Shown here in pieces: positions 1 to 64,000 of a stretch of DNA of 64,000 bases (its first letter is position 1; each line of letters opens with the position of its first letter). The notes below the pieces were generated by a model. That model ran no database searches. It was not told the DNA's origin and was given only the letters and a program-made list of their open reading frames with translations. This stretch comes from Anaerolineales bacterium (GTDB lineage: Bacteria; Chloroflexota; Anaerolineae; Anaerolineales; RBG-16-64-43), in NCBI GenBank assembly GCA_049516595.1, contig JBEKSY010000013.1, positions 11,475-75,474 on the forward strand, in the 5' to 3' direction. The translations under genes were made by a program, and so were the position numbers.

Positions 1-602
1 CGGAAGGAGAACGTGCAAGCGGGGTCGCCGCGGGCGCGGCAAGCGGTCTCTTCAACAAGAAAGTGCTTTCCGCCACTGATCCAAGCCAAGCCCTCCTGCA
101 GGGAACCGATGGCCATGTGGCAGCATGGATCGTGCGTCTCGCGGCCCCAGCAGTGGGGACAAAGTTCGTTGATCCACAGAAGGTGATCGTTCTTCCGCTC
201 GATCTGGACGTGCTGGTCGGTGTAGCGGTTGAGCAGCCCCGAGAGCAATTCCGCTCCCCGGGTGATCCGGCGGGAAAGCGGAAGCACGCGGATGGCGCTC
301 AACTCGCGCGTGGCCCGCGGGTGACGGGCTAGCGTGCACAGCCCTTGGCGCAAGGAGAGTCTTCCGGCGCGTTGGCTCAACCCGCGTCCGGTTTGCATTC
401 CGTAAACCTCGTCGATCGCGCACTCCAGCGACGCCAGCGTTTCAAAGGAGATGTCCGCTCCCCAGCCTTCTGCAGGTAGGGCACGGAGGCCAGTGTCCCA
501 GCCGGCCTGGAACACCACACGGCTCAGCCCCTCTCGTCCCAGCACCTCCCCAAATGCTTGAAGAATGACACGGCCCAGTTGATCTGGATAGGCGTACTTC
601 AT
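1..602 (-). CDS. V4R (4-vinyl reductase) domain protein, 3' end runs off the window
   Basis: Hand translation (absent from ORF track): MKYAYPDQLGRVILQAFGEVLG...YGMQTGRGLSQRAG...CPHCWGRETHDPCCH...VEETACRARGDPACTF. The E-x2-C-x3-G-x3-C-x-F end is the V4R signature; GGAG RBS upstream. Confidence 0.85.
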   Translation of the reverse strand, partial: MKYAYPDQLGRVILQAFGEVLGREGLSRVVFQAGWDTGLRALPAEGWGADISFETLASLECAIDEVYGMQTGRGLSQRAGRLSLRQGLCTLARHPRATRELSAIRVLPLSRRITRGAELLSGLLNRYTDQHVQIERKNDHLLWINELCPHCWGRETHDPCCHMAIGSLQEGLAWISGGKHFLVEETACRARGDPACTFSF

Positions 603-635
603 ATGGGTCGACTCCGCCCCCTGCCTTGAGACAGT

Positions 636-1187
636 CTAGGGTTTCGGCGATTCCTGCTTTATTTCCGCCAGGATGCAGTCCAGAAGTTCGAGAAGTACGG
701 TTTTCACCATTTCCCGGTCCGTGGCAACGCATTTCACGCAAGGGATGTCGGAATCCAGGCGCAGCGCGATTCGCAGGTCCTCGACCGACCAAGCATCCTC
801 TTGATCCTGCTTGTTGGCCGCTACGACAAAGGGCGTGGGGGCGTAGGCCCGAAAGGTTTCCATGATGTAGCGCGCCTCCCGGAACGTTTCCGGCCGAGTG
901 CTGTCGATAATTACCACAAACCCCAACATCCCTTCCGAAAGAATTTCCCACATGAAATCGAAACGCTTTTGGCCGGGTGTGCCGAACAGGAAAAGGACCA
1001 GGTCCTGGTCGACCGTGATGCGGCCGAAGTCCATGGCGACCGTCGTGGTTTCCTTGACGCGCTCGGTGGCCGACGAAATCTTGCGCTCGGTGGACACCAC
1101 GCTGATCTCGCTGACGGCCCGGATGAAGGCCGTCTTGCCAGAGTTAAACGGGCCGGTCACCACCATCTTCACGGTCTGCGGCGGCAC
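636..1187 (-). CDS. Small Ras-like GTPase (MglA/CvnD-type ATP/GTP-binding protein)
   Basis: G1 GPFNSGKT, G2 TTTVAMDFG, G3 GTPGQKRF, G4 NKQD. Confidence 0.9.
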   Translation of the reverse strand: MPPQTVKMVVTGPFNSGKTAFIRAVSEISVVSTERKISSATERVKETTTVAMDFGRITVDQDLVLFLFGTPGQKRFDFMWEILSEGMLGFVVIIDSTRPETFREARYIMETFRAYAPTPFVVAANKQDQEDAWSVEDLRIALRLDSDIPCVKCVATDREMVKTVLLELLDCILAEIKQESPKP

Positions 1188-1196
1188 TCAAAGACC

Positions 1197-2012
1197 TCAC
1201 AGAGAGCGGATGCGTCCGATCAGGCGATTGATGAGGGATGCCTGCTCGGGAGTTTTCGGAATCGGAGTGATACGGGGGGCGGCCGGTGAGGTGTCGCCCT
1301 GCAGGCGGACCACCTCCACCACCCCAGCCTGCATCAGACCGTAAACAATCCGCCGGATTTCTACATCGCTCAGCCGATTGGTGCGAGCGATTTGGCGTAT
1401 GGTGTTCTTGGGGTTCACGTAGGAGACTACCCGCCATTCCTCGACCGTCAGATTAATGCCGCGCAATCGCGAATCCGGCCGATCCGTGAATTTCAAGGCG
1501 AGATCAAGGTTGGGGATTTCTTCTTGGAGCGTCTCCCACTCTTTCATCCGGCGTGCGCCCTCCAGGATCAGGTTCTCCAGATTCAGGTGCACGGTGATGC
1601 GGTCGTCGGGTGGAAGGACGCCGTTGAAGAATTGGAAGGATCCCTCACTCCAGGTGAATAGTCTCAGAACGAGATCTGTGATGTACTGCTGAACGGCCTG
1701 AACGATGGTCGGCTGGTTGAGATAGCCTGTGTGGATCAGCAGCAGGCCCAACTCTTTGTCGTTGTTGGCCTGCGGCCGAGTCATCAGGAGCCGCGCCTGT
1801 TCCTCCGTCAAGTGCTTGGTCTGCCGCAAGATCGACACTAGATGGCCGTCGGTCACGCCGCCCTGGCCATAGATCAGCTTGCCCTCCGAGAAGGAAAGGC
1901 TGGCCTGATCGTTTGTCCCGTGAACGGTCAAGGTTCCGGTCTTATGGGCCAGATGAACTAGATTGAGGAGTTGAGTAAGGCTGAAATCGTGCAGGTCGCC
2001 CTTAAGGGCCAT
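1197..2012 (-). CDS. DUF4388 (PATAN-like) domain protein with C-terminal winged-helix
   Basis: N-terminus MALKGDLHDFSLTQLLNLVHLAHKTGTL, WSEGSFQF, and a wHTH-like segment LTVEEWRVVSYVN...IVYGLMQAGVVE. Confidence 0.85.
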   Translation of the reverse strand: MALKGDLHDFSLTQLLNLVHLAHKTGTLTVHGTNDQASLSFSEGKLIYGQGGVTDGHLVSILRQTKHLTEEQARLLMTRPQANNDKELGLLLIHTGYLNQPTIVQAVQQYITDLVLRLFTWSEGSFQFFNGVLPPDDRITVHLNLENLILEGARRMKEWETLQEEIPNLDLALKFTDRPDSRLRGINLTVEEWRVVSYVNPKNTIRQIARTNRLSDVEIRRIVYGLMQAGVVEVVRLQGDTSPAAPRITPIPKTPEQASLINRLIGRIRSL

Positions 2013-2083
2013 TCTTCGTTATCCGTTGCAAGGGGGGAACCATCGGCAACTAGGAAAGCGCTTCCCAAAAGGGAAGCGGGAGA

Positions 2084-2112
2084 ATTATAAGCTCGCGGGT
2101 GAGGGCAGTCAA
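2084..2112 (-). promoter_or_regulatory. Sigma70-type promoter for the DUF4388-GTPase-V4R operon
   Basis: Minus strand TTGACT-N17-TATAAT. Confidence 0.7.
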
Positions 2113-2240
2113 ACCGAATCAGGACCGTCAAGTCATGGCGGATGAAATGGATGGGGAGAACCTCGGATGCCCTGGGCCGCCTTGTCCTTGGAGAGAACCC
2201 GATTCCCGGCCGGACCCGATCATGTGACGAATGTGGCGGT

Positions 2241-2269
2241 TTGACAAGGGAATCCTAAGCTGATACAAT
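2241..2269 (+). promoter_or_regulatory. Sigma70-type promoter of rplU-rpmA-rpmE
   Basis: TTGACA-N17-TACAAT with extended -10 TG. Confidence 0.8.
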
Positions 2270-2376
2270 GCGTCCGGTTGCCCCGGCGAAAGGTGCTGGG
2301 GCATCCGTTCGCCTACTCTTCCCCGGCGGCCGAGCCTATGGGCGTGACCCCGGAAAAGTGAAGGAGAGCCCTCGCC

Positions 2377-2730
2377 ATGAAGTATGCCATCGTCCAGAGC
2401 GGCGGGAAGCAGTATCGGGCCGTTGAAGGCGCGACCATCGAAGTCGATCGCCTCTCCGTCGAATTGGGGGCCAGCCTCAAATTGGAGGAAGTGCTTCTCG
2501 TTGCGGATGGAGGGAAGATCGAGGTGGGTGCCCCCTATGTGAAAGGGGCGGTGGTGAGCACGAGCGTCCTCGAGCATGTGCGCGCTCCGAAAGTGCGGGT
2601 CTTCAAGTACAAGCCCAAGATGAGGTATCGGGTTCACCAGGGGCATCGTCAGAACTATACCCGCCTGCGCATCGAGGAGATCACGCGAGGCGCCGCCCGC
2701 AAGGCTACGAAGAAGACCGCCGAGGCATAA
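2377..2730 (+). CDS. rplU: 50S ribosomal protein L21
   Basis: MKYAIVQSGGKQY...GHRQNYTRLRI. Confidence 0.97.
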   Translation: MKYAIVQSGGKQYRAVEGATIEVDRLSVELGASLKLEEVLLVADGGKIEVGAPYVKGAVVSTSVLEHVRAPKVRVFKYKPKMRYRVHQGHRQNYTRLRIEEITRGAARKATKKTAEA

Positions 2731-2775
2731 ACCCCCGAGGGGGTAGGCGGGGAATCACCAGAAGGGAAGGTCCGA

Positions 2776-3042
2776 ATGGCTCACAAGAAGGGTGCCGGAT
2801 CGAGCCGCAACGGGAGAGACAGCCGCGGTCAACGGCTGGGGGTGAAGCAGTACGGGGGTCAACGGGTGCGAGCGGGAAGCATTCTCGTGCGTCAGCGCGG
2901 GACTCGTATCCATCCCGGGCTCAATGTGGCCCGCGGAAAGGATGACACGCTGTTTGCGACAGCGGACGGAGAGGTCCGATTTGACCTGACCACAGGCGGC
3001 CGAAAACGGGTCAACGTCTTGCCGATGGAAGGTCAACCTTGA
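2776..3042 (+). CDS. rpmA: 50S ribosomal protein L27
   Basis: [16 protein letters not shown]...RLGVK...ILVRQRGT. Short N-terminus and no intervening prp gene. Confidence 0.97.
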
Positions 3043-3128
3043 TCCAAGTGACGATAGGGGACTCGAACTGCACCCCGGGCGTTCAAGCCGCCTCGCCCAC
3101 GGAGTAACGACCGGGGAAAGGATGTGGC

Positions 3129-3605
3129 ATGAAGGCGGGTATTCATCCAACTTATTATCCCAATGCGACGGTCATTTGCGCCTGTGGAAATACCTGGCAC
3201 ACAGGCTCAACCGTGGAGGTTATCCACACCGACATTTGCTCCAAATGCCACCCGTTGTTCACGGGCGAGCAGCGGATTGTCGACACGGAAGGGCAAGTTG
3301 ACCGGTTCTATCGCAAGCTTGAGGCGCGCTCCGCCTATCTGGCCGAGAAGGAAGCCCGTGACACAGCCCGCACCTCCCCCGACCAACCGCTGGCCACGCT
3401 TGAGCTCAGCGACCGGATCGTGAACACCCTGTCCCGTGCCGGAATCAACACGATCGCTCAGGCTCTCTCCAAACTCGAGGAGAGCGATGATGCGATTCTT
3501 GCCGTCGATGGATTCGGGCGCAAGAGCCTGATCGACCTCAAGAAGCGGCTTCGCCAACGCGGCTTCCCTCTTCCCGGCGAAGAGGCTCCGGCGACTCCCG
3601 AGTAG
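3129..3605 (+). CDS. rpmE: 50S ribosomal protein L31 (Zn-binding type) fused to a C-terminal RNA polymerase alpha-CTD-like HhH domain
   Basis: MKAGIHPTY..CACG..CSKCHPLFTG..VDTEGQVDRF, followed by LELSDRIVNTLSRAGINTI...GFGRKSLIDLKKRL. Confidence 0.92.
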   Translation: MKAGIHPTYYPNATVICACGNTWHTGSTVEVIHTDICSKCHPLFTGEQRIVDTEGQVDRFYRKLEARSAYLAEKEARDTARTSPDQPLATLELSDRIVNTLSRAGINTIAQALSKLEESDDAILAVDGFGRKSLIDLKKRLRQRGFPLPGEEAPATPE

Positions 3606-3625
3606 CCTGAGGGCCCAGTCGATGG

Positions 3626-3660
3626 AAAGGGGCGATTCCTTGGAATCGCCCCTTTTTGTT
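3626..3660 (+). terminator. Intrinsic terminator after rpmE
   Basis: AAAGGGGCGATTCC-TT-GGAATCGCCCCTTT followed by TTGTT. Confidence 0.85.
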
Positions 3661-3758
3661 CTCCTTCAGGATTGCCCATCTTTTTGTGAAACGGTGGAGT
3701 CTGAGGTAGACTCATCGCCGACATTCCGCGACAGGATCACACCGTTCTCGGAGGAAGG

Positions 3759-4328
3759 ATGCCAAAGGACGGCTCTATCGAGGTCATCACCGGGTCCATG
3801 TTCAGCGGGAAAACAGACGAATTGATCCGGCGCCTGAGGCGAGCACGCATTGCCCACCAGAAAATCCAAGTATTCAAACCCGAATTGGATACCCGCTTCA
3901 GCACGGGCAAAGTCACGTCCCACGCGGGCACCGATTTCGACGCCACGGCAGTGAAGTCGGCTCGGGAGATACTAGCGCTCCTGGATGAGGATACGACGGT
4001 AGTGGCGATCGACGAGGCCCAGTTCTTTGACGATGAGATCATTCCGGTCGCGGAGCGGCTGGCGGACTCGGGATTGCGCCTCGTCGTCGCGGGGCTCGAT
4101 ACCGACTTTCGCGGGGAACCCTTCGGCCCCATGCCGACCTTGATGGCGCAGGCGGAGATCGTGGACAAGTTGCATGCCATCTGCATGGTCTGCGGAGCGT
4201 CCGCGGCCCGCACGCAGAGGCTGATCAACGGCAAGCCGGCGCGATACTTCGATCCCGTGGTCGCTGTGGGTGCCAGCGAGCTCTATGAGGCCCGCTGCCG
4301 CGCTCATCACCAGGTTCCCCGCGAATGA
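3759..4328 (+). CDS. tdk: Thymidine kinase
   Basis: [31 protein letters not shown]...YEARCR. Confidence 0.96.
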
Positions 4329-4891
4329 TTGCCTCCGACTATCACGACTACCTTGAGCAGATCCTGATCTCCTCTGAGCAGATCCAGGCTAGGGTGGCAG
4401 AGCTTGGCGCGCAGGTCAGCCGCGACTATGCAGGTCTCGACCTGCTTCTGATTTGTATCCTGCGCGGGGGAGTGTTGTTCCTCTCGGACCTGATGCGGCA
4501 CATCACCGTGCCGCATGGCGTTGACTTTATGGCCCTCGCCTCTTATGGCTCGGGCGCGCGCCAGTCGTCCGGGCAAGTGAGAATCACGCTCGACCTGAGC
4601 ACCTCCATCGCCAGTCGGGATGTCCTGATTGTGGAGGACATCATTGACAGTGGGCACACGCTGACCTCGGTCATGGAGTTCTTGCGAACCCGATATCCGC
4701 GGAGCTTGGAGGTCTGCGTCTTGCTTGACAAGGCGGAGCGCCGGGAGGTGCAAGTCCCCCTTCGCTACCGGGGTTTCGTGATCCCCAACAAGTTCGTTTT
4801 CGGGTATGGCCTGGACCTCGACGAGTATTACCGCAATCTTCCATTCATCGGTGTGGTGCGCGCGGACAAGCTTGCTACCTTTTCCAGGTGA
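4325..4891 (+). CDS. hpt: Hypoxanthine phosphoribosyltransferase
   Basis: PRPP loop [10 protein letters not shown]; FVFGYGLD...YRNLPFIG; ATGA overlap with tdk. Confidence 0.95.
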
Positions 4892-5035
4892 CCAGGAGGG
4901 CAACGGGCGGCTCGCCGGTGAAGGAGATGACCGGGTCGAGCAGCGCAGAGCATGTGAGCTGGGCGGGATCGGTTGCGCTGAAGCCCGTTCTTTTCGGATG
5001 ACATTGAGCCGCGGGATCTTTTCGGGTTGTAGCCC

Positions 5036-6568
5036 ATGAAGCCCGCTAACCCTCCCCCGACCGCCTTTCCCCTGCGGTTGCCTCCCTTCTTCGACGAGAC
5101 GGCTGTTGGACAGTTCATTCGCGGTCGGACCCTGTACCTGGTAGGGGGTGCGGTGCGAGACCTTCTCCTTGGGCGAGCGGCCTATGACCTCGACTTCGCC
5201 ACGGAGGAGAGCGGCCTCCAGATCGGGCGAAGGGTTGCCGAGGCACTGCAGGCCCACTTTTACGCCCTCGATGCCGAGCGAGATGTAGGGCGAGTACTGG
5301 TCACGCGAGAGAACCGCCGTTGGACCCTTGACTTTGCCTCTCTGCGAGGGCTGACCATCGAGGAGGACTTGAGAGCCAGGGATTTCGCCATCAACTCTAT
5401 GGCGATCCCCGTCCATTCCCCTCCGCGCCTCATCGATCCGCTGGGGGGGGAAAGCGATCTCCGCGACCATCTGCTCCGGGCCAGCTCGCCGTCGGCTATC
5501 TCCGACGATCCTGTTCGGTCTGTGCGTGCGGTGCGCCTCGCCGTCCAGCTCGGCCTGCGAATGGAGCGGGAAACCCGCGAACAAGTGCGGTCCGGGGCCA
5601 GCCAACTAGGAGCGATTGCCCCCGAGCGTTTGCGGGATGAATTCTTTCGGATCCTGAACGGCCCCAAGGTCGCCGCGGCGATCCGCACCCTGATGTCTCT
5701 CCGCCTGCTTCCCGCCATGGTGCCCGAAGTGGTTGGACTGGATACGATTGTTCAACCTCCGCCGCACGTCCATGATGTGTGGAATCATACCCTGCTACTC
5801 ATGGATCGCTTGGAGCTCCTTCTTGCGGTTCTGGGCCCAATGCCCGAAGAAGAGGCTTCGGCGGACCTGATCCTGGGCTTGGCCTCCTTGCGCCTCGGGC
5901 GGTACCGAGAGCGAATTGGCGGTCATTTGCAGGGGAGGCTCGCTGACGAACGGCCCGTGCGTGGTCTTCTATTCCTCTCTGGGCTTCTGCACGATGCCGG
6001 CAAATCGGAAACGTCCTCCGCGAGAATCTCGGGGGCTGGTTCTTTCAGCGGGCATGAGGAGCTGGGGGGCGCATGGGCGCTTCATCGGGCCTTGGCCCTG
6101 CGGTTTTCCAAGGAAGAGGCCGAGCGGATCACCCGCACAGTGCGAGGGCACATGCGTCCCTTGCAGCTGTTGCGAGTAGGCGAGGTGTCGCCTCTCGCAG
6201 TGTACCGCTACTACCGCAGTCTGGGCCCTGCTGGGGTTGACGTAAGCCTGCTGTCTCTCGCGGACTTTCTCGCCACCTACGGCACGACACTCCCGCAGCA
6301 GGCGTGGGCATCCTTGCTCGATGTGGTCCGGACGCTCCTGGAGGGCTACTTTGAACGACGCACGGAGATCGTTGAGCCCCCGCCCTATGTCAACGGCGAT
6401 GAGCTGATGGCCACGCTCGGCCTCCGTCCTGGGCCTCAGGTGGGCGAGCTGCTCGAGGCGCTGCGGGAGGCCCAAGTTGCCGGCGAGGTGAGCTCCAAGG
6501 GCGAGGCCCTGTCCTTTGCCCGCGGTCGACTGGGCCTTGCGGGTGCGACCACCGCCATCAGCCAATAG
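5036..6568 (+). CDS. Class II tRNA nucleotidyltransferase with HD domain (probably CC-adding type)
   Basis: VGGAVRDLLLG..DLDF, EDLRARDFAINSMA, DPLGG..DL, DDPVRSVRAVR, LLHDAGK. Confidence 0.88.
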   Translation: MKPANPPPTAFPLRLPPFFDETAVGQFIRGRTLYLVGGAVRDLLLGRAAYDLDFATEESGLQIGRRVAEALQAHFYALDAERDVGRVLVTRENRRWTLDFASLRGLTIEEDLRARDFAINSMAIPVHSPPRLIDPLGGESDLRDHLLRASSPSAISDDPVRSVRAVRLAVQLGLRMERETREQVRSGASQLGAIAPERLRDEFFRILNGPKVAAAIRTLMSLRLLPAMVPEVVGLDTIVQPPPHVHDVWNHTLLLMDRLELLLAVLGPMPEEEASADLILGLASLRLGRYRERIGGHLQGRLADERPVRGLLFLSGLLHDAGKSETSSARISGAGSFSGHEELGGAWALHRALALRFSKEEAERITRTVRGHMRPLQLLRVGEVSPLAVYRYYRSLGPAGVDVSLLSLADFLATYGTTLPQQAWASLLDVVRTLLEGYFERRTEIVEPPPYVNGDELMATLGLRPGPQVGELLEALREAQVAGEVSSKGEALSFARGRLGLAGATTAISQ

Positions 6569-6687
6569 GCGGGTATCGCCAGGCCGTGATGACCCAGGCC
6601 ATCCTGGGAGAAGTCAAAGCAAGAGCTCTGCAGGAGGACGAGGCGGCCCAACGGGGGATCAGGCTAACCCTTTTCGGTAAGGGGGGT

Positions 6688-7659
6688 TCAGTCGCCGTCG
6701 CCTACCGACTCCTCTCCCTCCTCCTGGAGTGAAAAGGCTTTCACTTTCACGAGCTCGAGCATCCTCTGGATATCCTCAAGCCGACACTCCGCTGTGGCCT
6801 CGGTCGCCACGACCGCCGCCGCCGCCGCGAACCCCTGACGGAGCCCCTCCTCCAAGGGGCGCTGATTCGCGAGGGCAAATGCCAATCCGGCCAGGATGCC
6901 GTCTCCGGCCCCTGCGGTGCTTACCACCGGCACAGAGGGTGTTTGAACGCGCAGGACTCGGTCCCCCAGTGCGGCCAGCCCGCCTCGCGGTCCTAGGCTC
7001 ACCACCACCCAGCTCTGGTTCTGTTTTCGGACCTGCTCGCATGCCTCATAGACCTCTCGCAAGCTGGACAGGTGGCTGCCGATCAGGACCTCCAACTCGT
7101 GCTTGTTCGGCTTCACGATGGTCGGATGGCCGGCGAGTCCCGCTGTCAGGGGCGCTCCTTCGGCATCGAGAATGAAGGGAACCCTTCGGTCCCTTGCTTC
7201 CCGCGCGCGCTCGGCATAGAAATCCACGCCCAGGCCAGCAGGCAGTGTGCCTCCCGCGACGACGCAGCTCGCGCCTTCGAGGGCCCGCCGATAACGCTCG
7301 ATCAGGATGGCCGAATCGGTTTCTCTTAGTTTGAGGGTGTCGGCCGAGATTGTGCTCTGTCCCGATCCATCCTCACAAACCAGCACGATGTTCGTGCGCG
7401 TCTCCCCGTCCACCCAGATGAAGTCGGGTATCACCCCTTTGACCTTTAGAAGCCTCTGGAGCTGACGACCCGTGGGCCCGGCTGAAAAACCCAGGGCCAG
7501 GCTTGGCAGACCCATCTCCGCTAGGATCCACGAGGCATCCGCGCCCTTTCCTCCCGGTCCGAGAGCCGAACGAGAGGCGCGGATTGCGCGGTTGGGGCTC
7601 CATCTGGGAATGAAGTAGGTCCGATCGATCGCCGGGTTGGGCGTGAGGGTGACGATCAT
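6688..7659 (-). CDS. 1-phosphofructokinase / tagatose-6-phosphate kinase family (PfkB) hexose kinase
   Basis: VTLTPNPAID, GGKG, KPNKHE, STAGAGDG. Confidence 0.9.
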   Translation of the reverse strand: MIVTLTPNPAIDRTYFIPRWSPNRAIRASRSALGPGGKGADASWILAEMGLPSLALGFSAGPTGRQLQRLLKVKGVIPDFIWVDGETRTNIVLVCEDGSGQSTISADTLKLRETDSAILIERYRRALEGASCVVAGGTLPAGLGVDFYAERAREARDRRVPFILDAEGAPLTAGLAGHPTIVKPNKHELEVLIGSHLSSLREVYEACEQVRKQNQSWVVVSLGPRGGLAALGDRVLRVQTPSVPVVSTAGAGDGILAGLAFALANQRPLEEGLRQGFAAAAAVVATEATAECRLEDIQRMLELVKVKAFSLQEEGEESVGDGD

Positions 7660-7684
7660 CTGAACCTTGCCGCGGCCATGCGAA

Positions 7685-8359
7685 CTACTCCATTGGATAG
7701 GTCATCGAGCTTCGTTTCAAAAGCTCCTGCTGGGCCGACCGAACCCACGCCGAGCCCCCCATGAGGAGGTTCCCCAGGAGGACGCATCGTGCGTTGGTAT
7801 CCACTCGCTCGGCGACGTCCAGGGCCGCGTCCAAATCCTGGGCGACAACGAAGATCCCGTGCCAGGGCACGAGCACCGCCGCCCGCGATGGACTCTTCTG
7901 CCATTGGGTGCGAATGGCCGAGGCCACATTCTCGGCGAGTTCCCGGCTGTGGGTGGGCGCGTACTCCGCCAGTTCCACTGCGCCCAGCTTCAAGGTCGTT
8001 TCCAACACCGGCGGGATCGCTTGCCGAGTGGAGCAGAAAACCAGCACGTTGCGAGCATGGCCGTGGACGACCGCCATCCCCTCCTCGGGCATGTCGGCAT
8101 GCAGGCGGAGGTGGACCTTCACTTCGCGGGACACCTCCCCCGTCCCCTCCAGCCTTTGGCCGTGGCTATCCAGCACAAGTACCTGCTCAGGGCGGAGGTT
8201 CCAGTGATGCCGGCTTCCCGCGTAGCGAGGGGTCATGCAAATCCTCTCCCCGACGCGCGCGCTGATGTTCCCTCCCGCGGTATCAGTTAGTCCCCGCGTG
8301 TATAGGAGAGCCCCGATCTCGCAGATCTTGGCCCGGGTCAGGGTTAGCTGATCGTTCAT
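7685..8359 (-). CDS. Class II aldolase/adducin family protein
   Basis: GGNISARVG, SREVKVH, VVHGH, WHG. Start at ATG 8359 behind GGAGG; the longer ORF-track version runs through tRNA-Glu. Confidence 0.88.
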   Translation of the reverse strand: MNDQLTLTRAKICEIGALLYTRGLTDTAGGNISARVGERICMTPRYAGSRHHWNLRPEQVLVLDSHGQRLEGTGEVSREVKVHLRLHADMPEEGMAVVHGHARNVLVFCSTRQAIPPVLETTLKLGAVELAEYAPTHSRELAENVASAIRTQWQKSPSRAAVLVPWHGIFVVAQDLDAALDVAERVDTNARCVLLGNLLMGGSAWVRSAQQELLKRSSMTYPME

Positions 8360-8494
8360 CCTAGTTCCTCCCGCCCAACCTTGAGTTCCCGATTCGAAGC
8401 CGGGCACCGCAGGATATCTTCCCCCGCCGAATCCAAAATCGATTATCGACCTGCTGGAATCATTCGAGCCGCCTTTTGAGCGACTCGATCGTAG

Positions 8495-8567
8495 TGCCCC
8501 CAACGAGTTTCGAACTCGTGTTTTGGCCTTGAGAGGGCCACGTCCTGGGCCGCTAGACGATGGGGGC
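8495..8567 (-). tRNA. tRNA-Glu (CTC), CCA not encoded
   Basis: GCCCCCATCGTCTAGCGGCCCAGGACG-TGGCC-CTCTCAA-GGCCA-AAAC-ACGAGTTCGAAACTCGT-TGGGGGC-A, followed by CTA. Confidence 0.96.
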
Positions 8568-8735
8568 CCACTAAGCACTTGGATCCGATTCCTGCGCGGG
8601 CGCATTCTATCATGGTGACCCTGCAAACACCACCCTGGGAGTTGCGCCAGCCCCTCCAATCTCCGGGGGGAGGCTTCTTCCGGAGGTTCGCCTCTTGTAG
8701 GGAACCGTGCGCCCTCGCAGGAATTCTCATCTGGC

Positions 8736-8765
8736 TTGACACGACTGAGCCCGCACCAGTATAGT
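8736..8765 (+). promoter_or_regulatory. Sigma70-type promoter driving the candidate large ncRNA / cinA leader
   Basis: TTGACA-N18-TATAGT. Confidence 0.75.
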
Positions 8766-8771
8766 CTCGAG

Positions 8772-9255
8772 GCGAGGACCTTGGGGGGAGAGCCAAGTCA
8801 CCTTCTCAACCGAGAACTGAAGTTCTGTTTGACAACTGGCCCCTCGAGACCATCGCGCATAGCTTCGGATGGCCGGTATCAGATCCTTCCCTTCATCCCT
8901 TGCTTCCCCGCCGGAGGGAGATAGTCTTCCTCCTCAAGGATCTACGGATTGGACGAATACCTCCCTTGGGACGGGACGGAAGAGCCGCCAGGCTGGGACC
9001 GCGGGTCTCTCGATAGACGCCTCCGAGCTCGAAATTGCATCGGCGGTTCGGCCCTCTCCTGGGGCAGAGACAGGCGGGTACAAGGCGAGGCGTTTGACCT
9101 GCTCGGCGCCTGCGCCACCCCTCGTGGAGGCGAAGGTCGCCTTCACTGAAATCAGAGGGTAAGCCGAGGAGAGGGAGCCGTCCGCGGGACGTGAGGATTC
9201 TTCGGTCGCCCGGCTCAAGACGCTAACCGTTGTCGTCCTGCAAACGAGGTCTGAA
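8772..9255 (+). ncRNA. Candidate large structured ncRNA (family not recognised)
   Basis: Follows a strong promoter, contains no credible CDS, and has more than 10 nested helices including long-range pairs 8944-52/9223-30 and 8965-75/9209-19, plus a possible 5'/3' closing pair 8777-83/9245-51. Confidence 0.6.
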
Positions 9256-9257
9256 TC

Positions 9258-9752
9258 GTGGAAAAATCAATTGAGGCTCAAGTCGGGGAATTGCTCAGGA
9301 GACACGGTCTTACTCTGGCGCTGGGAGAGTCCTGCACGGGAGGACTCTTGGGGGATCGCATCACCAACGTTCCCGGGTCCTCCGACTACTTTCGGGGTGG
9401 GGTCGTGGCCTACTCCAACCAGGCTAAAGAACGCCTTCTGGGAGTCCGGCAGGTCACTCTTCAGGATCAGGGTGCGGTGAGCAAGGAGACTGCGCTGGAG
9501 ATGGCCCGCGGGGCCCGTACTGTGCTGGGCGCCGATATCGCAGTGGCCGTCACGGGGATTGCCGGTCCGGGGGGGGCTCTCCCCGGCAAGCCGGTGGGCC
9601 TGACCTGGGTCGCTCTTTGCGGGCCGAACAAGGAATGGGCCGGGGAATTCACTTGGGAGGGGGAGAGGCTTTCCAACAAGCGCCAGTCGGCCGAGGCCGC
9701 GCTGCAAATCCTGCTGGACTATCTCAAAGGTCTGGCCGCCAGGGGTGGGTAG
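9258..9752 (+). CDS. cinA: CinA C-terminal domain protein / nicotinamide mononucleotide deamidase (PncC family)
   Basis: ESCTGG, GSSDYFRGGVVAYSN.AK, GAVS, VTGIAGPGG..KPVG. Confidence 0.92.
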   Translation: MEKSIEAQVGELLRRHGLTLALGESCTGGLLGDRITNVPGSSDYFRGGVVAYSNQAKERLLGVRQVTLQDQGAVSKETALEMARGARTVLGADIAVAVTGIAGPGGALPGKPVGLTWVALCGPNKEWAGEFTWEGERLSNKRQSAEAALQILLDYLKGLAARGG

Positions 9753-9858
9753 AACGAAGGCGGACTCGGTGCAGAATGGGGGATGGGTGCGCGAGCCTGA
9801 TTGGGACGCTTGGGGTGGGGGGGTCTCTTCCGCGGTGGCGACCACTCCCGATTCGAGC

Positions 9859-11634
9859 TCAGCCGGAAGTCTGCCCGAGGCGCGCGCGTTCCTGCTCGAT
9901 GAGTTCGGGGGGCAGCTTTCGATAGAGAGGCTGGGGCTCCCGCAGGAGCTGACCCGGTCGCAGCGTGCCGGGTCTCCATGCCCCCGTAGCTTGACCCGCC
10001 TGGTAGAGAAGGATGGGACGGGCCCCCAAACGGTCGTTGCTTTCCTCCAGCCGTTGCGTTCCGAAGCAACTTCCCTCATTGCCGAGCCAGCGGCCGACCC
10101 TTTCGGCCGAATCCGGCAGGAAGGGGGCCAGCAGAGTCTTTAGCGAATCGATCGCCCGCAATGCAGTGAAGATCGTGCGAGCGGCCGCAATTGGGTCGCT
10201 TTTGATTTGGAACCATGGGCTCTGCTGGTCCAAATAACGGTTGACTTCCGTCGCGAGCCCCATGGCCTCAAGTAGCGCGGCTCGAAGCTCCACCGCCTCC
10301 AAATGCGCGCCGACGCGCGGGAACCCGTCCTCCATCCGGGCGAGGAGGGCTTGGTCTTGCGCCTGCAGCTCACCCGGGTCCGGCACCTGGCCGGGCCAAT
10401 TTCGGTAAGCGAACGTCAGCACCCGGTTGACCAGATTGCCCCAGGTCGCCAACAGCTCGTCGTTGTTGCGCCGAAGGAAGTCCTCCCAGGACCAGTCCGT
10501 GTCGTGCGACTCGGGCATGTTCACGGTGAGGTAGTAGCGGACGGGATCCATCCCATATCGCTCGATGACGTCCTGGCCCCACACGGCCCAATTGCGGGAA
10601 CCGGAAATCTTCTTTCCCTCCAGATTCATGAACTCATTGGCTGGGACATCAAAGGGCAGGTTCAGGGTCCCGTCGGTCGGGCGCGCATATAGCTTGGAGG
10701 CGCCCATCAACTGAGCTGGCCAGATCACGGCATGGAAGGGAATGTTGTCCTTGCCGATGAAGTAGTAGCTGCGGGCTCCGGGGTCATACCACCAGGCCCT
10801 CCAGGCCTCGGGATCTTGCGCGTGGGAAGACCATTCGATCGAGGCAGACAGGTAGCCAATGACCGCTTCAAACCAGACGTAGAGGCACTTCCCTTTCCAG
10901 CCCGGCTCGGGGACCGGGATTCCCCATTCGAGGTCCCGGGTGATCGGCCGACCGTGCAGTCCCTGGGCAACCATGTTGCGGGCGAACTTGAGGACGTTCG
11001 GCCGCCAGTGATTCTTTTCCGTGGACAAATAGGAGGAGATGGCGGGGCTGAGCTTCTCCAGGTCCAGGAAATAGTGCTCGGTCTGGCGAGGGACCGGGCG
11101 CGAACCATCGATTCGGCTGCGAGGGTTGATCAACAGGGTCGCGTCCAGAAGATTGCCGCAGTTGTCGCACTGGTCTCCTCGCGCGTTGGGGTAGTGGCAC
11201 AGATAACATTCCCCCTCTACGTAGCGATCGGGCAGGAAGCGCCTATCCTTCTCCGAGTACATAATGAGCTGCTTGCCCCGATAGAGGTAGCCGTTGTCGC
11301 GCAGTTGCAGGAACAGATCCTGCGAGACCCGGAAGTGGTTCTCGGTGTGGGTGCTGGTAAACAGATCGTAGGTCAAGCCGTAGGCCAGGAAGAGATTCAG
11401 AAAACGTTTGTGGTAGCGCAGATAGACGGCCTCGGTGGGAATCCCTTCCGCGTCGGCGCGAACCGTTACGGGGGTCCCGTGGGCATCGGTGCCGGAGACC
11501 ATCAGTACCTGATTGCCCTTCAAGCGGTGGTAGCGGGAGAAGATGTCTGCAGGGAGATACGATCCGGTGAGATTCCCGACGTGAATATCCGCGTTGGCAT
11601 ACGGCCAGGCGACCGCGACGAAGATGTTCGTCAT
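9859..11634 (-). CDS. metG: Methionine--tRNA ligase
   Basis: AWPYANADIHVGN, Zn knuckles CYLC/CDNC, YVWFEA, IGKDNIPFH, KISGS. Confidence 0.96.
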   Translation of the reverse strand: MTNIFVAVAWPYANADIHVGNLTGSYLPADIFSRYHRLKGNQVLMVSGTDAHGTPVTVRADAEGIPTEAVYLRYHKRFLNLFLAYGLTYDLFTSTHTENHFRVSQDLFLQLRDNGYLYRGKQLIMYSEKDRRFLPDRYVEGECYLCHYPNARGDQCDNCGNLLDATLLINPRSRIDGSRPVPRQTEHYFLDLEKLSPAISSYLSTEKNHWRPNVLKFARNMVAQGLHGRPITRDLEWGIPVPEPGWKGKCLYVWFEAVIGYLSASIEWSSHAQDPEAWRAWWYDPGARSYYFIGKDNIPFHAVIWPAQLMGASKLYARPTDGTLNLPFDVPANEFMNLEGKKISGSRNWAVWGQDVIERYGMDPVRYYLTVNMPESHDTDWSWEDFLRRNNDELLATWGNLVNRVLTFAYRNWPGQVPDPGELQAQDQALLARMEDGFPRVGAHLEAVELRAALLEAMGLATEVNRYLDQQSPWFQIKSDPIAAARTIFTALRAIDSLKTLLAPFLPDSAERVGRWLGNEGSCFGTQRLEESNDRLGARPILLYQAGQATGAWRPGTLRPGQLLREPQPLYRKLPPELIEQERARLGQTSG

Positions 11635-11699
11635 ATTCCACTCAGCACGGTGAGGGTGTGAGCGGATTGTAACATGGGGGGTTCAAGGGGCAAGGAACT

Positions 11700-12911
11700 T
11701 CAGGCTAAGTAGTCGCGAAGTTGACGTGCCCGGCGGGGGTGGCGCAACCGGCGGAGGGCGCGACCCTCGATCTGACGAATGCGCTCTCGAGTCAATCCGA
11801 ATTTCTGTCCGACCTCTTCGAGGGTATAGGCGCGCTCGCCCGAGAGTCCGAAGCGCAGGCGCAGAACGCGGGCTTCGCGTGGGCTCAGGGTCGCTAGGAC
11901 TTCCTCGACTTTCTCCCGGAGGAGGCGGGTGAACGCGCTGTCACTGGGCGTCGGGGTATCGTGATCCTCCACGAAACTGATCAGTTCCTCGTCCTCCTCC
12001 TCGCCCACTGGGCTCTCCAGGGAGATGGGCCTCCACGAGACCTTCAGCATCCACTCCACCTTCGAGGTTTCGATGCCCATCGCCTGACCGATCTCCTCCG
12101 TCGTGGGCTTGCGGCCCACCTGCTGCTCCAGTTCGTGGGCGGTTCGATAGAGGCGACGGATGCGGTCTGTCATGTGGACAGGGACCCGGATCGTCCGGCT
12201 CTGGTCTGCAATCGCGCGAGAGATGGTCTGGCGGATCCACCACGTGGCGTAGGTGCTGAAACGGTATCCGCGGTGGTAATCGAATTTCTCGACGGCCTTC
12301 ATGAGGCCCAGGTTCCCCTCCTGGATCAGGTCGAGGAAGGGGACCCCGCGTCCCATGTACCGCTTGGCGATGCTTACCACCAGTCGGGTGTTGGCCTTGA
12401 TCAGGTGCTCGCGGGCCTGTCGCCCGTCTTCGGCAATGCCTTCGAGCTCGGCTTGCCTGTGGACCTTGCGCAAAGTGCCGTTCCCCCGGTGGTTCCCGTT
12501 CTTGCGTTCCAAGCTCTTGCGTGCCGAGTTGCCGTGCTCGATGCGGACCGCAAGGGAGACCTCCTCCTGGAGGCTGAGGAGAGGCACGCGGGCCATTTCT
12601 TTCAGGTACAGGCCGACGGTGTCGTCGATGGAAATTCGAGCAAGATCAAACTCGCCTTGGGCGCCTACAGGGTCCGGGTGGTGAAGGCTGGCCGGCACCT
12701 CTTCTGGACCGTCGAACACTTCGATCCCGGCACTGCGCAGAAAGGTCAACAGCCTTCCGATGTCCCCTCGCGATCGTTCCGCCTCGGGGTAGGCCTCCAT
12801 GATGTCTTCGGTGGTCAAGTAACCCTGGAACTGTGCCTTCTCCAGGAGGTCCGCAACCTGCGCTCTGTATCCATAGCGCTGCATCCCGCGCCTCTCCTCA
12901 CCGCCTTCCAT
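11700..12911 (-). CDS. RpoD/SigA-family RNA polymerase sigma factor
   Basis: Region 1.2 YLKEM, 2.2 [10 protein letters not shown], 2.4 [10 protein letters not shown], 4.2 [18 protein letters not shown]. Confidence 0.93.
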
Positions 12912-13041
12912 TCGGGCGACTTGATTCTTGGGTCAAGCGCTCGCTCGAAGGACGGTCTCACCCAGCCTGCCAGTCCAGACTCCCCAGGGCAGAGCTTCGA
13001 AGGAAACGGCCCCCCAGGCCGTCACCATCTGTTTCCCTTTC

Positions 13042-13647
13042 TCAATCCCCAGATGCAGATCGTAACTTGCGCCGGGACCCAGGCGGACGGCTGTGGCGAC
13101 CGGAGCCGAACTCACTGGGCGGCCTGTCCTTGGTGTCGAGAATCTGAATCAGCTGCGTGCTGAGCCCGCCTCTTTCCTCCTCGACCTGCGGATGGCTGCA
13201 ACTGGACGTATTCAGATCGTTCCCGCATACTGGACACAGCCCCTTGCAGTCTGGCTTGCAGACGGGTCGGAGTGGAAAATCGAGGATCATGTACTCGCGG
13301 AGCAGCGGGTCAAGGTTCAGGATCGCGTTCTCGCCAATCGCCAACAAGGGGTCGCTCGGGTTGGGTGGCGGGTAGAGGAACAGATCCTGCAGCGTCGCGC
13401 TCAGCGGAAGCGAAAAGGGGCTGAGGCATCGCACACATTCCGCTGGCGTGCCGGCACGCAACGTCCCGGACACCAGGACCCCTTGCGGCGTTCGATCTAA
13501 GGAGAGAACCCCATGAAGATTGCGCAGTTCCAGATCAGTGCCGAGGATGAGCTTTTCCTCGTCAAAGTCCATGGTCCGGACATATCCAGCGGTCTGGCCA
13601 AGCAGGAAACCAACATTAATGCGAAGCGGGTGATTGTGATTACCCAC
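13042..13647 (-). CDS. DUF177 / YceD family protein
   Basis: LRINVGFLL, ECVRCL, CKPDCKGLCPVCG. Confidence 0.9.
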   Translation of the reverse strand: MGNHNHPLRINVGFLLGQTAGYVRTMDFDEEKLILGTDLELRNLHGVLSLDRTPQGVLVSGTLRAGTPAECVRCLSPFSLPLSATLQDLFLYPPPNPSDPLLAIGENAILNLDPLLREYMILDFPLRPVCKPDCKGLCPVCGNDLNTSSCSHPQVEEERGGLSTQLIQILDTKDRPPSEFGSGRHSRPPGSRRKLRSASGD

Positions 13648-13685
13648 AACGGCCTCTATGGAAAAACGTACCGTTAAACACAGGG

Positions 13686-13715
13686 ATTATAGCATGGGGC
13701 GATTCTTAAGGTCAA
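13686..13715 (-). promoter_or_regulatory. Sigma70-type promoter for yceD-sigma
   Basis: Minus strand TTGACC-N18-TATAAT with TGn extension. Confidence 0.65.
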
Positions 13716-13960
13716 TCTTCAATCTTTAGTGTTTCAGTATATAGTCTAGCAATCTGTGTTGTATCAGCCTTATGGGCCCTGCCGCGGCCTTGTCGGAGGG
13801 TTCCCGCTACCCGGCGAAATATGGACCTTGGGCTCGCTGGCCAGGTCCGCCCCCAAGTCGACCGCGGCCATGGACCAAACACGGGAATCGCGCTTCAGGC
13901 TCCATTCCCTGCGGGTCAGAAGGGCCCCTCCATGTCTCGGTGAGGGAGGAAAGGAGGGCC

Positions 13961-13988
13961 TTGACACGTGGGGCTGATCTATTAGAAT
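13961..13988 (+). promoter_or_regulatory. Sigma70-type promoter for the cysteine synthase operon
   Basis: TTGACA-N16-TAGAAT. Confidence 0.65.
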
Positions 13989-14080
13989 TGGGATCGAACT
14001 TATCCGAGTGAGGGCCTCTGGCCATGCAATGGTGCAGGTGTCCTAAGCGGGGGCCATAACCGCTCTGCGCGTGAAAAGCC

Positions 14081-14180
14081 AATAGCCAACCGGCCAAGGG
14101 CGGTTTGCCTCCGCGAAACTGAAAGTCGGGTTCTCGCGCCGAAGGCGATTGCCCTTTCGTGTCGGTTGGCTATTTGTTTT
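14081..14180 (+). promoter_or_regulatory. Long leader hairpin with U-tract (candidate attenuator) before cysteine synthase
   Basis: AATAGCCAACCGGC(14081-94)/GTCGGTTGGCTATT(14161-74) and AAGGGCGGT/ATTGCCCTT, then TTTGTTTT immediately before the GGAG RBS. Confidence 0.5.
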
Positions 14181-14191
14181 GGAGATCGACC

Positions 14192-15127
14192 GTGGTCACC
14201 GAAGTAAGTTCCCAGATTCGTCTTGGCCTGCAGCATCCCCTTTGGGTTGGGAAAACACCCCTGCTTCCCCTGCGCAGGCTGGACCCGGGATTGCCCTCAA
14301 GAGTGCGCTTATTCTGCAAGGCCGAGTGGCTCAATCCCAGTGGGTCAATCAAGGATCGACCCGCCTGGTATATCGTCCGCGAGGCACTCCAAACTGCCGA
14401 GCTCAGGAGTGGGAAAGCGCTCTTGGACTCAACCTCGGGCAACATGGGAATCGCCTATGCCACGTTGGGCGCAGCGTTGGGCTTTCGCGTCCGCTTGGTG
14501 ATTCCTGGAAACGCCAGCCCGGAGCGGATCTCGATGCTCCGCGCTCTTGGGGCAGAACTCCTCGTGAGTTCGCCCCTCGAGGGATCCGATGGAGCCCAGG
14601 AGTTGGCCAGGCACGAGTTCGACCAGGATCCGGACCGATTCTTCTACGCCAACCAATACGGCAACCCGGCCAATTGGAAGGCCCACTTCGAAACCACGGG
14701 GCCCGAGATCTGGAATGAGACCCGCGGTTCAGTGACGCACTTGATCGCAGGTCTGGGGACGACGGGAACCCTGACGGGCACGGGAAGGTTCCTGCGAATG
14801 CAGAACCCGAGGATCTACCTGGGCGCGGTTCAGCCCGACTCGCCGTTCCATGGCCTGGAGGGTCTGAAGCATTTGGCGACTTCCCATGTCCCAGGGATCT
14901 ACGACCGGGGGCTCCAAGACGAGGTCCTTGAGGTGGAGACGGAGGGAGCCTATGCGATGGTCAAGCAGCTCGCCAGGGAGGAGGGCCTTTTTGTGGGGGT
15001 TTCTTCAGGAGCCGCCGCCCTCGCCGCACTACGAGTTGCGCGTCGCCTGTCGGAAGGCTCAATCGTAGCCATCTTCCCGGATTCCGGTCACAAGTACCTG
15101 TCCGAAAAGTTTTGGAGTCAGGCATGA
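14192..15127 (+). CDS. PLP-dependent cysteine synthase (CysM-like)
   Basis: KAEWLNPSGSIKDR, STSGNMG, GTTGT, GLEGLKH, GVSSGA, FPDSG.KYLS. GTG start behind GGAG. Confidence 0.92.
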   Translation: MVTEVSSQIRLGLQHPLWVGKTPLLPLRRLDPGLPSRVRLFCKAEWLNPSGSIKDRPAWYIVREALQTAELRSGKALLDSTSGNMGIAYATLGAALGFRVRLVIPGNASPERISMLRALGAELLVSSPLEGSDGAQELARHEFDQDPDRFFYANQYGNPANWKAHFETTGPEIWNETRGSVTHLIAGLGTTGTLTGTGRFLRMQNPRIYLGAVQPDSPFHGLEGLKHLATSHVPGIYDRGLQDEVLEVETEGAYAMVKQLAREEGLFVGVSSGAAALAALRVARRLSEGSIVAIFPDSGHKYLSEKFWSQA

Positions 15128-15618
15128 ACAAGATCGCTATCAGTTTGGAGGCCCTAGAGCAGATTCGCGCCCACGGCGAGTTGAGCTACCCGGACGAAGG
15201 CGCTGGCCTTCTTCTGGGAAAAACAAGGGATGGGGCCAGGGTCGTGCTCGGCGTTCATTCCCTTGAGAATCGGCGTGTGGGCGAGGCCCGCCGAAAGCGC
15301 TACCTGATCGAAGCCGCGGAGATCCTGAGGTCAGGAGAGCAGGCTGAATCCAAGGGTTTGGAGGTCGTCGGCGTTTTCCATTCCCATCCGGACCATCCCG
15401 CCCGGCCTTCCGACACCGATCGCGAGTGGGCCCTGCCTTGGTATTCGTACGTTATCACCTCGGTCGAAAGGGGAATAGCACAGGTGACCAGTTCCTGGCG
15501 GCTGAGGGAGGACCGATCCGGGTTTGAGGAAGAACGGATTGAAAGCGGGGACGGGGCCGTCTCGGGCTTGGATCCGGCGGTCCGCTGGAGGCTGGGCAGA
15601 GAGCAAGGAGCTGGCTAG
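15124..15618 (+). CDS. JAB/MPN+ (M67) metallopeptidase, Mec+-like
   Basis: YPDEGAGLL; JAMM motif FHSHPDHPARPSDTD. Confidence 0.92.
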   Translation: MNKIAISLEALEQIRAHGELSYPDEGAGLLLGKTRDGARVVLGVHSLENRRVGEARRKRYLIEAAEILRSGEQAESKGLEVVGVFHSHPDHPARPSDTDREWALPWYSYVITSVERGIAQVTSSWRLREDRSGFEEERIESGDGAVSGLDPAVRWRLGREQGAG

Positions 15619-15645
15619 TTCGTTCTTCAGCAAGGTGGAGGGAGC

Positions 15646-15918
15646 ATGGCCATCGTTGTCTTGCCCGCACCATTACGACCGTATGCATCGGGAAACAAAG
15701 ATGTGGCGGTGAGAGGCGGGAGCGTGCGTGAGGGGCTGGCCGACCTCGTGCGCCAGTATCCGGGTCTTGAGGGTCATTTGTTCAATGAAGAAGGTGAACT
15801 CCGGCCTTTCGTTCACCTTTTTCTCGATGGAGAGGAGGTCACTCAGCGCGAGGATGCTGGCGTGACTCTGAGGGAGGGTTCGCGACTGATGCTCGTCCCC
15901 TCGATTGCCGGCGGCTAA
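15646..15918 (+). CDS. MoaD/ThiS family ubiquitin-like sulfur carrier (CysO-like)
   Basis: 90 aa; VVLPAPLR, LRPFVHLFLDG, C-terminus PSIAGG. Confidence 0.92.
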   Translation: MAIVVLPAPLRPYASGNKDVAVRGGSVREGLADLVRQYPGLEGHLFNEEGELRPFVHLFLDGEEVTQREDAGVTLREGSRLMLVPSIAGG

Positions 15919-15989
15919 GAAGACCGTCCCTGGCCTTTTTGGTCGAGTACAACTGGATCAGGAAAGAATCCCAATCTGGAGGTATGGAA

Positions 15990-16280
15990 ATGTCACGGTA
16001 TGTTGTTCGACATCAGCATGACTCGGAGCATTGCCCAGCCAAGGACCCCAAGATGGGAGAGATGTTGCTCTCTCACCTGAGCCCCGCCAATGCCAGTAAG
16101 TATGGCGTGAGGCTGGAGGGGGAAGGGGTGATCGATGGTCAGCATACTTTGTACCTGATCTTAGACGCCGAGCGAGAATCGCAGGTGGAGAACTTCATGC
16201 AGCCGTTCGCGCAGGCAGGACCGATTGAAGTCCTGGCCGCCTCGCCGTGCGAGGCGGTGGTCGAAAGGGGGGGCTGCTGA
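15990..16280 (+). CDS. Small uncharacterised protein (DUF3303/GYD-like) ending in Gly-Gly-Cys
   Basis: GGAGG RBS; MSRYVVRHQHDSEHCP...HTLYLILDA...CEAVVERGGC; lies in the operon. Confidence 0.75.
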   Translation: MSRYVVRHQHDSEHCPAKDPKMGEMLLSHLSPANASKYGVRLEGEGVIDGQHTLYLILDAERESQVENFMQPFAQAGPIEVLAASPCEAVVERGGC

Positions 16281-16408
16281 GGTCTATAATCGCAGCCGGG
16301 GAACACGAGGGGCGAGGCCCGCTATCCGCAGGCGATCGCGCGGTTGTGGCATTCGTCGAGGGAAGGCATTCCGCCCTGCGCAGAGCGAATGAGGCACGGA
16401 GGTTGGAA

Positions 16409-17608
16409 ATGATCAGTTCGGTGCTTGAGAGACACGCGGAGTGGCGCGGGGCGGAATTGCCGGAACTGACCCGGGAGGAGATCCTGCGCTACAGCCGCCA
16501 CTTGCTCATGCCGGAGGTGGGTCTGCAGGGTCAGCGCAAGCTCAAGGCAAGCAGCGTCCTGCTGATCGGCACCGGAGGCCTGGGATCGCCTCTCGCCCTG
16601 TACTTGGCCGCGGCAGGCGTGGGGCGCATCGGCATCGTGGATTTTGACGTGGTCGAGGCCACCAACCTGCAGCGTCAGATCATCCACGGGACATCCCAGG
16701 AGGGGAGACCCAAGGTGGAAAGCGCGCGCGAGCGCATGCTAGATATCAATCCCCTCATCCAGGTGGACGCCTACAACGAAGCATTCACCTCGACAAACGC
16801 GATGGAGATCGCACGCCCATACGAAGTAGTCGTCGATGGGACCGACAATTTCCCGACCCGCTACCTGGTCAACGACCTGTGCGTGCTGTTGGGAAAGCCC
16901 AACGTCTACGGCAGCATCTTCCGCTTCGAGGGGCAGGTCGGGGTGTTTGACTCCGGCCGAGGTCCCTGCTATCGCTGCCTCTTTCCTGCGCCACCCCCGC
17001 CGGGCGAAGTTCCCTCCTGTGCCGAGGGGGGCGTATTCGGCGTTTTGCCCGGCACCATCGGCACCTTGCAGGCAACCGAAGTGATCAAGCTGTTGCTGGG
17101 GATCGGCGATCCCCTGATCGGCCGCTTGCTCCTTTACGACGCGTTGGAGATGAGCTTTGAGGAGCTGCGGCTTCGGAAAAACCCGGATTGCCTGATCTGC
17201 TCAGAGCACCCGACAATTGACCATTTGATTGACTATGAGGCGTTTTGCGGTGTGCCAAGCCACGATCATGGCCAGGAGACTGTCGCCTCGGATTGGGACA
17301 TCGAGGCCAAGGAACTGAGCGAGAGACTCCATCGGGGGGAGCGCCTGCGTCTCATTGATGTTCGTGAGGCCCATGAATGGGAAATCGCGCACATCGAAGG
17401 GGCTGAGCTCGTCCCGCTTGCCGTACTTCCCGAGCATATGCATGAGTTCGACAGTGCGGAGAACATGGTTTTCCTCTGCAAATCGGGCAGCCGGTCCGCT
17501 CGGGCGGTCAAACTGCTGCGGACGGCCGGCTTCCGGAAGGTGCGAAACCTCCGCGGCGGCATCAATGCCTGGTCTCGGGAGGTAGATCCCTCTGTGCCGA
17601 TCTACTGA
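16409..17608 (+). CDS. moeB: MoeB/MoeZ adenylyltransferase with C-terminal rhodanese domain
   Basis: RYSRH, GTGGLGS, TNLQRQ, DGTDNF, CYRC..SCAEGG; rhodanese IDVRE..E and CKSGSRS. Confidence 0.93.
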   Translation: MISSVLERHAEWRGAELPELTREEILRYSRHLLMPEVGLQGQRKLKASSVLLIGTGGLGSPLALYLAAAGVGRIGIVDFDVVEATNLQRQIIHGTSQEGRPKVESARERMLDINPLIQVDAYNEAFTSTNAMEIARPYEVVVDGTDNFPTRYLVNDLCVLLGKPNVYGSIFRFEGQVGVFDSGRGPCYRCLFPAPPPPGEVPSCAEGGVFGVLPGTIGTLQATEVIKLLLGIGDPLIGRLLLYDALEMSFEELRLRKNPDCLICSEHPTIDHLIDYEAFCGVPSHDHGQETVASDWDIEAKELSERLHRGERLRLIDVREAHEWEIAHIEGAELVPLAVLPEHMHEFDSAENMVFLCKSGSRSARAVKLLRTAGFRKVRNLRGGINAWSREVDPSVPIY

Positions 17609-18019
17609 CCTGCAGGAGAGAATGGCCGCGGAGGGGGCGGGACCCAGCGCCCTGGGCGCCACCGTGACGCACCGCGGGCCTTTCATTAGGGCCAGGCTCC
17701 CCGGAGGTGCGGTCACTCCGCGGCGAATGGATCCTGGGACGAATCTAATTGGCCCTTTCGAGTTTGGCAAGTGACAGTGCGGAAGTCTCTGATTAATCAG
17801 CTTGTGTTGCGACATCTTGGGCGAGGGGACCGAGAGAAATCGTTTGATTCCAGGCAAAGTCAGTCCGTTCCTCCACGAGCCAGCGTAGGACTCCCGTCAG
17901 GTGCGCAGTGCAGGCGGGTGGTATAATCCAATTCCAGACCCGTTTTCCCCTGTGGAAGCGGGTCCTTCCGACCCAAGTCCCATTCGCATTCTCGACATCC
18001 GAATTCCTGGAGAGAGGTC

Positions 18020-18970
18020 TTGAACTTCCTCGTGACTGGTGCGGCAGGTTTCCTGGGGTCCGCGCTCGCCAACCAACTGGCCCGAGACGGAAACCAGGTC
18101 CGGGGGTTGGACGATCTTTCAACAGGTGATCCTTCCCGTCTCAACCCCTCGGTTCTATTTACTCGTGGTGACGTTGCCGACCGGCCCAAGTTGTGGACCC
18201 TTCTTCAAGATGTGGAGTGTGTATTTCATTTGGCGGCGCGAGTCTCGGTGTCCGAATCGGTCTCCTATCCGCGAGAGTACAACGCGGTGAATGTGGGTGG
18301 GACCGTGAGCCTGATGGAAGCCATGCGGGATGTCGGGGTGAGGCGGGTAATCTTTGTCTCTTCGGGTGCCGTCTACGGCGAGCAAGAAGAGCAACCCCTG
18401 AGCGAATCGACGATCCCCAACCCTGGCTCTCCCTACGCGGTGTCCAAGCTCGCGGCGGAATATTACGTGCGTACGATTGGCGGACTGTGGGGGATTGAAA
18501 CCACGATCTTGCGAGTCTTTAATGCCTACGGGCCGGGTCAGCCACTGCCCGCGGCTCATGCTCCGGTGATCGCGCGGTTCCTTCGACAGGCCTCGGGGGG
18601 TGGATCCCTGGTGATCCACGGCGAGGGTCATCAGACGCGCGACTATGTGTTCTTGGATGACGTGGTTGAGGCCCTGGCCGTGGCGGCCACCGCGCCAAAA
18701 ATGGACCGGCGCATCATCAACATCGGCAGTGGAATTGAGACCTCGGTGATCGAGCTTGCGCACCAGGTCTTGCAAATCCTCCCTAACGGCGAGGTCCTGC
18801 ACAATGGAAGCGAAGGGGCCGGCGTCTCGCGCATGTGCGCCGATATTCGCTTGGCGGAAAAGACGCTGGGCTATCGGCCACGCCATTCGCTGGCCGATGG
18901 CCTGCGCCTGACGGTGGAGCGCGATATGCGCTTTCAGCCCACCCTTGTGCGTGAAGCCCCTCTGAAGTAG
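18020..18970 (+). CDS. NAD-dependent epimerase/dehydratase (GalE-like extended SDR)
   Basis: TGAAGFLGS, SSGAVYG, YAVSK, FNAYGP, TRDYVF. Confidence 0.92.
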   Translation: MNFLVTGAAGFLGSALANQLARDGNQVRGLDDLSTGDPSRLNPSVLFTRGDVADRPKLWTLLQDVECVFHLAARVSVSESVSYPREYNAVNVGGTVSLMEAMRDVGVRRVIFVSSGAVYGEQEEQPLSESTIPNPGSPYAVSKLAAEYYVRTIGGLWGIETTILRVFNAYGPGQPLPAAHAPVIARFLRQASGGGSLVIHGEGHQTRDYVFLDDVVEALAVAATAPKMDRRIINIGSGIETSVIELAHQVLQILPNGEVLHNGSEGAGVSRMCADIRLAEKTLGYRPRHSLADGLRLTVERDMRFQPTLVREAPLK

Positions 18971-19204
18971 GGACGGCCGGATCGAGCCTTCTCCCGCCCA
19001 CGGGTAACCGCAGGTCCCCCGATTCAACGGAAGAGCCCCCCTATCCTCTCCGTCTCAAGTTCTCGGGATCGGCGGACAAACGGCTGTCTCCACTCCCCGC
19101 TGCAAGCGCACGTCTCCCCAACCGAAGGAAAAGGGAATCCTCCCTCGTGTCCTTTGAGACGGACGGGTCCTGATAGAATTGCCGCCAGGCTGACAATCAT
19201 CGAC

Positions 19205-19822
19205 ATGGGTAACCGCCGACTGTCTCGCTCATTCTTTCAACGCCCCACACTTCGCGTGGCACGCGACCTTCTCGGGACCCGTCTGGTTCGGCTCGAACGG
19301 GTGGGCAGGACCTCGGGATGGGTCGTCGAAGTGGAGGCCTACGTCGGCGAAGAGGACTTGGGAAGTCACGCCAGCCATGGACGAACGGCCAGGAACAAGG
19401 TCATGTTTGGTCAGGCAGGCCGTGCCTACGTATACTTTACCTACGGGATGCACTGGATGCTGAACGTGGTGACGGAGGTGGAAGCATTCCCGGCGGCTGT
19501 CCTGTTGCGCGCCCTTTGGCCCCTGGAGGGGGTTGCCCGCATGCGCAAGAGGAGGGGACGACTTCCGCTGGCGGACGGGCCCGCGAGACTTTGCGAGGCT
19601 CTGGCGGTCGACAGACGGTTCAATGGGCAGGACCTGTGCGAACGGTCATCCAAGCTCTACCTCGAAAGAGGGGTTGACATCCCGGACCGCTTTGTGACCA
19701 GGGGTTCCCGGGTGGGGTTATATTCCGTACCCGAGCCATGGAAGAGTCGACCTTGGCGTTTTCGCGTCTCGCCAGAAGGGACCGCCCTCCTTCGCACGGG
19801 TGAGGGGGCACACCAAACCTAG
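19205..19822 (+). CDS. DNA-3-methyladenine glycosylase (MPG/AAG family)
   Basis: VARDLLG, VEVEAY, AYVYFTYGMH, AVLLRA, GPARLC. Confidence 0.92.
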   Translation: MGNRRLSRSFFQRPTLRVARDLLGTRLVRLERVGRTSGWVVEVEAYVGEEDLGSHASHGRTARNKVMFGQAGRAYVYFTYGMHWMLNVVTEVEAFPAAVLLRALWPLEGVARMRKRRGRLPLADGPARLCEALAVDRRFNGQDLCERSSKLYLERGVDIPDRFVTRGSRVGLYSVPEPWKSRPWRFRVSPEGTALLRTGEGAHQT

Positions 19823-19839
19823 GCTAGAGGAGGAGATCA

Positions 19840-20634
19840 ATGGAGCTACTGAAAGAGAAGACCGCTCTGGTTTTTGGGGTTGCAAATGACCATTCGATCG
19901 GCTGGGGGATCTCGCGAGCCATGCATGAGCAGGGCGCCCGGATGGCCTTCAGCTACGCCGGAGAGGCCCTGGAGCGTCGGGTGCGCCCATTGGCTCAATC
20001 CGTGGGGTCGACCTTCGTGGAGCCCTGCGACGTCTCGAGTGATGAGCAGATCGCCGAGCTCATGCAGAAGGCGGGAACAGCTTTCGGAAAAATCGACATC
20101 CTAGTTCACTCCATCGGCTTTGCTTTGCGTGAGGAGCTCAGCGGTCCCTTCTACAATACCAGCCGCAAAGGGTTCCAGACAGCGTTGGAAGTCAGCGCCT
20201 ACTCCCTCACGGCGTTGACGCGCGCCGCGTTGCCGATCCTCAACCCAGGGGCGGCCATTCTTACACTGACGTATTACGGCTCGGAAAAGGTCATGCCCAA
20301 CTACAACGTCATGGGTGTCGCCAAGGCCGCGCTGGAGGCCTCCGTTCGCTATTTGGCGGCGGATCTAGGCCCCCAGAACATCCGCGTCAATGCCATCAGT
20401 GCCGGGCCGATTCGCACTCTGGCGGCCGCGGGGGTTTCTGGATTCCGAGGGATGCACTCGAGATTCCGTGAGGTCGCACCACTGCGCCGGAATGTGGACA
20501 TCAGCGATGTCGGAGCCGCCGCTGTCTTCCTCTGCTCAGGACTGGCCGCCGCCATCACCGGGGAGGTCCTGTACGTGGATGCCGGATACAGCATCATGGG
20601 CCTAATCGAACCCATGGAAATCTCGGGCTCATAG
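19840..20634 (+). CDS. fabI: Enoyl-ACP reductase
   Basis: [37 protein letters not shown]. Confidence 0.95.
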
Positions 20635-21111
20635 CAACATCCCGGCCTGCGCCCTGGGCTCAGCCCTCGGGGTTCCCCATTTCCTCAGGCTGGGAGGGCC
20701 GTTTCCATTCCCGCGCCAGGGCGGAAGCTGGTTTGTGGGAGTGTGGGCCCACAGGTCGATCCGCAACCTCCCTGACGGTCAAGCGCAACTCGAGCGTGGC
20801 CTCCGTTCGCGGACGGCCGATCCCTGCGAAACTCCCGCCGAGGCACAGGTGGGGGCTCTTGCCGAGGGAATGCAGGCGAGCGTGGCTCGCGCGGCCTCCA
20901 CCTTGGACGTCCAGCCCACAGTCTGAGACTCATCGGACTCTAGGTCGACGGGGACCTCGTGCCAGGGGCCGGACGACTTATGCGATCCGGGACCGTGCGC
21001 CCCGACGGCTGAGGAGAATCGCATGGTTACGGCAGGAAGAGGTGGCTCGAGGCGCCATTCGAGGGGAGCTGGCTCACGCGTCAGAGGTTATCGGCTGACA
21101 AGGATCCGGAT

Positions 21112-23214
21112 CTAAGGCCATTGATACTGCACGCTGATGAACTGCCAGGAGGTCTGATCCAAGAGGACGTCCATGCGAGTTTGGGCCGCGAACCCGATCA
21201 CTTGTGGATTCCCCCAATCGGCAAGGTTGATCTCTCCTCCAAAACCATAGCGCTTGAGGGCGACGTCTTCGGGTGTGCCTTGAATTTTCACATTCTGCCC
21301 GTTGGGCAGTTTCAATTGCAGCGTGTAATTGACCCCCGGTAAGAGTTGACCTCGCGTCTCGGCCGCGATCATGATGAGATTCCCAACTCGCGCCGTGTCC
21401 CACCCGACGAGATCGCTGCCGGCAGACAGCCACAGGCGCGTGCTGTCGTCGGTCGGTTCGGTGAGAGGCGGCAGGTTGGGCATGCCGGAGGCCGTCAGAG
21501 GAACTCGCGCGAAGCCGGCGGGCGCCACTTGCAGGAGAGGCATTTCGAGGTAGACCTCATCCTCTCTGACGAAGCTACTCAGGAAGGACCCGGCCAGCCT
21601 CTCCTGGGACCGATAGGAGCGCAGCGCCGCGGACTTCGCGGCCAGTTCCGCTGGACCGAGAGCCAGCTCCGTCCACATCGCCCCATTCTGGAGCAGCGAA
21701 ATGGGGGGGACAAGGTCCTCCTGCAGATGGAGTCCCCGAGGTTGAGGATACTGGCCATAGTGGATCAGGTAGGCGAGGACCAGGGGTTGGTAGCCGGGGT
21801 TCTCCCCATTCTGCAGGATGATCGCGAGGCGGGCAAAGTTGCTGGTCCCGCGATGGTCGGGATGGCTGTCATCCGGATGGGGGAGCAAGATGGCATCCGG
21901 GCGGTAGACTTTCAGAATGGTTTGCAAATCCGAGACTAAGTCTGACCCGCAGTAGGTAGAGCTCGGGTCAAACGTGGTCGGGTAAGGGCTGCGCACGACT
22001 CCGGTGTAGGCGGATCGATAGGGACAGTCGCGGGTCCAATCCTGATCCCACATCTTCCCCACCCCTCGATCCGGGTAGCCAAGAAAGAACACATCTTGGG
22101 AGTCAACCCTCAGGTCCTGCAGGGCGGCCAGCGCCTCTCGCTGACGCTGTTCGCCAAGGATCAGGTAGGCTTGAGGGTCGGAGCGCACGTGCTCATCGGC
22201 GATAAACGGTGCGAACCTCTGTCCGTCGCCGTTGGTGACGAAGACCACCTTGACTTGACCCCCGCTCCCCAGGACTCGCTGGATCAGGCCTCCGGCCGCA
22301 ATGATCTCGTCGTCGGGGTGAGGGGCAACTACCAGGAGTCTGCGAATCCGGTCGATCGGCAGATCTGGGAAGGGGTGGGCCCCCTGGGGAGCCGGCACTT
22401 CCGCGAACTCGAATCCCAGCCTTCCCCCTCCCACCAAGAGGATCATACCCGCCATCACCAGCCCTGCCCGGGCTCGGGCCGCCACCCGAGGGACAATCGA
22501 TCCCAGGCCTCCGGCCAAGTACCAGGCGCGCACGATCTGCGCATACATTCGTGCCCGCGTGAGCGCCCCGCGGATGAATCCTCGATGGATCTCGCTTGGG
22601 GGATGCCAGACACCCAAGAGGGGCACGAGCGTAACGCGCCAGTGATTCATGGAGGCGGCGACGGTCCAGGCGGTCTCTAGCCCATAGCCGCTGGCGGCGG
22701 CCTGCGAGAGCTGTGGAATGAGAGACCGTCGGATGCAGCGCTGACCGGTGAGCCAGGGAGTCAGCCAATGCGAGAAGTCGGTGTTCCAGCGCCCACCGCG
22801 AAAAACCCCCAGGGTCATGTCGGTGTGACCCGCAAGCACGGGATCAATCAAGCGGGAGACGTGATCCCTGGTGAACCCTTCGAGATCGGCGTCGAGGAAC
22901 AACACCACCTTGCACCCGCCGGCCTCGTGGATCCCTGTGAGAACGGCCTCCCCTTTCCCCCGGTTCCGGTCATGGCCAACGATGACCAGGCGAGGATCGT
23001 TGGAGGCTGCGGAACGAGCTTCCGCAACTGTGGCGTCGCTTGATCCATCGTCCACAACGATGATTTGGTCCAGAGATTTAGCTTGGACGGCAGCACGAAT
23101 CACTTGGCCAATGTGGTTGGCCTCGTTGAAGGCGGGGATGATGCACACGACCCGTTCCGGACCAGGGTGGGGAGAGTTCGCTTGGAGTTCCGGTTGCGAA
23201 GAGGCACGGCTCAT
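21112..23214 (-). CDS. GT2 glycosyltransferase fused through a TM segment to a PIG-L/LmbE-family deacetylase
   Basis: IIPAFNE, VDDGSSD, GKG, FLDAD; then VAPHPDDE, TNGD, FLGYPD, HPDH. Confidence 0.85.
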   Translation of the reverse strand: MSRASSQPELQANSPHPGPERVVCIIPAFNEANHIGQVIRAAVQAKSLDQIIVVDDGSSDATVAEARSAASNDPRLVIVGHDRNRGKGEAVLTGIHEAGGCKVVLFLDADLEGFTRDHVSRLIDPVLAGHTDMTLGVFRGGRWNTDFSHWLTPWLTGQRCIRRSLIPQLSQAAASGYGLETAWTVAASMNHWRVTLVPLLGVWHPPSEIHRGFIRGALTRARMYAQIVRAWYLAGGLGSIVPRVAARARAGLVMAGMILLVGGGRLGFEFAEVPAPQGAHPFPDLPIDRIRRLLVVAPHPDDEIIAAGGLIQRVLGSGGQVKVVFVTNGDGQRFAPFIADEHVRSDPQAYLILGEQRQREALAALQDLRVDSQDVFFLGYPDRGVGKMWDQDWTRDCPYRSAYTGVVRSPYPTTFDPSSTYCGSDLVSDLQTILKVYRPDAILLPHPDDSHPDHRGTSNFARLAIILQNGENPGYQPLVLAYLIHYGQYPQPRGLHLQEDLVPPISLLQNGAMWTELALGPAELAAKSAALRSYRSQERLAGSFLSSFVREDEVYLEMPLLQVAPAGFARVPLTASGMPNLPPLTEPTDDSTRLWLSAGSDLVGWDTARVGNLIMIAAETRGQLLPGVNYTLQLKLPNGQNVKIQGTPEDVALKRYGFGGEINLADWGNPQVIGFAAQTRMDVLLDQTSWQFISVQYQWP

Positions 23215-23423
23215 CAAGGGTCTCGGCGGACGTTGCGGAGCAGGTCAGCCAGGAACCGACGCGGCGCGTTCCGCGCATGGCCCGCGAAGACCAGGCCAAG
23301 AGGAGGGCGCCGCCCAACCCGCTCGGGCCCAAGGCACGGTCCCTGCCAGGGGTGAGGAATCGCGATCGGCGTCAAGGCCCCGATTGTATCTCAAAGTACG
23401 TCAGATATAATGCCTGTCACCTC

Positions 23424-24065
23424 ATGAAACGGATCGCATCTCATCTTATGAAAGCGCCTGGATCTCAGGCGGAGTTGCTTCAACTCCTTCGCAAGAGGGA
23501 CCCGGTGGCCTGTGCCCAATGCGTACAAGAGCATTCGGATGGACTGTATCGCTTGGCGTTGCGCATGCTCCGGGACCGGCAAGAGGCGGAAGACATCGTT
23601 CAGGAGACGTTTCTGAACGCTTTTCGCAATATCGACTCGTTTCAGGGACGATCCAGTGTCGGGACCTGGCTTTTCCGCATTGCGTACAACGCCGCTCTCA
23701 TGAGGCTTCGCAAAGCCCGACCCGAGACCCTCTCGGTAGAGGGAAGCGACTCGGGCGAAGGGGAGGCCGAACCTTTAGAGCTCTTTGACTTCTCCAGCAT
23801 TCCCGAGAATGAAGCCCTGAACCACGAGGTCCATGACCAGATCGAGGCAGCGATCCAGGCCATGCCTTGGAACCTGAGGGTAGTCTTCGCTCTCCGAGAG
23901 CTAGAGAACCTTTCTACGGCAGAGACAGCAGAAGTCCTGGGGTTGTCTGAAGAGGCTGTCAAGACGAGGTTGCACCGCGGCCGGCTGTGGCTTCGCGAGC
24001 GCCTTTCGCATTACTTTGCGGAACGGGAGGCGCTTGCCGGGGACAAACCAAATGGAACGAGATGA
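23424..24065 (+). CDS. ECF RNA polymerase sigma factor
   Basis: AEDIVQETFL, TWLFRIA, LSTAETAEVLGLSEEAVKTRLHRGR. Start uncertain (23424 or 23448). Confidence 0.9.
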   Translation: MKRIASHLMKAPGSQAELLQLLRKRDPVACAQCVQEHSDGLYRLALRMLRDRQEAEDIVQETFLNAFRNIDSFQGRSSVGTWLFRIAYNAALMRLRKARPETLSVEGSDSGEGEAEPLELFDFSSIPENEALNHEVHDQIEAAIQAMPWNLRVVFALRELENLSTAETAEVLGLSEEAVKTRLHRGRLWLRERLSHYFAEREALAGDKPNGTR

Positions 24066-24321
24066 ATGTCGCAGGCTGCTGGGATCTCTCTCGGCCTACT
24101 TGGATGGAGAGATAGAGGCCCGTGTCTGCCAAGCGATCCAGGCGCACTTGGCCTCCTGTGAGGATTGCCGGGTCGTCGTTGATACCCTGCGCAAGACCAT
24201 CTCGCTCGTGCATCAGTCACCTCAGCCCGTACTTCCCCTTTCGGCCCGGCAGCGCCTCTTCCAGGTCCTTGAGCATGAGGGCTTCATCGCGAAGGATGGT
24301 TTCTGGGCCGACTCCGTTTAG
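24052..24321 (+). CDS. Soluble zf-HC2 (ZAS) anti-sigma factor
   Basis: C...LSAYLDGE...HLASCEDC; overlaps the sigma stop; no TM segment. Confidence 0.88.
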   Translation: MERDECRRLLGSLSAYLDGEIEARVCQAIQAHLASCEDCRVVVDTLRKTISLVHQSPQPVLPLSARQRLFQVLEHEGFIAKDGFWADSV

Positions 24322-24922
24322 GTCGCTCCATCCCAGCCATCCGGGAATTGGCTCCACCGGCAACTCCCGGTGCAGAGCAGGTAAGCCGCGCGAATCGGGC
24401 CGGTCCATGGCTGGCCTGCGCCAAGGGACGATCTGCTCTGGACGAAAGCAGTCCATGATCTCGAGCCCAGGGTTGGGCGGCAGACCCGGCATTGCCGCCG
24501 AGGGGCTGGGGCCCAAGCAGTCGGGGTGCGAGTAATCCTCTGAACGAATGGGCCGCCGGCGGGAGCGAGGGTCACACGGGCATCGGTTATACTCTCTCGA
24601 TGGACTTAGTTTCCCGCATCGAGTGCGTGGGGTAGCTTCTTAGATTTCCGGCTGGTTCCGAGTCGCGGTGATCTCCAAGGGTTGATACCAGCCAGCGGTG
24701 CAAACAGGCCGAGGGGGCGCATCGAGGGAGATCTCAGTGATTGACGCTCGTCTATTCCTCGGCACGAGGGGGCTGCAGCCCAGAACCGAGAAGGTCGGAG
24801 GTCATGCGCGTTAGTGGCCCCCTTGCGCTACTCAGAGGAGGTCGGTTGTTAAGGATCGGAAAGAGGAGCTCAATTGGACCGGTAAGGGGGAAGGGTAAAG
24901 GGTAAAGCGCGGAGGATAAGGG

Positions 24923-25921
24923 ATGGAGTCTTCCACAGGTGCTGGCGACAAGGTACCTAAGGAGGGGGTCGGTGCAGCCCCCCTGGACATCCTGGTCTTA
25001 GGGTCCGGGCCGGCTGGCCTGGCGGCCGCATTGTATGCCGCCCGAGCGGATCGCGTGCCTCTCGTCCTGAGTGGACAGGAACTGGGTGGCCAGGCGAGCC
25101 TGACCAGTACGATCGAAAACTACCCGGGCTTTCCAGAAGGGGTGGGTGGTGCGGAATTGGGGGCGCTCTTCCAGAAACAAGCCGAGCGGTTTGGTGCCCG
25201 GATAGAAATGGACAGCGCCACCGGCGTCGATCTGCGGAGCTGGCCGTTCCGAATCAAAACCTATTCGGCGGAGTATCTGACGCGAGCGCTGATCATCGCC
25301 ACAGGAGCCAACCCACGAAGGTTGGCCGTTCCCGGAGAACAGGAGCTGGTGGGCCGAGGGGTGAGTTATTGTGCGACTTGTGACGGGTGGTTTTTCAAAG
25401 GCAAGGCGGTGGTCGTTGTCGGAGGGGGGGACAGCGCGCTCGAAGAAGGCCTTTTCCTGACGCATTACGCCACCCGCGTCACCATCGTCCACCGCCGCCG
25501 GGAGTTGAGGGCCGGCAAGATTCTCCTGGAGCGGGCTAAGGAGAACCCGAAGGTCTCCTTTCTCTACGATACCGTGGTCGACAGCATCAGTGGCGACGCG
25601 GCGGTCGATGAAGTTCTCCTGAGGGATCTAAGAACGGGACAGCGAACGACGCTCAAAACTCAAGGTGTCTTCATCTTCATTGGGCATGACCCCAACTCTG
25701 CCATCTTCCGCGGACAGCTCGAGATGGACGCTCGAGGTTACCTGACCGTTGATTCCCACATGCGAACCAGTGTGCCTGGGGTCTTCGCCGCGGGTGAAAT
25801 CGCCGATCCGGTCTTCAGGCAGGTTGCGACCTCATCGGGCGCGGGGGTAGTGGCTGCTATCGCCGCCGAGCACTGGTTGGCCGAGCAGGAAGGTCAAATG
25901 GTCCTCGCGCGAGCTGCCTAG
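24923..25921 (+). CDS. trxB: Thioredoxin reductase
   Basis: GSGPAG, IENYPGF, CATCDG, GGGDSA, HRR, TSVPGVFAAG. Confidence 0.95.
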   Translation: MESSTGAGDKVPKEGVGAAPLDILVLGSGPAGLAAALYAARADRVPLVLSGQELGGQASLTSTIENYPGFPEGVGGAELGALFQKQAERFGARIEMDSATGVDLRSWPFRIKTYSAEYLTRALIIATGANPRRLAVPGEQELVGRGVSYCATCDGWFFKGKAVVVVGGGDSALEEGLFLTHYATRVTIVHRRRELRAGKILLERAKENPKVSFLYDTVVDSISGDAAVDEVLLRDLRTGQRTTLKTQGVFIFIGHDPNSAIFRGQLEMDARGYLTVDSHMRTSVPGVFAAGEIADPVFRQVATSSGAGVVAAIAAEHWLAEQEGQMVLARAA

Positions 25922-26116
25922 ATCCAGCCCCTGATGCGCAACGGCCCACAGGAATCGCTGCGGGCCGTTGCGTTATCCGCCGGTTTCTCAATGAGTCAAT
26001 CGCCCATCCCGGGTGCAATCAGGCCCTCCGTTTCCGCTCCAATCAACCCCCTGGGATGCTTTCAGGAGCGGAGGCCAGATCCGCAGGGAACGAGGAACTT
26101 CGGAGGGCACAAACCC

Positions 26117-27349
26117 TCAGCCCCCTACCACCACGAGAGGGACCGGGGTGAATACGAGCAGGAACACGAGCAGTCCGACGATAGCCAAGAGCTTGCGCCG
26201 GTCGTCCAGCGGAGTGATCTGGTCAAGCGGCTCGGCGTGGGACTGCCCGAAGACGAGTATCAGGAAGGCCCAAAGAAACCAGCCCGACCAGACAAAGCCT
26301 AAGGCCACCAGTCCGACCAGGATGACCGGAAGCACGCGGTTGGTTTTCTTCCCGATCAGCACATAGAGAAGATGCCCTCCGTCCAACTGGCTGGCCGGAA
26401 TGAGATTGAGCCCCGTCACCAACAGTCCCGCCCATCCGGCCCAGGCAACGGGACCCAGGAGCACATCGAGACCGCCGGCCGGGATCGGGAGGCCGAGCAC
26501 AAGATAGCGCAGCCAGTAGAGGAGGGGAGCAAGCGTGTAATGGGTGGGCGCGGGCAGAAGCCGCCCGAACACTAACCATTTCGCAATGAGATAGAGCAAA
26601 GAGTTGCCCTCGAGAATGTACGATGTAGCGCTTGAGGCCCGGAGGGGCAGGGTGCTCAGGGATGAAGTCGACAAACCGTAGAGCATTACCGGGATCGCGA
26701 CGATCAGGCCAGCCAAGGGGCCTGCGATGGCAATGTCCAAAAGCACGCGACGGTTCCGGGGTGGCTCTTTCATGGAGATGAAGGCGCCGAGCGTCCCGAA
26801 ATAGCTGAACGGCATAGGGATAAAGTAGGGCAGGCTCACGGCGGTCCGGTGATACCTTCCAGCCAGATAGTGGCCGAATTCGTGCACACCCAATATCGCC
26901 AGAAGACTCACCGCATAAGGCAGACCCGAGTCCAAATGCGAGAACATGTACTCAAGGTAGGCCACGATGCTTCCCACCAATGTTTGTCCTGCGGGGATGG
27001 GTCCGGTGTTGACCATCGAGGCTCCCACGAACAAGACACTAAGGACGGTCAGCCCGAAGAGAGCCACGTTGATCCAGACATTCGAGGGGCGTGCCGCGAA
27101 GACCCCGCGGGACAGAATCACGACATGCTTGTCGCCTTCCGTACGGAAGAGGGGCGTCAGATTGAGCGGGCGAAGGGATTCCGCCAGACGGTCATAGGCT
27201 TCGGCCGAGTCCAGCAGAAGTCGGCCGCGCGCGCGGAGCACATAAGGCTCCCGGGGTGTCCCTGCCGTTGTGTCCTCAATGGACATCACCCGGCCAAGCA
27301 GAGAAGTAAGTTGGGTGAGATCGCTAGCGCTTGCGTCTTGTGCAGTCAT
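26117..27349 (-). CDS. Site-2 protease family (M50) intramembrane metalloprotease
   Basis: HEFGH, GTLGA, IAIAGPLAG, NLIPASQLDGGH. True start lies 3' of tRNA-Sec; the ORF-track N-terminus is the tRNA read in frame. Confidence 0.92.
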   Translation of the reverse strand: MTAQDASASDLTQLTSLLGRVMSIEDTTAGTPREPYVLRARGRLLLDSAEAYDRLAESLRPLNLTPLFRTEGDKHVVILSRGVFAARPSNVWINVALFGLTVLSVLFVGASMVNTGPIPAGQTLVGSIVAYLEYMFSHLDSGLPYAVSLLAILGVHEFGHYLAGRYHRTAVSLPYFIPMPFSYFGTLGAFISMKEPPRNRRVLLDIAIAGPLAGLIVAIPVMLYGLSTSSLSTLPLRASSATSYILEGNSLLYLIAKWLVFGRLLPAPTHYTLAPLLYWLRYLVLGLPIPAGGLDVLLGPVAWAGWAGLLVTGLNLIPASQLDGGHLLYVLIGKKTNRVLPVILVGLVALGFVWSGWFLWAFLILVFGQSHAEPLDQITPLDDRRKLLAIVGLLVFLLVFTPVPLVVVGG

Positions 27350-27361
27350 CAAGGCCTCAGG

Positions 27362-27455
27362 CGGGGATGGATGGGAGTCGAACCCACCGCGGCTCGCAAG
27401 GCGACCCGCCAGCGGTTTTGAAGACCGAGGGGCCCACCAGGACCCAGCCATCCCC
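27362..27455 (-). tRNA. selC: tRNA-Sec (TCA)
   Basis: 94 nt; 8-bp acceptor stem GGGGATGG/CCATCCCC, discriminator G, long D stem with TGGT loop, anticodon loop CTTCAAA, long variable arm, GGTTCGACTCC; followed by CCT. Confidence 0.95.
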
Positions 27456-27606
27456 AAAGGGATACGTGCATTCCAGGAATGCGATGATCCTCAACGTGCG
27501 ATTCCTTGATTCCGAAGCGCCAGCTGCCTCGCGCCGCCAGCCCCGCAGACGGGCACGTCCCTTTCCCGTCCGCCCGAGATCGCACGCCGGGATCGGTTGG
27601 ATTCTA

Positions 27607-28467
27607 TCACCGGGCTAATTGCCGAGCAATGATTCGGCCGTGCACGGAAGAGATCTGTGCGGATCGACCTTCGACTTCGAGATCCGTAATCTCGAGCCAT
27701 TGATCTGTGATCAGATCCAGAACTCCAAAGCCAAAGCCTCTACTGGGTGAGGCGACAGCGTACTGGTTGTCGATCCACAGGACCAAGCCAAGCGGTGGAA
27801 CGGGGGTGCAGGGGGTGCTGAGGACCAACCTGTCGTCCACGCGAAACTCTGCCGAACCCGGGCTCCAGTCGATCTCATAACGGTGCCAGAGGCGGGGATC
27901 CTCAGGAAGCAGGGTTTCCTCAGCCATATAGAAGCGCTTTGCCTGGGCGAAGACGATCCGGCGCAGAAGGGGAACCCGTCCCACGACGACCCCAGCCGCG
28001 GCCAGCGGGGCCAGCAGCAGGGTCGGGACTCGCCGGCTGCGAAGTGCAGTGGCCTTCCACCCCCAGCCGGGCAGGCCCGGGACCAGCGCGATGTCGGTCG
28101 GTGGCGAGGCATAGAAAAACCAGAGCGCCTGTGGCGCAGCCGGCAGGCGCCGCGCGGCCCCTCCCTGACCCAGGCTCAAACTGAAGGGATCGTTCCATAG
28201 CCCAAAGCCAAACGTGCCCAGCGGCTGGGAAATCGAAGTCCGAGCGCGAAGGCTCAGTCGAAACGGTGGCCTGTGGGGGAATCCCGTTCGTGGCGAATGC
28301 CGGTGATCATCGAGTTGGGCATCGGCATAGCCCCGGGTCGAGGTGGTCAGCAACCTTCCATGCCATCGGCCTTCCTCGTCGCATTGGGCCTCGACCCTGC
28401 CGCTACCGAGTTCGAGAGGCTTAAGCGAGACGGGGAGAGAGTCGGCGGTGTGAGAGACTGTAATCAT
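27607..28467 (-). CDS. Hypothetical protein, possible concanavalin/GH16-like beta-sandwich
   Basis: YADAQLDD, GTFGFGLWNDPF, WHRYEIDW..FRVD, LVLWIDNQY; no GH16 ExDxxE motif seen. Confidence 0.65.
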   Translation of the reverse strand: MITVSHTADSLPVSLKPLELGSGRVEAQCDEEGRWHGRLLTTSTRGYADAQLDDHRHSPRTGFPHRPPFRLSLRARTSISQPLGTFGFGLWNDPFSLSLGQGGAARRLPAAPQALWFFYASPPTDIALVPGLPGWGWKATALRSRRVPTLLLAPLAAAGVVVGRVPLLRRIVFAQAKRFYMAEETLLPEDPRLWHRYEIDWSPGSAEFRVDDRLVLSTPCTPVPPLGLVLWIDNQYAVASPSRGFGFGVLDLITDQWLEITDLEVEGRSAQISSVHGRIIARQLAR

Positions 28468-28506
28468 TTCGATCGAGTATAATGCACGCGGCTTGCAGGA
28501 GGAATC

Positions 28507-29172
28507 ATGGAGATCACCTGGTACGGCCATTCCTGCTTCCGCTTGACTGAGCGCGGCCTGGCCTCCGTGGTAACCGATCCGTTCGACGATACGATTGGAT
28601 ACTCCACCCTGCGGCTGAAGGCGGAGGTCGTCACGGTCAGCCACGACGCACCCGGGCACAACAATGCGGATGCAGTCAAAGGGGAGAAGCGCATCATCCG
28701 CGGGCCTGGCGAGTTTGAAATCGGGGGCGTCTTCATCACCGGAGTGGCGACGCGACGGGCTGCCAGCGGTCAGGAAAGCAAGACGAAAACGCCCGAGAAG
28801 GCCATTGAAAACACGCTGTACCTGTTCAACTTCAATGGTCTGAACGTGGCTCACCTAGGGGATCTCAACTATGTTCCGACCCAGCAACAAATTGAAAGCC
28901 TGGGGGCCGTTGATGTCCTGTTGGTCCCGGTGGGAGGCGGAGGGGCCCTTACCGCTTCGCAGGCCGCGGAAATGGTGAGCCTGCTGGAACCATCCGTGGT
29001 GGTCCCAATGCACTACAAGACTCCCGAGGTGGACGTCAAGCTCGAGTCGCTCAACAAGTTCCTCAAGGAAATGGGCCTCTCGGGTATCAAACCCTTGGAC
29101 TCCCTCAAGATCGGCCATTCGGATCTTCCTGATGAAACCCGAGTCGTGGTCCTCGACTACAAGCGGGGGTAA
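28507..29172 (+). CDS. MBL-fold metallo-hydrolase (lactamase B_3-like)
   Basis: ITWYGHSCF, TDPF, SHDAPGHN, HLGD, PVGG, PMHY. Confidence 0.9.
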   Translation: MEITWYGHSCFRLTERGLASVVTDPFDDTIGYSTLRLKAEVVTVSHDAPGHNNADAVKGEKRIIRGPGEFEIGGVFITGVATRRAASGQESKTKTPEKAIENTLYLFNFNGLNVAHLGDLNYVPTQQQIESLGAVDVLLVPVGGGGALTASQAAEMVSLLEPSVVVPMHYKTPEVDVKLESLNKFLKEMGLSGIKPLDSLKIGHSDLPDETRVVVLDYKRG

Positions 29173-29264
29173 GCTGAGGCCCAGCAGAGGTCGCTCGTCG
29201 CCGGGGACGGTGAGGTGATCGTTCCCCTTGGGGGGGGCATCTGGGTGTCGAAGACGATTGAGCC

Positions 29265-29570
29265 ATGGCAGCTGTCAAACTCCTCATGACCTGGGACATT
29301 ATCCCAGGCCAAGAGCAGGAGTACTTCGAATTCATCATTCGTGAGTTTCTTCCCGGCCTTCAGTCTTTGGAGATCGAGCCGACGGACGCTTGGTACACGG
29401 CATACGGAGAGGGCCCGCAGATCATGGCGGGTGGTACCACACCGGACATGGCCGCCATGCAGCGTACGTTGTCTTCCAAGGAATGGCAGGAATTGCGCGA
29501 GAAGCTGTTGCGCCACGTCGAGAATTTCAACTTCAAGCTGGTCAAGGCCCGTGCTGGGTTCCAGCTTTGA
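29265..29570 (+). CDS. Hypothetical protein (NIPSNAP-like alpha/beta barrel)
   Basis: KLLMTWDIIPGQEQEYFEF...DAWYTAYG; coherent globular composition. Confidence 0.7.
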   Translation: MAAVKLLMTWDIIPGQEQEYFEFIIREFLPGLQSLEIEPTDAWYTAYGEGPQIMAGGTTPDMAAMQRTLSSKEWQELREKLLRHVENFNFKLVKARAGFQL

Positions 29571-29583
29571 AGCCGGAGGGGAA

Positions 29584-29619
29584 AAGCGAAGAGGGCAGCG
29601 TGAGCTGCCCTCTTCGCTT
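29584..29619. terminator. Bidirectional terminator between convergent genes
   Basis: Perfect 16-bp inverted repeat AAGCGAAGAGGGCAGC-GTGA-GCTGCCCTCTTCGCTT. Confidence 0.8.
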
Positions 29620-29621
29620 GT

Positions 29622-29912
29622 TCATGACTTCGCTTCCTTGCTTGTCTCCGTTCCCGATTCCTTTGCTGGGTCGGCTTTGGCCTCGCTGCCTCCGGTGCCG
29701 TTCTTGGTGCGGCTTGGGGTCTGACCCGAGGCAGAACGATGATCTGTGGAATACCACCCGGAACCCTTGAAGATGATGCCGGCTGGAGTGTAGATCTTCT
29801 TGAGCGAGCGCTTCCCGCACTCTGGGCACTTGACCAGATGGGGATCCTCAAAGTGTTGCTGACGATCAAACTGGACCCCGCACGAAGAGCACCGATACGT
29901 GTAGATTGGCAT
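29622..29912 (-). CDS. FmdB family zinc ribbon protein
   Basis: MPIYTYRCSSCG...CPECG...IIFKGSGWYSTD. Confidence 0.92.
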   Translation of the reverse strand: MPIYTYRCSSCGVQFDRQQHFEDPHLVKCPECGKRSLKKIYTPAGIIFKGSGWYSTDHRSASGQTPSRTKNGTGGSEAKADPAKESGTETSKEAKS

Positions 29913-30513
29913 GCCTCACCTCAGAACCTGCCTGTCACAAAACAGTATTATATCGCCCTCACTCCCGGGCCAGCAAGGTGTAGGCTGGCTCTAGTTCATG
30001 GCTTCATCACAAAGCCAGCAGCGTAGTGGGCGGATAGATCAGCAGGGCGAGAGGGCCGCAGGGCCGGTCGAGGCGCTCGGGTACATAGTCGCAGAGCCAA
30101 GACGCGGCCGATTTCCGGCCCGAACAGGAGGAGATCGGACCCGGGAGGAGGATCAAATCGGGACCGCGCAGATCTTCCCGAGAAGGGAGAATTCGTGGAA
30201 GGTCCAGGGGCTGGCAGGAATCCGAGCAGCAGATTCCTGCCCGTCGTCTGGGCCTGCCCCCGGGTGAAAAGGGCACGGGCGGTTCCTCCGCCTTCTGAAG
30301 GACGAGCCAATTCCGAAGTCAGGGCCTCGTGGCACGTGGACCGTTGATCCACAGAAAGGATGGGCTGGCTCCTCCTGGACCGCCCCAGAAGTGAGATGAT
30401 CTCCTTCGCCGAGACCGTGCCTTCCGAAGCGGCGATCTGGGCTACGATTGGAGCGCGGCAGATTGGCCAAAGGAGAGAGGTCTGCCTTGCGGGGTGGTGA
30501 GGTACGCCGGTCC

Positions 30514-31287
30514 GTGAGTTTCGATCGGGCCGCCGAGATCTATGACCAGACCAGGGGGTTTCCGCCAGGAATCCCACAGGCGGTGGTCAGCCCTCTGCGG
30601 GACCGCCTTCCGTCCCAGGACAAGGTCCTGGAGATCGGGGTGGGGACAGGCAGGATCGCCCGGCCGTTGCGGGCTTCGGGCATCCCCGTTGTCGGCATTG
30701 ATCTCTCCCGCAAGATGTTGGCTCGATTTGTGGAGACGGAGGCCGGGGATAGGGGCTTCCTCGGCCTGGTCGAGGGAGATGCCGTCTACCTCCCCTTTGC
30801 GAACCAGTCGTTTGCGACCATCGTGGCTGTTCACGTGTTTCACTTGGTTGGGGATCTGCAGACCTGCGTTGAGAGTGTTCTTCGGGTTCTTAGTCGGCCG
30901 GGGATGATTGCCATGGGTTGGCAATGGCATCCGCCCGATTCGGCTCCGGCGCGGGTGCGTGTGCAATGGCGCTCGATCGTTCAAGCCCACGGCGTTGACC
31001 TCTCTGGACCTGGGCTAAGAGGAATGGGACCAGCGGCGCAGCTTCTCCAAGCGCACGCCCTGCACTCGGAGGAGGCCGTTGCGGCGGAATGGGATGTGAG
31101 CCGTTCGCCCTCGGAAATCGTAGACGAGATCGGCCGGAGGGCTCATTCCTCTGCCTGGGCTGTTCCCGATGAGATCTTCCCGCAGTGCTATGAGGAGTTG
31201 GTCGCGTGGGCTCGAGAAGCCATCCCCCATTGGGACCAGCCTCGAGCCGATCTTCGCAGATTTGTTTGGCGTTTCTTTTGGATCTGA
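30514..31287 (+). CDS. Class I SAM-dependent methyltransferase
   Basis: SFDRAAEIYDQTRG, LEIGVGTGR, GIDLS, GDA..LPF. Start approximate. Confidence 0.88.
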   Translation: MSFDRAAEIYDQTRGFPPGIPQAVVSPLRDRLPSQDKVLEIGVGTGRIARPLRASGIPVVGIDLSRKMLARFVETEAGDRGFLGLVEGDAVYLPFANQSFATIVAVHVFHLVGDLQTCVESVLRVLSRPGMIAMGWQWHPPDSAPARVRVQWRSIVQAHGVDLSGPGLRGMGPAAQLLQAHALHSEEAVAAEWDVSRSPSEIVDEIGRRAHSSAWAVPDEIFPQCYEELVAWAREAIPHWDQPRADLRRFVWRFFWI

Positions 31288-31311
31288 TCCCTCGACCTCG
31301 TGGGGCGCGAC

Positions 31312-32007
31312 CTAAGGCTCGCGGAGGTCCGGAATGTCAGGGGGAGTTTGGGGCTTTGGTCGGGGACGCACCCTCGCCAGCAACGAGGCGAAGACCTCGC
31401 CACGGTACTCCTTCCACAGATGGATGAGGCTGGGGAGAGCGGATACGATGATGACAATCGCCACGACCAGGAGAAAATAGCGATCGATTCCTGGGACGAT
31501 CTCGCCAACGAAGTAGCCCGCCAGTGTGACGCCCATCGCCCACAGGGCGCCGCCCATCGCATTGAAGAATACGAATCGGCGATACTCCATCTCCACGGCG
31601 CCTGCCACAATCGGAGCAAAGGTGCGAATGAATGGCATGAACCGGGCGAGAACGATCGTTTTGCCACCATGCTTGTCGTAGAAGGACTTGGCCGCCAGAA
31701 GATTCTGCCTTCGAAAGAGCAGACTGTTCTCGCGCTTGAATATTGGCGGCCCGATCTTCTTCCCGAACCAATAGCCGACGTTGTCCCCCAAGATGGCCGC
31801 CACCGGGAGGGATAGCAGGAGTACCCATAGGGCCAATTCACCGTGAGAGGCCAGTAGGCCCGCGGTTAGCAGGAGGCTATCTCCCGGAAAAAAGAAACCG
31901 AAGAAGAGGCCGGACTCGGCAAAGATCACGGCAACCAAGCCAATGTAGCCGATCGTCTGAATGAGCCTTACGAGATCTATGCCCAACAAAGAGGATCTCC
32001 GTTCCAT
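31312..32007 (-). CDS. DedA / VTT domain membrane protein
   Basis: IFAESGLFFGFFFPGDSLL, GDNVGYWFG, ARFMPFIRTFAP. Start may instead be TTG at 31989. Confidence 0.92.
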   Translation of the reverse strand: MERRSSLLGIDLVRLIQTIGYIGLVAVIFAESGLFFGFFFPGDSLLLTAGLLASHGELALWVLLLSLPVAAILGDNVGYWFGKKIGPPIFKRENSLLFRRQNLLAAKSFYDKHGGKTIVLARFMPFIRTFAPIVAGAVEMEYRRFVFFNAMGGALWAMGVTLAGYFVGEIVPGIDRYFLLVVAIVIIVSALPSLIHLWKEYRGEVFASLLARVRPRPKPQTPPDIPDLREP

Positions 32008-32279
32008 TTCGGTTTGCGGCTCAGGGGCGCGCAGATTATAACCCATGAGAGCAGGAGCCTGCGGGCTTGGCTTCACACGAGTCAGGAACTCCCAAAAGTC
32101 GTGCCAGGTCTTGGATTCCCCTCGCCCCTTAACTCCCCCTCGATTCATTTGACATGCCCGAATCTTGATCCTATACTCCCAATACCCGCGGCCGATCTGC
32201 CCCGTCGCCTTTCCCGGCCCGATGGACCTGAGCGGGGAATGGGCGCTCAACCCAACCAGCATGGAGAGGAGAAAAGGTC

Positions 32280-33971
32280 ATGGAGGAGAGACCCTGGTTA
32301 AGGCATTATGACCCTGGAGTTCCTCAAGAACTCCATTACCCGGAAGTGCCCTTGTTCGGATTGTTAGAGGGAGCGGCACGCGATCATCCCGCAGTGACCT
32401 GCACCCTCTTCCGGGGCGCCCGCATCTCCTATCAGCAGATGGACCAACTCACCGATCGGTTGGCGGCAGCCCTCGCGGACCTCGGCGTGAAGAAGGGCCA
32501 GCCGGTCGCGATCTTCATGCCCAACATCCCGCAGTTCGTGCTGGCCTTTTTCGGCATCCTCAAGGCGGGGGGAGTGGTGGTGGCCACCAACCCGCTCTAC
32601 ACGGCTCCCGAGATTGAGCATCAGATGAAAGACGCGGGCGCCGAGATCATGCTGGTCACGAGCAACTTCTACACCAAGATCAAGGAGGTCCAGCCGCGCA
32701 CTCCGCTCAAGAAGCTGATCGTCACCAACATCAAGGAGGCTTTGCCGCCGGTTCTCCGCCTGTTGTTTACAGTCGCCAAGGAGAAACAGGAGGGGCATCA
32801 CGTCGAACTTGCCGCAGGGGACTACTGGCTCCAGGACCTACTGGCGAGGCAGGAACCTTCCCACCGTCCGAAGCTGGAAATCAGCCCTGACGATGTGGCG
32901 ATTTTCCAGTACAGCGGAGGCACCACGGGGCTCTCCAAGGCAGCGGCTTCGGCGCATCGGAGTCTGGTCTCAGACGCGATTGCCATGCGCGACTGGATGC
33001 CCAATATCCGCCCGGGCAAAGAAATCATGCTCATGGCCATCCCGCTGTTCCACGTCTATGGAATGGTGGCCGGGATGTGCTGGGCGATCGCCGGGGCGTG
33101 TCCCATGGTGATGATCGCCAACCCGCGGGACATGGGGGATCTGCTCGGTTCCATTCAGAGGTATCGTCCGACGATCTTCCCGGGCGTTCCCACCCTCTAC
33201 AATGCCATCAACAATCACCCCGCGGTGAAAGCCGGCAAGTACGACCTGAGCTCGATCACGGGGTGCATTTCCGGCTCAGCTCCTCTGATGAGGGAAACCA
33301 AAGAAACCTTCGAACGGCTCAGCGGGGGCAAATTGTGCGAGGGCTACGGACTCTCGGAGGCGCCCACGGCTACCCACTGCAACCCGCTCAACGGGGTCAA
33401 CAAGACTGGCTCCATCGGAATGCCACTTCCCGGGGTGGATGCGCGCATCATCAGTCTGGACGACGGCCTGACCGTCCTGGGAGTGGGTGAGGTCGGCGAG
33501 TTGGTGGTCAAGGGCCCGATGGTGATGAAGGGCTACCACAACATGCCCACGGAGACAGCCAACTCTTTGCGAAATGGCTGGCTGTACACGGGGGACATTG
33601 CCCGTATGGACGAGGATGGGTACTTCTACATCGTCGACCGCAAGAAGGAAATGATCAAAGTCAGCGGCTACCAAGTCTGGCCACGGGAAGTGGAGGAAGT
33701 ACTCACAGCGCACCCCAAAGTAATGGAAGCCGCGGCGGCGGGAGTACCGGACGCCTATCAGGGCGAAACCGTGAAGGCTTGGGTGGTCCTAAAACCGGGC
33801 CAGACCGCCACGGAGGATGAGCTGCGGACTTGGTGCCAGGACAAGTTGGCAAGGTTCAAGATTCCTAAGCAGATTGAGTTTCGCTCGGACCCCCTTCCCA
33901 AGACAACGGTTGGTAAGGTGCTGCGCCGCGAACTGGTCCGGGAGCACAAGGAAAAGGCGATACCGCGATAG
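32280..33971 (+). CDS. Long-chain fatty acid--CoA ligase (FadD-like)
   Basis: QYSGGTTGLSK, EGYGLSE, WLYTGD, VDRKK, PKTTVGK. Confidence 0.93.
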   Translation: MEERPWLRHYDPGVPQELHYPEVPLFGLLEGAARDHPAVTCTLFRGARISYQQMDQLTDRLAAALADLGVKKGQPVAIFMPNIPQFVLAFFGILKAGGVVVATNPLYTAPEIEHQMKDAGAEIMLVTSNFYTKIKEVQPRTPLKKLIVTNIKEALPPVLRLLFTVAKEKQEGHHVELAAGDYWLQDLLARQEPSHRPKLEISPDDVAIFQYSGGTTGLSKAAASAHRSLVSDAIAMRDWMPNIRPGKEIMLMAIPLFHVYGMVAGMCWAIAGACPMVMIANPRDMGDLLGSIQRYRPTIFPGVPTLYNAINNHPAVKAGKYDLSSITGCISGSAPLMRETKETFERLSGGKLCEGYGLSEAPTATHCNPLNGVNKTGSIGMPLPGVDARIISLDDGLTVLGVGEVGELVVKGPMVMKGYHNMPTETANSLRNGWLYTGDIARMDEDGYFYIVDRKKEMIKVSGYQVWPREVEEVLTAHPKVMEAAAAGVPDAYQGETVKAWVVLKPGQTATEDELRTWCQDKLARFKIPKQIEFRSDPLPKTTVGKVLRRELVREHKEKAIPR

Positions 33972-33989
33972 GTTGTGCCAAGCCCACAC

Positions 33990-34030
33990 GACAAGGCGCG
34001 CCGGAGTTAACTCCGGCGCGCTTGTCTTTG
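33990..34030. terminator. Bidirectional terminator between the ligase gene and ftsH
   Basis: GCGCGCCGGAG-TTAA-CTCCGGCGCGC flanked by ACAAG/CTTGT, then CTTT. Confidence 0.8.
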
Positions 34031-34050
34031 CTTGAAAGATGAAATCTTGC

Positions 34051-35925
34051 TCAGCCAGCCACCGGAACGGCTCGCGGAATCGGAGTTCCGCCGCGCACCT
34101 CATGGGGGCTGGGGAAGATCTTGTCGAACTCCAGCTGGTCAATCGTTTCGAGCTCGATCAGACGCTTGGCCACCGCATCCAGCCGGTCCCGATACTCGAC
34201 CAAGACCGCCTTGGCCCGCGCATAGGCGTCGTGGACCAAGCCGCGTACTTCCTCGTCGATTTCCTCCGCTACCTGTTCAGAGTAGTCGCGTTGCTCAGAA
34301 ATTTCGCGGCCCAGGAAAATCAGCTCCTCTTTCTGCCCATAGACCATCGGTCCGAGGCGATCGCTCATGCCCCAACGCGTAACCATGCTGCGAGCCAGCT
34401 TGGTCGCTCGCTCCATGTCGTCTGCCGCACCGGTCGTGATGTCGTTGAAGACCAACTCCTCGGCGGCTCGTCCTCCCAGCATTCCGGCCAAGTCGGCCCG
34501 GAACTTGTTGCGGGAATGCAGCGCCCGGTCTTCCTCGGGCAGGGCCAGGGTGTAGCCGCCGGCCATGCCGCGAGCGATGATGGACACCTTGTGCACGGGG
34601 TCGCATTCGGGGATGGCCTGCATGACCACCGCATGGCCGGCCTCGTGATAGGCAATAATGCGCTTCTCGTTCTCGCTGATGAGGCGGCTCTTGCGCTCGG
34701 GGCCAGCGATGACTCGTTCGGTAGCCTCCTCGAACTCGCTCATGCCGATCGACTTCTTGTTGCGGCGTGCGGCCAGGATGGCAGCCTCATTGACCAGATT
34801 CTCAATATCTGCGCCCACAAATCCGGGGGTCGATTTGGCCAGCGTCATGAGTTCGACGTCCGAGGCCAGTGGCTTCCCGCGTACGTGAACTTTGAGAATC
34901 GCCTCCCGCCCCCGCATGTCTGGGCGATCCAGGACGACGCGACGGTCAAATCGACCGGGCCGGAGCAAGGCCGGGTCCAGGATATCAGGCCGGTTGGTCG
35001 CGGCCATCACGATGACATTCGTGTCGGTGTCGAACCCGTCCATTTCAACTAGAATCTGGTTGAGGGTCTGCTCGCGCTCGTCATGACTCCCGCCCAGTCC
35101 GGATCCGCGCTGGCGACCCACCGCGTCAATCTCGTCCACGAACACAATGCAGGGGGAGTGGCGTTTCGCCTGGTCGAACAAATCGCGCACCCGGCTTGCC
35201 CCCACGCCGACGAACATTTCAACAAACTCAGATCCAGAAATCGAGAAGAAAGGCACGCCCGCCTCGCCGGAAACGGCTTTCGCCAGCAAGGTCTTGCCCG
35301 TGCCAGGCGAACCCACCAGGAGAACGCCCTTGGGGATGCGAGCCCCAAGCGAGATGAACTTCTCGGGTTCCTTCAAGAATTCCACGACTTCGTGCAGTTC
35401 CTCTTTGGCTTCGTCGACACCTGCAACGTCGTCAAAGGTGACCGTGGGCTGATCCCCAGTGAACATACGCGCCCGGCTCTTGCCGAAGGCCATGGCTTGA
35501 TTGTTAGTGCCCTGGGCCTGACGCAACATAAAATAGATCAAGCCCCCAAACAGAAGGACTGGAAGCAGATAGGTCGCTAGGTTGAGTACCAGCCCCCAAT
35601 CGCTTGGCTGCTGTACTTCGATCGTCACTTTCGATGGGGCCAGTTGGTCGCTCGTTACCCCATAGGTCGCGAGCTGAGCTGCCAGACTGGAATCCGATTC
35701 CTTTCTGGAGCGGGCCACATGACTGTCGTTGTAGGTGATTTCAAGGTCGTCGCTGTTGACCACCACCTGTTTGACCGTGCCGGCTTTGAGGTCAGCCGCA
35801 AGCTGGTTGATCGTAATCGTCTGAGTCTTGGCGGTCGAGGCGTTGTATTGCTGGTAAACCAGGAACGCCATCGCCCCCAGCACGATGAGTATGGTGATCA
35901 GATTGCGCGTACGGGTGGAATTCAC
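34051..35925 (-). CDS. ftsH: ATP-dependent zinc metalloprotease FtsH
   Basis: Two TM segments, [17 protein letters not shown] region [20 protein letters not shown]. Confidence 0.97.
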
Positions 35926-36078
35926 TTCGCCCTCCGCCGAATCCGGCACACACAAACTGCGATATGAATATGGCAACTCATTATACCAAACCGGACATCA
36001 GAAGGCTGTAAACACGCCGCCGGCGCGTTTGCGGCGGTGCAGGGGGCCGTACGACCGCCAAACCCCTGAGAATCAGGC

Positions 36079-37104
36079 CTAAGGCGTGGGGGGCTGATAC
36101 GCGAGGTAGACCCAAACCCACAAGGGGACTAGGCCGCCAACGGCCACCAGGGCGAGAAGACCCAGCCCCACCGCCTTCCAGTCAATTCTCCCCTCGCCCT
36201 CCGCCGCTGGAACCTCTTCCGGCCCAGCGGAATCCGTCTGGGCCTCCGTTCGGGCCGGCAGCGAGGGCAGGAGATCGAACCTCATGATAGCGGCTATCCT
36301 GCGGAGGGTGGTTGCCGCCTCGTTTCCATCCTGGTATCGAGCCCCGGGGTTCTTCTCCAGCATTCGGTCGACCAGGGCTTCGACGGACCGAGGCAGATTG
36401 GGCACCAACGCTCCCAACGCAGGCGGAGCGTGACTTAGGTGCTCGAGTGCGAGGGTGCGTGGATCCTGTCCTGGGAAAGGAAGTCGGCCGGCTAGCATTT
36501 CAAAAAGGACAACCCCCAAAGAGTAAATGTCACTGGAAGGGGCCGGTTCCTCGCCTGCCGCCTGCTCGGGGGAGAAGTACTGGGGTGTGGCCCATGGCTC
36601 GTCTTGTGGAACGTGAGCCTTGTCCGAGAAAAGCTGGGCGACGCCAAAATCGGTCAGCTTGGCCTGGCCGGATTGAGCCAGGAGCACGTTCTGCGGCTTG
36701 ACGTCGCAATGAACCAGCCCTGCGGTGTGCGCGTGGCCTAGGCCTTCGCTGATCTGCCGGGCAATGCTGAGTGCTTCGGCGACTGCAAGTGGGCCGCGCT
36801 GTCGAAGGCGCGCCTTGAGATCGACACCCTCGACCAGCTCAAGGACGATGAAATAGTGGATTCCCTCGACGCCGAAATCAAGGATTGTCACAAGATTAGG
36901 ATGAGAGAGCCTGGCAAGGGCCTGGGCTTCCCTGAGAAACCTGCGCCGAAATCGAGGCCAATGGGTGAGTTCCTCGCGCAGCACCTTCACCGCGACGGGC
37001 GCGCCGGACTTCAGGTCCAAGGCTCGATAGAGATGTGCGGTCGCGCCCGAGCCTATCAGCTCCTTGAGCTGGTAGCGGCCTCCCAGGGTCGGCAGTTCAT
37101 TCAT
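36079..37104 (-). CDS. Hanks-type Ser/Thr protein kinase with C-terminal TM anchor, no PASTA repeats
   Basis: IGSGA, VAVK, HCDVKPQN, DFG, SPE, SDIYSLG. Confidence 0.92.
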   Translation of the reverse strand: MNELPTLGGRYQLKELIGSGATAHLYRALDLKSGAPVAVKVLREELTHWPRFRRRFLREAQALARLSHPNLVTILDFGVEGIHYFIVLELVEGVDLKARLRQRGPLAVAEALSIARQISEGLGHAHTAGLVHCDVKPQNVLLAQSGQAKLTDFGVAQLFSDKAHVPQDEPWATPQYFSPEQAAGEEPAPSSDIYSLGVVLFEMLAGRLPFPGQDPRTLALEHLSHAPPALGALVPNLPRSVEALVDRMLEKNPGARYQDGNEAATTLRRIAAIMRFDLLPSLPARTEAQTDSAGPEEVPAAEGEGRIDWKAVGLGLLALVAVGGLVPLWVWVYLAYQPPTP

Positions 37105-37205
37105 CTCGGCCCCATTCTATACCCAGGGGGTGGAGGGGTAGGGGGCCAAAGCGCTTCCTTTCGCGGATGTATAATTCCGGCGCCGATTTCCGTGAAATCT
37201 AGTCT

Positions 37206-38171
37206 ATGACCATTCGCGCACGGCTCCTCCACAACCCTGTGGCCGGCACCATGCCATCTCGTCGGTTCGTCCAACGGGCCGAACGCGTGCTGCGCCGCCT
37301 GGGCTGGGAGATCGAGGTGTCCTCGACCTCTTCCCAGGAGGAGGTGGCGCAGATTGCCAGGCAGGCAGCCAAGGAACGCTTCGACGTGTTCGTCGTGGCG
37401 GGGGGCGACGGAACCATTGGACAAGCCGCGAGTGGCTTGGCGGGGAGCAATACGGCGCTGGCCGTACTCCCCTCCGGGACGGCCAATGTTTGGGCCCAGG
37501 AATTGCGTCTCCCCCGATTGGGGTGGTTGAATTGGTTTGCTCTGGAAAGTGCCGCCAATCAGCTGGCCCATGGCCAGTACTTGCGAATGGACCTCGGTTC
37601 TTGCAACGAGCACGCTTTTCTGCTTTGGGCGGGAGTTGGGCTCGACGCAGAAGTGGTCCGAAGACTGGAGCCCCTCCGCAAGGGCGAGCGCCAGTTTGCT
37701 TTCGCCTCGTACTTTGCAACCGCAGTCTGGAGGGCCCTGGATTGGCGTGGGGTGGACATGCGGGTGACGACCAACCGGGAAACTGTTCAGGGTCACTTCC
37801 TTTTGGCCGTTGCCTCCAACATTCACGCTTATGGCGGGGGCTTGTTCCGGTTGGCGCCCGAGGCGCGAGTCGATGATGGCCAAATGGACCTGTGGTTGTT
37901 TGAGGGGCACTCCTTCCCCGAGACCCTCCAGCGTGCCTGGGATCTGTACACGGGGCGGCACGTGACCGATTCCCACGTCCGGCGCCTGCGATTTCAAACC
38001 CTGCGCCTCGAGGCCGACGGGCTGGCAGGGGTTCAAATCGACGGGGAGCCGAGAAGGGGGACGTTCCCGATTGAGATGGGTGTGCGCCCATTGGCCCTCA
38101 AGGTGTTGGTCCCCAGAGGGCTTCCTACTCGCTTGTTTGTCCAGGAGAAGGGTGAGGCGGTGTCGGCTTGA
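37206..38171 (+). CDS. Diacylglycerol kinase family (YegS/BmrU) lipid kinase
   Basis: NPVAG, AGGDGT, LPSGTANV, GVGLDA, YGGG, QIDGE. Confidence 0.92.
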   Translation: MTIRARLLHNPVAGTMPSRRFVQRAERVLRRLGWEIEVSSTSSQEEVAQIARQAAKERFDVFVVAGGDGTIGQAASGLAGSNTALAVLPSGTANVWAQELRLPRLGWLNWFALESAANQLAHGQYLRMDLGSCNEHAFLLWAGVGLDAEVVRRLEPLRKGERQFAFASYFATAVWRALDWRGVDMRVTTNRETVQGHFLLAVASNIHAYGGGLFRLAPEARVDDGQMDLWLFEGHSFPETLQRAWDLYTGRHVTDSHVRRLRFQTLRLEADGLAGVQIDGEPRRGTFPIEMGVRPLALKVLVPRGLPTRLFVQEKGEAVSA

Positions 38172-38281
38172 AGTTCCGCGGGAGGCAACGCGGCAAGGGC
38201 CGCTTGGAGGTGAGACAGACCCTTGGGCAAGGACTGATATAATCCGGCTCGACTTGAGGTCGTTTGGGTTCGGGAGGCCTT

Positions 38282-38506
38282 GTGGGAATCTATCTCAACC
38301 TGGCGCAGATTGTTATGGGGATCGCCCTGATCCTGTCGATTGTTCTGCAAAGCAAGGAGGCCGGGCTGGGGGGCCTGACGGGGGGCGAAGCCGGGGGTGT
38401 GTTTCGAGCCCGTCGTGGGGTCGAGAGGTCTCTCTTCCAGATCACCATCGTGCTCAGCGTCCTCTTCTTCGCCCTGGCCATGGTCAACGTGCTGTACGCG
38501 GGCTAG
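38282..38506 (+). CDS. secG: Preprotein translocase subunit SecG
   Basis: Two TM segments with VLQSKEAGLGGLTGG...RRGVERSL; GGAGG RBS. Confidence 0.9.
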   Translation: MGIYLNLAQIVMGIALILSIVLQSKEAGLGGLTGGEAGGVFRARRGVERSLFQITIVLSVLFFALAMVNVLYAG

Positions 38507-38604
38507 CGGGATCCAGCCTGCTCTGCCTCGCGACCGGGGAGAGCAGCGGTCCATGAGGCCCTCCAGTTCTCCCTGACCCCTCCCAACGAGTTCGCTCCCA
38601 GGCA

Positions 38605-40281
38605 ATGACAAGATATCGCTGGCAAATCCTGATCGCGGTTGTGGGCGTGGTCGTCATCCTCTTGATTCTTCTGGTTCAAAAGAGCCCGGGCAGCCGCCCC
38701 GCGACTATTGCCCCTCAGGGAATTCGGGGGGGCAAGTATACGGAGGCGCTGGTCGGCCATCTGCAAAGGCTGGATCCCTTGTTGGATTCGGGCAACCAGG
38801 TTGATCGGGATGTTGACCAGCTCATCTACTCCGGCCTCGTCGGATTCGATGCCCAGGGAAGGCCCGTTCCCGACCTGGCCCAAGGCTGGGTCATCAGCAG
38901 GGACGCCCTCACTTACACCGTGATTCTCCGCAAGGATGCCCGCTGGCAGGATGGGACCCCGGTCACCACCCGGGACGTGCTATTCACATTTGGTTTGATG
39001 CAGGACTCGAATTATCCTGGCCCGGCGGATTTGGGCCAGATGTGGAGACTGATCAAGATCCAAGCGCTGGATGATTCCACCGTCAATTTCACTCTACCCG
39101 AGCCCTATGCGCCGTTCCTTGACTACCTGTCGCAAGGATTGCTGCCGGAGCATCTGCTCGCAGGGGTAAAAGCTCAGGATTTGGCGGCCCAGACTTTTAA
39201 CATTGCCCCGATCGGCACCGGTCCATTTCGCCTCGACCACTTGATCACCGGGCAGAACCAGGTCACGGGAGTGGTGCTGTCTCCATCAGCAAACTACTAT
39301 GGCGCCAAACCTCTTTTGAGTGAAGTGGACTTCCAGTACTTCAGTTCGCTCAACGTGGCCTTTCAGGCTCTCCGTACAGGACAGGTGATGGGCTTGGGAG
39401 GGTTAACCCCGCCGATGGTCGAAGAGGCTCTACAACTCCCGAACCTGCAGCTGTTCACCGCCCGGCTGCCGGATCTGAGCCTGGTTCTTCTCAACCTGAA
39501 AAACGATGGGGATCCGTTCTTCGGGATCCGTGAGGTGCGGGAGGCGCTCTTGCTCTCCCTAAACCGCGAGCGCATCATCAACCTGACCCTTGCAGGCCAG
39601 GCCTTCCCCGCGGCGGGCCCGATTCTCCCCGGCACATGGGCCGCGGACCCTGGTCTGGCTTCCGCATCCTTTGACCCGGTGCAAGCGGCCCAGCTCTTGG
39701 ATGGGTCCGGCTGGCAGCTTCCCACGAGCGCTGCTCCAGGTACCGACGCCTATGTTCGGGCGAAAGACAACAAGGCCCTGCAGTTCTCTCTGGTCTATCC
39801 CGACGATCCGCTCCATGCTCGCATCGCGCAATTGATCCAGTCGCAGTGGGCTGGCATCGGAGCAAAGGTCGCGTTGAAAGGTGTCAGCGGAAGTGCCCTT
39901 CTTGAGGATTATCTGCAGCCGCGATCGTATGACGCCGCCCTGGTGGACTTTGACCTCTCCCGATATCCGGATCCCGATCCTTACCCCTTCTGGCATCAAA
40001 CCCAAGCGACCTCGGGACAAAACTACTCGCAGCTAGATGATCGTTCCATCAGCGAGCCCCTGGAAATGGCGCGGACCAATCCCGACCCGGCCACCCGCGC
40101 CCAACTCTACCGGACCTTTCAGGATCGCTTTGCCTACGAAGTCCCGGCCATCCTGCTATGGTACCCGACCTATGCGTACGCGCTGGACGTGAGCGTGAAG
40201 GGAATCTCTCTGGGGCCGCTGCTCGATGCGAGTGATCGTCTCCGCACTCTCGGTCAGTGGTATTTCACGACAGCTCGTTGA
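38605..40281 (+). CDS. Peptide/nickel ABC transporter substrate-binding protein (family 5), orphan, N-terminal TM anchor
   Basis: IYSGLV, PDLA, WQDGTPVT..DV.FT, PIGTGPF, DPDPYPFWH. Confidence 0.9.
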   Translation: MTRYRWQILIAVVGVVVILLILLVQKSPGSRPATIAPQGIRGGKYTEALVGHLQRLDPLLDSGNQVDRDVDQLIYSGLVGFDAQGRPVPDLAQGWVISRDALTYTVILRKDARWQDGTPVTTRDVLFTFGLMQDSNYPGPADLGQMWRLIKIQALDDSTVNFTLPEPYAPFLDYLSQGLLPEHLLAGVKAQDLAAQTFNIAPIGTGPFRLDHLITGQNQVTGVVLSPSANYYGAKPLLSEVDFQYFSSLNVAFQALRTGQVMGLGGLTPPMVEEALQLPNLQLFTARLPDLSLVLLNLKNDGDPFFGIREVREALLLSLNRERIINLTLAGQAFPAAGPILPGTWAADPGLASASFDPVQAAQLLDGSGWQLPTSAAPGTDAYVRAKDNKALQFSLVYPDDPLHARIAQLIQSQWAGIGAKVALKGVSGSALLEDYLQPRSYDAALVDFDLSRYPDPDPYPFWHQTQATSGQNYSQLDDRSISEPLEMARTNPDPATRAQLYRTFQDRFAYEVPAILLWYPTYAYALDVSVKGISLGPLLDASDRLRTLGQWYFTTAR

Positions 40282-40402
40282 GGTTGAGGCTTGCCGGGCC
40301 CGCCACTCGGGATCCCGTTCGGGGTGCGGAGCACCCGACGGGAAGGATATTGCTCGGGGTAAGGCGCGCTGGCGCAGGATGGCGCTCGGCCAGAAACGAA
40401 GA

Positions 40403-40428
40403 GGGGGGTCGAGCTCAATCGACCCCCC
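40403..40428 (-). terminator. Hairpin terminator after the IscA-like gene
   Basis: GGGGGGTCGA...TCGACCCCCC between convergent genes. Confidence 0.6.
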
Positions 40429-40457
40429 ACTGGGTATGGCAACGAAGAAAGGCTTCC

Positions 40458-40892
40458 TCAGGCGCCGCAACCGCAGCTGCAGCTTCCTTCGCACTCGCCT
40501 CCGCAGGTACAGGCCGAGGATCCCTCCGAGGCCTCCAGGTCCTCCGCCGTACGGAAGGACTTCCCGCATCCACAGGTGGAGACAACGTTGGGATTGTCAA
40601 TGGCGAAGTCGCCGCCGGATGGATCAGAAACGAAGTCGATGGTGGAACCGCGCAGGTAGCGAAGCGAGTTTGAGTCGATCACAATGGGGAACCTCTGAGA
40701 CTCAAATCTTTGATCCCCGCTTCTTGACCCGCCCTCCGAACTCATGCCGTATTGGTACCCGCCACAGCCTCCGCTGTAGACAAAAACCCGGACGGCCTGG
40801 CCCTCGCGGTTGCTCTTTGTATAAAGGTCTCGAAGCGCACCTGCGGCGGCTGGGGTCAAGGTTATTGCCTCAACCTGCGTACCAATCACCAT
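40458..40892 (-). CDS. HesB/IscA A-type Fe-S carrier with Cys-rich C-terminal tail
   Basis: GGCGGYQY, NPN...CGCGKSF; tail CTCGGECEGSCSCGCGA. Confidence 0.92.
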   Translation of the reverse strand: MVIGTQVEAITLTPAAAGALRDLYTKSNREGQAVRVFVYSGGCGGYQYGMSSEGGSRSGDQRFESQRFPIVIDSNSLRYLRGSTIDFVSDPSGGDFAIDNPNVVSTCGCGKSFRTAEDLEASEGSSACTCGGECEGSCSCGCGA

Positions 40893-40925
40893 GGGTCCTC
40901 CCTGAAGCTGTCATTCTACAATAAT

Positions 40926-40961
40926 AAGATATAGTTTATCCGAGTATCTTGCCAATGTCAA
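40926..40961 (-). promoter_or_regulatory. Sigma70 promoter of the IscA-like gene overlapped by a palindromic operator
   Basis: TTGACA-N17-TAAACT on the minus strand; AAGATA-N13-TATCTT inverted repeat spanning the -10 box. Confidence 0.65.
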
Positions 40962-41415
40962 CCAACGACGCAGTGGTGCTAGACGCAGTGGCTGGCGAGC
41001 CGAGGGCGACCGGCGACCGCAGGCAGGGAAAGGCGGTCAGTTGGCGCGTCGACCCGACCCGGGCCTCTTGGAACGACGGTTCCTGCCCCGAACTGGGCCA
41101 CGAACCATGGACCAATGAATGAATAGGGGAGGGATAAGCGAGTGCGACCGCTGGTGAAGGGCTGACCGAATGGGAGAGCCGCCTGCGACAGACAGTGCAA
41201 AAGCCTGCGGCCGCAGACGCCGAAGGGGGCCAGAGGAGCCGAATGAGGGAGCGCGTCTTCTCATCCCTGTGGAGCGCTCCATGCGGCGGAGGCGCCGCAA
41301 CTGCCGGGAGAGCAAAGGGGGAGCCGCCCCGCGGGTCGGGATCATTCCCGGGAAGTGGGATTGAAGTTCGATTGGCTGCCTGGGACCTGCCCTCACCGAA
41401 TGGTCGCTGACCGGC

Positions 41416-43767
41416 CTAGAGGAAGGATATCTGGGAATCCATCTTGCCCAAGGGATCCAGGCCCAGCCTCTGATCGACGGTTTCCCAAGAAAGCATAGTG
41501 TCGGCGAGCAAGCGACGCACATGTCGGAACTTGAGGAAACGCCACCCGTTTTCTACCGCATGCCGGATCAGCCAGTTTCTTCGCATCTTGTACTCAACTA
41601 AGCTCGAGCGTCCACCGGGAAGGACGATCCACGAAGCTTGCGGATCCAGACGAGGATCGAGCAGGAAGTGACCGAGAGCGCAAGACGTCAGAACGCAATA
41701 GCGGTATCGCACCTCATCACTCGAGTCCCGCCACTCCAGCGGGTTGACACCGGTGACGGTGTATCCCAGTCGCTTCCCGAGCGTTCCCAGGCTCGAGCGA
41801 ACCGTTTCCAGTTCCTCGACCCTGCGCTCGGTCTGGTCCTCCTCACGCAGGCTCCACAGTTGGGTGGATGGGTCTTCCTTGCCGTAAGATCGCAGGCAGG
41901 CCCGAAGGAGTCGCGCCTCGGGGGTCAACATCCCCGGAAACAACGTGCATACCAACGCGTCCAATCGCTCGGAGGCTATGGGAGGTTCCACGGTGAGGAC
42001 CCTGCGAACCTCAGCCTCCACCCGGTCAGAAAGGGGGATCCCCGCCAGCGAAGGATCATGGATCCACCAGGTGTTTCCCAGCTCGCTCTCTTCGCCGCGC
42101 GCGGTTGCAATTTGGGGATGCGTCTCAACCGCTTCGGCGACCACGGCTTGGCATCTTGAGAAATGGGCGTCTTCTTCTCTCGGCTCCACCGGGGGCAGAA
42201 GATGGTGGGCGGCCGCTTCCCTCCAGGCCTCGGCTTGCAGCACCTCCCAGGGCGTAGGCTCCGACCGATCCAAGACTAGTTGGAAGGCGCATTGCCGTAC
42301 TTTAGCCATGAACGGCCCAAACGACTCGGAGCTTACAGATCTTGGGACAGACGGGGTTCTCCCAGGAATGCGCCAGATCATTTGGCAGATGCCGATATCC
42401 GGCCGCAATGCCGTGCCCTCCAGATCAAGCCCACCACGCTCGAACGCCCAAGCCGATGCGGCCAAGAACCCAGGTTCCGACTCGCCCAAGATGGAGATCA
42501 CTGCCGCCCCAGGCCTGAGCCTTGCGGCCAAGGCCTCGATCGAGGATCGCAGCGCGCGCGCATGCCAAGCCCAGTCGTATCGCCTCCGGTGAAGCATCCC
42601 GCGGAGTGGAGCCACAGACTCGGGTCCCCAAAGCCATCCCGCCCACATTGCGGAAAGCGTCCAGAGAGCCTGATTCGGCCGGGGCAGGAGGGAAACCACG
42701 ATGGAAGGGGGCGACTGGGGCAGAGCCATCACCAAGTCACGAGCCGAGCCAGCGAAAAGGGACAGGACCCCGGATTGCAAAGGCTCCCCGGGTTTCCAGG
42801 AGACCAAGGGCACGCTGCCCTGAACGTGACCCCAATAATCCCCGGCCCGCTCGAAGGCACGCCAGACATTGATTTCCCGGTAGTGGGCTGGAACTTGGAG
42901 GGAACGCGGCCGCAAGCGTGCGGAGGGGGGATGTCCCCGCAAAACGTGGGCCTGGTCCAGTACCGCCAGGAGTAGCCCTTCCCCACAACGTCGCTGTTTC
43001 CCTGAGAGGTTCAGAGATTCCATGCGGGTGAGGATCAGGAACAAGGCATAGAGGGAGCGCAGAGGGTAGACGCGCAGGGCCTCCACGGCGTGCGTTCGGT
43101 CGGGATGGTCCGGCGGAGCCAGGCGCTCGAGCGCGAGGTGGAAATACAGACCACGCGAGAGATAGGGGGCGACCAGCCGCTCATCCTCAGCAGTGACCGG
43201 ATCAACGGCTTCCCTCCCGCAGCGGGGGCAGTGATAATCCCGCAGCGTCAACCGGTGGCGCTCCGAAATGCCAACGAGCGATTCGGCTGGGCTGTCCTCA
43301 AGCGAGTCCGGGAGCGACCAAATAAAGGAGTCCGCCTCAACGGCTTGTCCACAAGAAGCACAGGATGTTTGGTACAGAGCCCGCAGAGACTCCTCCACAG
43401 TCTCTCCTTCCCGGTACGGCTCGGCAGCAATGGACCGCGCTCGGGCTGAGGCTTCCCGCACCGATCTGCGGGCAGTCCTGATCAAGGCCAAGGTGCTGGC
43501 TACCAGCTCTGAATCAGGGGGATTGGCATGCAGATCGGTCAGGAACCGCTGGATGGGATTGAGGCAGCCAACCAGGACTCCCGCGCCCTCGCGCACCAAC
43601 TCCAGAGCGGGCCAAGGCGACTGGCCGAAGGGGTCGATGACCTGCTCACTACCTTCTGCGTACTTGCGGAAGAAGTAGGTCGCGGATCCGGCGCTGTAGG
43701 GAGGCAGGAAGATGGAAAGCGGACCAGCCAGCTCGATTCTTTGACCTGGGTAGAAGGCAGTGTTCAT
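41416..43767 (-). CDS. Large hypothetical protein resembling a degenerate Zn-ribbon adenine DNA methyltransferase
   Basis: IDPFGQSP (motif I-like), CASCG/CPRCG, LLPRPN..WTLSAMWAGWL where DPPY would be expected. Confidence 0.65.
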   Translation of the reverse strand: MNTAFYPGQRIELAGPLSIFLPPYSAGSATYFFRKYAEGSEQVIDPFGQSPWPALELVREGAGVLVGCLNPIQRFLTDLHANPPDSELVASTLALIRTARRSVREASARARSIAAEPYREGETVEESLRALYQTSCASCGQAVEADSFIWSLPDSLEDSPAESLVGISERHRLTLRDYHCPRCGREAVDPVTAEDERLVAPYLSRGLYFHLALERLAPPDHPDRTHAVEALRVYPLRSLYALFLILTRMESLNLSGKQRRCGEGLLLAVLDQAHVLRGHPPSARLRPRSLQVPAHYREINVWRAFERAGDYWGHVQGSVPLVSWKPGEPLQSGVLSLFAGSARDLVMALPQSPPSIVVSLLPRPNQALWTLSAMWAGWLWGPESVAPLRGMLHRRRYDWAWHARALRSSIEALAARLRPGAAVISILGESEPGFLAASAWAFERGGLDLEGTALRPDIGICQMIWRIPGRTPSVPRSVSSESFGPFMAKVRQCAFQLVLDRSEPTPWEVLQAEAWREAAAHHLLPPVEPREEDAHFSRCQAVVAEAVETHPQIATARGEESELGNTWWIHDPSLAGIPLSDRVEAEVRRVLTVEPPIASERLDALVCTLFPGMLTPEARLLRACLRSYGKEDPSTQLWSLREEDQTERRVEELETVRSSLGTLGKRLGYTVTGVNPLEWRDSSDEVRYRYCVLTSCALGHFLLDPRLDPQASWIVLPGGRSSLVEYKMRRNWLIRHAVENGWRFLKFRHVRRLLADTMLSWETVDQRLGLDPLGKMDSQISFL

Positions 43768-43918
43768 ATCTCTCCCGAGTCTAGTATAGCCTTCAGCCCT
43801 CGCCCGGCCACCCGGCCGGGCGGTCGCAGGGCAGGAAAGAATCCTACTTCCACCCAAAGGACCCGAGCGACAGGGAAAGGATGACCTGTCCCGGGACTCC
43901 CTCGACCTAGCCGCTGGG

Positions 43919-45187
43919 TTAGCTCGGTCCGGCGAGCCGGAGGAGGTCCGGGTAGCTGGAAATCATTGCCACGGTTCGCAGGAAGTCCCCGAGCGAGAGG
44001 CTGCGGTGGAATAACCGTTCGACCGCCGGGCCGACAGGGTCGGAGCCCCGTTGACCGGGCTGGTCGGCGTATGCTCCGTAGAACGCAAAATAGGCTTGGT
44101 TGAGCTTGCGTAGGAAGTAGCCGTGCTGCACGAAGACCTCCCGTTGCCTCTCCATGTAGGCTTCCGCCTCATTGATCTTTTCCTCGGCCAGGAGCTGGTC
44201 GGCATGGACGCGGGTCGCGTGCATTTCAGTCTGGAAATCAAAAGCTGGAGGCAGAAGGGTAGGCACACTCGGAGGAGAGGGTAAGGAGGGCGAGGGCGGT
44301 GGAACCAGATCCGGATAGAACTGGGCGATGACTTCGCTGCCGATGCCGGTTCCGACAATGTCGGCCACGGTTTCATTGATGGTCCGCATCTGCGGGGAAG
44401 CATCGTAGTTCCAACCAAGCGGTCGAACGCCCAAGTAGTCGTGCGTCCACTCATGGGCAATTGTCTGAGTTGCCCAGTTGAGGCTGCTGGTCTCCTCTAT
44501 CATGGTTGGATAGGTCCCGATCCCCCCGAGCGGGACCACCAGCGCGGAAACGTCCAGATCCTTTGCAACCCGATCTTCTAGGTTCACCTGCTGGTCCAGG
44601 GGCAGGTCCGGACTCAATTCGATGCTGGCTTCCTCCCGGATCACCCCGCGCGGGGAAATTATCAAGGCGAGTGGAATGGAGCTGAAGTGGAACAATACCG
44701 GGGGCATGACCTGACCGGCAGCTGCAAATCCCTGCAGGGCAAGCTCGTAGGCGACCTGCTCCTGGAGGATAGCCTCCACCGTGGTTTGCCGGGCGGTCGC
44801 CTGAGCTTCCATATCCTGGAGATGGATCCGCAGGAGTTGGCTGGCCTGCAAAGGATCCCGCCGGGAGGGATCCGCGTAGATTTGCTCGACCTGCCCTTGA
44901 AGATCCTCGATCTGGCCGGTCAGGTGGAAATACTGCTCTACGAGTTGCTGCTGCTGGCTGGAATTGAGGTAGTATTCCTCATGAAGTGTCGATTGGGCGA
45001 ACTTGATGGCGATGGCATCGAAAGTCCAGCCTGCAAAGTCGAAGAGATTGCTGGAAGCCAGCCAGGTAGCGCGATCCGGAATTCCTTGAGGAAGCCAGGC
45101 CCCTCCGCCTGTCAGACCGAGGAAGACCAGGAGCACGAGGCCCAGGCGAGCCCAGCGAACAAAGGCCGCCGGGAAGTTACGAGACAT
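43919..45187 (-). CDS. Membrane-anchored hypothetical protein with zincin HExxH motif
   Basis: N-terminal TM; GGIGTYPTM, AHEWTH...NETVA, LNQAYFAFYGAY. Confidence 0.75.
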   Translation of the reverse strand: MSRNFPAAFVRWARLGLVLLVFLGLTGGGAWLPQGIPDRATWLASSNLFDFAGWTFDAIAIKFAQSTLHEEYYLNSSQQQQLVEQYFHLTGQIEDLQGQVEQIYADPSRRDPLQASQLLRIHLQDMEAQATARQTTVEAILQEQVAYELALQGFAAAGQVMPPVLFHFSSIPLALIISPRGVIREEASIELSPDLPLDQQVNLEDRVAKDLDVSALVVPLGGIGTYPTMIEETSSLNWATQTIAHEWTHDYLGVRPLGWNYDASPQMRTINETVADIVGTGIGSEVIAQFYPDLVPPPSPSLPSPPSVPTLLPPAFDFQTEMHATRVHADQLLAEEKINEAEAYMERQREVFVQHGYFLRKLNQAYFAFYGAYADQPGQRGSDPVGPAVERLFHRSLSLGDFLRTVAMISSYPDLLRLAGPS

Positions 45188-45306
45188 GAGGTCATCATAC
45201 CGGCTCGGCTGGGCCGCGTCAACGCAACACACTCGGGGGCCAGGGCGCGCGGGACCGATCTGCGGATTGCGTGAGGACCCATGAGAGGACGTCGGCAAGC
45301 TTGGTG

Positions 45307-46113
45307 ATGGGAGTAGCGAGGCACAGAGTGGTGCGACAGAAAACCAAAAAGCCTGTTAGCCATCGCATTCTGGTCGGGGAAGAGGAAGCCATCTTTGGTG
45401 TTCTGCCCCAGAACCTCCTGGGGAACCTGTTCAAGCCAGCTTCTGAGACGGCGATCGTCTGGAATCTCATCTACCCTAGGGCCCGGCCGACTCTCTCCCT
45501 GGCGCCATGGATGGCAATACCTCCTCTGGCGGGGACGCCCTCCCTCCGGGACGAGGACGAGCTAACCCCTTTCTTTTGGGGCCATGGAGTCGACGGCGAA
45601 CGGTTGCAGGTTCTTGAGGAAGCCTTGCGTAGGGTCGATGGTGACGAGGCTCGCACCGAAGTGGACATGATTCTGCTGGGGAGCCGGAATGTCGTGGTGA
45701 TTGAAGCAAAGAACTTGGCGAGCCTGGGGCGGTGCACGCGATACCAGCACGGACGATGCCCGGAGATCCACTTTCCTCCTTTTGCTCCCGGAGCAGTCGC
45801 CTTCTGTCGATACTGGGAAGGCAGAACCTCGAGATTCACGGAACACCTTGAGTTTGGCAGCAGGCCGACGCCCAATCAAGTGGGCCCGCTGTGCAACCGC
45901 CACTATCAACTCGGACGCGTCCTGCTGGTCGGAACCGCGATCGCCAGACTCCTGGACAAACAACTTCATTTATGGCTTCTCACCTCGAGAAAGAGGTGGC
46001 CTACACTCAAGCGCGATTGGGAGGATTTCACAGGGCGAATTCGAGACGACGGCCTCTGGCGAAGATCGCGTGCCTTGGCCTGGGAGGAGGTTGTGACAGT
46101 CCCCGTCCGCTGA
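45307..46113 (+). CDS. Hypothetical PD-(D/E)XK nuclease-like protein
   Basis: SETAIVWN, TEVD...VIEAK, four Cys, HYQLGR. Confidence 0.6.
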   Translation: MGVARHRVVRQKTKKPVSHRILVGEEEAIFGVLPQNLLGNLFKPASETAIVWNLIYPRARPTLSLAPWMAIPPLAGTPSLRDEDELTPFFWGHGVDGERLQVLEEALRRVDGDEARTEVDMILLGSRNVVVIEAKNLASLGRCTRYQHGRCPEIHFPPFAPGAVAFCRYWEGRTSRFTEHLEFGSRPTPNQVGPLCNRHYQLGRVLLVGTAIARLLDKQLHLWLLTSRKRWPTLKRDWEDFTGRIRDDGLWRRSRALAWEEVVTVPVR

Positions 46114-47059
46114 GCCACGGGTAGAAGAACCGAATCGTCCGGAGGGCAACGGGGTTCCATTGGAGCGAGGTGCCCTTTGGATGGTCTTCCTGTTTGCGCA
46201 CGCTACCCAGCCCAGAAGGTCTTCTCCAGATCCTCCTGGGGAGCCTTCGGCCGACCGATGACAGGGTTGAGGCAACGGGCCTGCGGCAAGTGCCGAAGCC
46301 CGGACCAAGCCTGAGCTCGCGCTGATTCTAGAGACCTTTTTCAATAGCTGGCTCATCGCTCACCCATGTCCTAGCCCCAGAGCTTCCCTCAGGCAGCAGC
46401 GCCCGTCCTCAGAGCAATAGCTGGAGCATCCTCGCGAAGTCTGGCGTCGGAATTGGAATGCAGCCTTGCGGCGGACCCCAGGCCGTTGATCGCCTGAACC
46501 CTCCCCTTAGGCAAAAAGCAAGCTCCCCATCGGCCGCCATGCGGCCACACCTAACGCCCCAACCTATGCGCATGGGTGCTGAAGGGAAGGGGAGCCAACG
46601 TCCGTCGTGGGGGGGCTCGGCCCAAGGTAGCTGGACCTCCGAAAGCGGTTCCTGCTCTTTCCCCGCTTGAGCGGACTGTGTCGTCGTGAACGCAAATTGG
46701 GTTCTAGATGGCAGACTTGTCCCCCTGTCAATAGCCGCCCACCCAATAAATATGTGAAGTTGGGAACAAACTCAACTCCAGGTTGTCACATCGAGAGCGA
46801 TACGAGTGAGACCGTGCTATACTTCGGGTTGTCCCGGACTATTGGCATCTGATTGCCCATAATTGTTTCGTGGTCTGAGGGGCTCCTATAGGATCCATCT
46901 TGACCGTGAGCTGTGATCCACCCTGACTCTCTGGACGAGGGCCAGGCCTACTTGCCAACTTCCGGAGGAGTGACCCAAGGCATTCAGGTGACCGGAAGGG
47001 GTCTGGCTGGGGACGGCATAACTGATTCGCCAAGGACCTTGCCGCCCCAGGGAGGTGTC

Positions 47060-47716
47060 ATGTCGGGAGGCCATGGCAAGTCGGTGGAGGTTGGCGTGAG
47101 ATTGCGGGCGCTGCGTGAGGAGCGTTCCTTTTCTCTCCGGGCCCTCGCCCGCTCGGCCGGAATGTCTGCCAACGCACTCAGCCTGATCGAGCGGGGGCGT
47201 ACATCGCCGAGCGTCACCACCCTTTCGCGGCTGGCCGAGGCGCTCAGGGTTCCGGTGACGGCCTTCTTCCGCGGGGAGATTCGTCAGGTCCCGATCGTGT
47301 ATTGCAAGGCCGGCGAGCGCAGTCGCATGCTCTTTCCGGGAGGATTGTGGGAAGGGTTGGGGGGCGAGCAGTTTGTGGGGCGTGTCTTGCCCTTCGTGAT
47401 GACCCTGGAAGAAAGAGCGACGAGCGGCCCGCATTTGATGGTCCACAGCGGGCAGGAGTTCGTGTTCTGCTTGCAAGGGGGGCTTGAATACTCGGTGGAG
47501 CTGGAGACCTTTGCCCTCGAGGCGGGTGATAGCCTGCTCTTTGGTGCCCACATGCGCCACCGCTGGCGAAACCCAGGTAGCGTGCCCTGCCGCGCAATGC
47601 TTCTCCTTTCGGGAGGGGGAGAAGATTTTTCTCCCGCGCACCACGTACCACCCGAATCTCGCCTGGAGAATCTGGAACGGTCGGTAGGTAATGGAGGACT
47701 GGGGGACGAGCTTTAG
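47060..47716 (+). CDS. XRE-family HTH regulator with cupin domain
   Basis: VGVRLRALRE..SLRALA..S.IERG..SPS; HSGQE..L.G..LEAGDSL.F..HRWRN; GGAGG RBS. Confidence 0.92.
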   Translation: MSGGHGKSVEVGVRLRALREERSFSLRALARSAGMSANALSLIERGRTSPSVTTLSRLAEALRVPVTAFFRGEIRQVPIVYCKAGERSRMLFPGGLWEGLGGEQFVGRVLPFVMTLEERATSGPHLMVHSGQEFVFCLQGGLEYSVELETFALEAGDSLLFGAHMRHRWRNPGSVPCRAMLLLSGGGEDFSPAHHVPPESRLENLERSVGNGGLGDEL

Positions 47717-47806
47717 ACTCCCCATCGGACTCGTGAGGCCGGTTTCTCAATTGGGATCTCGCCTCGGCTGGGTGCAAACCGTCAGCCTCTCGGGCAGAGG
47801 AATAGC

Positions 47807-48634
47807 TCAGACGCGGGTGGTCCACGCTGCTGACCGGTACTTGTCCTCGGTCAGTAGGGTCGCCCTTGATAGCTCCTCCGGGGTCAAGCCCCCTTCAACC
47901 CAGGCAAGGGAAAGCGCCTCCGCAAAGCCTTGGGCGAGAGCGTTTGCCGCCGCCTCCCATGAAATCTCTTTCCCCAAGGCTTCTGCCAGAGAGACGGCCC
48001 TTTGGCGCACCCGAGCCATGGCGGTCTCACGATCCTGTTCATCGATCCGCATGCCCAAGATGATGCGACCGAGATCCCCTTGCAGCGGAAGGGAGCCGTG
48101 TTGCAGCACCGCTCCCATTCTGCGGAGCTGAGCGCTGCCAACGAGCTTGCGCCCCTTTATGGTGATTTCGTAGTTGGACGGAATCTCAAAGCAGACCCCC
48201 CCCCTGGACCCCTCTCGGACCTCAAGCGCATTGGCTTCCGGTTCGAGGCCGAGAAGCGAGAGCCCTCGAATCAACCCGCGGCTAAGGCTACGGTAACTTT
48301 CAAGGATGCTGCCCGTTACCCGCATGTCGTCCTGCGGAGAGGCGATGGCGTAGGTGAGCTCCTGCGTGTGCAGGATCGCCCTTCCCCCCGTGGGGCGTCT
48401 CACGAGATCCCAATCCATTCCGCGCAGGCCCTCCGCATTTGCATCCGATGCTGGCTGGGCATACCCTAGGGAGAGACAGGCAGGCGTCCAGGCGTAGAGG
48501 CGTAGCGTTGGAGCAGAGGTTCCGCGAGCCACGGAATCCAGGATCGCCTCATCTAGGGCCATGTTCTCGGGGCCCGAGTGCGGAGGGGAGAAAAGCAGAC
48601 GCCAAGTGGCCGGGGCAATTGGATCGGATTCCAC
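47807..48634 (-). CDS. Lipoate--protein ligase / octanoyltransferase (LipM/LplA family)
   Basis: NMALDEA, LSLGYAQ, RRPTGGRAILH, CF, KLVGSAQ, LQHGS. Confidence 0.92.
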   Translation of the reverse strand: MESDPIAPATWRLLFSPPHSGPENMALDEAILDSVARGTSAPTLRLYAWTPACLSLGYAQPASDANAEGLRGMDWDLVRRPTGGRAILHTQELTYAIASPQDDMRVTGSILESYRSLSRGLIRGLSLLGLEPEANALEVREGSRGGVCFEIPSNYEITIKGRKLVGSAQLRRMGAVLQHGSLPLQGDLGRIILGMRIDEQDRETAMARVRQRAVSLAEALGKEISWEAAANALAQGFAEALSLAWVEGGLTPEELSRATLLTEDKYRSAAWTTRV

Positions 48635-49202
48635 CGAGTCTCTTTTCAGGCAGGCTTCATCCGCCGGCGAGAACGGGGGCTTGCCCTGGATTGGACGGGG
48701 AGGGTTATTGCGGAATTGACCTGTCGCGATTCCATGCTAGAGTCGCCTACCGATGACATCTCCCCTAACGAATCTCTCCTCCGTTCAAGCCCACCGGGGG
48801 CTTCCCGGGGAGGGGATCGTCGCCCTGCCGCGCAACTCCTCGTCTGGCTATCGCCTGCTCGCTTCTCGCGGACAGTGTCCAGGCTGAACATGGCCATGAG
48901 TCGCACAGCCTGCACAGGGCCGAGTGCGACGCCTGAGCGCGTTGCTCGGGCCACCCCCGGTGCGGCGCAGGGAGCCAGTGGGGTGTTGACTCGCCTCCCC
49001 ATTATGCCAGCAGGGGACCCCTTGTGGCGAATCGGGAGAGGATCTGCCGGGGTTCACCGCTTGGCTGCCCTTGGTCAGGGTAATCCCTCCGCCTTGGCCC
49101 GGGACTGGCTTTCCTTGAATCTGCTCTTCGCCGCACGATCGCAGCCGAGGCGAACTGGAGCGGCCGAATGGTAGCGCAGGGGGAGGGTCTTCGCGTCACT
49201 TT

Positions 49203-49216
49203 TGCAAATGATTCCA
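49203..49216. promoter_or_regulatory. Candidate LacI-family operator
   Basis: TGCAAATGATTCCA resembles TGnAAnCGnTTnCA; overlaps a CATAAT -10 box upstream of a sugar-binding protein gene. Confidence 0.5.
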
Positions 49217-49264
49217 TAATCCAAGTCCTAGCGACATGACCCTCTTTCGCAAAGGAGGAATGTG

Positions 49265-50515
49265 ATGAAGACGAGACTGTCCTTGGCCCTCGGCGCTCTG
49301 GTCGCCGCGGCCCTGCCTCTTGCCGGTTGTGCGCCCCAGATAGCTCCTACCCCGACCGAAGTGAGCGCCCCGATTCCGACCGCGACCCCTCAGCCCACGC
49401 TGCAGGGCAAGATCACGCTGTGGCATGCCTGGACGGATCCGGAGATCGAGAGCCTGAATGAAGTGATCAAAGGATTTGAGGCGGACTATCCCCAAGTGAG
49501 CTTTGAGGTTCTGTATGTTCCCGTGAACGACTTGCAAGGCAAATTCGTGACGGCTGCCCCTACAGGCGGCGGGCCGACCATAGTAATTGGGGCGCAGGAC
49601 TGGGGGGCCCCTTGGTTTGACGCCAAGCTAATTGCGGATCTGACGGACCTTGTACCCCCCGGTTTACTTAGTTCCCTAAACCCCACCGCGCTGGAAGCGG
49701 TCAAGTACCAAGGGGCTCTGATCGGCCTTCCGGAGACCATCAAGGGTGTCTTGCTTTTCCGCAACAAGAGAATCATCAACACCGCACCGGCCAGCTTCGA
49801 TGAGCTGGTCAAGACGGCAAGAGCTGCCACCAAAGGTGGGGTGGTTGGCGCGGACCTCGAATATGGGCTGTTCTACTCGGCGGCCAACTTGACCTCGGCG
49901 TGCGGCGGCCGGCTCGCCGATAACCAGGGCAAGCCAGCCTTCAACACCGACGCAGGGGTCTGCTTCCTTCAGTTGCTCACCAAATTCAAGACGGCCGGAC
50001 CAGTTGAGAACAATACCGACAATGATGTCAACGCCTTCAAGGCGGGCAAGGCCGGCATTATCATCGACGGCTCCTGGAACACCTCCGCCTTGGCCCAAGC
50101 CGTGGGCACGACCAACCTGGCCATCGACCCGTGGCCTAGCTACGGATCGGGCAAGCTGTCAGGGTACCTGCAGACCGAAAACCTCTATTTGAACGCTCAG
50201 GCCAGCGGAGATGAGCGGCAAGCGGCTCTGGCCTTCATGCAGTACTTCCTTTCGCCCGAGTCCCAGAGACTCCTGGCGGATCCGACGAAGGCAGGTCACG
50301 TGCCCTCGGTAGCCGGGGTAGATATTGCGGATCCGCTAATGCAACAGGAGGTCGCAGCCTTTGCAACCAGCGTAATCTACCCGGCGCAGATCTGGACCGA
50401 TTACGCCGATCCGCTCAACAACGCGATCAAGAAAGTCGTGACAGCGAATGCAGATCCCCGGGCTGCCCTCAAGGAAGCGGAAGACGCGGTGAACCGGAAG
50501 ATCGCAGGCGGCTAA
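49265..50515 (+). CDS. Sugar ABC transporter substrate-binding lipoprotein (MalE-like)
   Basis: Lipobox LAGC, ITLWH, GGGP, FKAGKAGIIIDGSW; AGGAGG RBS. Confidence 0.9.
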   Translation: MKTRLSLALGALVAAALPLAGCAPQIAPTPTEVSAPIPTATPQPTLQGKITLWHAWTDPEIESLNEVIKGFEADYPQVSFEVLYVPVNDLQGKFVTAAPTGGGPTIVIGAQDWGAPWFDAKLIADLTDLVPPGLLSSLNPTALEAVKYQGALIGLPETIKGVLLFRNKRIINTAPASFDELVKTARAATKGGVVGADLEYGLFYSAANLTSACGGRLADNQGKPAFNTDAGVCFLQLLTKFKTAGPVENNTDNDVNAFKAGKAGIIIDGSWNTSALAQAVGTTNLAIDPWPSYGSGKLSGYLQTENLYLNAQASGDERQAALAFMQYFLSPESQRLLADPTKAGHVPSVAGVDIADPLMQQEVAAFATSVIYPAQIWTDYADPLNNAIKKVVTANADPRAALKEAEDAVNRKIAGG

Positions 50516-50950
50516 ACAAGCTTGCCCATTCCGGATTCCCGATCTGAAAGTCCAGGTTCGCCGCAGGCCGACTTCTCCTTGGGCCCAGGCGCGGCGGGGG
50601 TTTGGCCACCGCTGAACGAGACGTCTTGCCCGGGCAGTCAGACCCTTGCAAGAGGCTCCCGAACCGGATCCAGAGCCCGATCCGCCCTTGGTTGGACCCT
50701 CGGGCCCAGGCGACAACTTCTCGGGGGATGGCGCTCGAGGCTAGAAGGACCCCCAGGAGCGCGCCTCCTGCTCGTCCTGGTATCTGGCTACAGACGTCAA
50801 AGACTCCCACGAATCCGGGCAAGGCAACCGAGCCTGGCCTCTCTTCCAGGACACCCCGAGGGCCGGGGGCGGCCCTGGGAGAAGTTTCCTGATCCCCTCT
50901 GAACGTGAGGTGATGCGACCAGCCCCTTTCTTCTGACAGCCGCGATCAGT

Positions 50951-52159
50951 TCAGGCTCTCTGACGTTGGGCGAGGATCAGAACAAGGATTCCGCATCCGG
51001 TGAGGACGGCTGAGGTGGGGAAGATCGCGAGCAGTCCGATTCTTGTGATGACGCTCCCCAGCCCCGGCCCCAACGCTGTGCCCAGGTTGAGCGGGAGATA
51101 GGCAAAGGCCATCACCCGTCCACGCCCTTCGCTCGCGACCGAGCCGGAGAGCACGCTGAAGGAAAGGGCAAAGACTGAGGAAGCCACGCCGTTGAGGGCC
51201 GTCCAAGCGACGTCGAAGGAGAGAAAGCTGCTCGCCAGTCCTGGGATCGGCCAGAGGAACACCTCGACCAATGCGGCATGCAAGAGCACCTTCCAATGGC
51301 CCAGGCGATCCGCTGCCGCGCCCAGGATGGGGCTAATCAGCAGCGTGAGGAGTGCACCGGCGCCCATCACCACGCCCACCGTGGTGGCCGGATGGCTTCC
51401 CCCGCAGAGTCGGGTGACCAACAGGGGCACATAGGTGAAGGAAAGTTGCCATCCTGCCAAAAGAAGAAAGAGCGCGGGAAACAGGGCCCTCAAGCGAGGG
51501 GATCGGCTGATCACCTCCAAGGAGCCAAGTGCCATGGAGAGGAGGGCTCCCTCGTCTTGGGCTTGGAACCAGTCGCGATAGCCCCGACTCAGCGCCAGAA
51601 TGACCAGCGCCATCAGCCCGACATCGACGGCAAGTAGCGATCGGAATCCCAACGAGTCGACAACGGGCCCTCCCAGGAGAGGCCCGACAAATGCTCCCAC
51701 GGGCGAAGCGCTGTTCATGATCGAAAAGGCCAAGCCGACCCTGCCGCTGGGAACGCTTTCCGAGAGGGTGGTCATCATCCGCCCGCTGTTCCCCAGGGAA
51801 AGGCTTTGGATAGAACGGGCGATCACATAGATCCAGATATTGCCGGCGAGCAAGGCCAACAAACCGGCGACCAGGTGCGCGAAGAAGGAGCGCACAATGA
51901 TCGGCTGCCGAGAGTAACGGTCGGCGAGAGCGCCGCACAGGGGCAGAAAGGGGATGCCCACGGCACCCGCAATCGCCACGCTGGCGCCAACCCAGAACGC
52001 CAATTCCTGCTTAGCCACACCCAAGTGGGGCAGGTAGATCGGCGTGAAAGCATTTAGGTGACCCCAGAACACGGTCTCGAGGAAACCAGCGAAGGTGAAG
52101 AGGAAAAGGACCCAGATCCACGAGGCCCGGAGGTCTTTGCGCCCAGCAACTATTCGCAC
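50951..52159 (-). CDS. MFS transporter
   Basis: About 12 hydrophobic segments; GALADRYSRQ and GAAADRLG motif A copies. Confidence 0.88.
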   Translation of the reverse strand: MRIVAGRKDLRASWIWVLFLFTFAGFLETVFWGHLNAFTPIYLPHLGVAKQELAFWVGASVAIAGAVGIPFLPLCGALADRYSRQPIIVRSFFAHLVAGLLALLAGNIWIYVIARSIQSLSLGNSGRMMTTLSESVPSGRVGLAFSIMNSASPVGAFVGPLLGGPVVDSLGFRSLLAVDVGLMALVILALSRGYRDWFQAQDEGALLSMALGSLEVISRSPRLRALFPALFLLLAGWQLSFTYVPLLVTRLCGGSHPATTVGVVMGAGALLTLLISPILGAAADRLGHWKVLLHAALVEVFLWPIPGLASSFLSFDVAWTALNGVASSVFALSFSVLSGSVASEGRGRVMAFAYLPLNLGTALGPGLGSVITRIGLLAIFPTSAVLTGCGILVLILAQRQRA

Positions 52160-52475
52160 CTTTCAGCCGATTGACCATCAAGCAATGGGGAGGCCTGAGA
52201 GGAAAGCAAAAGGCTCTTGGTTTCAAGCCGGCCAGGATGCAAAGATCGGCCTCCGGTCCTCGATGACGCCTGGCGATCCTGAGGCCCTTGCCATGCAGAC
52301 TTGTTCACTCCGCTCCGGGGCAATCCGGGCCCGCGTGGGTCGCAAATTCTACCCAAGCCGGCATTTGCGGTTGTCGCGCATTGGGAATTCGATTCCGCAT
52401 TGGGTATAATCAGGATTCCCGGAAGCCGGCAGCAAGTGAGCCGAAAGTCCAAAACCAACTAACGGCTGCGTTGCG

Positions 52476-54605
52476 ATGACCCTGCGGTTGGCTCTCTGCT
52501 TTCACCTTAGCCAGGATCTGAGGGAGTACGCCAAGGTTGCCAGCCGAGCTTGCTATCGGGGCTTGCTGGAGGTGCTCCTGTGTCACCCGAGCCTCAAGTT
52601 CAACCTGAGCGTTTCCGGAACACTCATCCACGCTCTGCATTACCTCGATCCGAAGCCTCTGGAGCTGGTCCGCGAAGGCCTGGCGCGGGGACAGTTCCTC
52701 CTACTGGGAAGCACATATTCCCAGAATTTGCTCTTGCCTTCAGATGACTGGGACAACGCCCAACAGATCGGTCTTCAGCGTGCGGCATTGGCCCGGACCT
52801 TTGGGGTGCGCCCGACCGTCTTCTGGAACCCCGAGCGGACTTGGCGCTCGAACTTGGCGCGCCTGCTCCTTTCTTGCGGATACCGATCGGTCCCCATCGA
52901 GAGCCATATCCTGCGAAAGTCCGGGGGATCCCTTCCGGGCAGCTACTCCTATCCGGAAGAGGGCGGGCCTCTGGTCCTGCTCTGGGACGATGAGGTTCTT
53001 CGGGCACGATTCAATTTCGCCACCTGGTTCCACCGACCAGAAAACGTGCTAGCCTATCTCCAGGAGTTGGCTTCGGATCCTCAGGCCCATCGATTTTTCC
53101 CGGTCTATGCTGAGGACGCAGAGGCCATGGGCCTGTGGGGTTATGAGCAAGGGTTGGATCCTCGTGCGGATTGGCAGGGACTGGATAGTTTGCTCACGGA
53201 GATGGAGCGACATCCCGAGTTGGAGCTCAGGCACCTAGGGGACGGTCCTGATCCGGTCGCCACGTTGCCAGAGCTAGCGGAAGGGTGGGCGGAATGGATG
53301 GATCGCGCGTTAGCCAACCCCCAGGCTCCCTACCACGAGGAGGGCTTTGAGGATTGGGAAGATTTCATCAAAAGGTCGCCGAAAATCCAGCGTTTTCGGC
53401 ATGTCTGCGCGGCCGTGCGCAACCGTTTGACCGGTTTGGGCTCAGCGTGGTCTGATCCGGGGTGGGATGGGGGTGAGTCGGGAGAGGGAATTTCCTCGTA
53501 CTCACGCCTCTATCGGATGGCGATCCATACCTTCTGTCTGCACCAGTACCGCTTTGGCTGCGTCGGGATCGGAGCCAAGGGGGACCCGGGGTGGGATGGG
53601 GTGGTATCCAGCCTGGCGATTCTGCGGGGCGCGGAATTCGCCGAAGCTCGTTCCCGCAATGAGAAGTGCCCAACGGCTTCCATCGAGGATGTGACAGGGG
53701 ATGGCGAGGACGAGATCCTGCTCAGTGATGGGCGTCAATTGGCTATCCTCAGTCACTGGGGAGGCCGCCTATTGTATTGGTTCGATCTGAACGATGGCCG
53801 TCAGTTTGTGGGCAATCAACTGGCCGTGCCGGAAGCACGCTTTGTCACCGACGCCCGGCTCCCCGAGTTCCGTCCTGTGTTGACCGACTGGCTCCCGGAC
53901 AATGGATCGGATCCTGCTTCCGCCGAAATGGAGGCCCCTCCCTCAAGGCGAGGCAAGCATCTCCCCGGCTGGCTGATTGAGGAGCTAAAGGAACCGCTCT
54001 CCGTCTGGCCGAGGCCAGTGAAGCTGGCCTTGGGCCAGCCTTTGGCCGCCAGGCGCCGGGCCCTGAATGACTTCATCTCGGTGGAAGGGCAGGAGGCCCA
54101 GGCGGACCCCCAGATGGACTTTCGCCTGGAGGGAGACCGCGTGAGTTTTCTCAGGTTCTTTGGCTACCGCCTCGAGATGACCAAACAAGTCCGCCTAACC
54201 CCGGATGGACTGCGGGCGACGTATCGATTCCTCAACCGCGATGACACCTCGCGGAGCATCCAACTGAGGGTCGTTTCAGAGTTCTGCCCTGACCTGGAGG
54301 CGCTGGTTCAATCTCCCCAGGCCAGCCTGCAACCCATTCTGTTGGGAAGGAATCGTCCCGGAGTGGTCAACACCATCACGCAAACAGCGATCGTGGTCCA
54401 GGCCTCGCGCCCGACGACCGTAGCTCCTGATTTCGCGCATGCTCTCCTGGCCATCGAGGTGGGCTTGCGGTTCGATCTGCTTTTAGAGCCCAGGAGAGTC
54501 GAAACGCTAACGGTCAGCCTGCGCATCCATTCCTTACACCAACAGGATGTCCTCGATCGAGCCTTCCGTAGGGTCACGGGCGGGACGGAATCTTGGCCGA
54601 GATGA
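52476..54605 (+). CDS. GH57 family alpha-amylase / 4-alpha-glucanotransferase-like protein with C-terminal beta-sandwich
   Basis: SVSGTL, WNPERTW (nucleophile Glu region), EDAEAMG (acid/base region), EDVTGDGEDEILL...GGRL. Confidence 0.75.
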   Translation: MTLRLALCFHLSQDLREYAKVASRACYRGLLEVLLCHPSLKFNLSVSGTLIHALHYLDPKPLELVREGLARGQFLLLGSTYSQNLLLPSDDWDNAQQIGLQRAALARTFGVRPTVFWNPERTWRSNLARLLLSCGYRSVPIESHILRKSGGSLPGSYSYPEEGGPLVLLWDDEVLRARFNFATWFHRPENVLAYLQELASDPQAHRFFPVYAEDAEAMGLWGYEQGLDPRADWQGLDSLLTEMERHPELELRHLGDGPDPVATLPELAEGWAEWMDRALANPQAPYHEEGFEDWEDFIKRSPKIQRFRHVCAAVRNRLTGLGSAWSDPGWDGGESGEGISSYSRLYRMAIHTFCLHQYRFGCVGIGAKGDPGWDGVVSSLAILRGAEFAEARSRNEKCPTASIEDVTGDGEDEILLSDGRQLAILSHWGGRLLYWFDLNDGRQFVGNQLAVPEARFVTDARLPEFRPVLTDWLPDNGSDPASAEMEAPPSRRGKHLPGWLIEELKEPLSVWPRPVKLALGQPLAARRRALNDFISVEGQEAQADPQMDFRLEGDRVSFLRFFGYRLEMTKQVRLTPDGLRATYRFLNRDDTSRSIQLRVVSEFCPDLEALVQSPQASLQPILLGRNRPGVVNTITQTAIVVQASRPTTVAPDFAHALLAIEVGLRFDLLLEPRRVETLTVSLRIHSLHQQDVLDRAFRRVTGGTESWPR

Positions 54606-54618
54606 ACTCCCCCATCCT

Positions 54619-56016
54619 ATGAGCGTCCCCTTCTGGATTCACTCTTCCGTCTTCTACCAAATCTTTCCAGACCGCTTTGCCAACGGCAATCCCGCCCTCA
54701 ATCCGCCAAACGTCCAACCCTGGGGATCTCCTCCAACTCCCCGGGGTTTCCAGGGCGGGAACTTGGCAGGGATCATGCAGAGGTTCGATTACCTCCTTGA
54801 CTTGGGAGTCAACGCCCTCTACTTGAACCCAATCTTCCTTTCTCCTTCCAACCACAGATACAACACCACAGACTATTACCAGCTTGACCCCAAACTAGGG
54901 ACCCTGGAGGATTTTCGTTCTTTGCTCGACCTGGCTCATCGCCACGGCGTGCGGGTTCTGCTGGATGGCGTCTTTAATCACTCCGGACGCGGGTTCTTCG
55001 CCTTTGTCGACTTGCTCGAAAATGAGATGGATTCGCCTTATCGAGACTGGTTCCATGTGAATGGGTTTCCCGTGGACGCCTATGGATCGGGCGAGGCAAC
55101 CAAGTACGAGGCCTGGTGGAACTTCAAGAGCTTGCCCAAGTTCAATATCGCGAACCCGAGAGTCCGTCGCTACCTGCTCGGGGTAGCGCGCTACTGGATG
55201 GAACAAGGCATTGACGGCTGGCGCCTGGACGTTCCCAACGAAATCCCGGACCGCAACTTCTGGTCCGAGTTCCGCGATGTGGTTAAGTCAGTTAACTCAG
55301 ACGCGTATCTGCTGGGGGAGATTTGGACTGTGGACCCCAGCTGGGTAGGCGAACATGCCTTCGACGGGCTCCTGAACTATCCCTTCCGCGATACGGTCTT
55401 GTCCTTCCTGCGAGGCGAGCTTAAGGCGGGCCGATTCGCCAAGCAGCTGGGAACAATCCTAGGTGCCTACCCACGGGAGAATGGCTGGGCGCACTATCTC
55501 CCTCTCGGGTCCCATGACACCCCTCGCCTGCGCACCGTCCTGGGGGACGTCTCCCTCGTTCGGAGTGCCTATCTGCTGCAGTTCTTCTTTCCGGGAGCCC
55601 CCTCGATCTACTACGGGGACGAGATTGGGCTCAAGGGAGGACCGGATCCCGAGTGTCGCGGCTCTTTCCCCTGGGATCGGAAAGCCTGGGATGAGGAATT
55701 GCGCGGGCACGTGGCGGGGTTGGCGCGGCTCCGCAGGTCCGTCCCCGCCCTCCAGGAGGGCGACTTTCTCGTTCTTTGGACGAACGATGCGGACCAAAGC
55801 TTGGCCTTTGGCAGAAGGTCGGAGGCGGGAGCTGCGGCCCTGGTCCTCAACAATTCTGAGACCTCTGTTCAGGTCCGGGTTCCGATATCCGCCATGGGGT
55901 GGGGAAAGGGATCTCTCCTTCGCGAGGCCCTCGGGGGCCGAGAGGTCCAGATCACAGGGGATGAACTCGTCCTTCAGCTCCCCGCCAGGTCGGGGCAGAT
56001 TTTCCTTCCGGCTTGA
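54619..56016 (+). CDS. GH13 neopullulanase / cyclomaltodextrinase-like alpha-glycosidase
   Basis: FYQIFPDRF, DGVFNH, GWRLDV, GEIW, SHDT, YYGDE. Confidence 0.93.
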   Translation: MSVPFWIHSSVFYQIFPDRFANGNPALNPPNVQPWGSPPTPRGFQGGNLAGIMQRFDYLLDLGVNALYLNPIFLSPSNHRYNTTDYYQLDPKLGTLEDFRSLLDLAHRHGVRVLLDGVFNHSGRGFFAFVDLLENEMDSPYRDWFHVNGFPVDAYGSGEATKYEAWWNFKSLPKFNIANPRVRRYLLGVARYWMEQGIDGWRLDVPNEIPDRNFWSEFRDVVKSVNSDAYLLGEIWTVDPSWVGEHAFDGLLNYPFRDTVLSFLRGELKAGRFAKQLGTILGAYPRENGWAHYLPLGSHDTPRLRTVLGDVSLVRSAYLLQFFFPGAPSIYYGDEIGLKGGPDPECRGSFPWDRKAWDEELRGHVAGLARLRRSVPALQEGDFLVLWTNDADQSLAFGRRSEAGAAALVLNNSETSVQVRVPISAMGWGKGSLLREALGGREVQITGDELVLQLPARSGQIFLPA

Positions 56017-56091
56017 GGCAATGCGCTCGACCCCCTGGCATCAGAGAATGTGCCCAGCGACTTCGACCTGCGGAGGGGGAGCCGGCCGCGA

Positions 56092-56976
56092 TTATCGGCC
56101 CGGGCGGAGACCAGCTTGGTTTTCCTCGGCAAAGGTCCGTAAGGCCGCAATGTGCTCATGCGGCGATTTTGGCCCAGCCCCCATCGTATTCAGGGAGACG
56201 CGCGTCGCCCCGAGCGCCTGCCACTGTTCCAGTGTTGCGATCCACTCGGCCGGATTGGCGTCTCCATAAGGGATTCGCACCTCCACCCCAAAATCAGCTC
56301 GAGTCCGGCCCTCCTCCCGCAGGAATCGCTCCAACGTCTCAAGGGTCGGCTTGGAATTCTCGGGAGTGCGCTGGCTGGCCATCCAACCGTCCCCAATTCG
56401 CGCGGCGCGCCGAAGGGCAGGCTCGGCGTATCCCCCAAGCCAGATTGGAATGGGTCGCTGGACCGGAAGAGGATTGAGGCCGGCGCCTTCGATGGTGTGC
56501 CATTTCCCATGAAAATCGACGAGCGGATGGGTCCATAGCTCGCGAAGGACGGCCACCTGCTCCTCGATCCTTCGACCGCGGTTATGGAAGTCCTCACCCA
56601 AAGCGGTGTATTCCACGCGGTTCCATCCCAGGCCGACCCCTAGTCGCAAACGCCCAGCGGAAAGCACATCCAAGGTTGCTGCCTGCTTTGCAACGAGTGC
56701 CGTCTGCCGCTGTGGAAGAATGAGTATGCCCGTTTCAAGGACAAGAGTTCGGGTATGGGCCGCCATATGGGTGAAGAGAACAAAGGGCTCGAGAAAGGGA
56801 TCACGAAATGTGTACGCGCCAGTCCAGCCCTCGGGGCGATCGGGATTGGCCCCCAAGACGTGATCGAAGGCTACCACGTGCTGGTAGCCTAGGCCTTCCG
56901 CGGCCTGCGCAAAGTCTCGAATCGCAAGCGGGTCCTGGCCGAAGTCCGTCTGAGGAAATACAGCCCCAATCTCCAT
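56092..56976 (-). CDS. LLM class F420-dependent oxidoreductase
   Basis: AEGLGY..DHV, LILPQRQT..VAKQAATLD.LS.GR..LGVG.GW, RAARIGDGW. Confidence 0.9.
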   Translation of the reverse strand: MEIGAVFPQTDFGQDPLAIRDFAQAAEGLGYQHVVAFDHVLGANPDRPEGWTGAYTFRDPFLEPFVLFTHMAAHTRTLVLETGILILPQRQTALVAKQAATLDVLSAGRLRLGVGLGWNRVEYTALGEDFHNRGRRIEEQVAVLRELWTHPLVDFHGKWHTIEGAGLNPLPVQRPIPIWLGGYAEPALRRAARIGDGWMASQRTPENSKPTLETLERFLREEGRTRADFGVEVRIPYGDANPAEWIATLEQWQALGATRVSLNTMGAGPKSPHEHIAALRTFAEENQAGLRPGR

Positions 56977-57442
56977 GCTTGTCTCCTTCTCCTCAAGGGG
57001 GTTCCCCTGTTGCCTGCAGGGTACCACCTCCCTCCCAGGCTCGCTCAACCGCAAGAGCTTCCTTTCTGATTTCGTCAACCGGCCCCGCTTGGCCGAATGG
57101 AGAGCGTCCATCGGCCCGTCTGGGGAGGCCGGCAAGAAATATGCACCCCTAGAGAGTGTCCTGGGGGCAAGTGCCCCTCTTGTGGCATTCGGGACCAGCG
57201 GGTGGGGCGCCGTGCACAAGCACAAAGAAAGGGCATCTTGACTGCCCTCCGCGGAGGGCTTATTATGCGCCGGATGACCTCTGCCTGGGCTTGCCCCCCT
57301 CAAGTCTGGTGCGGAGGCCATCGATTCATGGGCCGACGGCAAGATACTTGCTAGTTGCTCCTTCAAGCTGGGCGCCTTACAATGGGATCAAGTGAATAGC
57401 CCACTGGGGGGCATAGCTTAATTCATACAGGGCCTCTTCCCC

Positions 57443-58408
57443 GTGAATCATCCGTCCCAGAATCGCCAGGCGATTGAAGCGTTCAGCGATCTCTTCGCGC
57501 CCACCGATGTTCAAGTTGCCGAAGAGAAAAAGTCTTGCCCCAATTGCGGCAAGGTGATCCTTGCCGATTCGCTCTATTGCCCGTTTTGCGAGCATGATCA
57601 GAGCCAACCCGCTCCGCTTTCCCCCGAGCAACAGCCCGGATTTCACTTTGCGGCCTTGGAAGTGTTCGCCTCGCTGGTGCTGCTCGACCTAGGCTTGCCC
57701 GTTCTGTTTCTCCTTGTGCTCCAGCCCTTCGGCGGGCATGAGATCGTCGTCGCCGCTGCCGGGGCCTTGTGGCTGGCCTTCAAAGTCCTTCTGGCGAGGC
57801 GGGTTGTGGAGGCTCGATCTCCGCAGGGCGCGCCCTCCTTCTGGAAGGCCTCCGGCCTCTTCCTCATGTCTCTTCTCCCAATCGCCTCATGGGTGGCCAT
57901 TGGGCTTGCCTCACGAAAAGTGGCCTCGGCCAGGGCGGCACGCTACACCCTTCCCGCCCTAGCTGTCATGCTGCTCCTGCTTGATTTGGGGTTCGCCGCA
58001 AATCGAATCCCTATCAGCGATGGCACGCGGCTGCTTTCGGCTCTCTCGACCCGTCCGCTGTTATCGTCCCCCGCTCTAACCCCCGGGCGAAACTCTGGCT
58101 CAGCGGCGCTTACGCCCACCCCCGCCGCGACTTGCCGGAGCGTTCAGGCCATCACGCTTGAGGATGTGGGAAGTACTCTCTGCGTTCGCGGAGTCGTGCG
58201 CGCCGGCATCGGCACGGGTGGGAACTATTACGTGTCCTTTGGCACGGGTGCGAATGACTTCTACATGGTGGGCTACGACTGGCCAGACTGGCCAGGCAGT
58301 GGCGTCAACCCGGGGGATTGTCTCCAGGTGACGGGTCAGATCGAGCAAGTGGGATCCGCTCCCGTCATGGTGGTGGAGCTTCCGGATCTGAAGCAGCGCT
58401 GCCCATAG
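57443..58408 (+). CDS. Hypothetical membrane protein: zinc ribbon, 4 TM segments, C-terminal OB-like domain
   Basis: CPNCG...CPFC; hydrophobic core; C...VG...CVRGVV...GDCLQVTGQI. Confidence 0.65.
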   Translation: MNHPSQNRQAIEAFSDLFAPTDVQVAEEKKSCPNCGKVILADSLYCPFCEHDQSQPAPLSPEQQPGFHFAALEVFASLVLLDLGLPVLFLLVLQPFGGHEIVVAAAGALWLAFKVLLARRVVEARSPQGAPSFWKASGLFLMSLLPIASWVAIGLASRKVASARAARYTLPALAVMLLLLDLGFAANRIPISDGTRLLSALSTRPLLSSPALTPGRNSGSAALTPTPAATCRSVQAITLEDVGSTLCVRGVVRAGIGTGGNYYVSFGTGANDFYMVGYDWPDWPGSGVNPGDCLQVTGQIEQVGSAPVMVVELPDLKQRCP

Positions 58409-59110
58409 GCGAGGGTCACCATCTCGAGGTGCTTCCGGCCAGGCCCTGGCGGATGACCCCTCCCAACCGGGTGGACCGGGATAGTTCGTCTTCCCTTGCA
58501 GAATCCGCCTTTCCCTTCCTGAACGTTCGTCGAGAAGGACAAGTTCGGCCAGCCAGCCAGGGTGAAACGGCGGCCAATGACCACGCCGGCTCCACCTCTC
58601 CGCACCCCGGCCTCGCGGCATTGCACCCCGATGTCACATGCCTGACTTGCCCTGTTCTTGTCTGCGACATTCCTTCTTGACCGTGTGCGAATCGCCTCAG
58701 TAGAACGACGTCTTCGCGAGGGCGTCGTGTCACCCTCCCGGACTCAACGGAAGCGGGTCCTTCGAGCAAAGGGCCGGGCTGTCGGGGACCTACACGCTGG
58801 GATACTTACGAATCTGGAAACTTAGACCAGCATGCTCGTCGGATGGGCCCCGGCCTGCCAGAGGGAAATTCGGTCCCAGCCCCAGTGGCTTCTCCGGAGG
58901 GGACCATTCGACTGTCCTTCTGCGGGTGTCGGCCTAGACGCGTCTTTGTCCAGCTCGGCGGTCGCTGCCGGGCGAAAGAGATCGCGGTCCACTGGAAAGG
59001 TGCGCGGAGGGACCCGCGGCGAATAGAAAAGGTCGTGAAACCGGACAGGCCGTGTAGTATACTGGCCCCGCGGAATCCAGGTGGACCTTCCTGGCCGAAG
59101 AGGAGGCGCC

Positions 59111-60766
59111 ATGCCGAAAATTGGGGCATTCACTTTCGTCCTCCACTCGCACCTCCCCTACTGCCGAATGGCGGGTCGTTGGCCTCATGGCGAGGAATGG
59201 ATCCACGAGGCGGCGGCCGAGTCCTACATCCCCTTGCTGAACGCGCTCTACGATCTGCGTGAGCGGGGTATTTCTGCTCCGCTCACGATCAGCCTTACCC
59301 CGGTCCTGGCGGAGCAGCTGGCCGACGCGGACATCCAGGTCCACTTTGAACAGTATCTGAATGACAAGATCGAATGCGCCCGGCGGGATTTGCCTCGCTT
59401 TGAGGTGTCAGGCGAGGCGTCCCGGCGATCGCTGGCCAGCTTCTATCTGGATTGGTACAGCCGAGTGCTGACCAGCTTTGCCGATCGATTTCACCGAGAT
59501 CTCGTCGGCGCCTTTCGAACGTTGCAAGAGGAGGGCAGGATCGAGGTCATTACCAGCGCGGCGACCCACGGCTATCTCCCGCTCCTGGGTCGGGATGAGT
59601 CGATCTCCCTCCAATTGAAGACGGCCGTAAGCTCGTATCGGCGCCTAATGGGTCGAAATCCGCGCGCGATTTGGCTTCCGGAATGCGCCTATCGCCCGGC
59701 GAGTCGCACCGGGAGCGGGGTGTTACGGCCCGGACTCGAGGAATTCCTCCAGCGAAACGGGCTGGGTCTCTTTTTCAGTGACACCCAAGCTGTTGAAGGC
59801 GGGGAGCTGAGTGACGTGGCCGCCGGCCATGCGATCGGCCCCTATGGGCAGGTGGTGCAACGCTATGGATTCCCCCTCCAAGTGTCCGGTCCCAAGCAAC
59901 CTGGATCGTCGTATCAGCCGTACTACGTGGGCCAATCGCAGGTTGCGGTCCTTGCCCGCAACCGGGCCACCGGTCTCCAGGTCTGGAGTGCCGACTGGGG
60001 ATATCCAGGCGAGGCCGCCTATCGGGAGTTCCACAAGAAAGATGGAATCTCCGGGCTACAGTATTGGCGCGTCAGCGGAGCCCGAGTGGATCTCGGTCAG
60101 AAAGAGGTTTACGAACCCGAAAAGGCACAGCAACGTGTCCAGGAGCATGCTGACCATTTTGCCCATCTGGTCGAGAACCTTCTAGCGGACTTCCACCGGG
60201 AAAGCGGCCGGGTCGGGATCCTTACGGCAAACTACGATACCGAGTTATTTGGGCACTGGTGGTTCGAAGGAATGGACTGGGTGCGCGAGGTTCTCAAGCG
60301 ATTGGCCAATTCGTCCCAAGTGGAGCTGACGACATCCAGCGAATTCCTGACCCACCACCCTCCCCAGGAATGGGTCAATTTGCCGGAAACATCCTGGGGC
60401 GCTGGGGGCGGCCACTTCACCTGGGATAACGCCGACACCCATTGGATGTGGGAACCGATCCATCAGGCCGAGGAGCAGATGGCCCGTCTGGTGGCAAGAT
60501 ATCGTTCTCCAGCACCTGACTCTCGAGCTGCGTTAAATCAGACGGCGAGGGAGTTGCTGCTCCTGCAGTCTTCAGATTGGCCCTTCTTAGTCTCTACCGG
60601 GCAGGCCAAGGAGTACTCGATCCAAAGGTTCCGGAGCCATCTGGATCGGTTTGGTCAGCTCGCCCGCGCGCTGGAAACCGGGCAAACGCCCACCCTGTTG
60701 GCGCATGAATTCTGGCAGCTGGATCGACTCTTTGAGGATATCGACTACACATGGTTCGGGGCCTGA
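59111..60766 (+). CDS. GH57 1,4-alpha-glucan branching enzyme (DUF1957)
   Basis: LHSHLPY, WIHEA..ESY, ATHGYLP, WLPECAY, YDTELFGHWW.EG, QSSDWPF. Confidence 0.93.
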   Translation: MPKIGAFTFVLHSHLPYCRMAGRWPHGEEWIHEAAAESYIPLLNALYDLRERGISAPLTISLTPVLAEQLADADIQVHFEQYLNDKIECARRDLPRFEVSGEASRRSLASFYLDWYSRVLTSFADRFHRDLVGAFRTLQEEGRIEVITSAATHGYLPLLGRDESISLQLKTAVSSYRRLMGRNPRAIWLPECAYRPASRTGSGVLRPGLEEFLQRNGLGLFFSDTQAVEGGELSDVAAGHAIGPYGQVVQRYGFPLQVSGPKQPGSSYQPYYVGQSQVAVLARNRATGLQVWSADWGYPGEAAYREFHKKDGISGLQYWRVSGARVDLGQKEVYEPEKAQQRVQEHADHFAHLVENLLADFHRESGRVGILTANYDTELFGHWWFEGMDWVREVLKRLANSSQVELTTSSEFLTHHPPQEWVNLPETSWGAGGGHFTWDNADTHWMWEPIHQAEEQMARLVARYRSPAPDSRAALNQTARELLLLQSSDWPFLVSTGQAKEYSIQRFRSHLDRFGQLARALETGQTPTLLAHEFWQLDRLFEDIDYTWFGA

Positions 60767-62289
60767 GGGGAGCCTCGCCGAGGGACGGGACAGGGGGAGC
60801 ACCCCGGTCTGGCCTTCACGTCCTGTTCCTGGCGGCTGAGGCGGCCCCGTTCTTGAAGGTCGGCGGCTTGGGGGATATGGCCGCCGCTTTGCCGGTCCAA
60901 CTCCGCAAGATCGGCCTGGACGTTCGGTTGGCGCTCCCGCTCTATCCTCAACTGAAAGCCTTAACCCGGGGGATGAGCCCACTTGCCAGCTTCGCGGTTT
61001 CATCCTCGGCGGGGCCGATTGCCGCCCGAGCCTTCGAGATGGGACTCGATGACCTCCCGATTTATCTGGTCGACGGGGATCCCATTCGCACTAGCGATGC
61101 GGTATACCATTCCCTCCCGCAGGAGGACGCGCCCAAGTTCCTGTTCTTCTCTCTGGCCGCGCTCGAGCTAACCAAGACCATCGGGTGGGCCCCCGATGTG
61201 GTTCATGCGAACGATTGGCACACGGCCGCCTCGATCTACTGGCTGGGAATCCGAGGGAAGAAAACGCCATTTTTCGCCAGAGCGGCCACGCTCCTGACGG
61301 TCCACAACCTGCCCTACTTGGGAGATGGTATTGGAAATGCACTGGCCGTTTATGGATTGCCATCCGGTAGCGAGGTGCCAGAGTGCCTCGACACCAGCCT
61401 CCCGGACTGGGCAGGCGATGCGATCCTGCCTTTGGGATTGGCCTGCGCTGACTTGGTCACCACCGTCAGCCCGAGCTATGCCTCGGAAATCCTGACCTCC
61501 GAGTTCGGCTGCGGGCTGGAGCGGTTCCTTCGCTCCCGTTCTGACCGCCTCTTCGGGATCCTCAATGGTCTGGACATGGAGAAATGGGATCCAGCCGCCG
61601 ACCCCGACGTGCGAACGCACTTCGACGCAGCCCATCTGGAGCGCAGGGACGAAAACCGTCTCGCCTTGCTCCAGGCGTTCAACCTCGTCGGCGAGGGTCG
61701 CGAACCCATCGTGGGAATCGTCTCCCGGCTGGATGCCCAGAAGGGGCTCGACCTGGCCCTCCCGGCACTCGAAGAGTGGGCGAAGCAGGGCGGGCGCGTC
61801 GTGATCCTGGGAGCGGGTGATCGCTCGCTGGAGGAGGCTTATCGAGCGCTTGCTGAGGGGCATCCGGCTCAGGTGGGAACGGTGCTGGGCTACAACGAGC
61901 ACTTGGCGTCGCAGATCTATGCGGGAGCCGACCTCTTCCTCATGCCCTCGCGGTACGAACCGTGCGGGCTGGGGCAGATGATCGCCATGCGCTACGGATG
62001 CCCTCCCGTGGTGCGAGCCACGGGTGGACTGCGCGACACCGTCCGCGACGTCTCCTCTCCCAGAGGAACGGGATTCGTATTTGACGCGGCGACCCCCGAT
62101 GCGATCTGGGAGGGCCTGAGCCGTGCCCGAGAGTGGCATGAGTCGCCGAGTCGCTGGCGAAGGCTGCAGAGAACAGGGATGAGGCAGGATTTTGGCTGGG
62201 AGAATCCTGCGCGAGCCTATCTCTCGGCCTATCGGCGGGCGATCCGGTTTCATCGTCAAGGGGCGGCACAACCCAAGGAGGGGCGATGA
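60751..62289 (+). CDS. glgA: Glycogen synthase
   Basis: KVGGLGD, HANDWH, TVHNL, ILNG, SRL..QKG, MPSRYEPCGL. Confidence 0.94.
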   Translation: MVRGLRGASPRDGTGGAPRSGLHVLFLAAEAAPFLKVGGLGDMAAALPVQLRKIGLDVRLALPLYPQLKALTRGMSPLASFAVSSSAGPIAARAFEMGLDDLPIYLVDGDPIRTSDAVYHSLPQEDAPKFLFFSLAALELTKTIGWAPDVVHANDWHTAASIYWLGIRGKKTPFFARAATLLTVHNLPYLGDGIGNALAVYGLPSGSEVPECLDTSLPDWAGDAILPLGLACADLVTTVSPSYASEILTSEFGCGLERFLRSRSDRLFGILNGLDMEKWDPAADPDVRTHFDAAHLERRDENRLALLQAFNLVGEGREPIVGIVSRLDAQKGLDLALPALEEWAKQGGRVVILGAGDRSLEEAYRALAEGHPAQVGTVLGYNEHLASQIYAGADLFLMPSRYEPCGLGQMIAMRYGCPPVVRATGGLRDTVRDVSSPRGTGFVFDAATPDAIWEGLSRAREWHESPSRWRRLQRTGMRQDFGWENPARAYLSAYRRAIRFHRQGAAQPKEGR

Positions 62290-63542
62290 AAGTCCGAGCG
62301 GTGATCCTGGCGGGCGGGGAAGGGTCTCGCCTGGGAGTATTGACCGTCAAGCGGGCCAAGCCCGCCGTGCCCTTCGCCGGCAAATACCGCATCATCGACT
62401 TTACCCTGTCGAACTGTATCAACTCTCATATCACCGATGTGATGATCTTGGCCCAGTACCGGCCGCACTCCCTTATCGAGCACATCGGGGATGGGGGTCC
62501 GTGGGACCTAGACCGAAGTTTCACCGGTGGGGTGAAGATTTATCCTCCTTTTACGGCCAGACGCCGAACCGATTGGTATCGCGGAACCGCGGACGCCGTT
62601 CGGCAGAATCTTTCCTTCGTGGAAAGCACGCGACCTGATCTTGTGCTGATTCTGTCCGGGGATCACGTCTATGCCATGGACTACGATCCCTTGGTCTCCT
62701 TTCACCGCGATCACGGGGCGGACGCGACCATCTGCACGATTCGAGTCCCGATCGAGGAGGCCAGCCGGTTTGGAATCATCACCACTGATGACCAGTATCG
62801 CGTGACGGGATTCGTGGAGAAGCCCAAACGCCCGCAGGGCAATTTGGTGAATATGGGCGTTTATCTATTCAACATGGATGTGCTCGACCGGATGTTTGAT
62901 GAGGACCGCAGTCGCGAAACATCACGGGATGACTTTGGTAAGGACGTCTTGCCCAGCATGGTGGCGGAGGGATGCCGCTTGTTTGCGTTCCCCTACACCG
63001 GGTACTGGGTCGACGTGGGGACCTTGGAGTCCTACTGGAAAGCCCATATGGACCTCTTGGAACCCTCCCCTCCCTTGGACTTGAACAATCGCGGCTGGGT
63101 TATTCATACTCGCTCGGAGGAAAGACCGCCTGCGATGATTCGTTCGGGTGGGGTGGTCCAGGACAGCCTGGTGTCAGACGGATCCGTGATCCAGGCCAAT
63201 GCCCGGATTGAGCGCAGCGTGCTTTCCCCAGGTGTCGTCGTGGGCGAGGGCGCGCGCGTGCGCGAGTCCATCCTCCTCACCGGTACGGTGATCGAGCCCG
63301 GTGCGACCGTCGAGCGGGCCGTCATCGACAAACGGGTTCGAGTGGGTGCAGGGGCCCAGGTCGGAGAGCGCCTTGATTCGGCGGAAGGGGCCCTGGTCAG
63401 CATCGGCAAGGGAAGCGAGGTGCCGGCCGGGGCTCGCATCGGAGCCGGTGCCATTATTGGGACGGAGGTCCCCGCCGATCGAGTTCCAGCGCATCTGGAG
63501 CGGGGCAAGCAGGTCTGGGTCGAGAAAGCGCGCATCGAGTGA
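62286..63542 (+). CDS. glgC: Glucose-1-phosphate adenylyltransferase
   Basis: ILAGGEGSRL, RAKPAVPF, WYRGTADA, LSGDH, DFGKD, YWVDVGT; C-terminal left-handed beta-helix. Confidence 0.95.
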   Translation: MKVRAVILAGGEGSRLGVLTVKRAKPAVPFAGKYRIIDFTLSNCINSHITDVMILAQYRPHSLIEHIGDGGPWDLDRSFTGGVKIYPPFTARRRTDWYRGTADAVRQNLSFVESTRPDLVLILSGDHVYAMDYDPLVSFHRDHGADATICTIRVPIEEASRFGIITTDDQYRVTGFVEKPKRPQGNLVNMGVYLFNMDVLDRMFDEDRSRETSRDDFGKDVLPSMVAEGCRLFAFPYTGYWVDVGTLESYWKAHMDLLEPSPPLDLNNRGWVIHTRSEERPPAMIRSGGVVQDSLVSDGSVIQANARIERSVLSPGVVVGEGARVRESILLTGTVIEPGATVERAVIDKRVRVGAGAQVGERLDSAEGALVSIGKGSEVPAGARIGAGAIIGTEVPADRVPAHLERGKQVWVEKARIE

Positions 63543-64000
63543 CTCGCGAGCCCAGGAGATCGGGGATCCTACTCCACCCGACCTCGCTGCCGGGACGGTT
63601 CGCGATCGGCGACATGGGACCGGGGGCCCGGAACTGGATCAGTTACCTGGCCGGGTCCCAGCAATCCCTGTGGCAGGTCCTGCCCCTGGGTCCCACCGGG
63701 TACGGCGACTCCCCATATCAGAGTTTGTCCGCCTTTGCGGGGAACCCTATGCTGATCAGCCCGGACCGCCTTCAGGCGGATGGGCTCCTGGGGGCAGGCG
63801 ACCTGGATCGCCTCCCCAACTCTCCGACGGGCCGCATTGATTACGCCCAGGTGATTGATTACAAGGGTCAATTGCTGGATCGGGCCTTCGAGAACTTCAA
63901 AACCGGCAAGGCGCATGGGCTAAAGGCGGCTTTTGAGGCCTTTCGGCACAGCGAGGGCGAATGGCTGGAGGATTTCGCCTTGTTCATGGCCATCAAGCAC
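63539..64000 (+). CDS. malQ: 4-alpha-glucanotransferase (amylomaltase, GH77), truncated by the window end
   Basis: Hand translation: RRSGILLHPTSLPG..IGDMG...WQVLPLGPTGYGDSPYQSLSAFAGNP; GTGA overlap with glgC. Confidence 0.93.
   Translation, partial: MTREPRRSGILLHPTSLPGRFAIGDMGPGARNWISYLAGSQQSLWQVLPLGPTGYGDSPYQSLSAFAGNPMLISPDRLQADGLLGAGDLDRLPNSPTGRIDYAQVIDYKGQLLDRAFENFKTGKAHGLKAAFEAFRHSEGEWLEDFALFMAIKH

Follow-up and report, generated by a model that had tools for sequence, protein, structure and literature searches.

Genomic context of the rpmE fusion gene

The window, i.e. the complete stretch of 64,000 nucleotides from an Anaerolineales genome that was analysed, encodes a gene for ribosomal protein bL31 (rpmE) that is extended at its 3′ end by a domain of the RNA polymerase alpha-CTD type. 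The gene is the last of an rplU-rpmA-rpmE unit (Table 1), and its translation of 158 aa is the same as the sequence quoted in the first-pass annotation. All 76 related loci with sufficient flanking sequence have this gene order, with the L27 gene directly upstream and on the same strand. The segment containing the predicted terminator hairpin (positions 3606-3675) folds at -38.1 kcal/mol (z -4.79), which was equalled by none of 200 shuffles; a separate pattern scan did not list the hairpin.

Table 1. Features of the rplU-rpmA-rpmE region, in coordinates of the window.
Feature	Position	Strand	Basis and remarks
Sigma-70-type promoter-like site (TTGACA, 17 nt, TACAAT)	2241..2269	+	Upstream of rplU; consensus match only, 11/12
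rplU (bL21), first gene of the unit	2377..2730	+	Pfam Ribosomal_L21p, 119.5 bits
rpmA (bL27), directly 5′ of the fusion gene	2776..3042	+	Pfam Ribosomal_L27, 122 bits
rpmE-alphaCTD fusion gene	3129..3605	+	ATG start; 158 codons plus stop; the genome's only L31
bL31 core, zinc type, residues 1-63 (C17, C19, C37, C40)	3129..3317	+	Pfam; PDB; dN/dS
Helical linker, residues 64-87	3318..3389	+	Model helix 53-81; conserved positions; near-invariant length
Alpha-CTD-type (HhH)2 domain, residues 88-146, last helix basic	3390..3566	+	Pfam; Foldseek; dN/dS; charge
Variable tail, residues 147-158, conserved L-P (P149) first, then stop codon	3567..3605	+	
Predicted intrinsic-terminator hairpin with U-run	3621..3660	+	About 20 nt past the stop codon of the fusion gene

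Only one match to PF01197 was obtained in the genome, which is 93% complete, and the fused L31 is therefore single copy; the same search returned no zinc-free L31 paralog. A separate, normal rpoA is encoded elsewhere in the genome (C30). Contigs from independent studies cross the whole gene without indels in the open reading frame (X2, 3000-3700; X11, 3000-3660). Our analysis shows that the fused protein is the organism's sole, functional bL31. In the sources that name them, entries for these fused proteins are simply called 'L31'.

Domain architecture

The N-terminus is a normal zinc-type L31, as had been noted from the sequence at first pass. Residues 1-63 match Pfam Ribosomal_L31 (PF01197) with 93.5 bits against a cut-off of 27, as well as the NCBIfam L31 equivalogs TIGR00105 (83.7 versus 38.35) and NF000612 (89.9 versus 70), and PDB sequence searches retrieved L31 chains at about 1e-19. 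The cysteines C17, C19, C37 and C40 (CxC ... CxxC) are at least 90% conserved in our alignment (A1); three fused relatives (L102, L103, L181) are without the zinc-type cysteines. Foldseek likewise matched the core to L31 chains, with 58% identity to L31 of T. thermophilus. Among the best 60 of 101 PDB matches no L31 chain aligned to the C-terminal part of the query, and the longer chains among them, namely an engineered L16-L31 fusion (148 aa) and a 136-aa chain aligned at positions 36-99, matched the L31 core only.

The C-terminal part was identified as an alpha-CTD by Pfam (RNA_pol_A_CTD, PF03118, residues 79-142, 39.7 bits versus a cut-off of 23.8), by the C-terminal part of NCBIfam rpoA models and by a PDB sequence search, in which alpha-CTD chains of B. 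subtilis were found at about 1e-6. An AlphaFold2 model (pLDDT 78) consists of the L31 beta-core, a long helix at residues 53-81, which agrees with the charged helical linker described earlier, and a five-helix bundle at residues 88-143; pLDDT falls below 50 in the tail, at residues 152-156. In Foldseek the model superposed on the alpha-CTD chain 9dvt_A with a target TM of 0.90 and an rmsd of 0.9 Å over 62 columns. Both the alpha-CTD/HhH domain proposed in the first-pass annotation and the fold on which that proposal depended are thus borne out. The fused domain aligns without gaps to the CTD of the genome's own RpoA at 39% identity. A domain of the same type as in the window protein also terminates two membrane proteins (P0197 and P0211).

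The four parts of the protein have dN/dS values of 0.085 (core), 0.257 (linker), 0.254 (alpha-CTD-type domain) and 0.441 (variable tail), and the domain is held by purifying selection at about 0.25. Linker positions L64, R67, Y/F70, R77, R/K81 and S83 are conserved, the equivalent of P315 is proline in 94 of 99 distinct fused domains, and 98 of 99 distinct proteins have the same distance of 37 residues between core and domain. The RpoA linker in Anaerolineae is also near-constant (38-41 residues), so that a fixed linker length discriminates only weakly between the possible roles discussed below.

Distribution and origin of the fusion

We found the fusion in 95 of the 101 Anaerolineales genomes, in all 18 families and in every one of the 81 high-quality genomes. 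Of 146 Anaerolineae genomes outside the order, 19 had it as well, and it was not seen in other Chloroflexota classes; the BLAST-based extraction of L31 ORFs that was used recovered 100 of 100 loci. The fusion thus arose within the class Anaerolineae, and in Anaerolineales it is fixed. Conservation in relatives had been named at first pass as a point on which the annotation could fail; with the order-wide presence and purifying selection it held. Seven proteins among matches of 80-140 aa that might have been stand-alone CTD proteins (P0134, P0135, P0138-P0141 and P0144) were N-terminally truncated fragments of fused L31s. We found no description of an L31/alpha-CTD fusion in searches of the literature outside subscription journals.

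The possibility that the extension is a functionless passenger or an artefact, caused by read-through, misassembly or neutral baggage, is refuted and retains a negligible probability. Independent assemblies agree, all of the 81 high-quality genomes carry the fusion, dN/dS is 0.25 and the fusion arose at least two times (see below); no points in favour of this explanation were found.

An insert of 3-4 residues is common to all 99 distinct fused domains and all 36 Anaerolineae RpoA sequences, and was present in none of 25 RpoA sequences from other Chloroflexota. The three residues held in common point to an origin of the fused domain from the Anaerolineae's own rpoA. A tree placed the fused clade as sister to the RpoA CTDs (SH-aLRT 81); in an earlier quick tree the clade was on a long stem branch and its sister group was not resolved. 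The fused domain is a paralog of the alpha-CTD in the RNA polymerase of the lineage itself, from which it has diverged.

DNA-contact residues and surface charge

In the numbering of E. coli rpoA, the DNA-contact ('265') determinant of alpha comprises R265, N268, N294, G296, K298 and S299. The first-pass annotation had regarded the DNA-contact residues as retained, and this holds for the window protein, where the equivalents of R265, N268, G296, K298 and S299 are R, N, G, K and S, but not for the family. Among 99 distinct fused domains R265 is kept in 97, G296 in 98, K298 in 92 and S299 in 87, whereas the N268 equivalent varies (E31/D23/G12/S10/A9), that of N294 is glycine in 97 and that of K271 is mostly replaced (A45/K14). 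All 61 canonical RpoA sequences of Chloroflexota have N268, N294 and K271; V264, invariant in real alpha-CTDs, is replaced in the fused domains as well, and the residue preceding the N294 equivalent is acidic in 87 of 99. In 20 phylogenetically spread copies N268 is asparagine in 3, K298 is lysine in 13 and S299 is serine in 11. With N268 and N294 replaced the fused family does not carry the full '265' determinant, and since N268, N294 and K271 are mostly replaced across it, canonical UP-element-type DNA binding is unlikely to be its conserved function.

These residues bear directly on the idea that the domain is a DNA tether, which would bind A/T-rich or UP-like DNA in the manner of an alpha-CTD and keep ribosomes at the nucleoid, close to genes being transcribed. 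Binding to the DNA backbone is common among HhH domains, and the five residues kept in the window protein would suit such a role. Acidic residues at N268 in 54 of 99 copies, the scarcity of asparagine there (3 of the 20 spread copies), the glycine at N294 with its acidic neighbour and the loss of K271 speak against it, and we regard a DNA tether as highly improbable.

What the fused domain has gained instead is positive charge. The stretch equivalent to E. coli residues 297-312 has a mean net charge of +5.0, compared to -0.0 in Anaerolineae RpoA, and position 305 is K or R in 99 of 99 fused domains and E or D in canonical RpoA. The last helix is strongly basic, with its charge reversed relative to RpoA. 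This would fit the main rival to the reading that we favour, namely a structural extension whose HhH domain is bound to the backbone of rRNA or to an adjacent ribosomal protein on the 30S head or central protuberance and reinforces or tunes bridge B1b, with no link to transcription. Lineage-specific extensions of ribosomal proteins usually bind rRNA. In addition to the basic patch, both HhH hairpins are kept in the counts given above for R265, G296, K298 and S299, and the linker is conserved and fixed in length. Furthermore, long charged helical tails (105-136 aa) are already present in non-fused L31s of Anaerolineae and in one L31 of a different class, so that elaboration of the bL31 tail is a trend of the lineage. 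Against a structural extension, K298 and S299 are kept in only 13 and 11 of the 20 spread copies, and it leaves unexplained why a domain of the window type also ends the membrane proteins. We consider it rather unlikely, also in view of the second fusion described in the following.

A second fusion and the C-terminal domain of NusA

In one lineage (G581) the domain on L31 is of a different kind. It shares 78% identity over 64 residues with repeat 1 of the neighbouring NusA of the same genome, and both fall into one clade (SH-aLRT 95). Its net charge is -6 and that of its linker -7. By kinship and acidic charge taken together, the G581 domain alone is of the NusA acidic-repeat (AR) type, and the window's domain is RpoA-type with a net charge of +1. 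On the strength of this kinship, lineage G581 gained its L31 domain independently, from the neighbouring NusA. Acidic domain and acidic linker fit rRNA binding poorly and argue against such a role in G581, and that transcription proteins were the source of the module on both occasions is left unexplained by a purely structural extension. Acquired at least twice and fixed order-wide, the fusion suggests repeated selection for a docking domain of the transcription type on ribosomes.

A candidate partner for such a domain is encoded in the genome itself. The C-terminal domain of its 638-aa NusA can be aligned with the fused domain without any gap (hhalign probability 92.5%, E 4.8e-7). A model of this NusA domain (pLDDT 89.9) superposed on alpha-CTDs with target TM values of 0.69-0.77 at about 2 Å, at weak Foldseek E-values of 0.15-1.7, and a sequence search against the PDB gave no relevant match. 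Its probable likeness to alpha-CTDs accordingly comes from hhalign, TM-scores with rmsd, and cross-matches to RpoA CTDs. The domain was present in 31 of 31 Anaerolineales genomes and was acidic in 15 of 15 sequences (-3 to -10). We also found it in many non-fused Anaerolineae lineages (e.g. G502, G346, G615, G535 and G588), and its co-occurrence with the fusion was therefore rejected as evidence; there is no specific co-occurrence, and the presence of both in the order may reflect shared ancestry.

A possible role in transcription-translation coupling

The reading that we favour, as a possibility that we would not yet call probable, is that the fused domain may be a ribosome-borne docking module for NusA or RNAP. 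In the 30S head S14 neighbours S3 and S10. The bL31 C-domain of E. coli is described as binding the head (S13, S19, S14), with its C-terminus on helix 41 (PMC9966373). Since it ends there near S14 and helix 41, the helical arm of the fused protein would, extrapolating the E. coli geometry, display the HhH domain at the 30S head of every 70S ribosome. The displayed domain could then dock the transcription machinery, most plausibly the acidic, alpha-CTD-like C-terminus of NusA, in a contact that would mimic the one between alpha-CTD and NusA AR2 in E. coli. For the E. coli complex TTC-B a preprint (bioRxiv 10.1101/2020.03.01.972380) describes alpha-CTD-I on NusA AR2 and alpha-CTD-II on NusA-N, with RNAP and NusG docked on the head proteins S3 and S10, and AR2 is given as the docking platform of alpha-CTD in PMC7171158. 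The lead ribosome would thereby be connected to the RNAP-NusA complex through a component of its own. In G581 the polarity would be reversed, with an acidic NusA-type domain on bL31 reaching for a partner of the alpha-CTD type.

Support for a role in coupling is circumstantial and consists of the acidic NusA domain, the complementary charges predicted for the two domains and the second fusion derived from NusA. Several points count against it. In TTC-B, as far as the same preprint describes it, NusA touches the 30S body (S2, S5) and not the head. N268, N294, K271 and V264, invariant in real alpha-CTDs, are replaced in the fused domain. The fixed length and conserved residues of the linker suit a module that is docked on the ribosome no less well than an arm that reaches out, and a basic patch beside retained HhH hairpins would be expected of a domain that binds the RNA backbone.

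Alternatively, the protein could act away from the ribosome. Free bL31-CTD, unassembled or released, would in this case compete with the alpha-CTD of RNAP for NusA or activators and report ribosome-assembly or zinc status to transcription. The paralogy between the fused domain and the alpha-CTD of the organism itself is in line with such a decoy or regulator, as are descriptions of E. coli bL31 as loosely bound and autoregulating its own gene (PMC7297116, PMC9966373). No result obtained here points to a free pool, the protein is the sole L31 with no zinc-free paralog for swapping, and the divergence at the alpha-CTD determinants argues against mimicry of canonical surfaces; we regard this explanation as improbable.

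Returning to the docking of NusA or RNAP, the proposal in its full form is more doubtful. Anaerolineales ribosomes might carry a built-in coupling factor, in which the alpha-CTD paralog displayed by bL31 binds the C-terminal domain of NusA (or NusA-NTD or RNAP), which would allow each ribosome to latch onto transcribing RNAP-NusA without relying only on NusG. The same link would have been reinvented with reversed polarity in the sister lineage through a NusA repeat on bL31.

Comparison with known systems

bL31 is the one protein-only inter-subunit bridge and rides on the swivelling 30S head, and alpha-CTD is the universal docking module of RNA polymerase. If the fused domain does bind NusA or RNAP, it would be, to our knowledge, the first known case of a ribosomal protein itself encoding the coupling link, and it would offer a natural system beyond E. 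coli and Bacillus in which to study how coupling is organised. Should rRNA turn out to be its target, the fusion would illustrate clearly how a domain from transcription can be recruited into the architecture of the ribosome.

The type-A (zinc) bL31/RpmE of E. coli and Thermus thermophilus resembles the first 63 residues of the window protein, with four cysteines, a single copy and a location in a ribosomal protein operon. Compared to canonical bL31, the window protein is about 90 residues longer and includes a helical arm, which is conserved, as well as a globular alpha-CTD domain. The alpha-CTD of RNAP (PF03118) has the same fold as the fused domain, in which the equivalents of R265, G296, K298 and S299 are mostly kept, but the fused domain is joined to bL31 and not to the alpha NTD, and N268, N294, K271 and V264 are replaced. 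As in the AR2/alpha-CTD pair of E. coli, both an acidic (HhH)2 C-terminus of NusA and a more basic partner of the alpha-CTD type are present here. In contrast to the NusA 'coupling pantograph' of E. coli TTC-B, the alpha-CTD-type partner would be found on the ribosome and not only on RNAP, the contact here being hypothetical. Should coupling be its function, the outcome would be the same as with the NusG and RfaH bridges (NusG-CTD to S10), i.e. the 30S head and the transcription complex joined by a flexible protein link; unlike these, the putative bridge would lie within a ribosomal protein instead of a transcription factor and would use an HhH domain instead of a KOW domain.

Identity and genomic context of the fused gene

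There is no question that the protein is a bL31; appended to it is a diverged alpha-CTD. Its reading frame is intact (ATG start, 158 codons) and translates to the sequence quoted in the first-pass annotation, whose proposal of an L31 fused to an alpha-CTD was borne out by both Pfam profiles, a PDB search, a structural model and Foldseek. Ribosomal_L31 matched residues 1-63 with 93.5 bits (cut-off 27) and RNA_pol_A_CTD residues 79-142 with 39.7 bits (cut-off 23.8); in NCBIfam, L31 equivalogs and the C-terminal part of several rpoA models were matched. All four zinc-type cysteines (C17, C19, C37, C40) are present. In the PDB sequence search, E-values were about 1e-19 for L31 chains and about 1e-6 for alpha-CTD chains of B. 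subtilis. The AlphaFold2 model (mean pLDDT 78; input A1, an alignment of 51 sequences) consists of an L31 beta-core, a single long helix (53-81) and a five-helix bundle (88-143). Foldseek paired it both with L31 chains from ribosomes and with a solved alpha-CTD, chain 9dvt_A (target TM-score 0.90, rmsd 0.9 A, 62 columns, 32% identity), so the C-terminal segment does model as an alpha-CTD/HhH fold.

The fused gene is a real gene and the organism's working L31. It is the one PF01197 match in the window's genome (G000; 93% complete, 74 contigs), and the two PF03118 matches are the fused gene and a normal 323-aa rpoA on a different contig. L27 lies immediately upstream on the same strand in all 76 loci with enough flank among 80 related ones, and the complete six-gene order is retained in 61 of the 80. 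Contigs from independent studies span the entire gene with point differences only and no indels in the reading frame; contig X2 covers 3000-3700 in one piece and X11 covers 3000-3660. Downstream of a minus-strand pair of GTPase and DUF4388 genes, another reading frame runs past the window start.

Coordinates of the fused gene, its surroundings and related loci
Feature	Position	Strand	Remarks
Small Ras-like/ATP_bind_1 GTPase and DUF4388 protein, adjacent	window 636-1187 and 1197-2012	-	
Promoter-like site	5' of rplU		
rplU (L21), rpmA (L27)	upstream of fused gene		
L31-CTD fused gene	window 3129..3605	+	
Hairpin with U-run, strong	3' of fused gene's stop codon		-38.1 kcal/mol, z -4.79
Thymidine kinase, phosphoribosyltransferase, CCA-adding-type nucleotidyltransferase	downstream of fused gene		
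G000 nusA	contig C12, locus L184:4-1920	-	outside window
G581 L31-CTD	locus L215 (G581:C9:63500-70500), 706-1224	-	
G581 nusA	locus L215, 2083-4122	+	
G581 infB	locus L215, 4641-6464	+	

Distribution of the fusion

A genome was called fused if a single frame aligned with the query over residues 1 to 143 or beyond. The first-pass annotation had asked whether the fusion is conserved in relatives, and it is widespread in the order Anaerolineales: 95 of 101 genomes, G000 included, carry it, among them all 81 of high quality and members of all 18 families. The six genomes without a detected fusion are 63-88% complete. The other orders of the class Anaerolineae contributed 19 fused genomes of 146 with completeness of at least 90 (8 families). 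No fusion was seen in 355 genomes from other Chloroflexota classes among the matches listed (best 150 of 792), where no match extended beyond residue 126 without internal stops; these matches reached down to E ~5e-23, and the weakest fused match anywhere had 2e-28. All 34 same-order and 3 of 11 same-class genomes in this phylum sample were fused, and six genomes flagged as unpublished (G272, G038, G173, G227, G344, G145) entered its negative tally only.

Of 8,000 candidates (86-277 aa) scored in a word-indexed homolog search, 7,829 matched at E <= 0.001. Both Pfam domains were precomputed in 112 of the best 120 homologs; the remaining 8 had PF01197 only, yet were full-length (160-161 aa). In the ESM Atlas the PF01197+PF03118 pair occurs in 12 large clusters, and where a phylum is known it is most often Chloroflexota. 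The best homologs came, where named, from Chloroflexi or Anaerolineales MAGs, and the best 80 genome loci from MAGs titled Anaerolineae, Anaerolineales, Anaerolineaceae, Bellilinea, Leptolinea, Chloroflexota or 'Chloroflexia', plus two odd labels, 'beta proteobacterium' and 'Candidatus Aquidulcis'. Loci L034 and L037 and the protein P0091 appear under these two titles and 'Gammaproteobacteria bacterium RBG_16_66_13'; given their 66-71% identity to the window protein, they are probably mislabelled or misbinned. Database names, where given, are plain 'L31', even though precomputed annotations show both Pfam domains, and full-text searches of openly accessible articles listed no description of an L31/alpha-CTD fusion.

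Fused copies L102, L103 and L181 (genomes G250, G322 and G613) have an L31 core with none of the four cysteines (non-zinc type), so the fusion spans both L31 chemistries. Other Anaerolineae families have non-fused L31s (L166-L174, L183; 105-136 aa) that carry no HhH domain but a long, charged helical tail (E/R/K/A-rich) at the C-terminus; L172 comes from G015, of a different Chloroflexota class. Judged from these sequences, elaborate bL31 tails are more widespread than the fusion and may predate it.

Origin of the domain from rpoA

As the first-pass annotation had suggested, the fused domain was compared with the CTD of the genome's own RpoA; the two align over 74 residues with no gap and 39% identity (E 2e-16). 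With E. coli rpoA numbering, 99 distinct fused domains were aligned to RpoA CTDs, 36 of them from Anaerolineae and 25 from other Chloroflexota classes; one of the 25 (L152) is from the unpublished genome G038. An insert of three, sometimes four, residues between positions 284 and 285 is present in 99/99 fused domains and 36/36 Anaerolineae RpoA, and absent from E. coli and from all 25 other Chloroflexota RpoA (0/24 without the unpublished one). Such a shared derived character points to the class's own rpoA as the source from which the domain was copied. In a first quick maximum-likelihood tree the fused domains formed a single clade (SH-aLRT 100) whose stem was long, about 1.6 changes per site. 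In a second, the main fused clade (30 window-type copies and 5 of 8 copies from other orders; SH-aLRT 95) was sister to the RpoA clade (support 81), and the G597 and G537 copies fell outside it on long unresolved branches. Both trees were built on about 65 columns, so their deep forks are weak.

Residue changes and selection

The first-pass annotation had read the DNA-contact set as retained. This holds for the window protein (R, N, G, K and S at R265, N268, G296, K298 and S299, which are among the DNA-contact residues of E. coli alpha-CTD) but not for the family, where N268, N294 and K271 are mostly replaced and only a minority shares the window's N at 268. Among 20 phylogenetically spread copies, R265 was found in 19, N at 268 in 3, G294 in 19, K298 in 13, S299 in 11 and R308 in 20. 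With N268, N294 and K271 lost, canonical UP-type DNA binding is very improbable.

Residue states in 99 fused domains (a sample skewed to close relatives) and 61 canonical RpoA
Position	Fused	RpoA
R265	R97, K2	R 61/61
N268	E31, D23, G12, S10, A9	N 61/61
K271	A45, K14, S10 and others	K 61/61
293	D52, E35	R 59/61
N294	G97	N 61/61
G296	G98	G 61/61
K298	K92	K 61/61
S299	S87	S 61/61
304	K97	mixed
305	K or R 99/99	mostly E/D
308	R or K 98/99	mixed

The mean net charge of positions 297-312 is +5.0 in fused domains (range 2 to 7), -0.0 in Anaerolineae RpoA and +1.2 in other Chloroflexota RpoA. F60 and the R265 equivalent are 37 residues apart in 98 of 99 distinct fused proteins, and linker positions L64, R67, Y/F70, R77, R/K81 and S83 are conserved; the RpoA linker in the class is likewise near-constant (38-41 residues, 36 sequences). 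Going by the sequences, the linker is more than a free spacer. Rough Nei-Gojobori medians of dN/dS (pairs among 44 genes, 0.3 < dS < 2) were 0.085 for the L31 core, 0.257 for the linker, 0.254 for the CTD and 0.441 for the tail. The basic patch, the retained hairpins and the fixed, conserved linker, together with the general habit of ribosomal protein extensions, speak for a purely structural, rRNA-binding extension, which is the main rival explanation and to us an unlikely though serious one.

A second acquisition and the NusA of this lineage

In genome G581 the L31-CTD gene adjoins nusA-infB in divergent orientation. The domain it encodes shares 78% identity with repeat 1 of the adjacent NusA (gap-free, 64 residues), 67% with repeat 2 and just 42% with the window's domain, and it groups with repeat 1 in the tree (SH-aLRT 95); this NusA carries two bona fide Pfam alpha-CTD domains (106.6 bits). 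This kinship means that bL31 acquired an alpha-CTD-type module at least twice, with the G581 fusion independent. The G581 domain has a net charge of -6 and its linker -7, and being acidic it is unlikely to bind rRNA.

The 638-aa NusA of G000 has NusA_N, S1 and KH domains and a ~270-aa extension that Pfam does not explain. The NTD-S1-KH-KH core is followed by an alpha-CTD-like HhH domain of acidic character (~451-508); a long, acidic stretch rich in Ala and Glu and a very basic tail complete the protein. The HhH domain aligns without gaps to the fused-domain profile (hhalign probability 92.5%, E 4.8e-7), and a model of the C-terminal region (pLDDT 89.9) resembles solved alpha-CTDs (target TM 0.76 for 8y5t_A2, 1.8 A, 63 columns; 0.77 for 9dvt_A; 0.69 for 1lb2_B) with weak Foldseek E-values. 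The domain is acidic in 15/15 aligned sequences (-3 to -10) and present in 31/31 genomes of the order. Many Anaerolineae lineages without the fusion also carry it, so its co-occurrence with the fusion is not specific. A basic motif at the extreme C-terminus (Lys/Arg run, then ...YD..LG..VA+++.KPGR.RE.WE), common to L184 and metagenome protein P0127, is a conserved element.

Residues 82-150 were used for an exhaustive search, which gave 642 cluster representatives at E <= 0.001, 49 of them at E <= 1e-10. P0127 has a NusA-like C-terminal tail with two alpha-CTD domains. Seven small matches inspected as candidate separate proteins were truncated fused L31 fragments. Metagenome proteins P0130 and P0132 are RpoA C-terminal fragments with two tandem alpha-CTDs, P0132 additionally with the end of an RNA_pol_L dimerisation domain; the alpha-CTD thus appears doubled in some RNA polymerases. 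Phmmer detected tandem alpha-CTD-like stretches in P0125 (528 aa; 8), P0126 (1059 aa; 7), P0128 (900 aa; 9) and P0137 (989 aa; 13), and Pfam counted 4, 7 and 9 in the first three; P0126 also carries a sigma-70 region 4 domain. P0197 (211 aa; three hydrophobic segments; 35.3 bits) and P0211 (313 aa; eight hydrophobic segments; 23.6 bits against a cut-off of 23.8) end in a window-type domain (GFGxKSL...LRxxGY/F-x-x-P) and may be membrane-anchored forms of the same docking module.

Possible function

On its helical arm, the domain would be presented at the 30S head, where it might serve as a protein-docking module linking the ribosome to RNAP-NusA. We tentatively favour this docking role because of that placement, because the module was apparently taken twice from transcription proteins, because the lineage's NusA has a complementary acidic domain of the same fold, and because the acidic G581 version is unlikely to bind rRNA. 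The free 'decoy' role raised in the first-pass annotation, with support neither for nor against it, is quite improbable. The main value of the fusion lies in a concrete, testable proposal on ribosome-RNAP coupling in Chloroflexota, a phylum in which such coupling is not known to have been described.

As described in PMC9966373, the N-domain of bL31 sits on the central protuberance; the C-domain lies on the head of the 30S subunit, where it contacts S13 and S19 and extends to S14, and the C-terminus binds helix 41. AR2 of NusA is reported as an alpha-CTD docking site whose occupation releases NusA autoinhibition (PMC7171158); AR-type domains are, per one paper, known solely from gamma-proteobacterial NusA. 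In the E. coli TTC-B complex, as presented in bioRxiv 10.1101/2020.03.01.972380, the two alpha-CTDs act as the flexible connectors from RNAP to NusA (AR2, NusA-N), RNAP beta' and NusG dock on S3 and S10 of the head, and NusA KH1 on S2 and S5 of the body.
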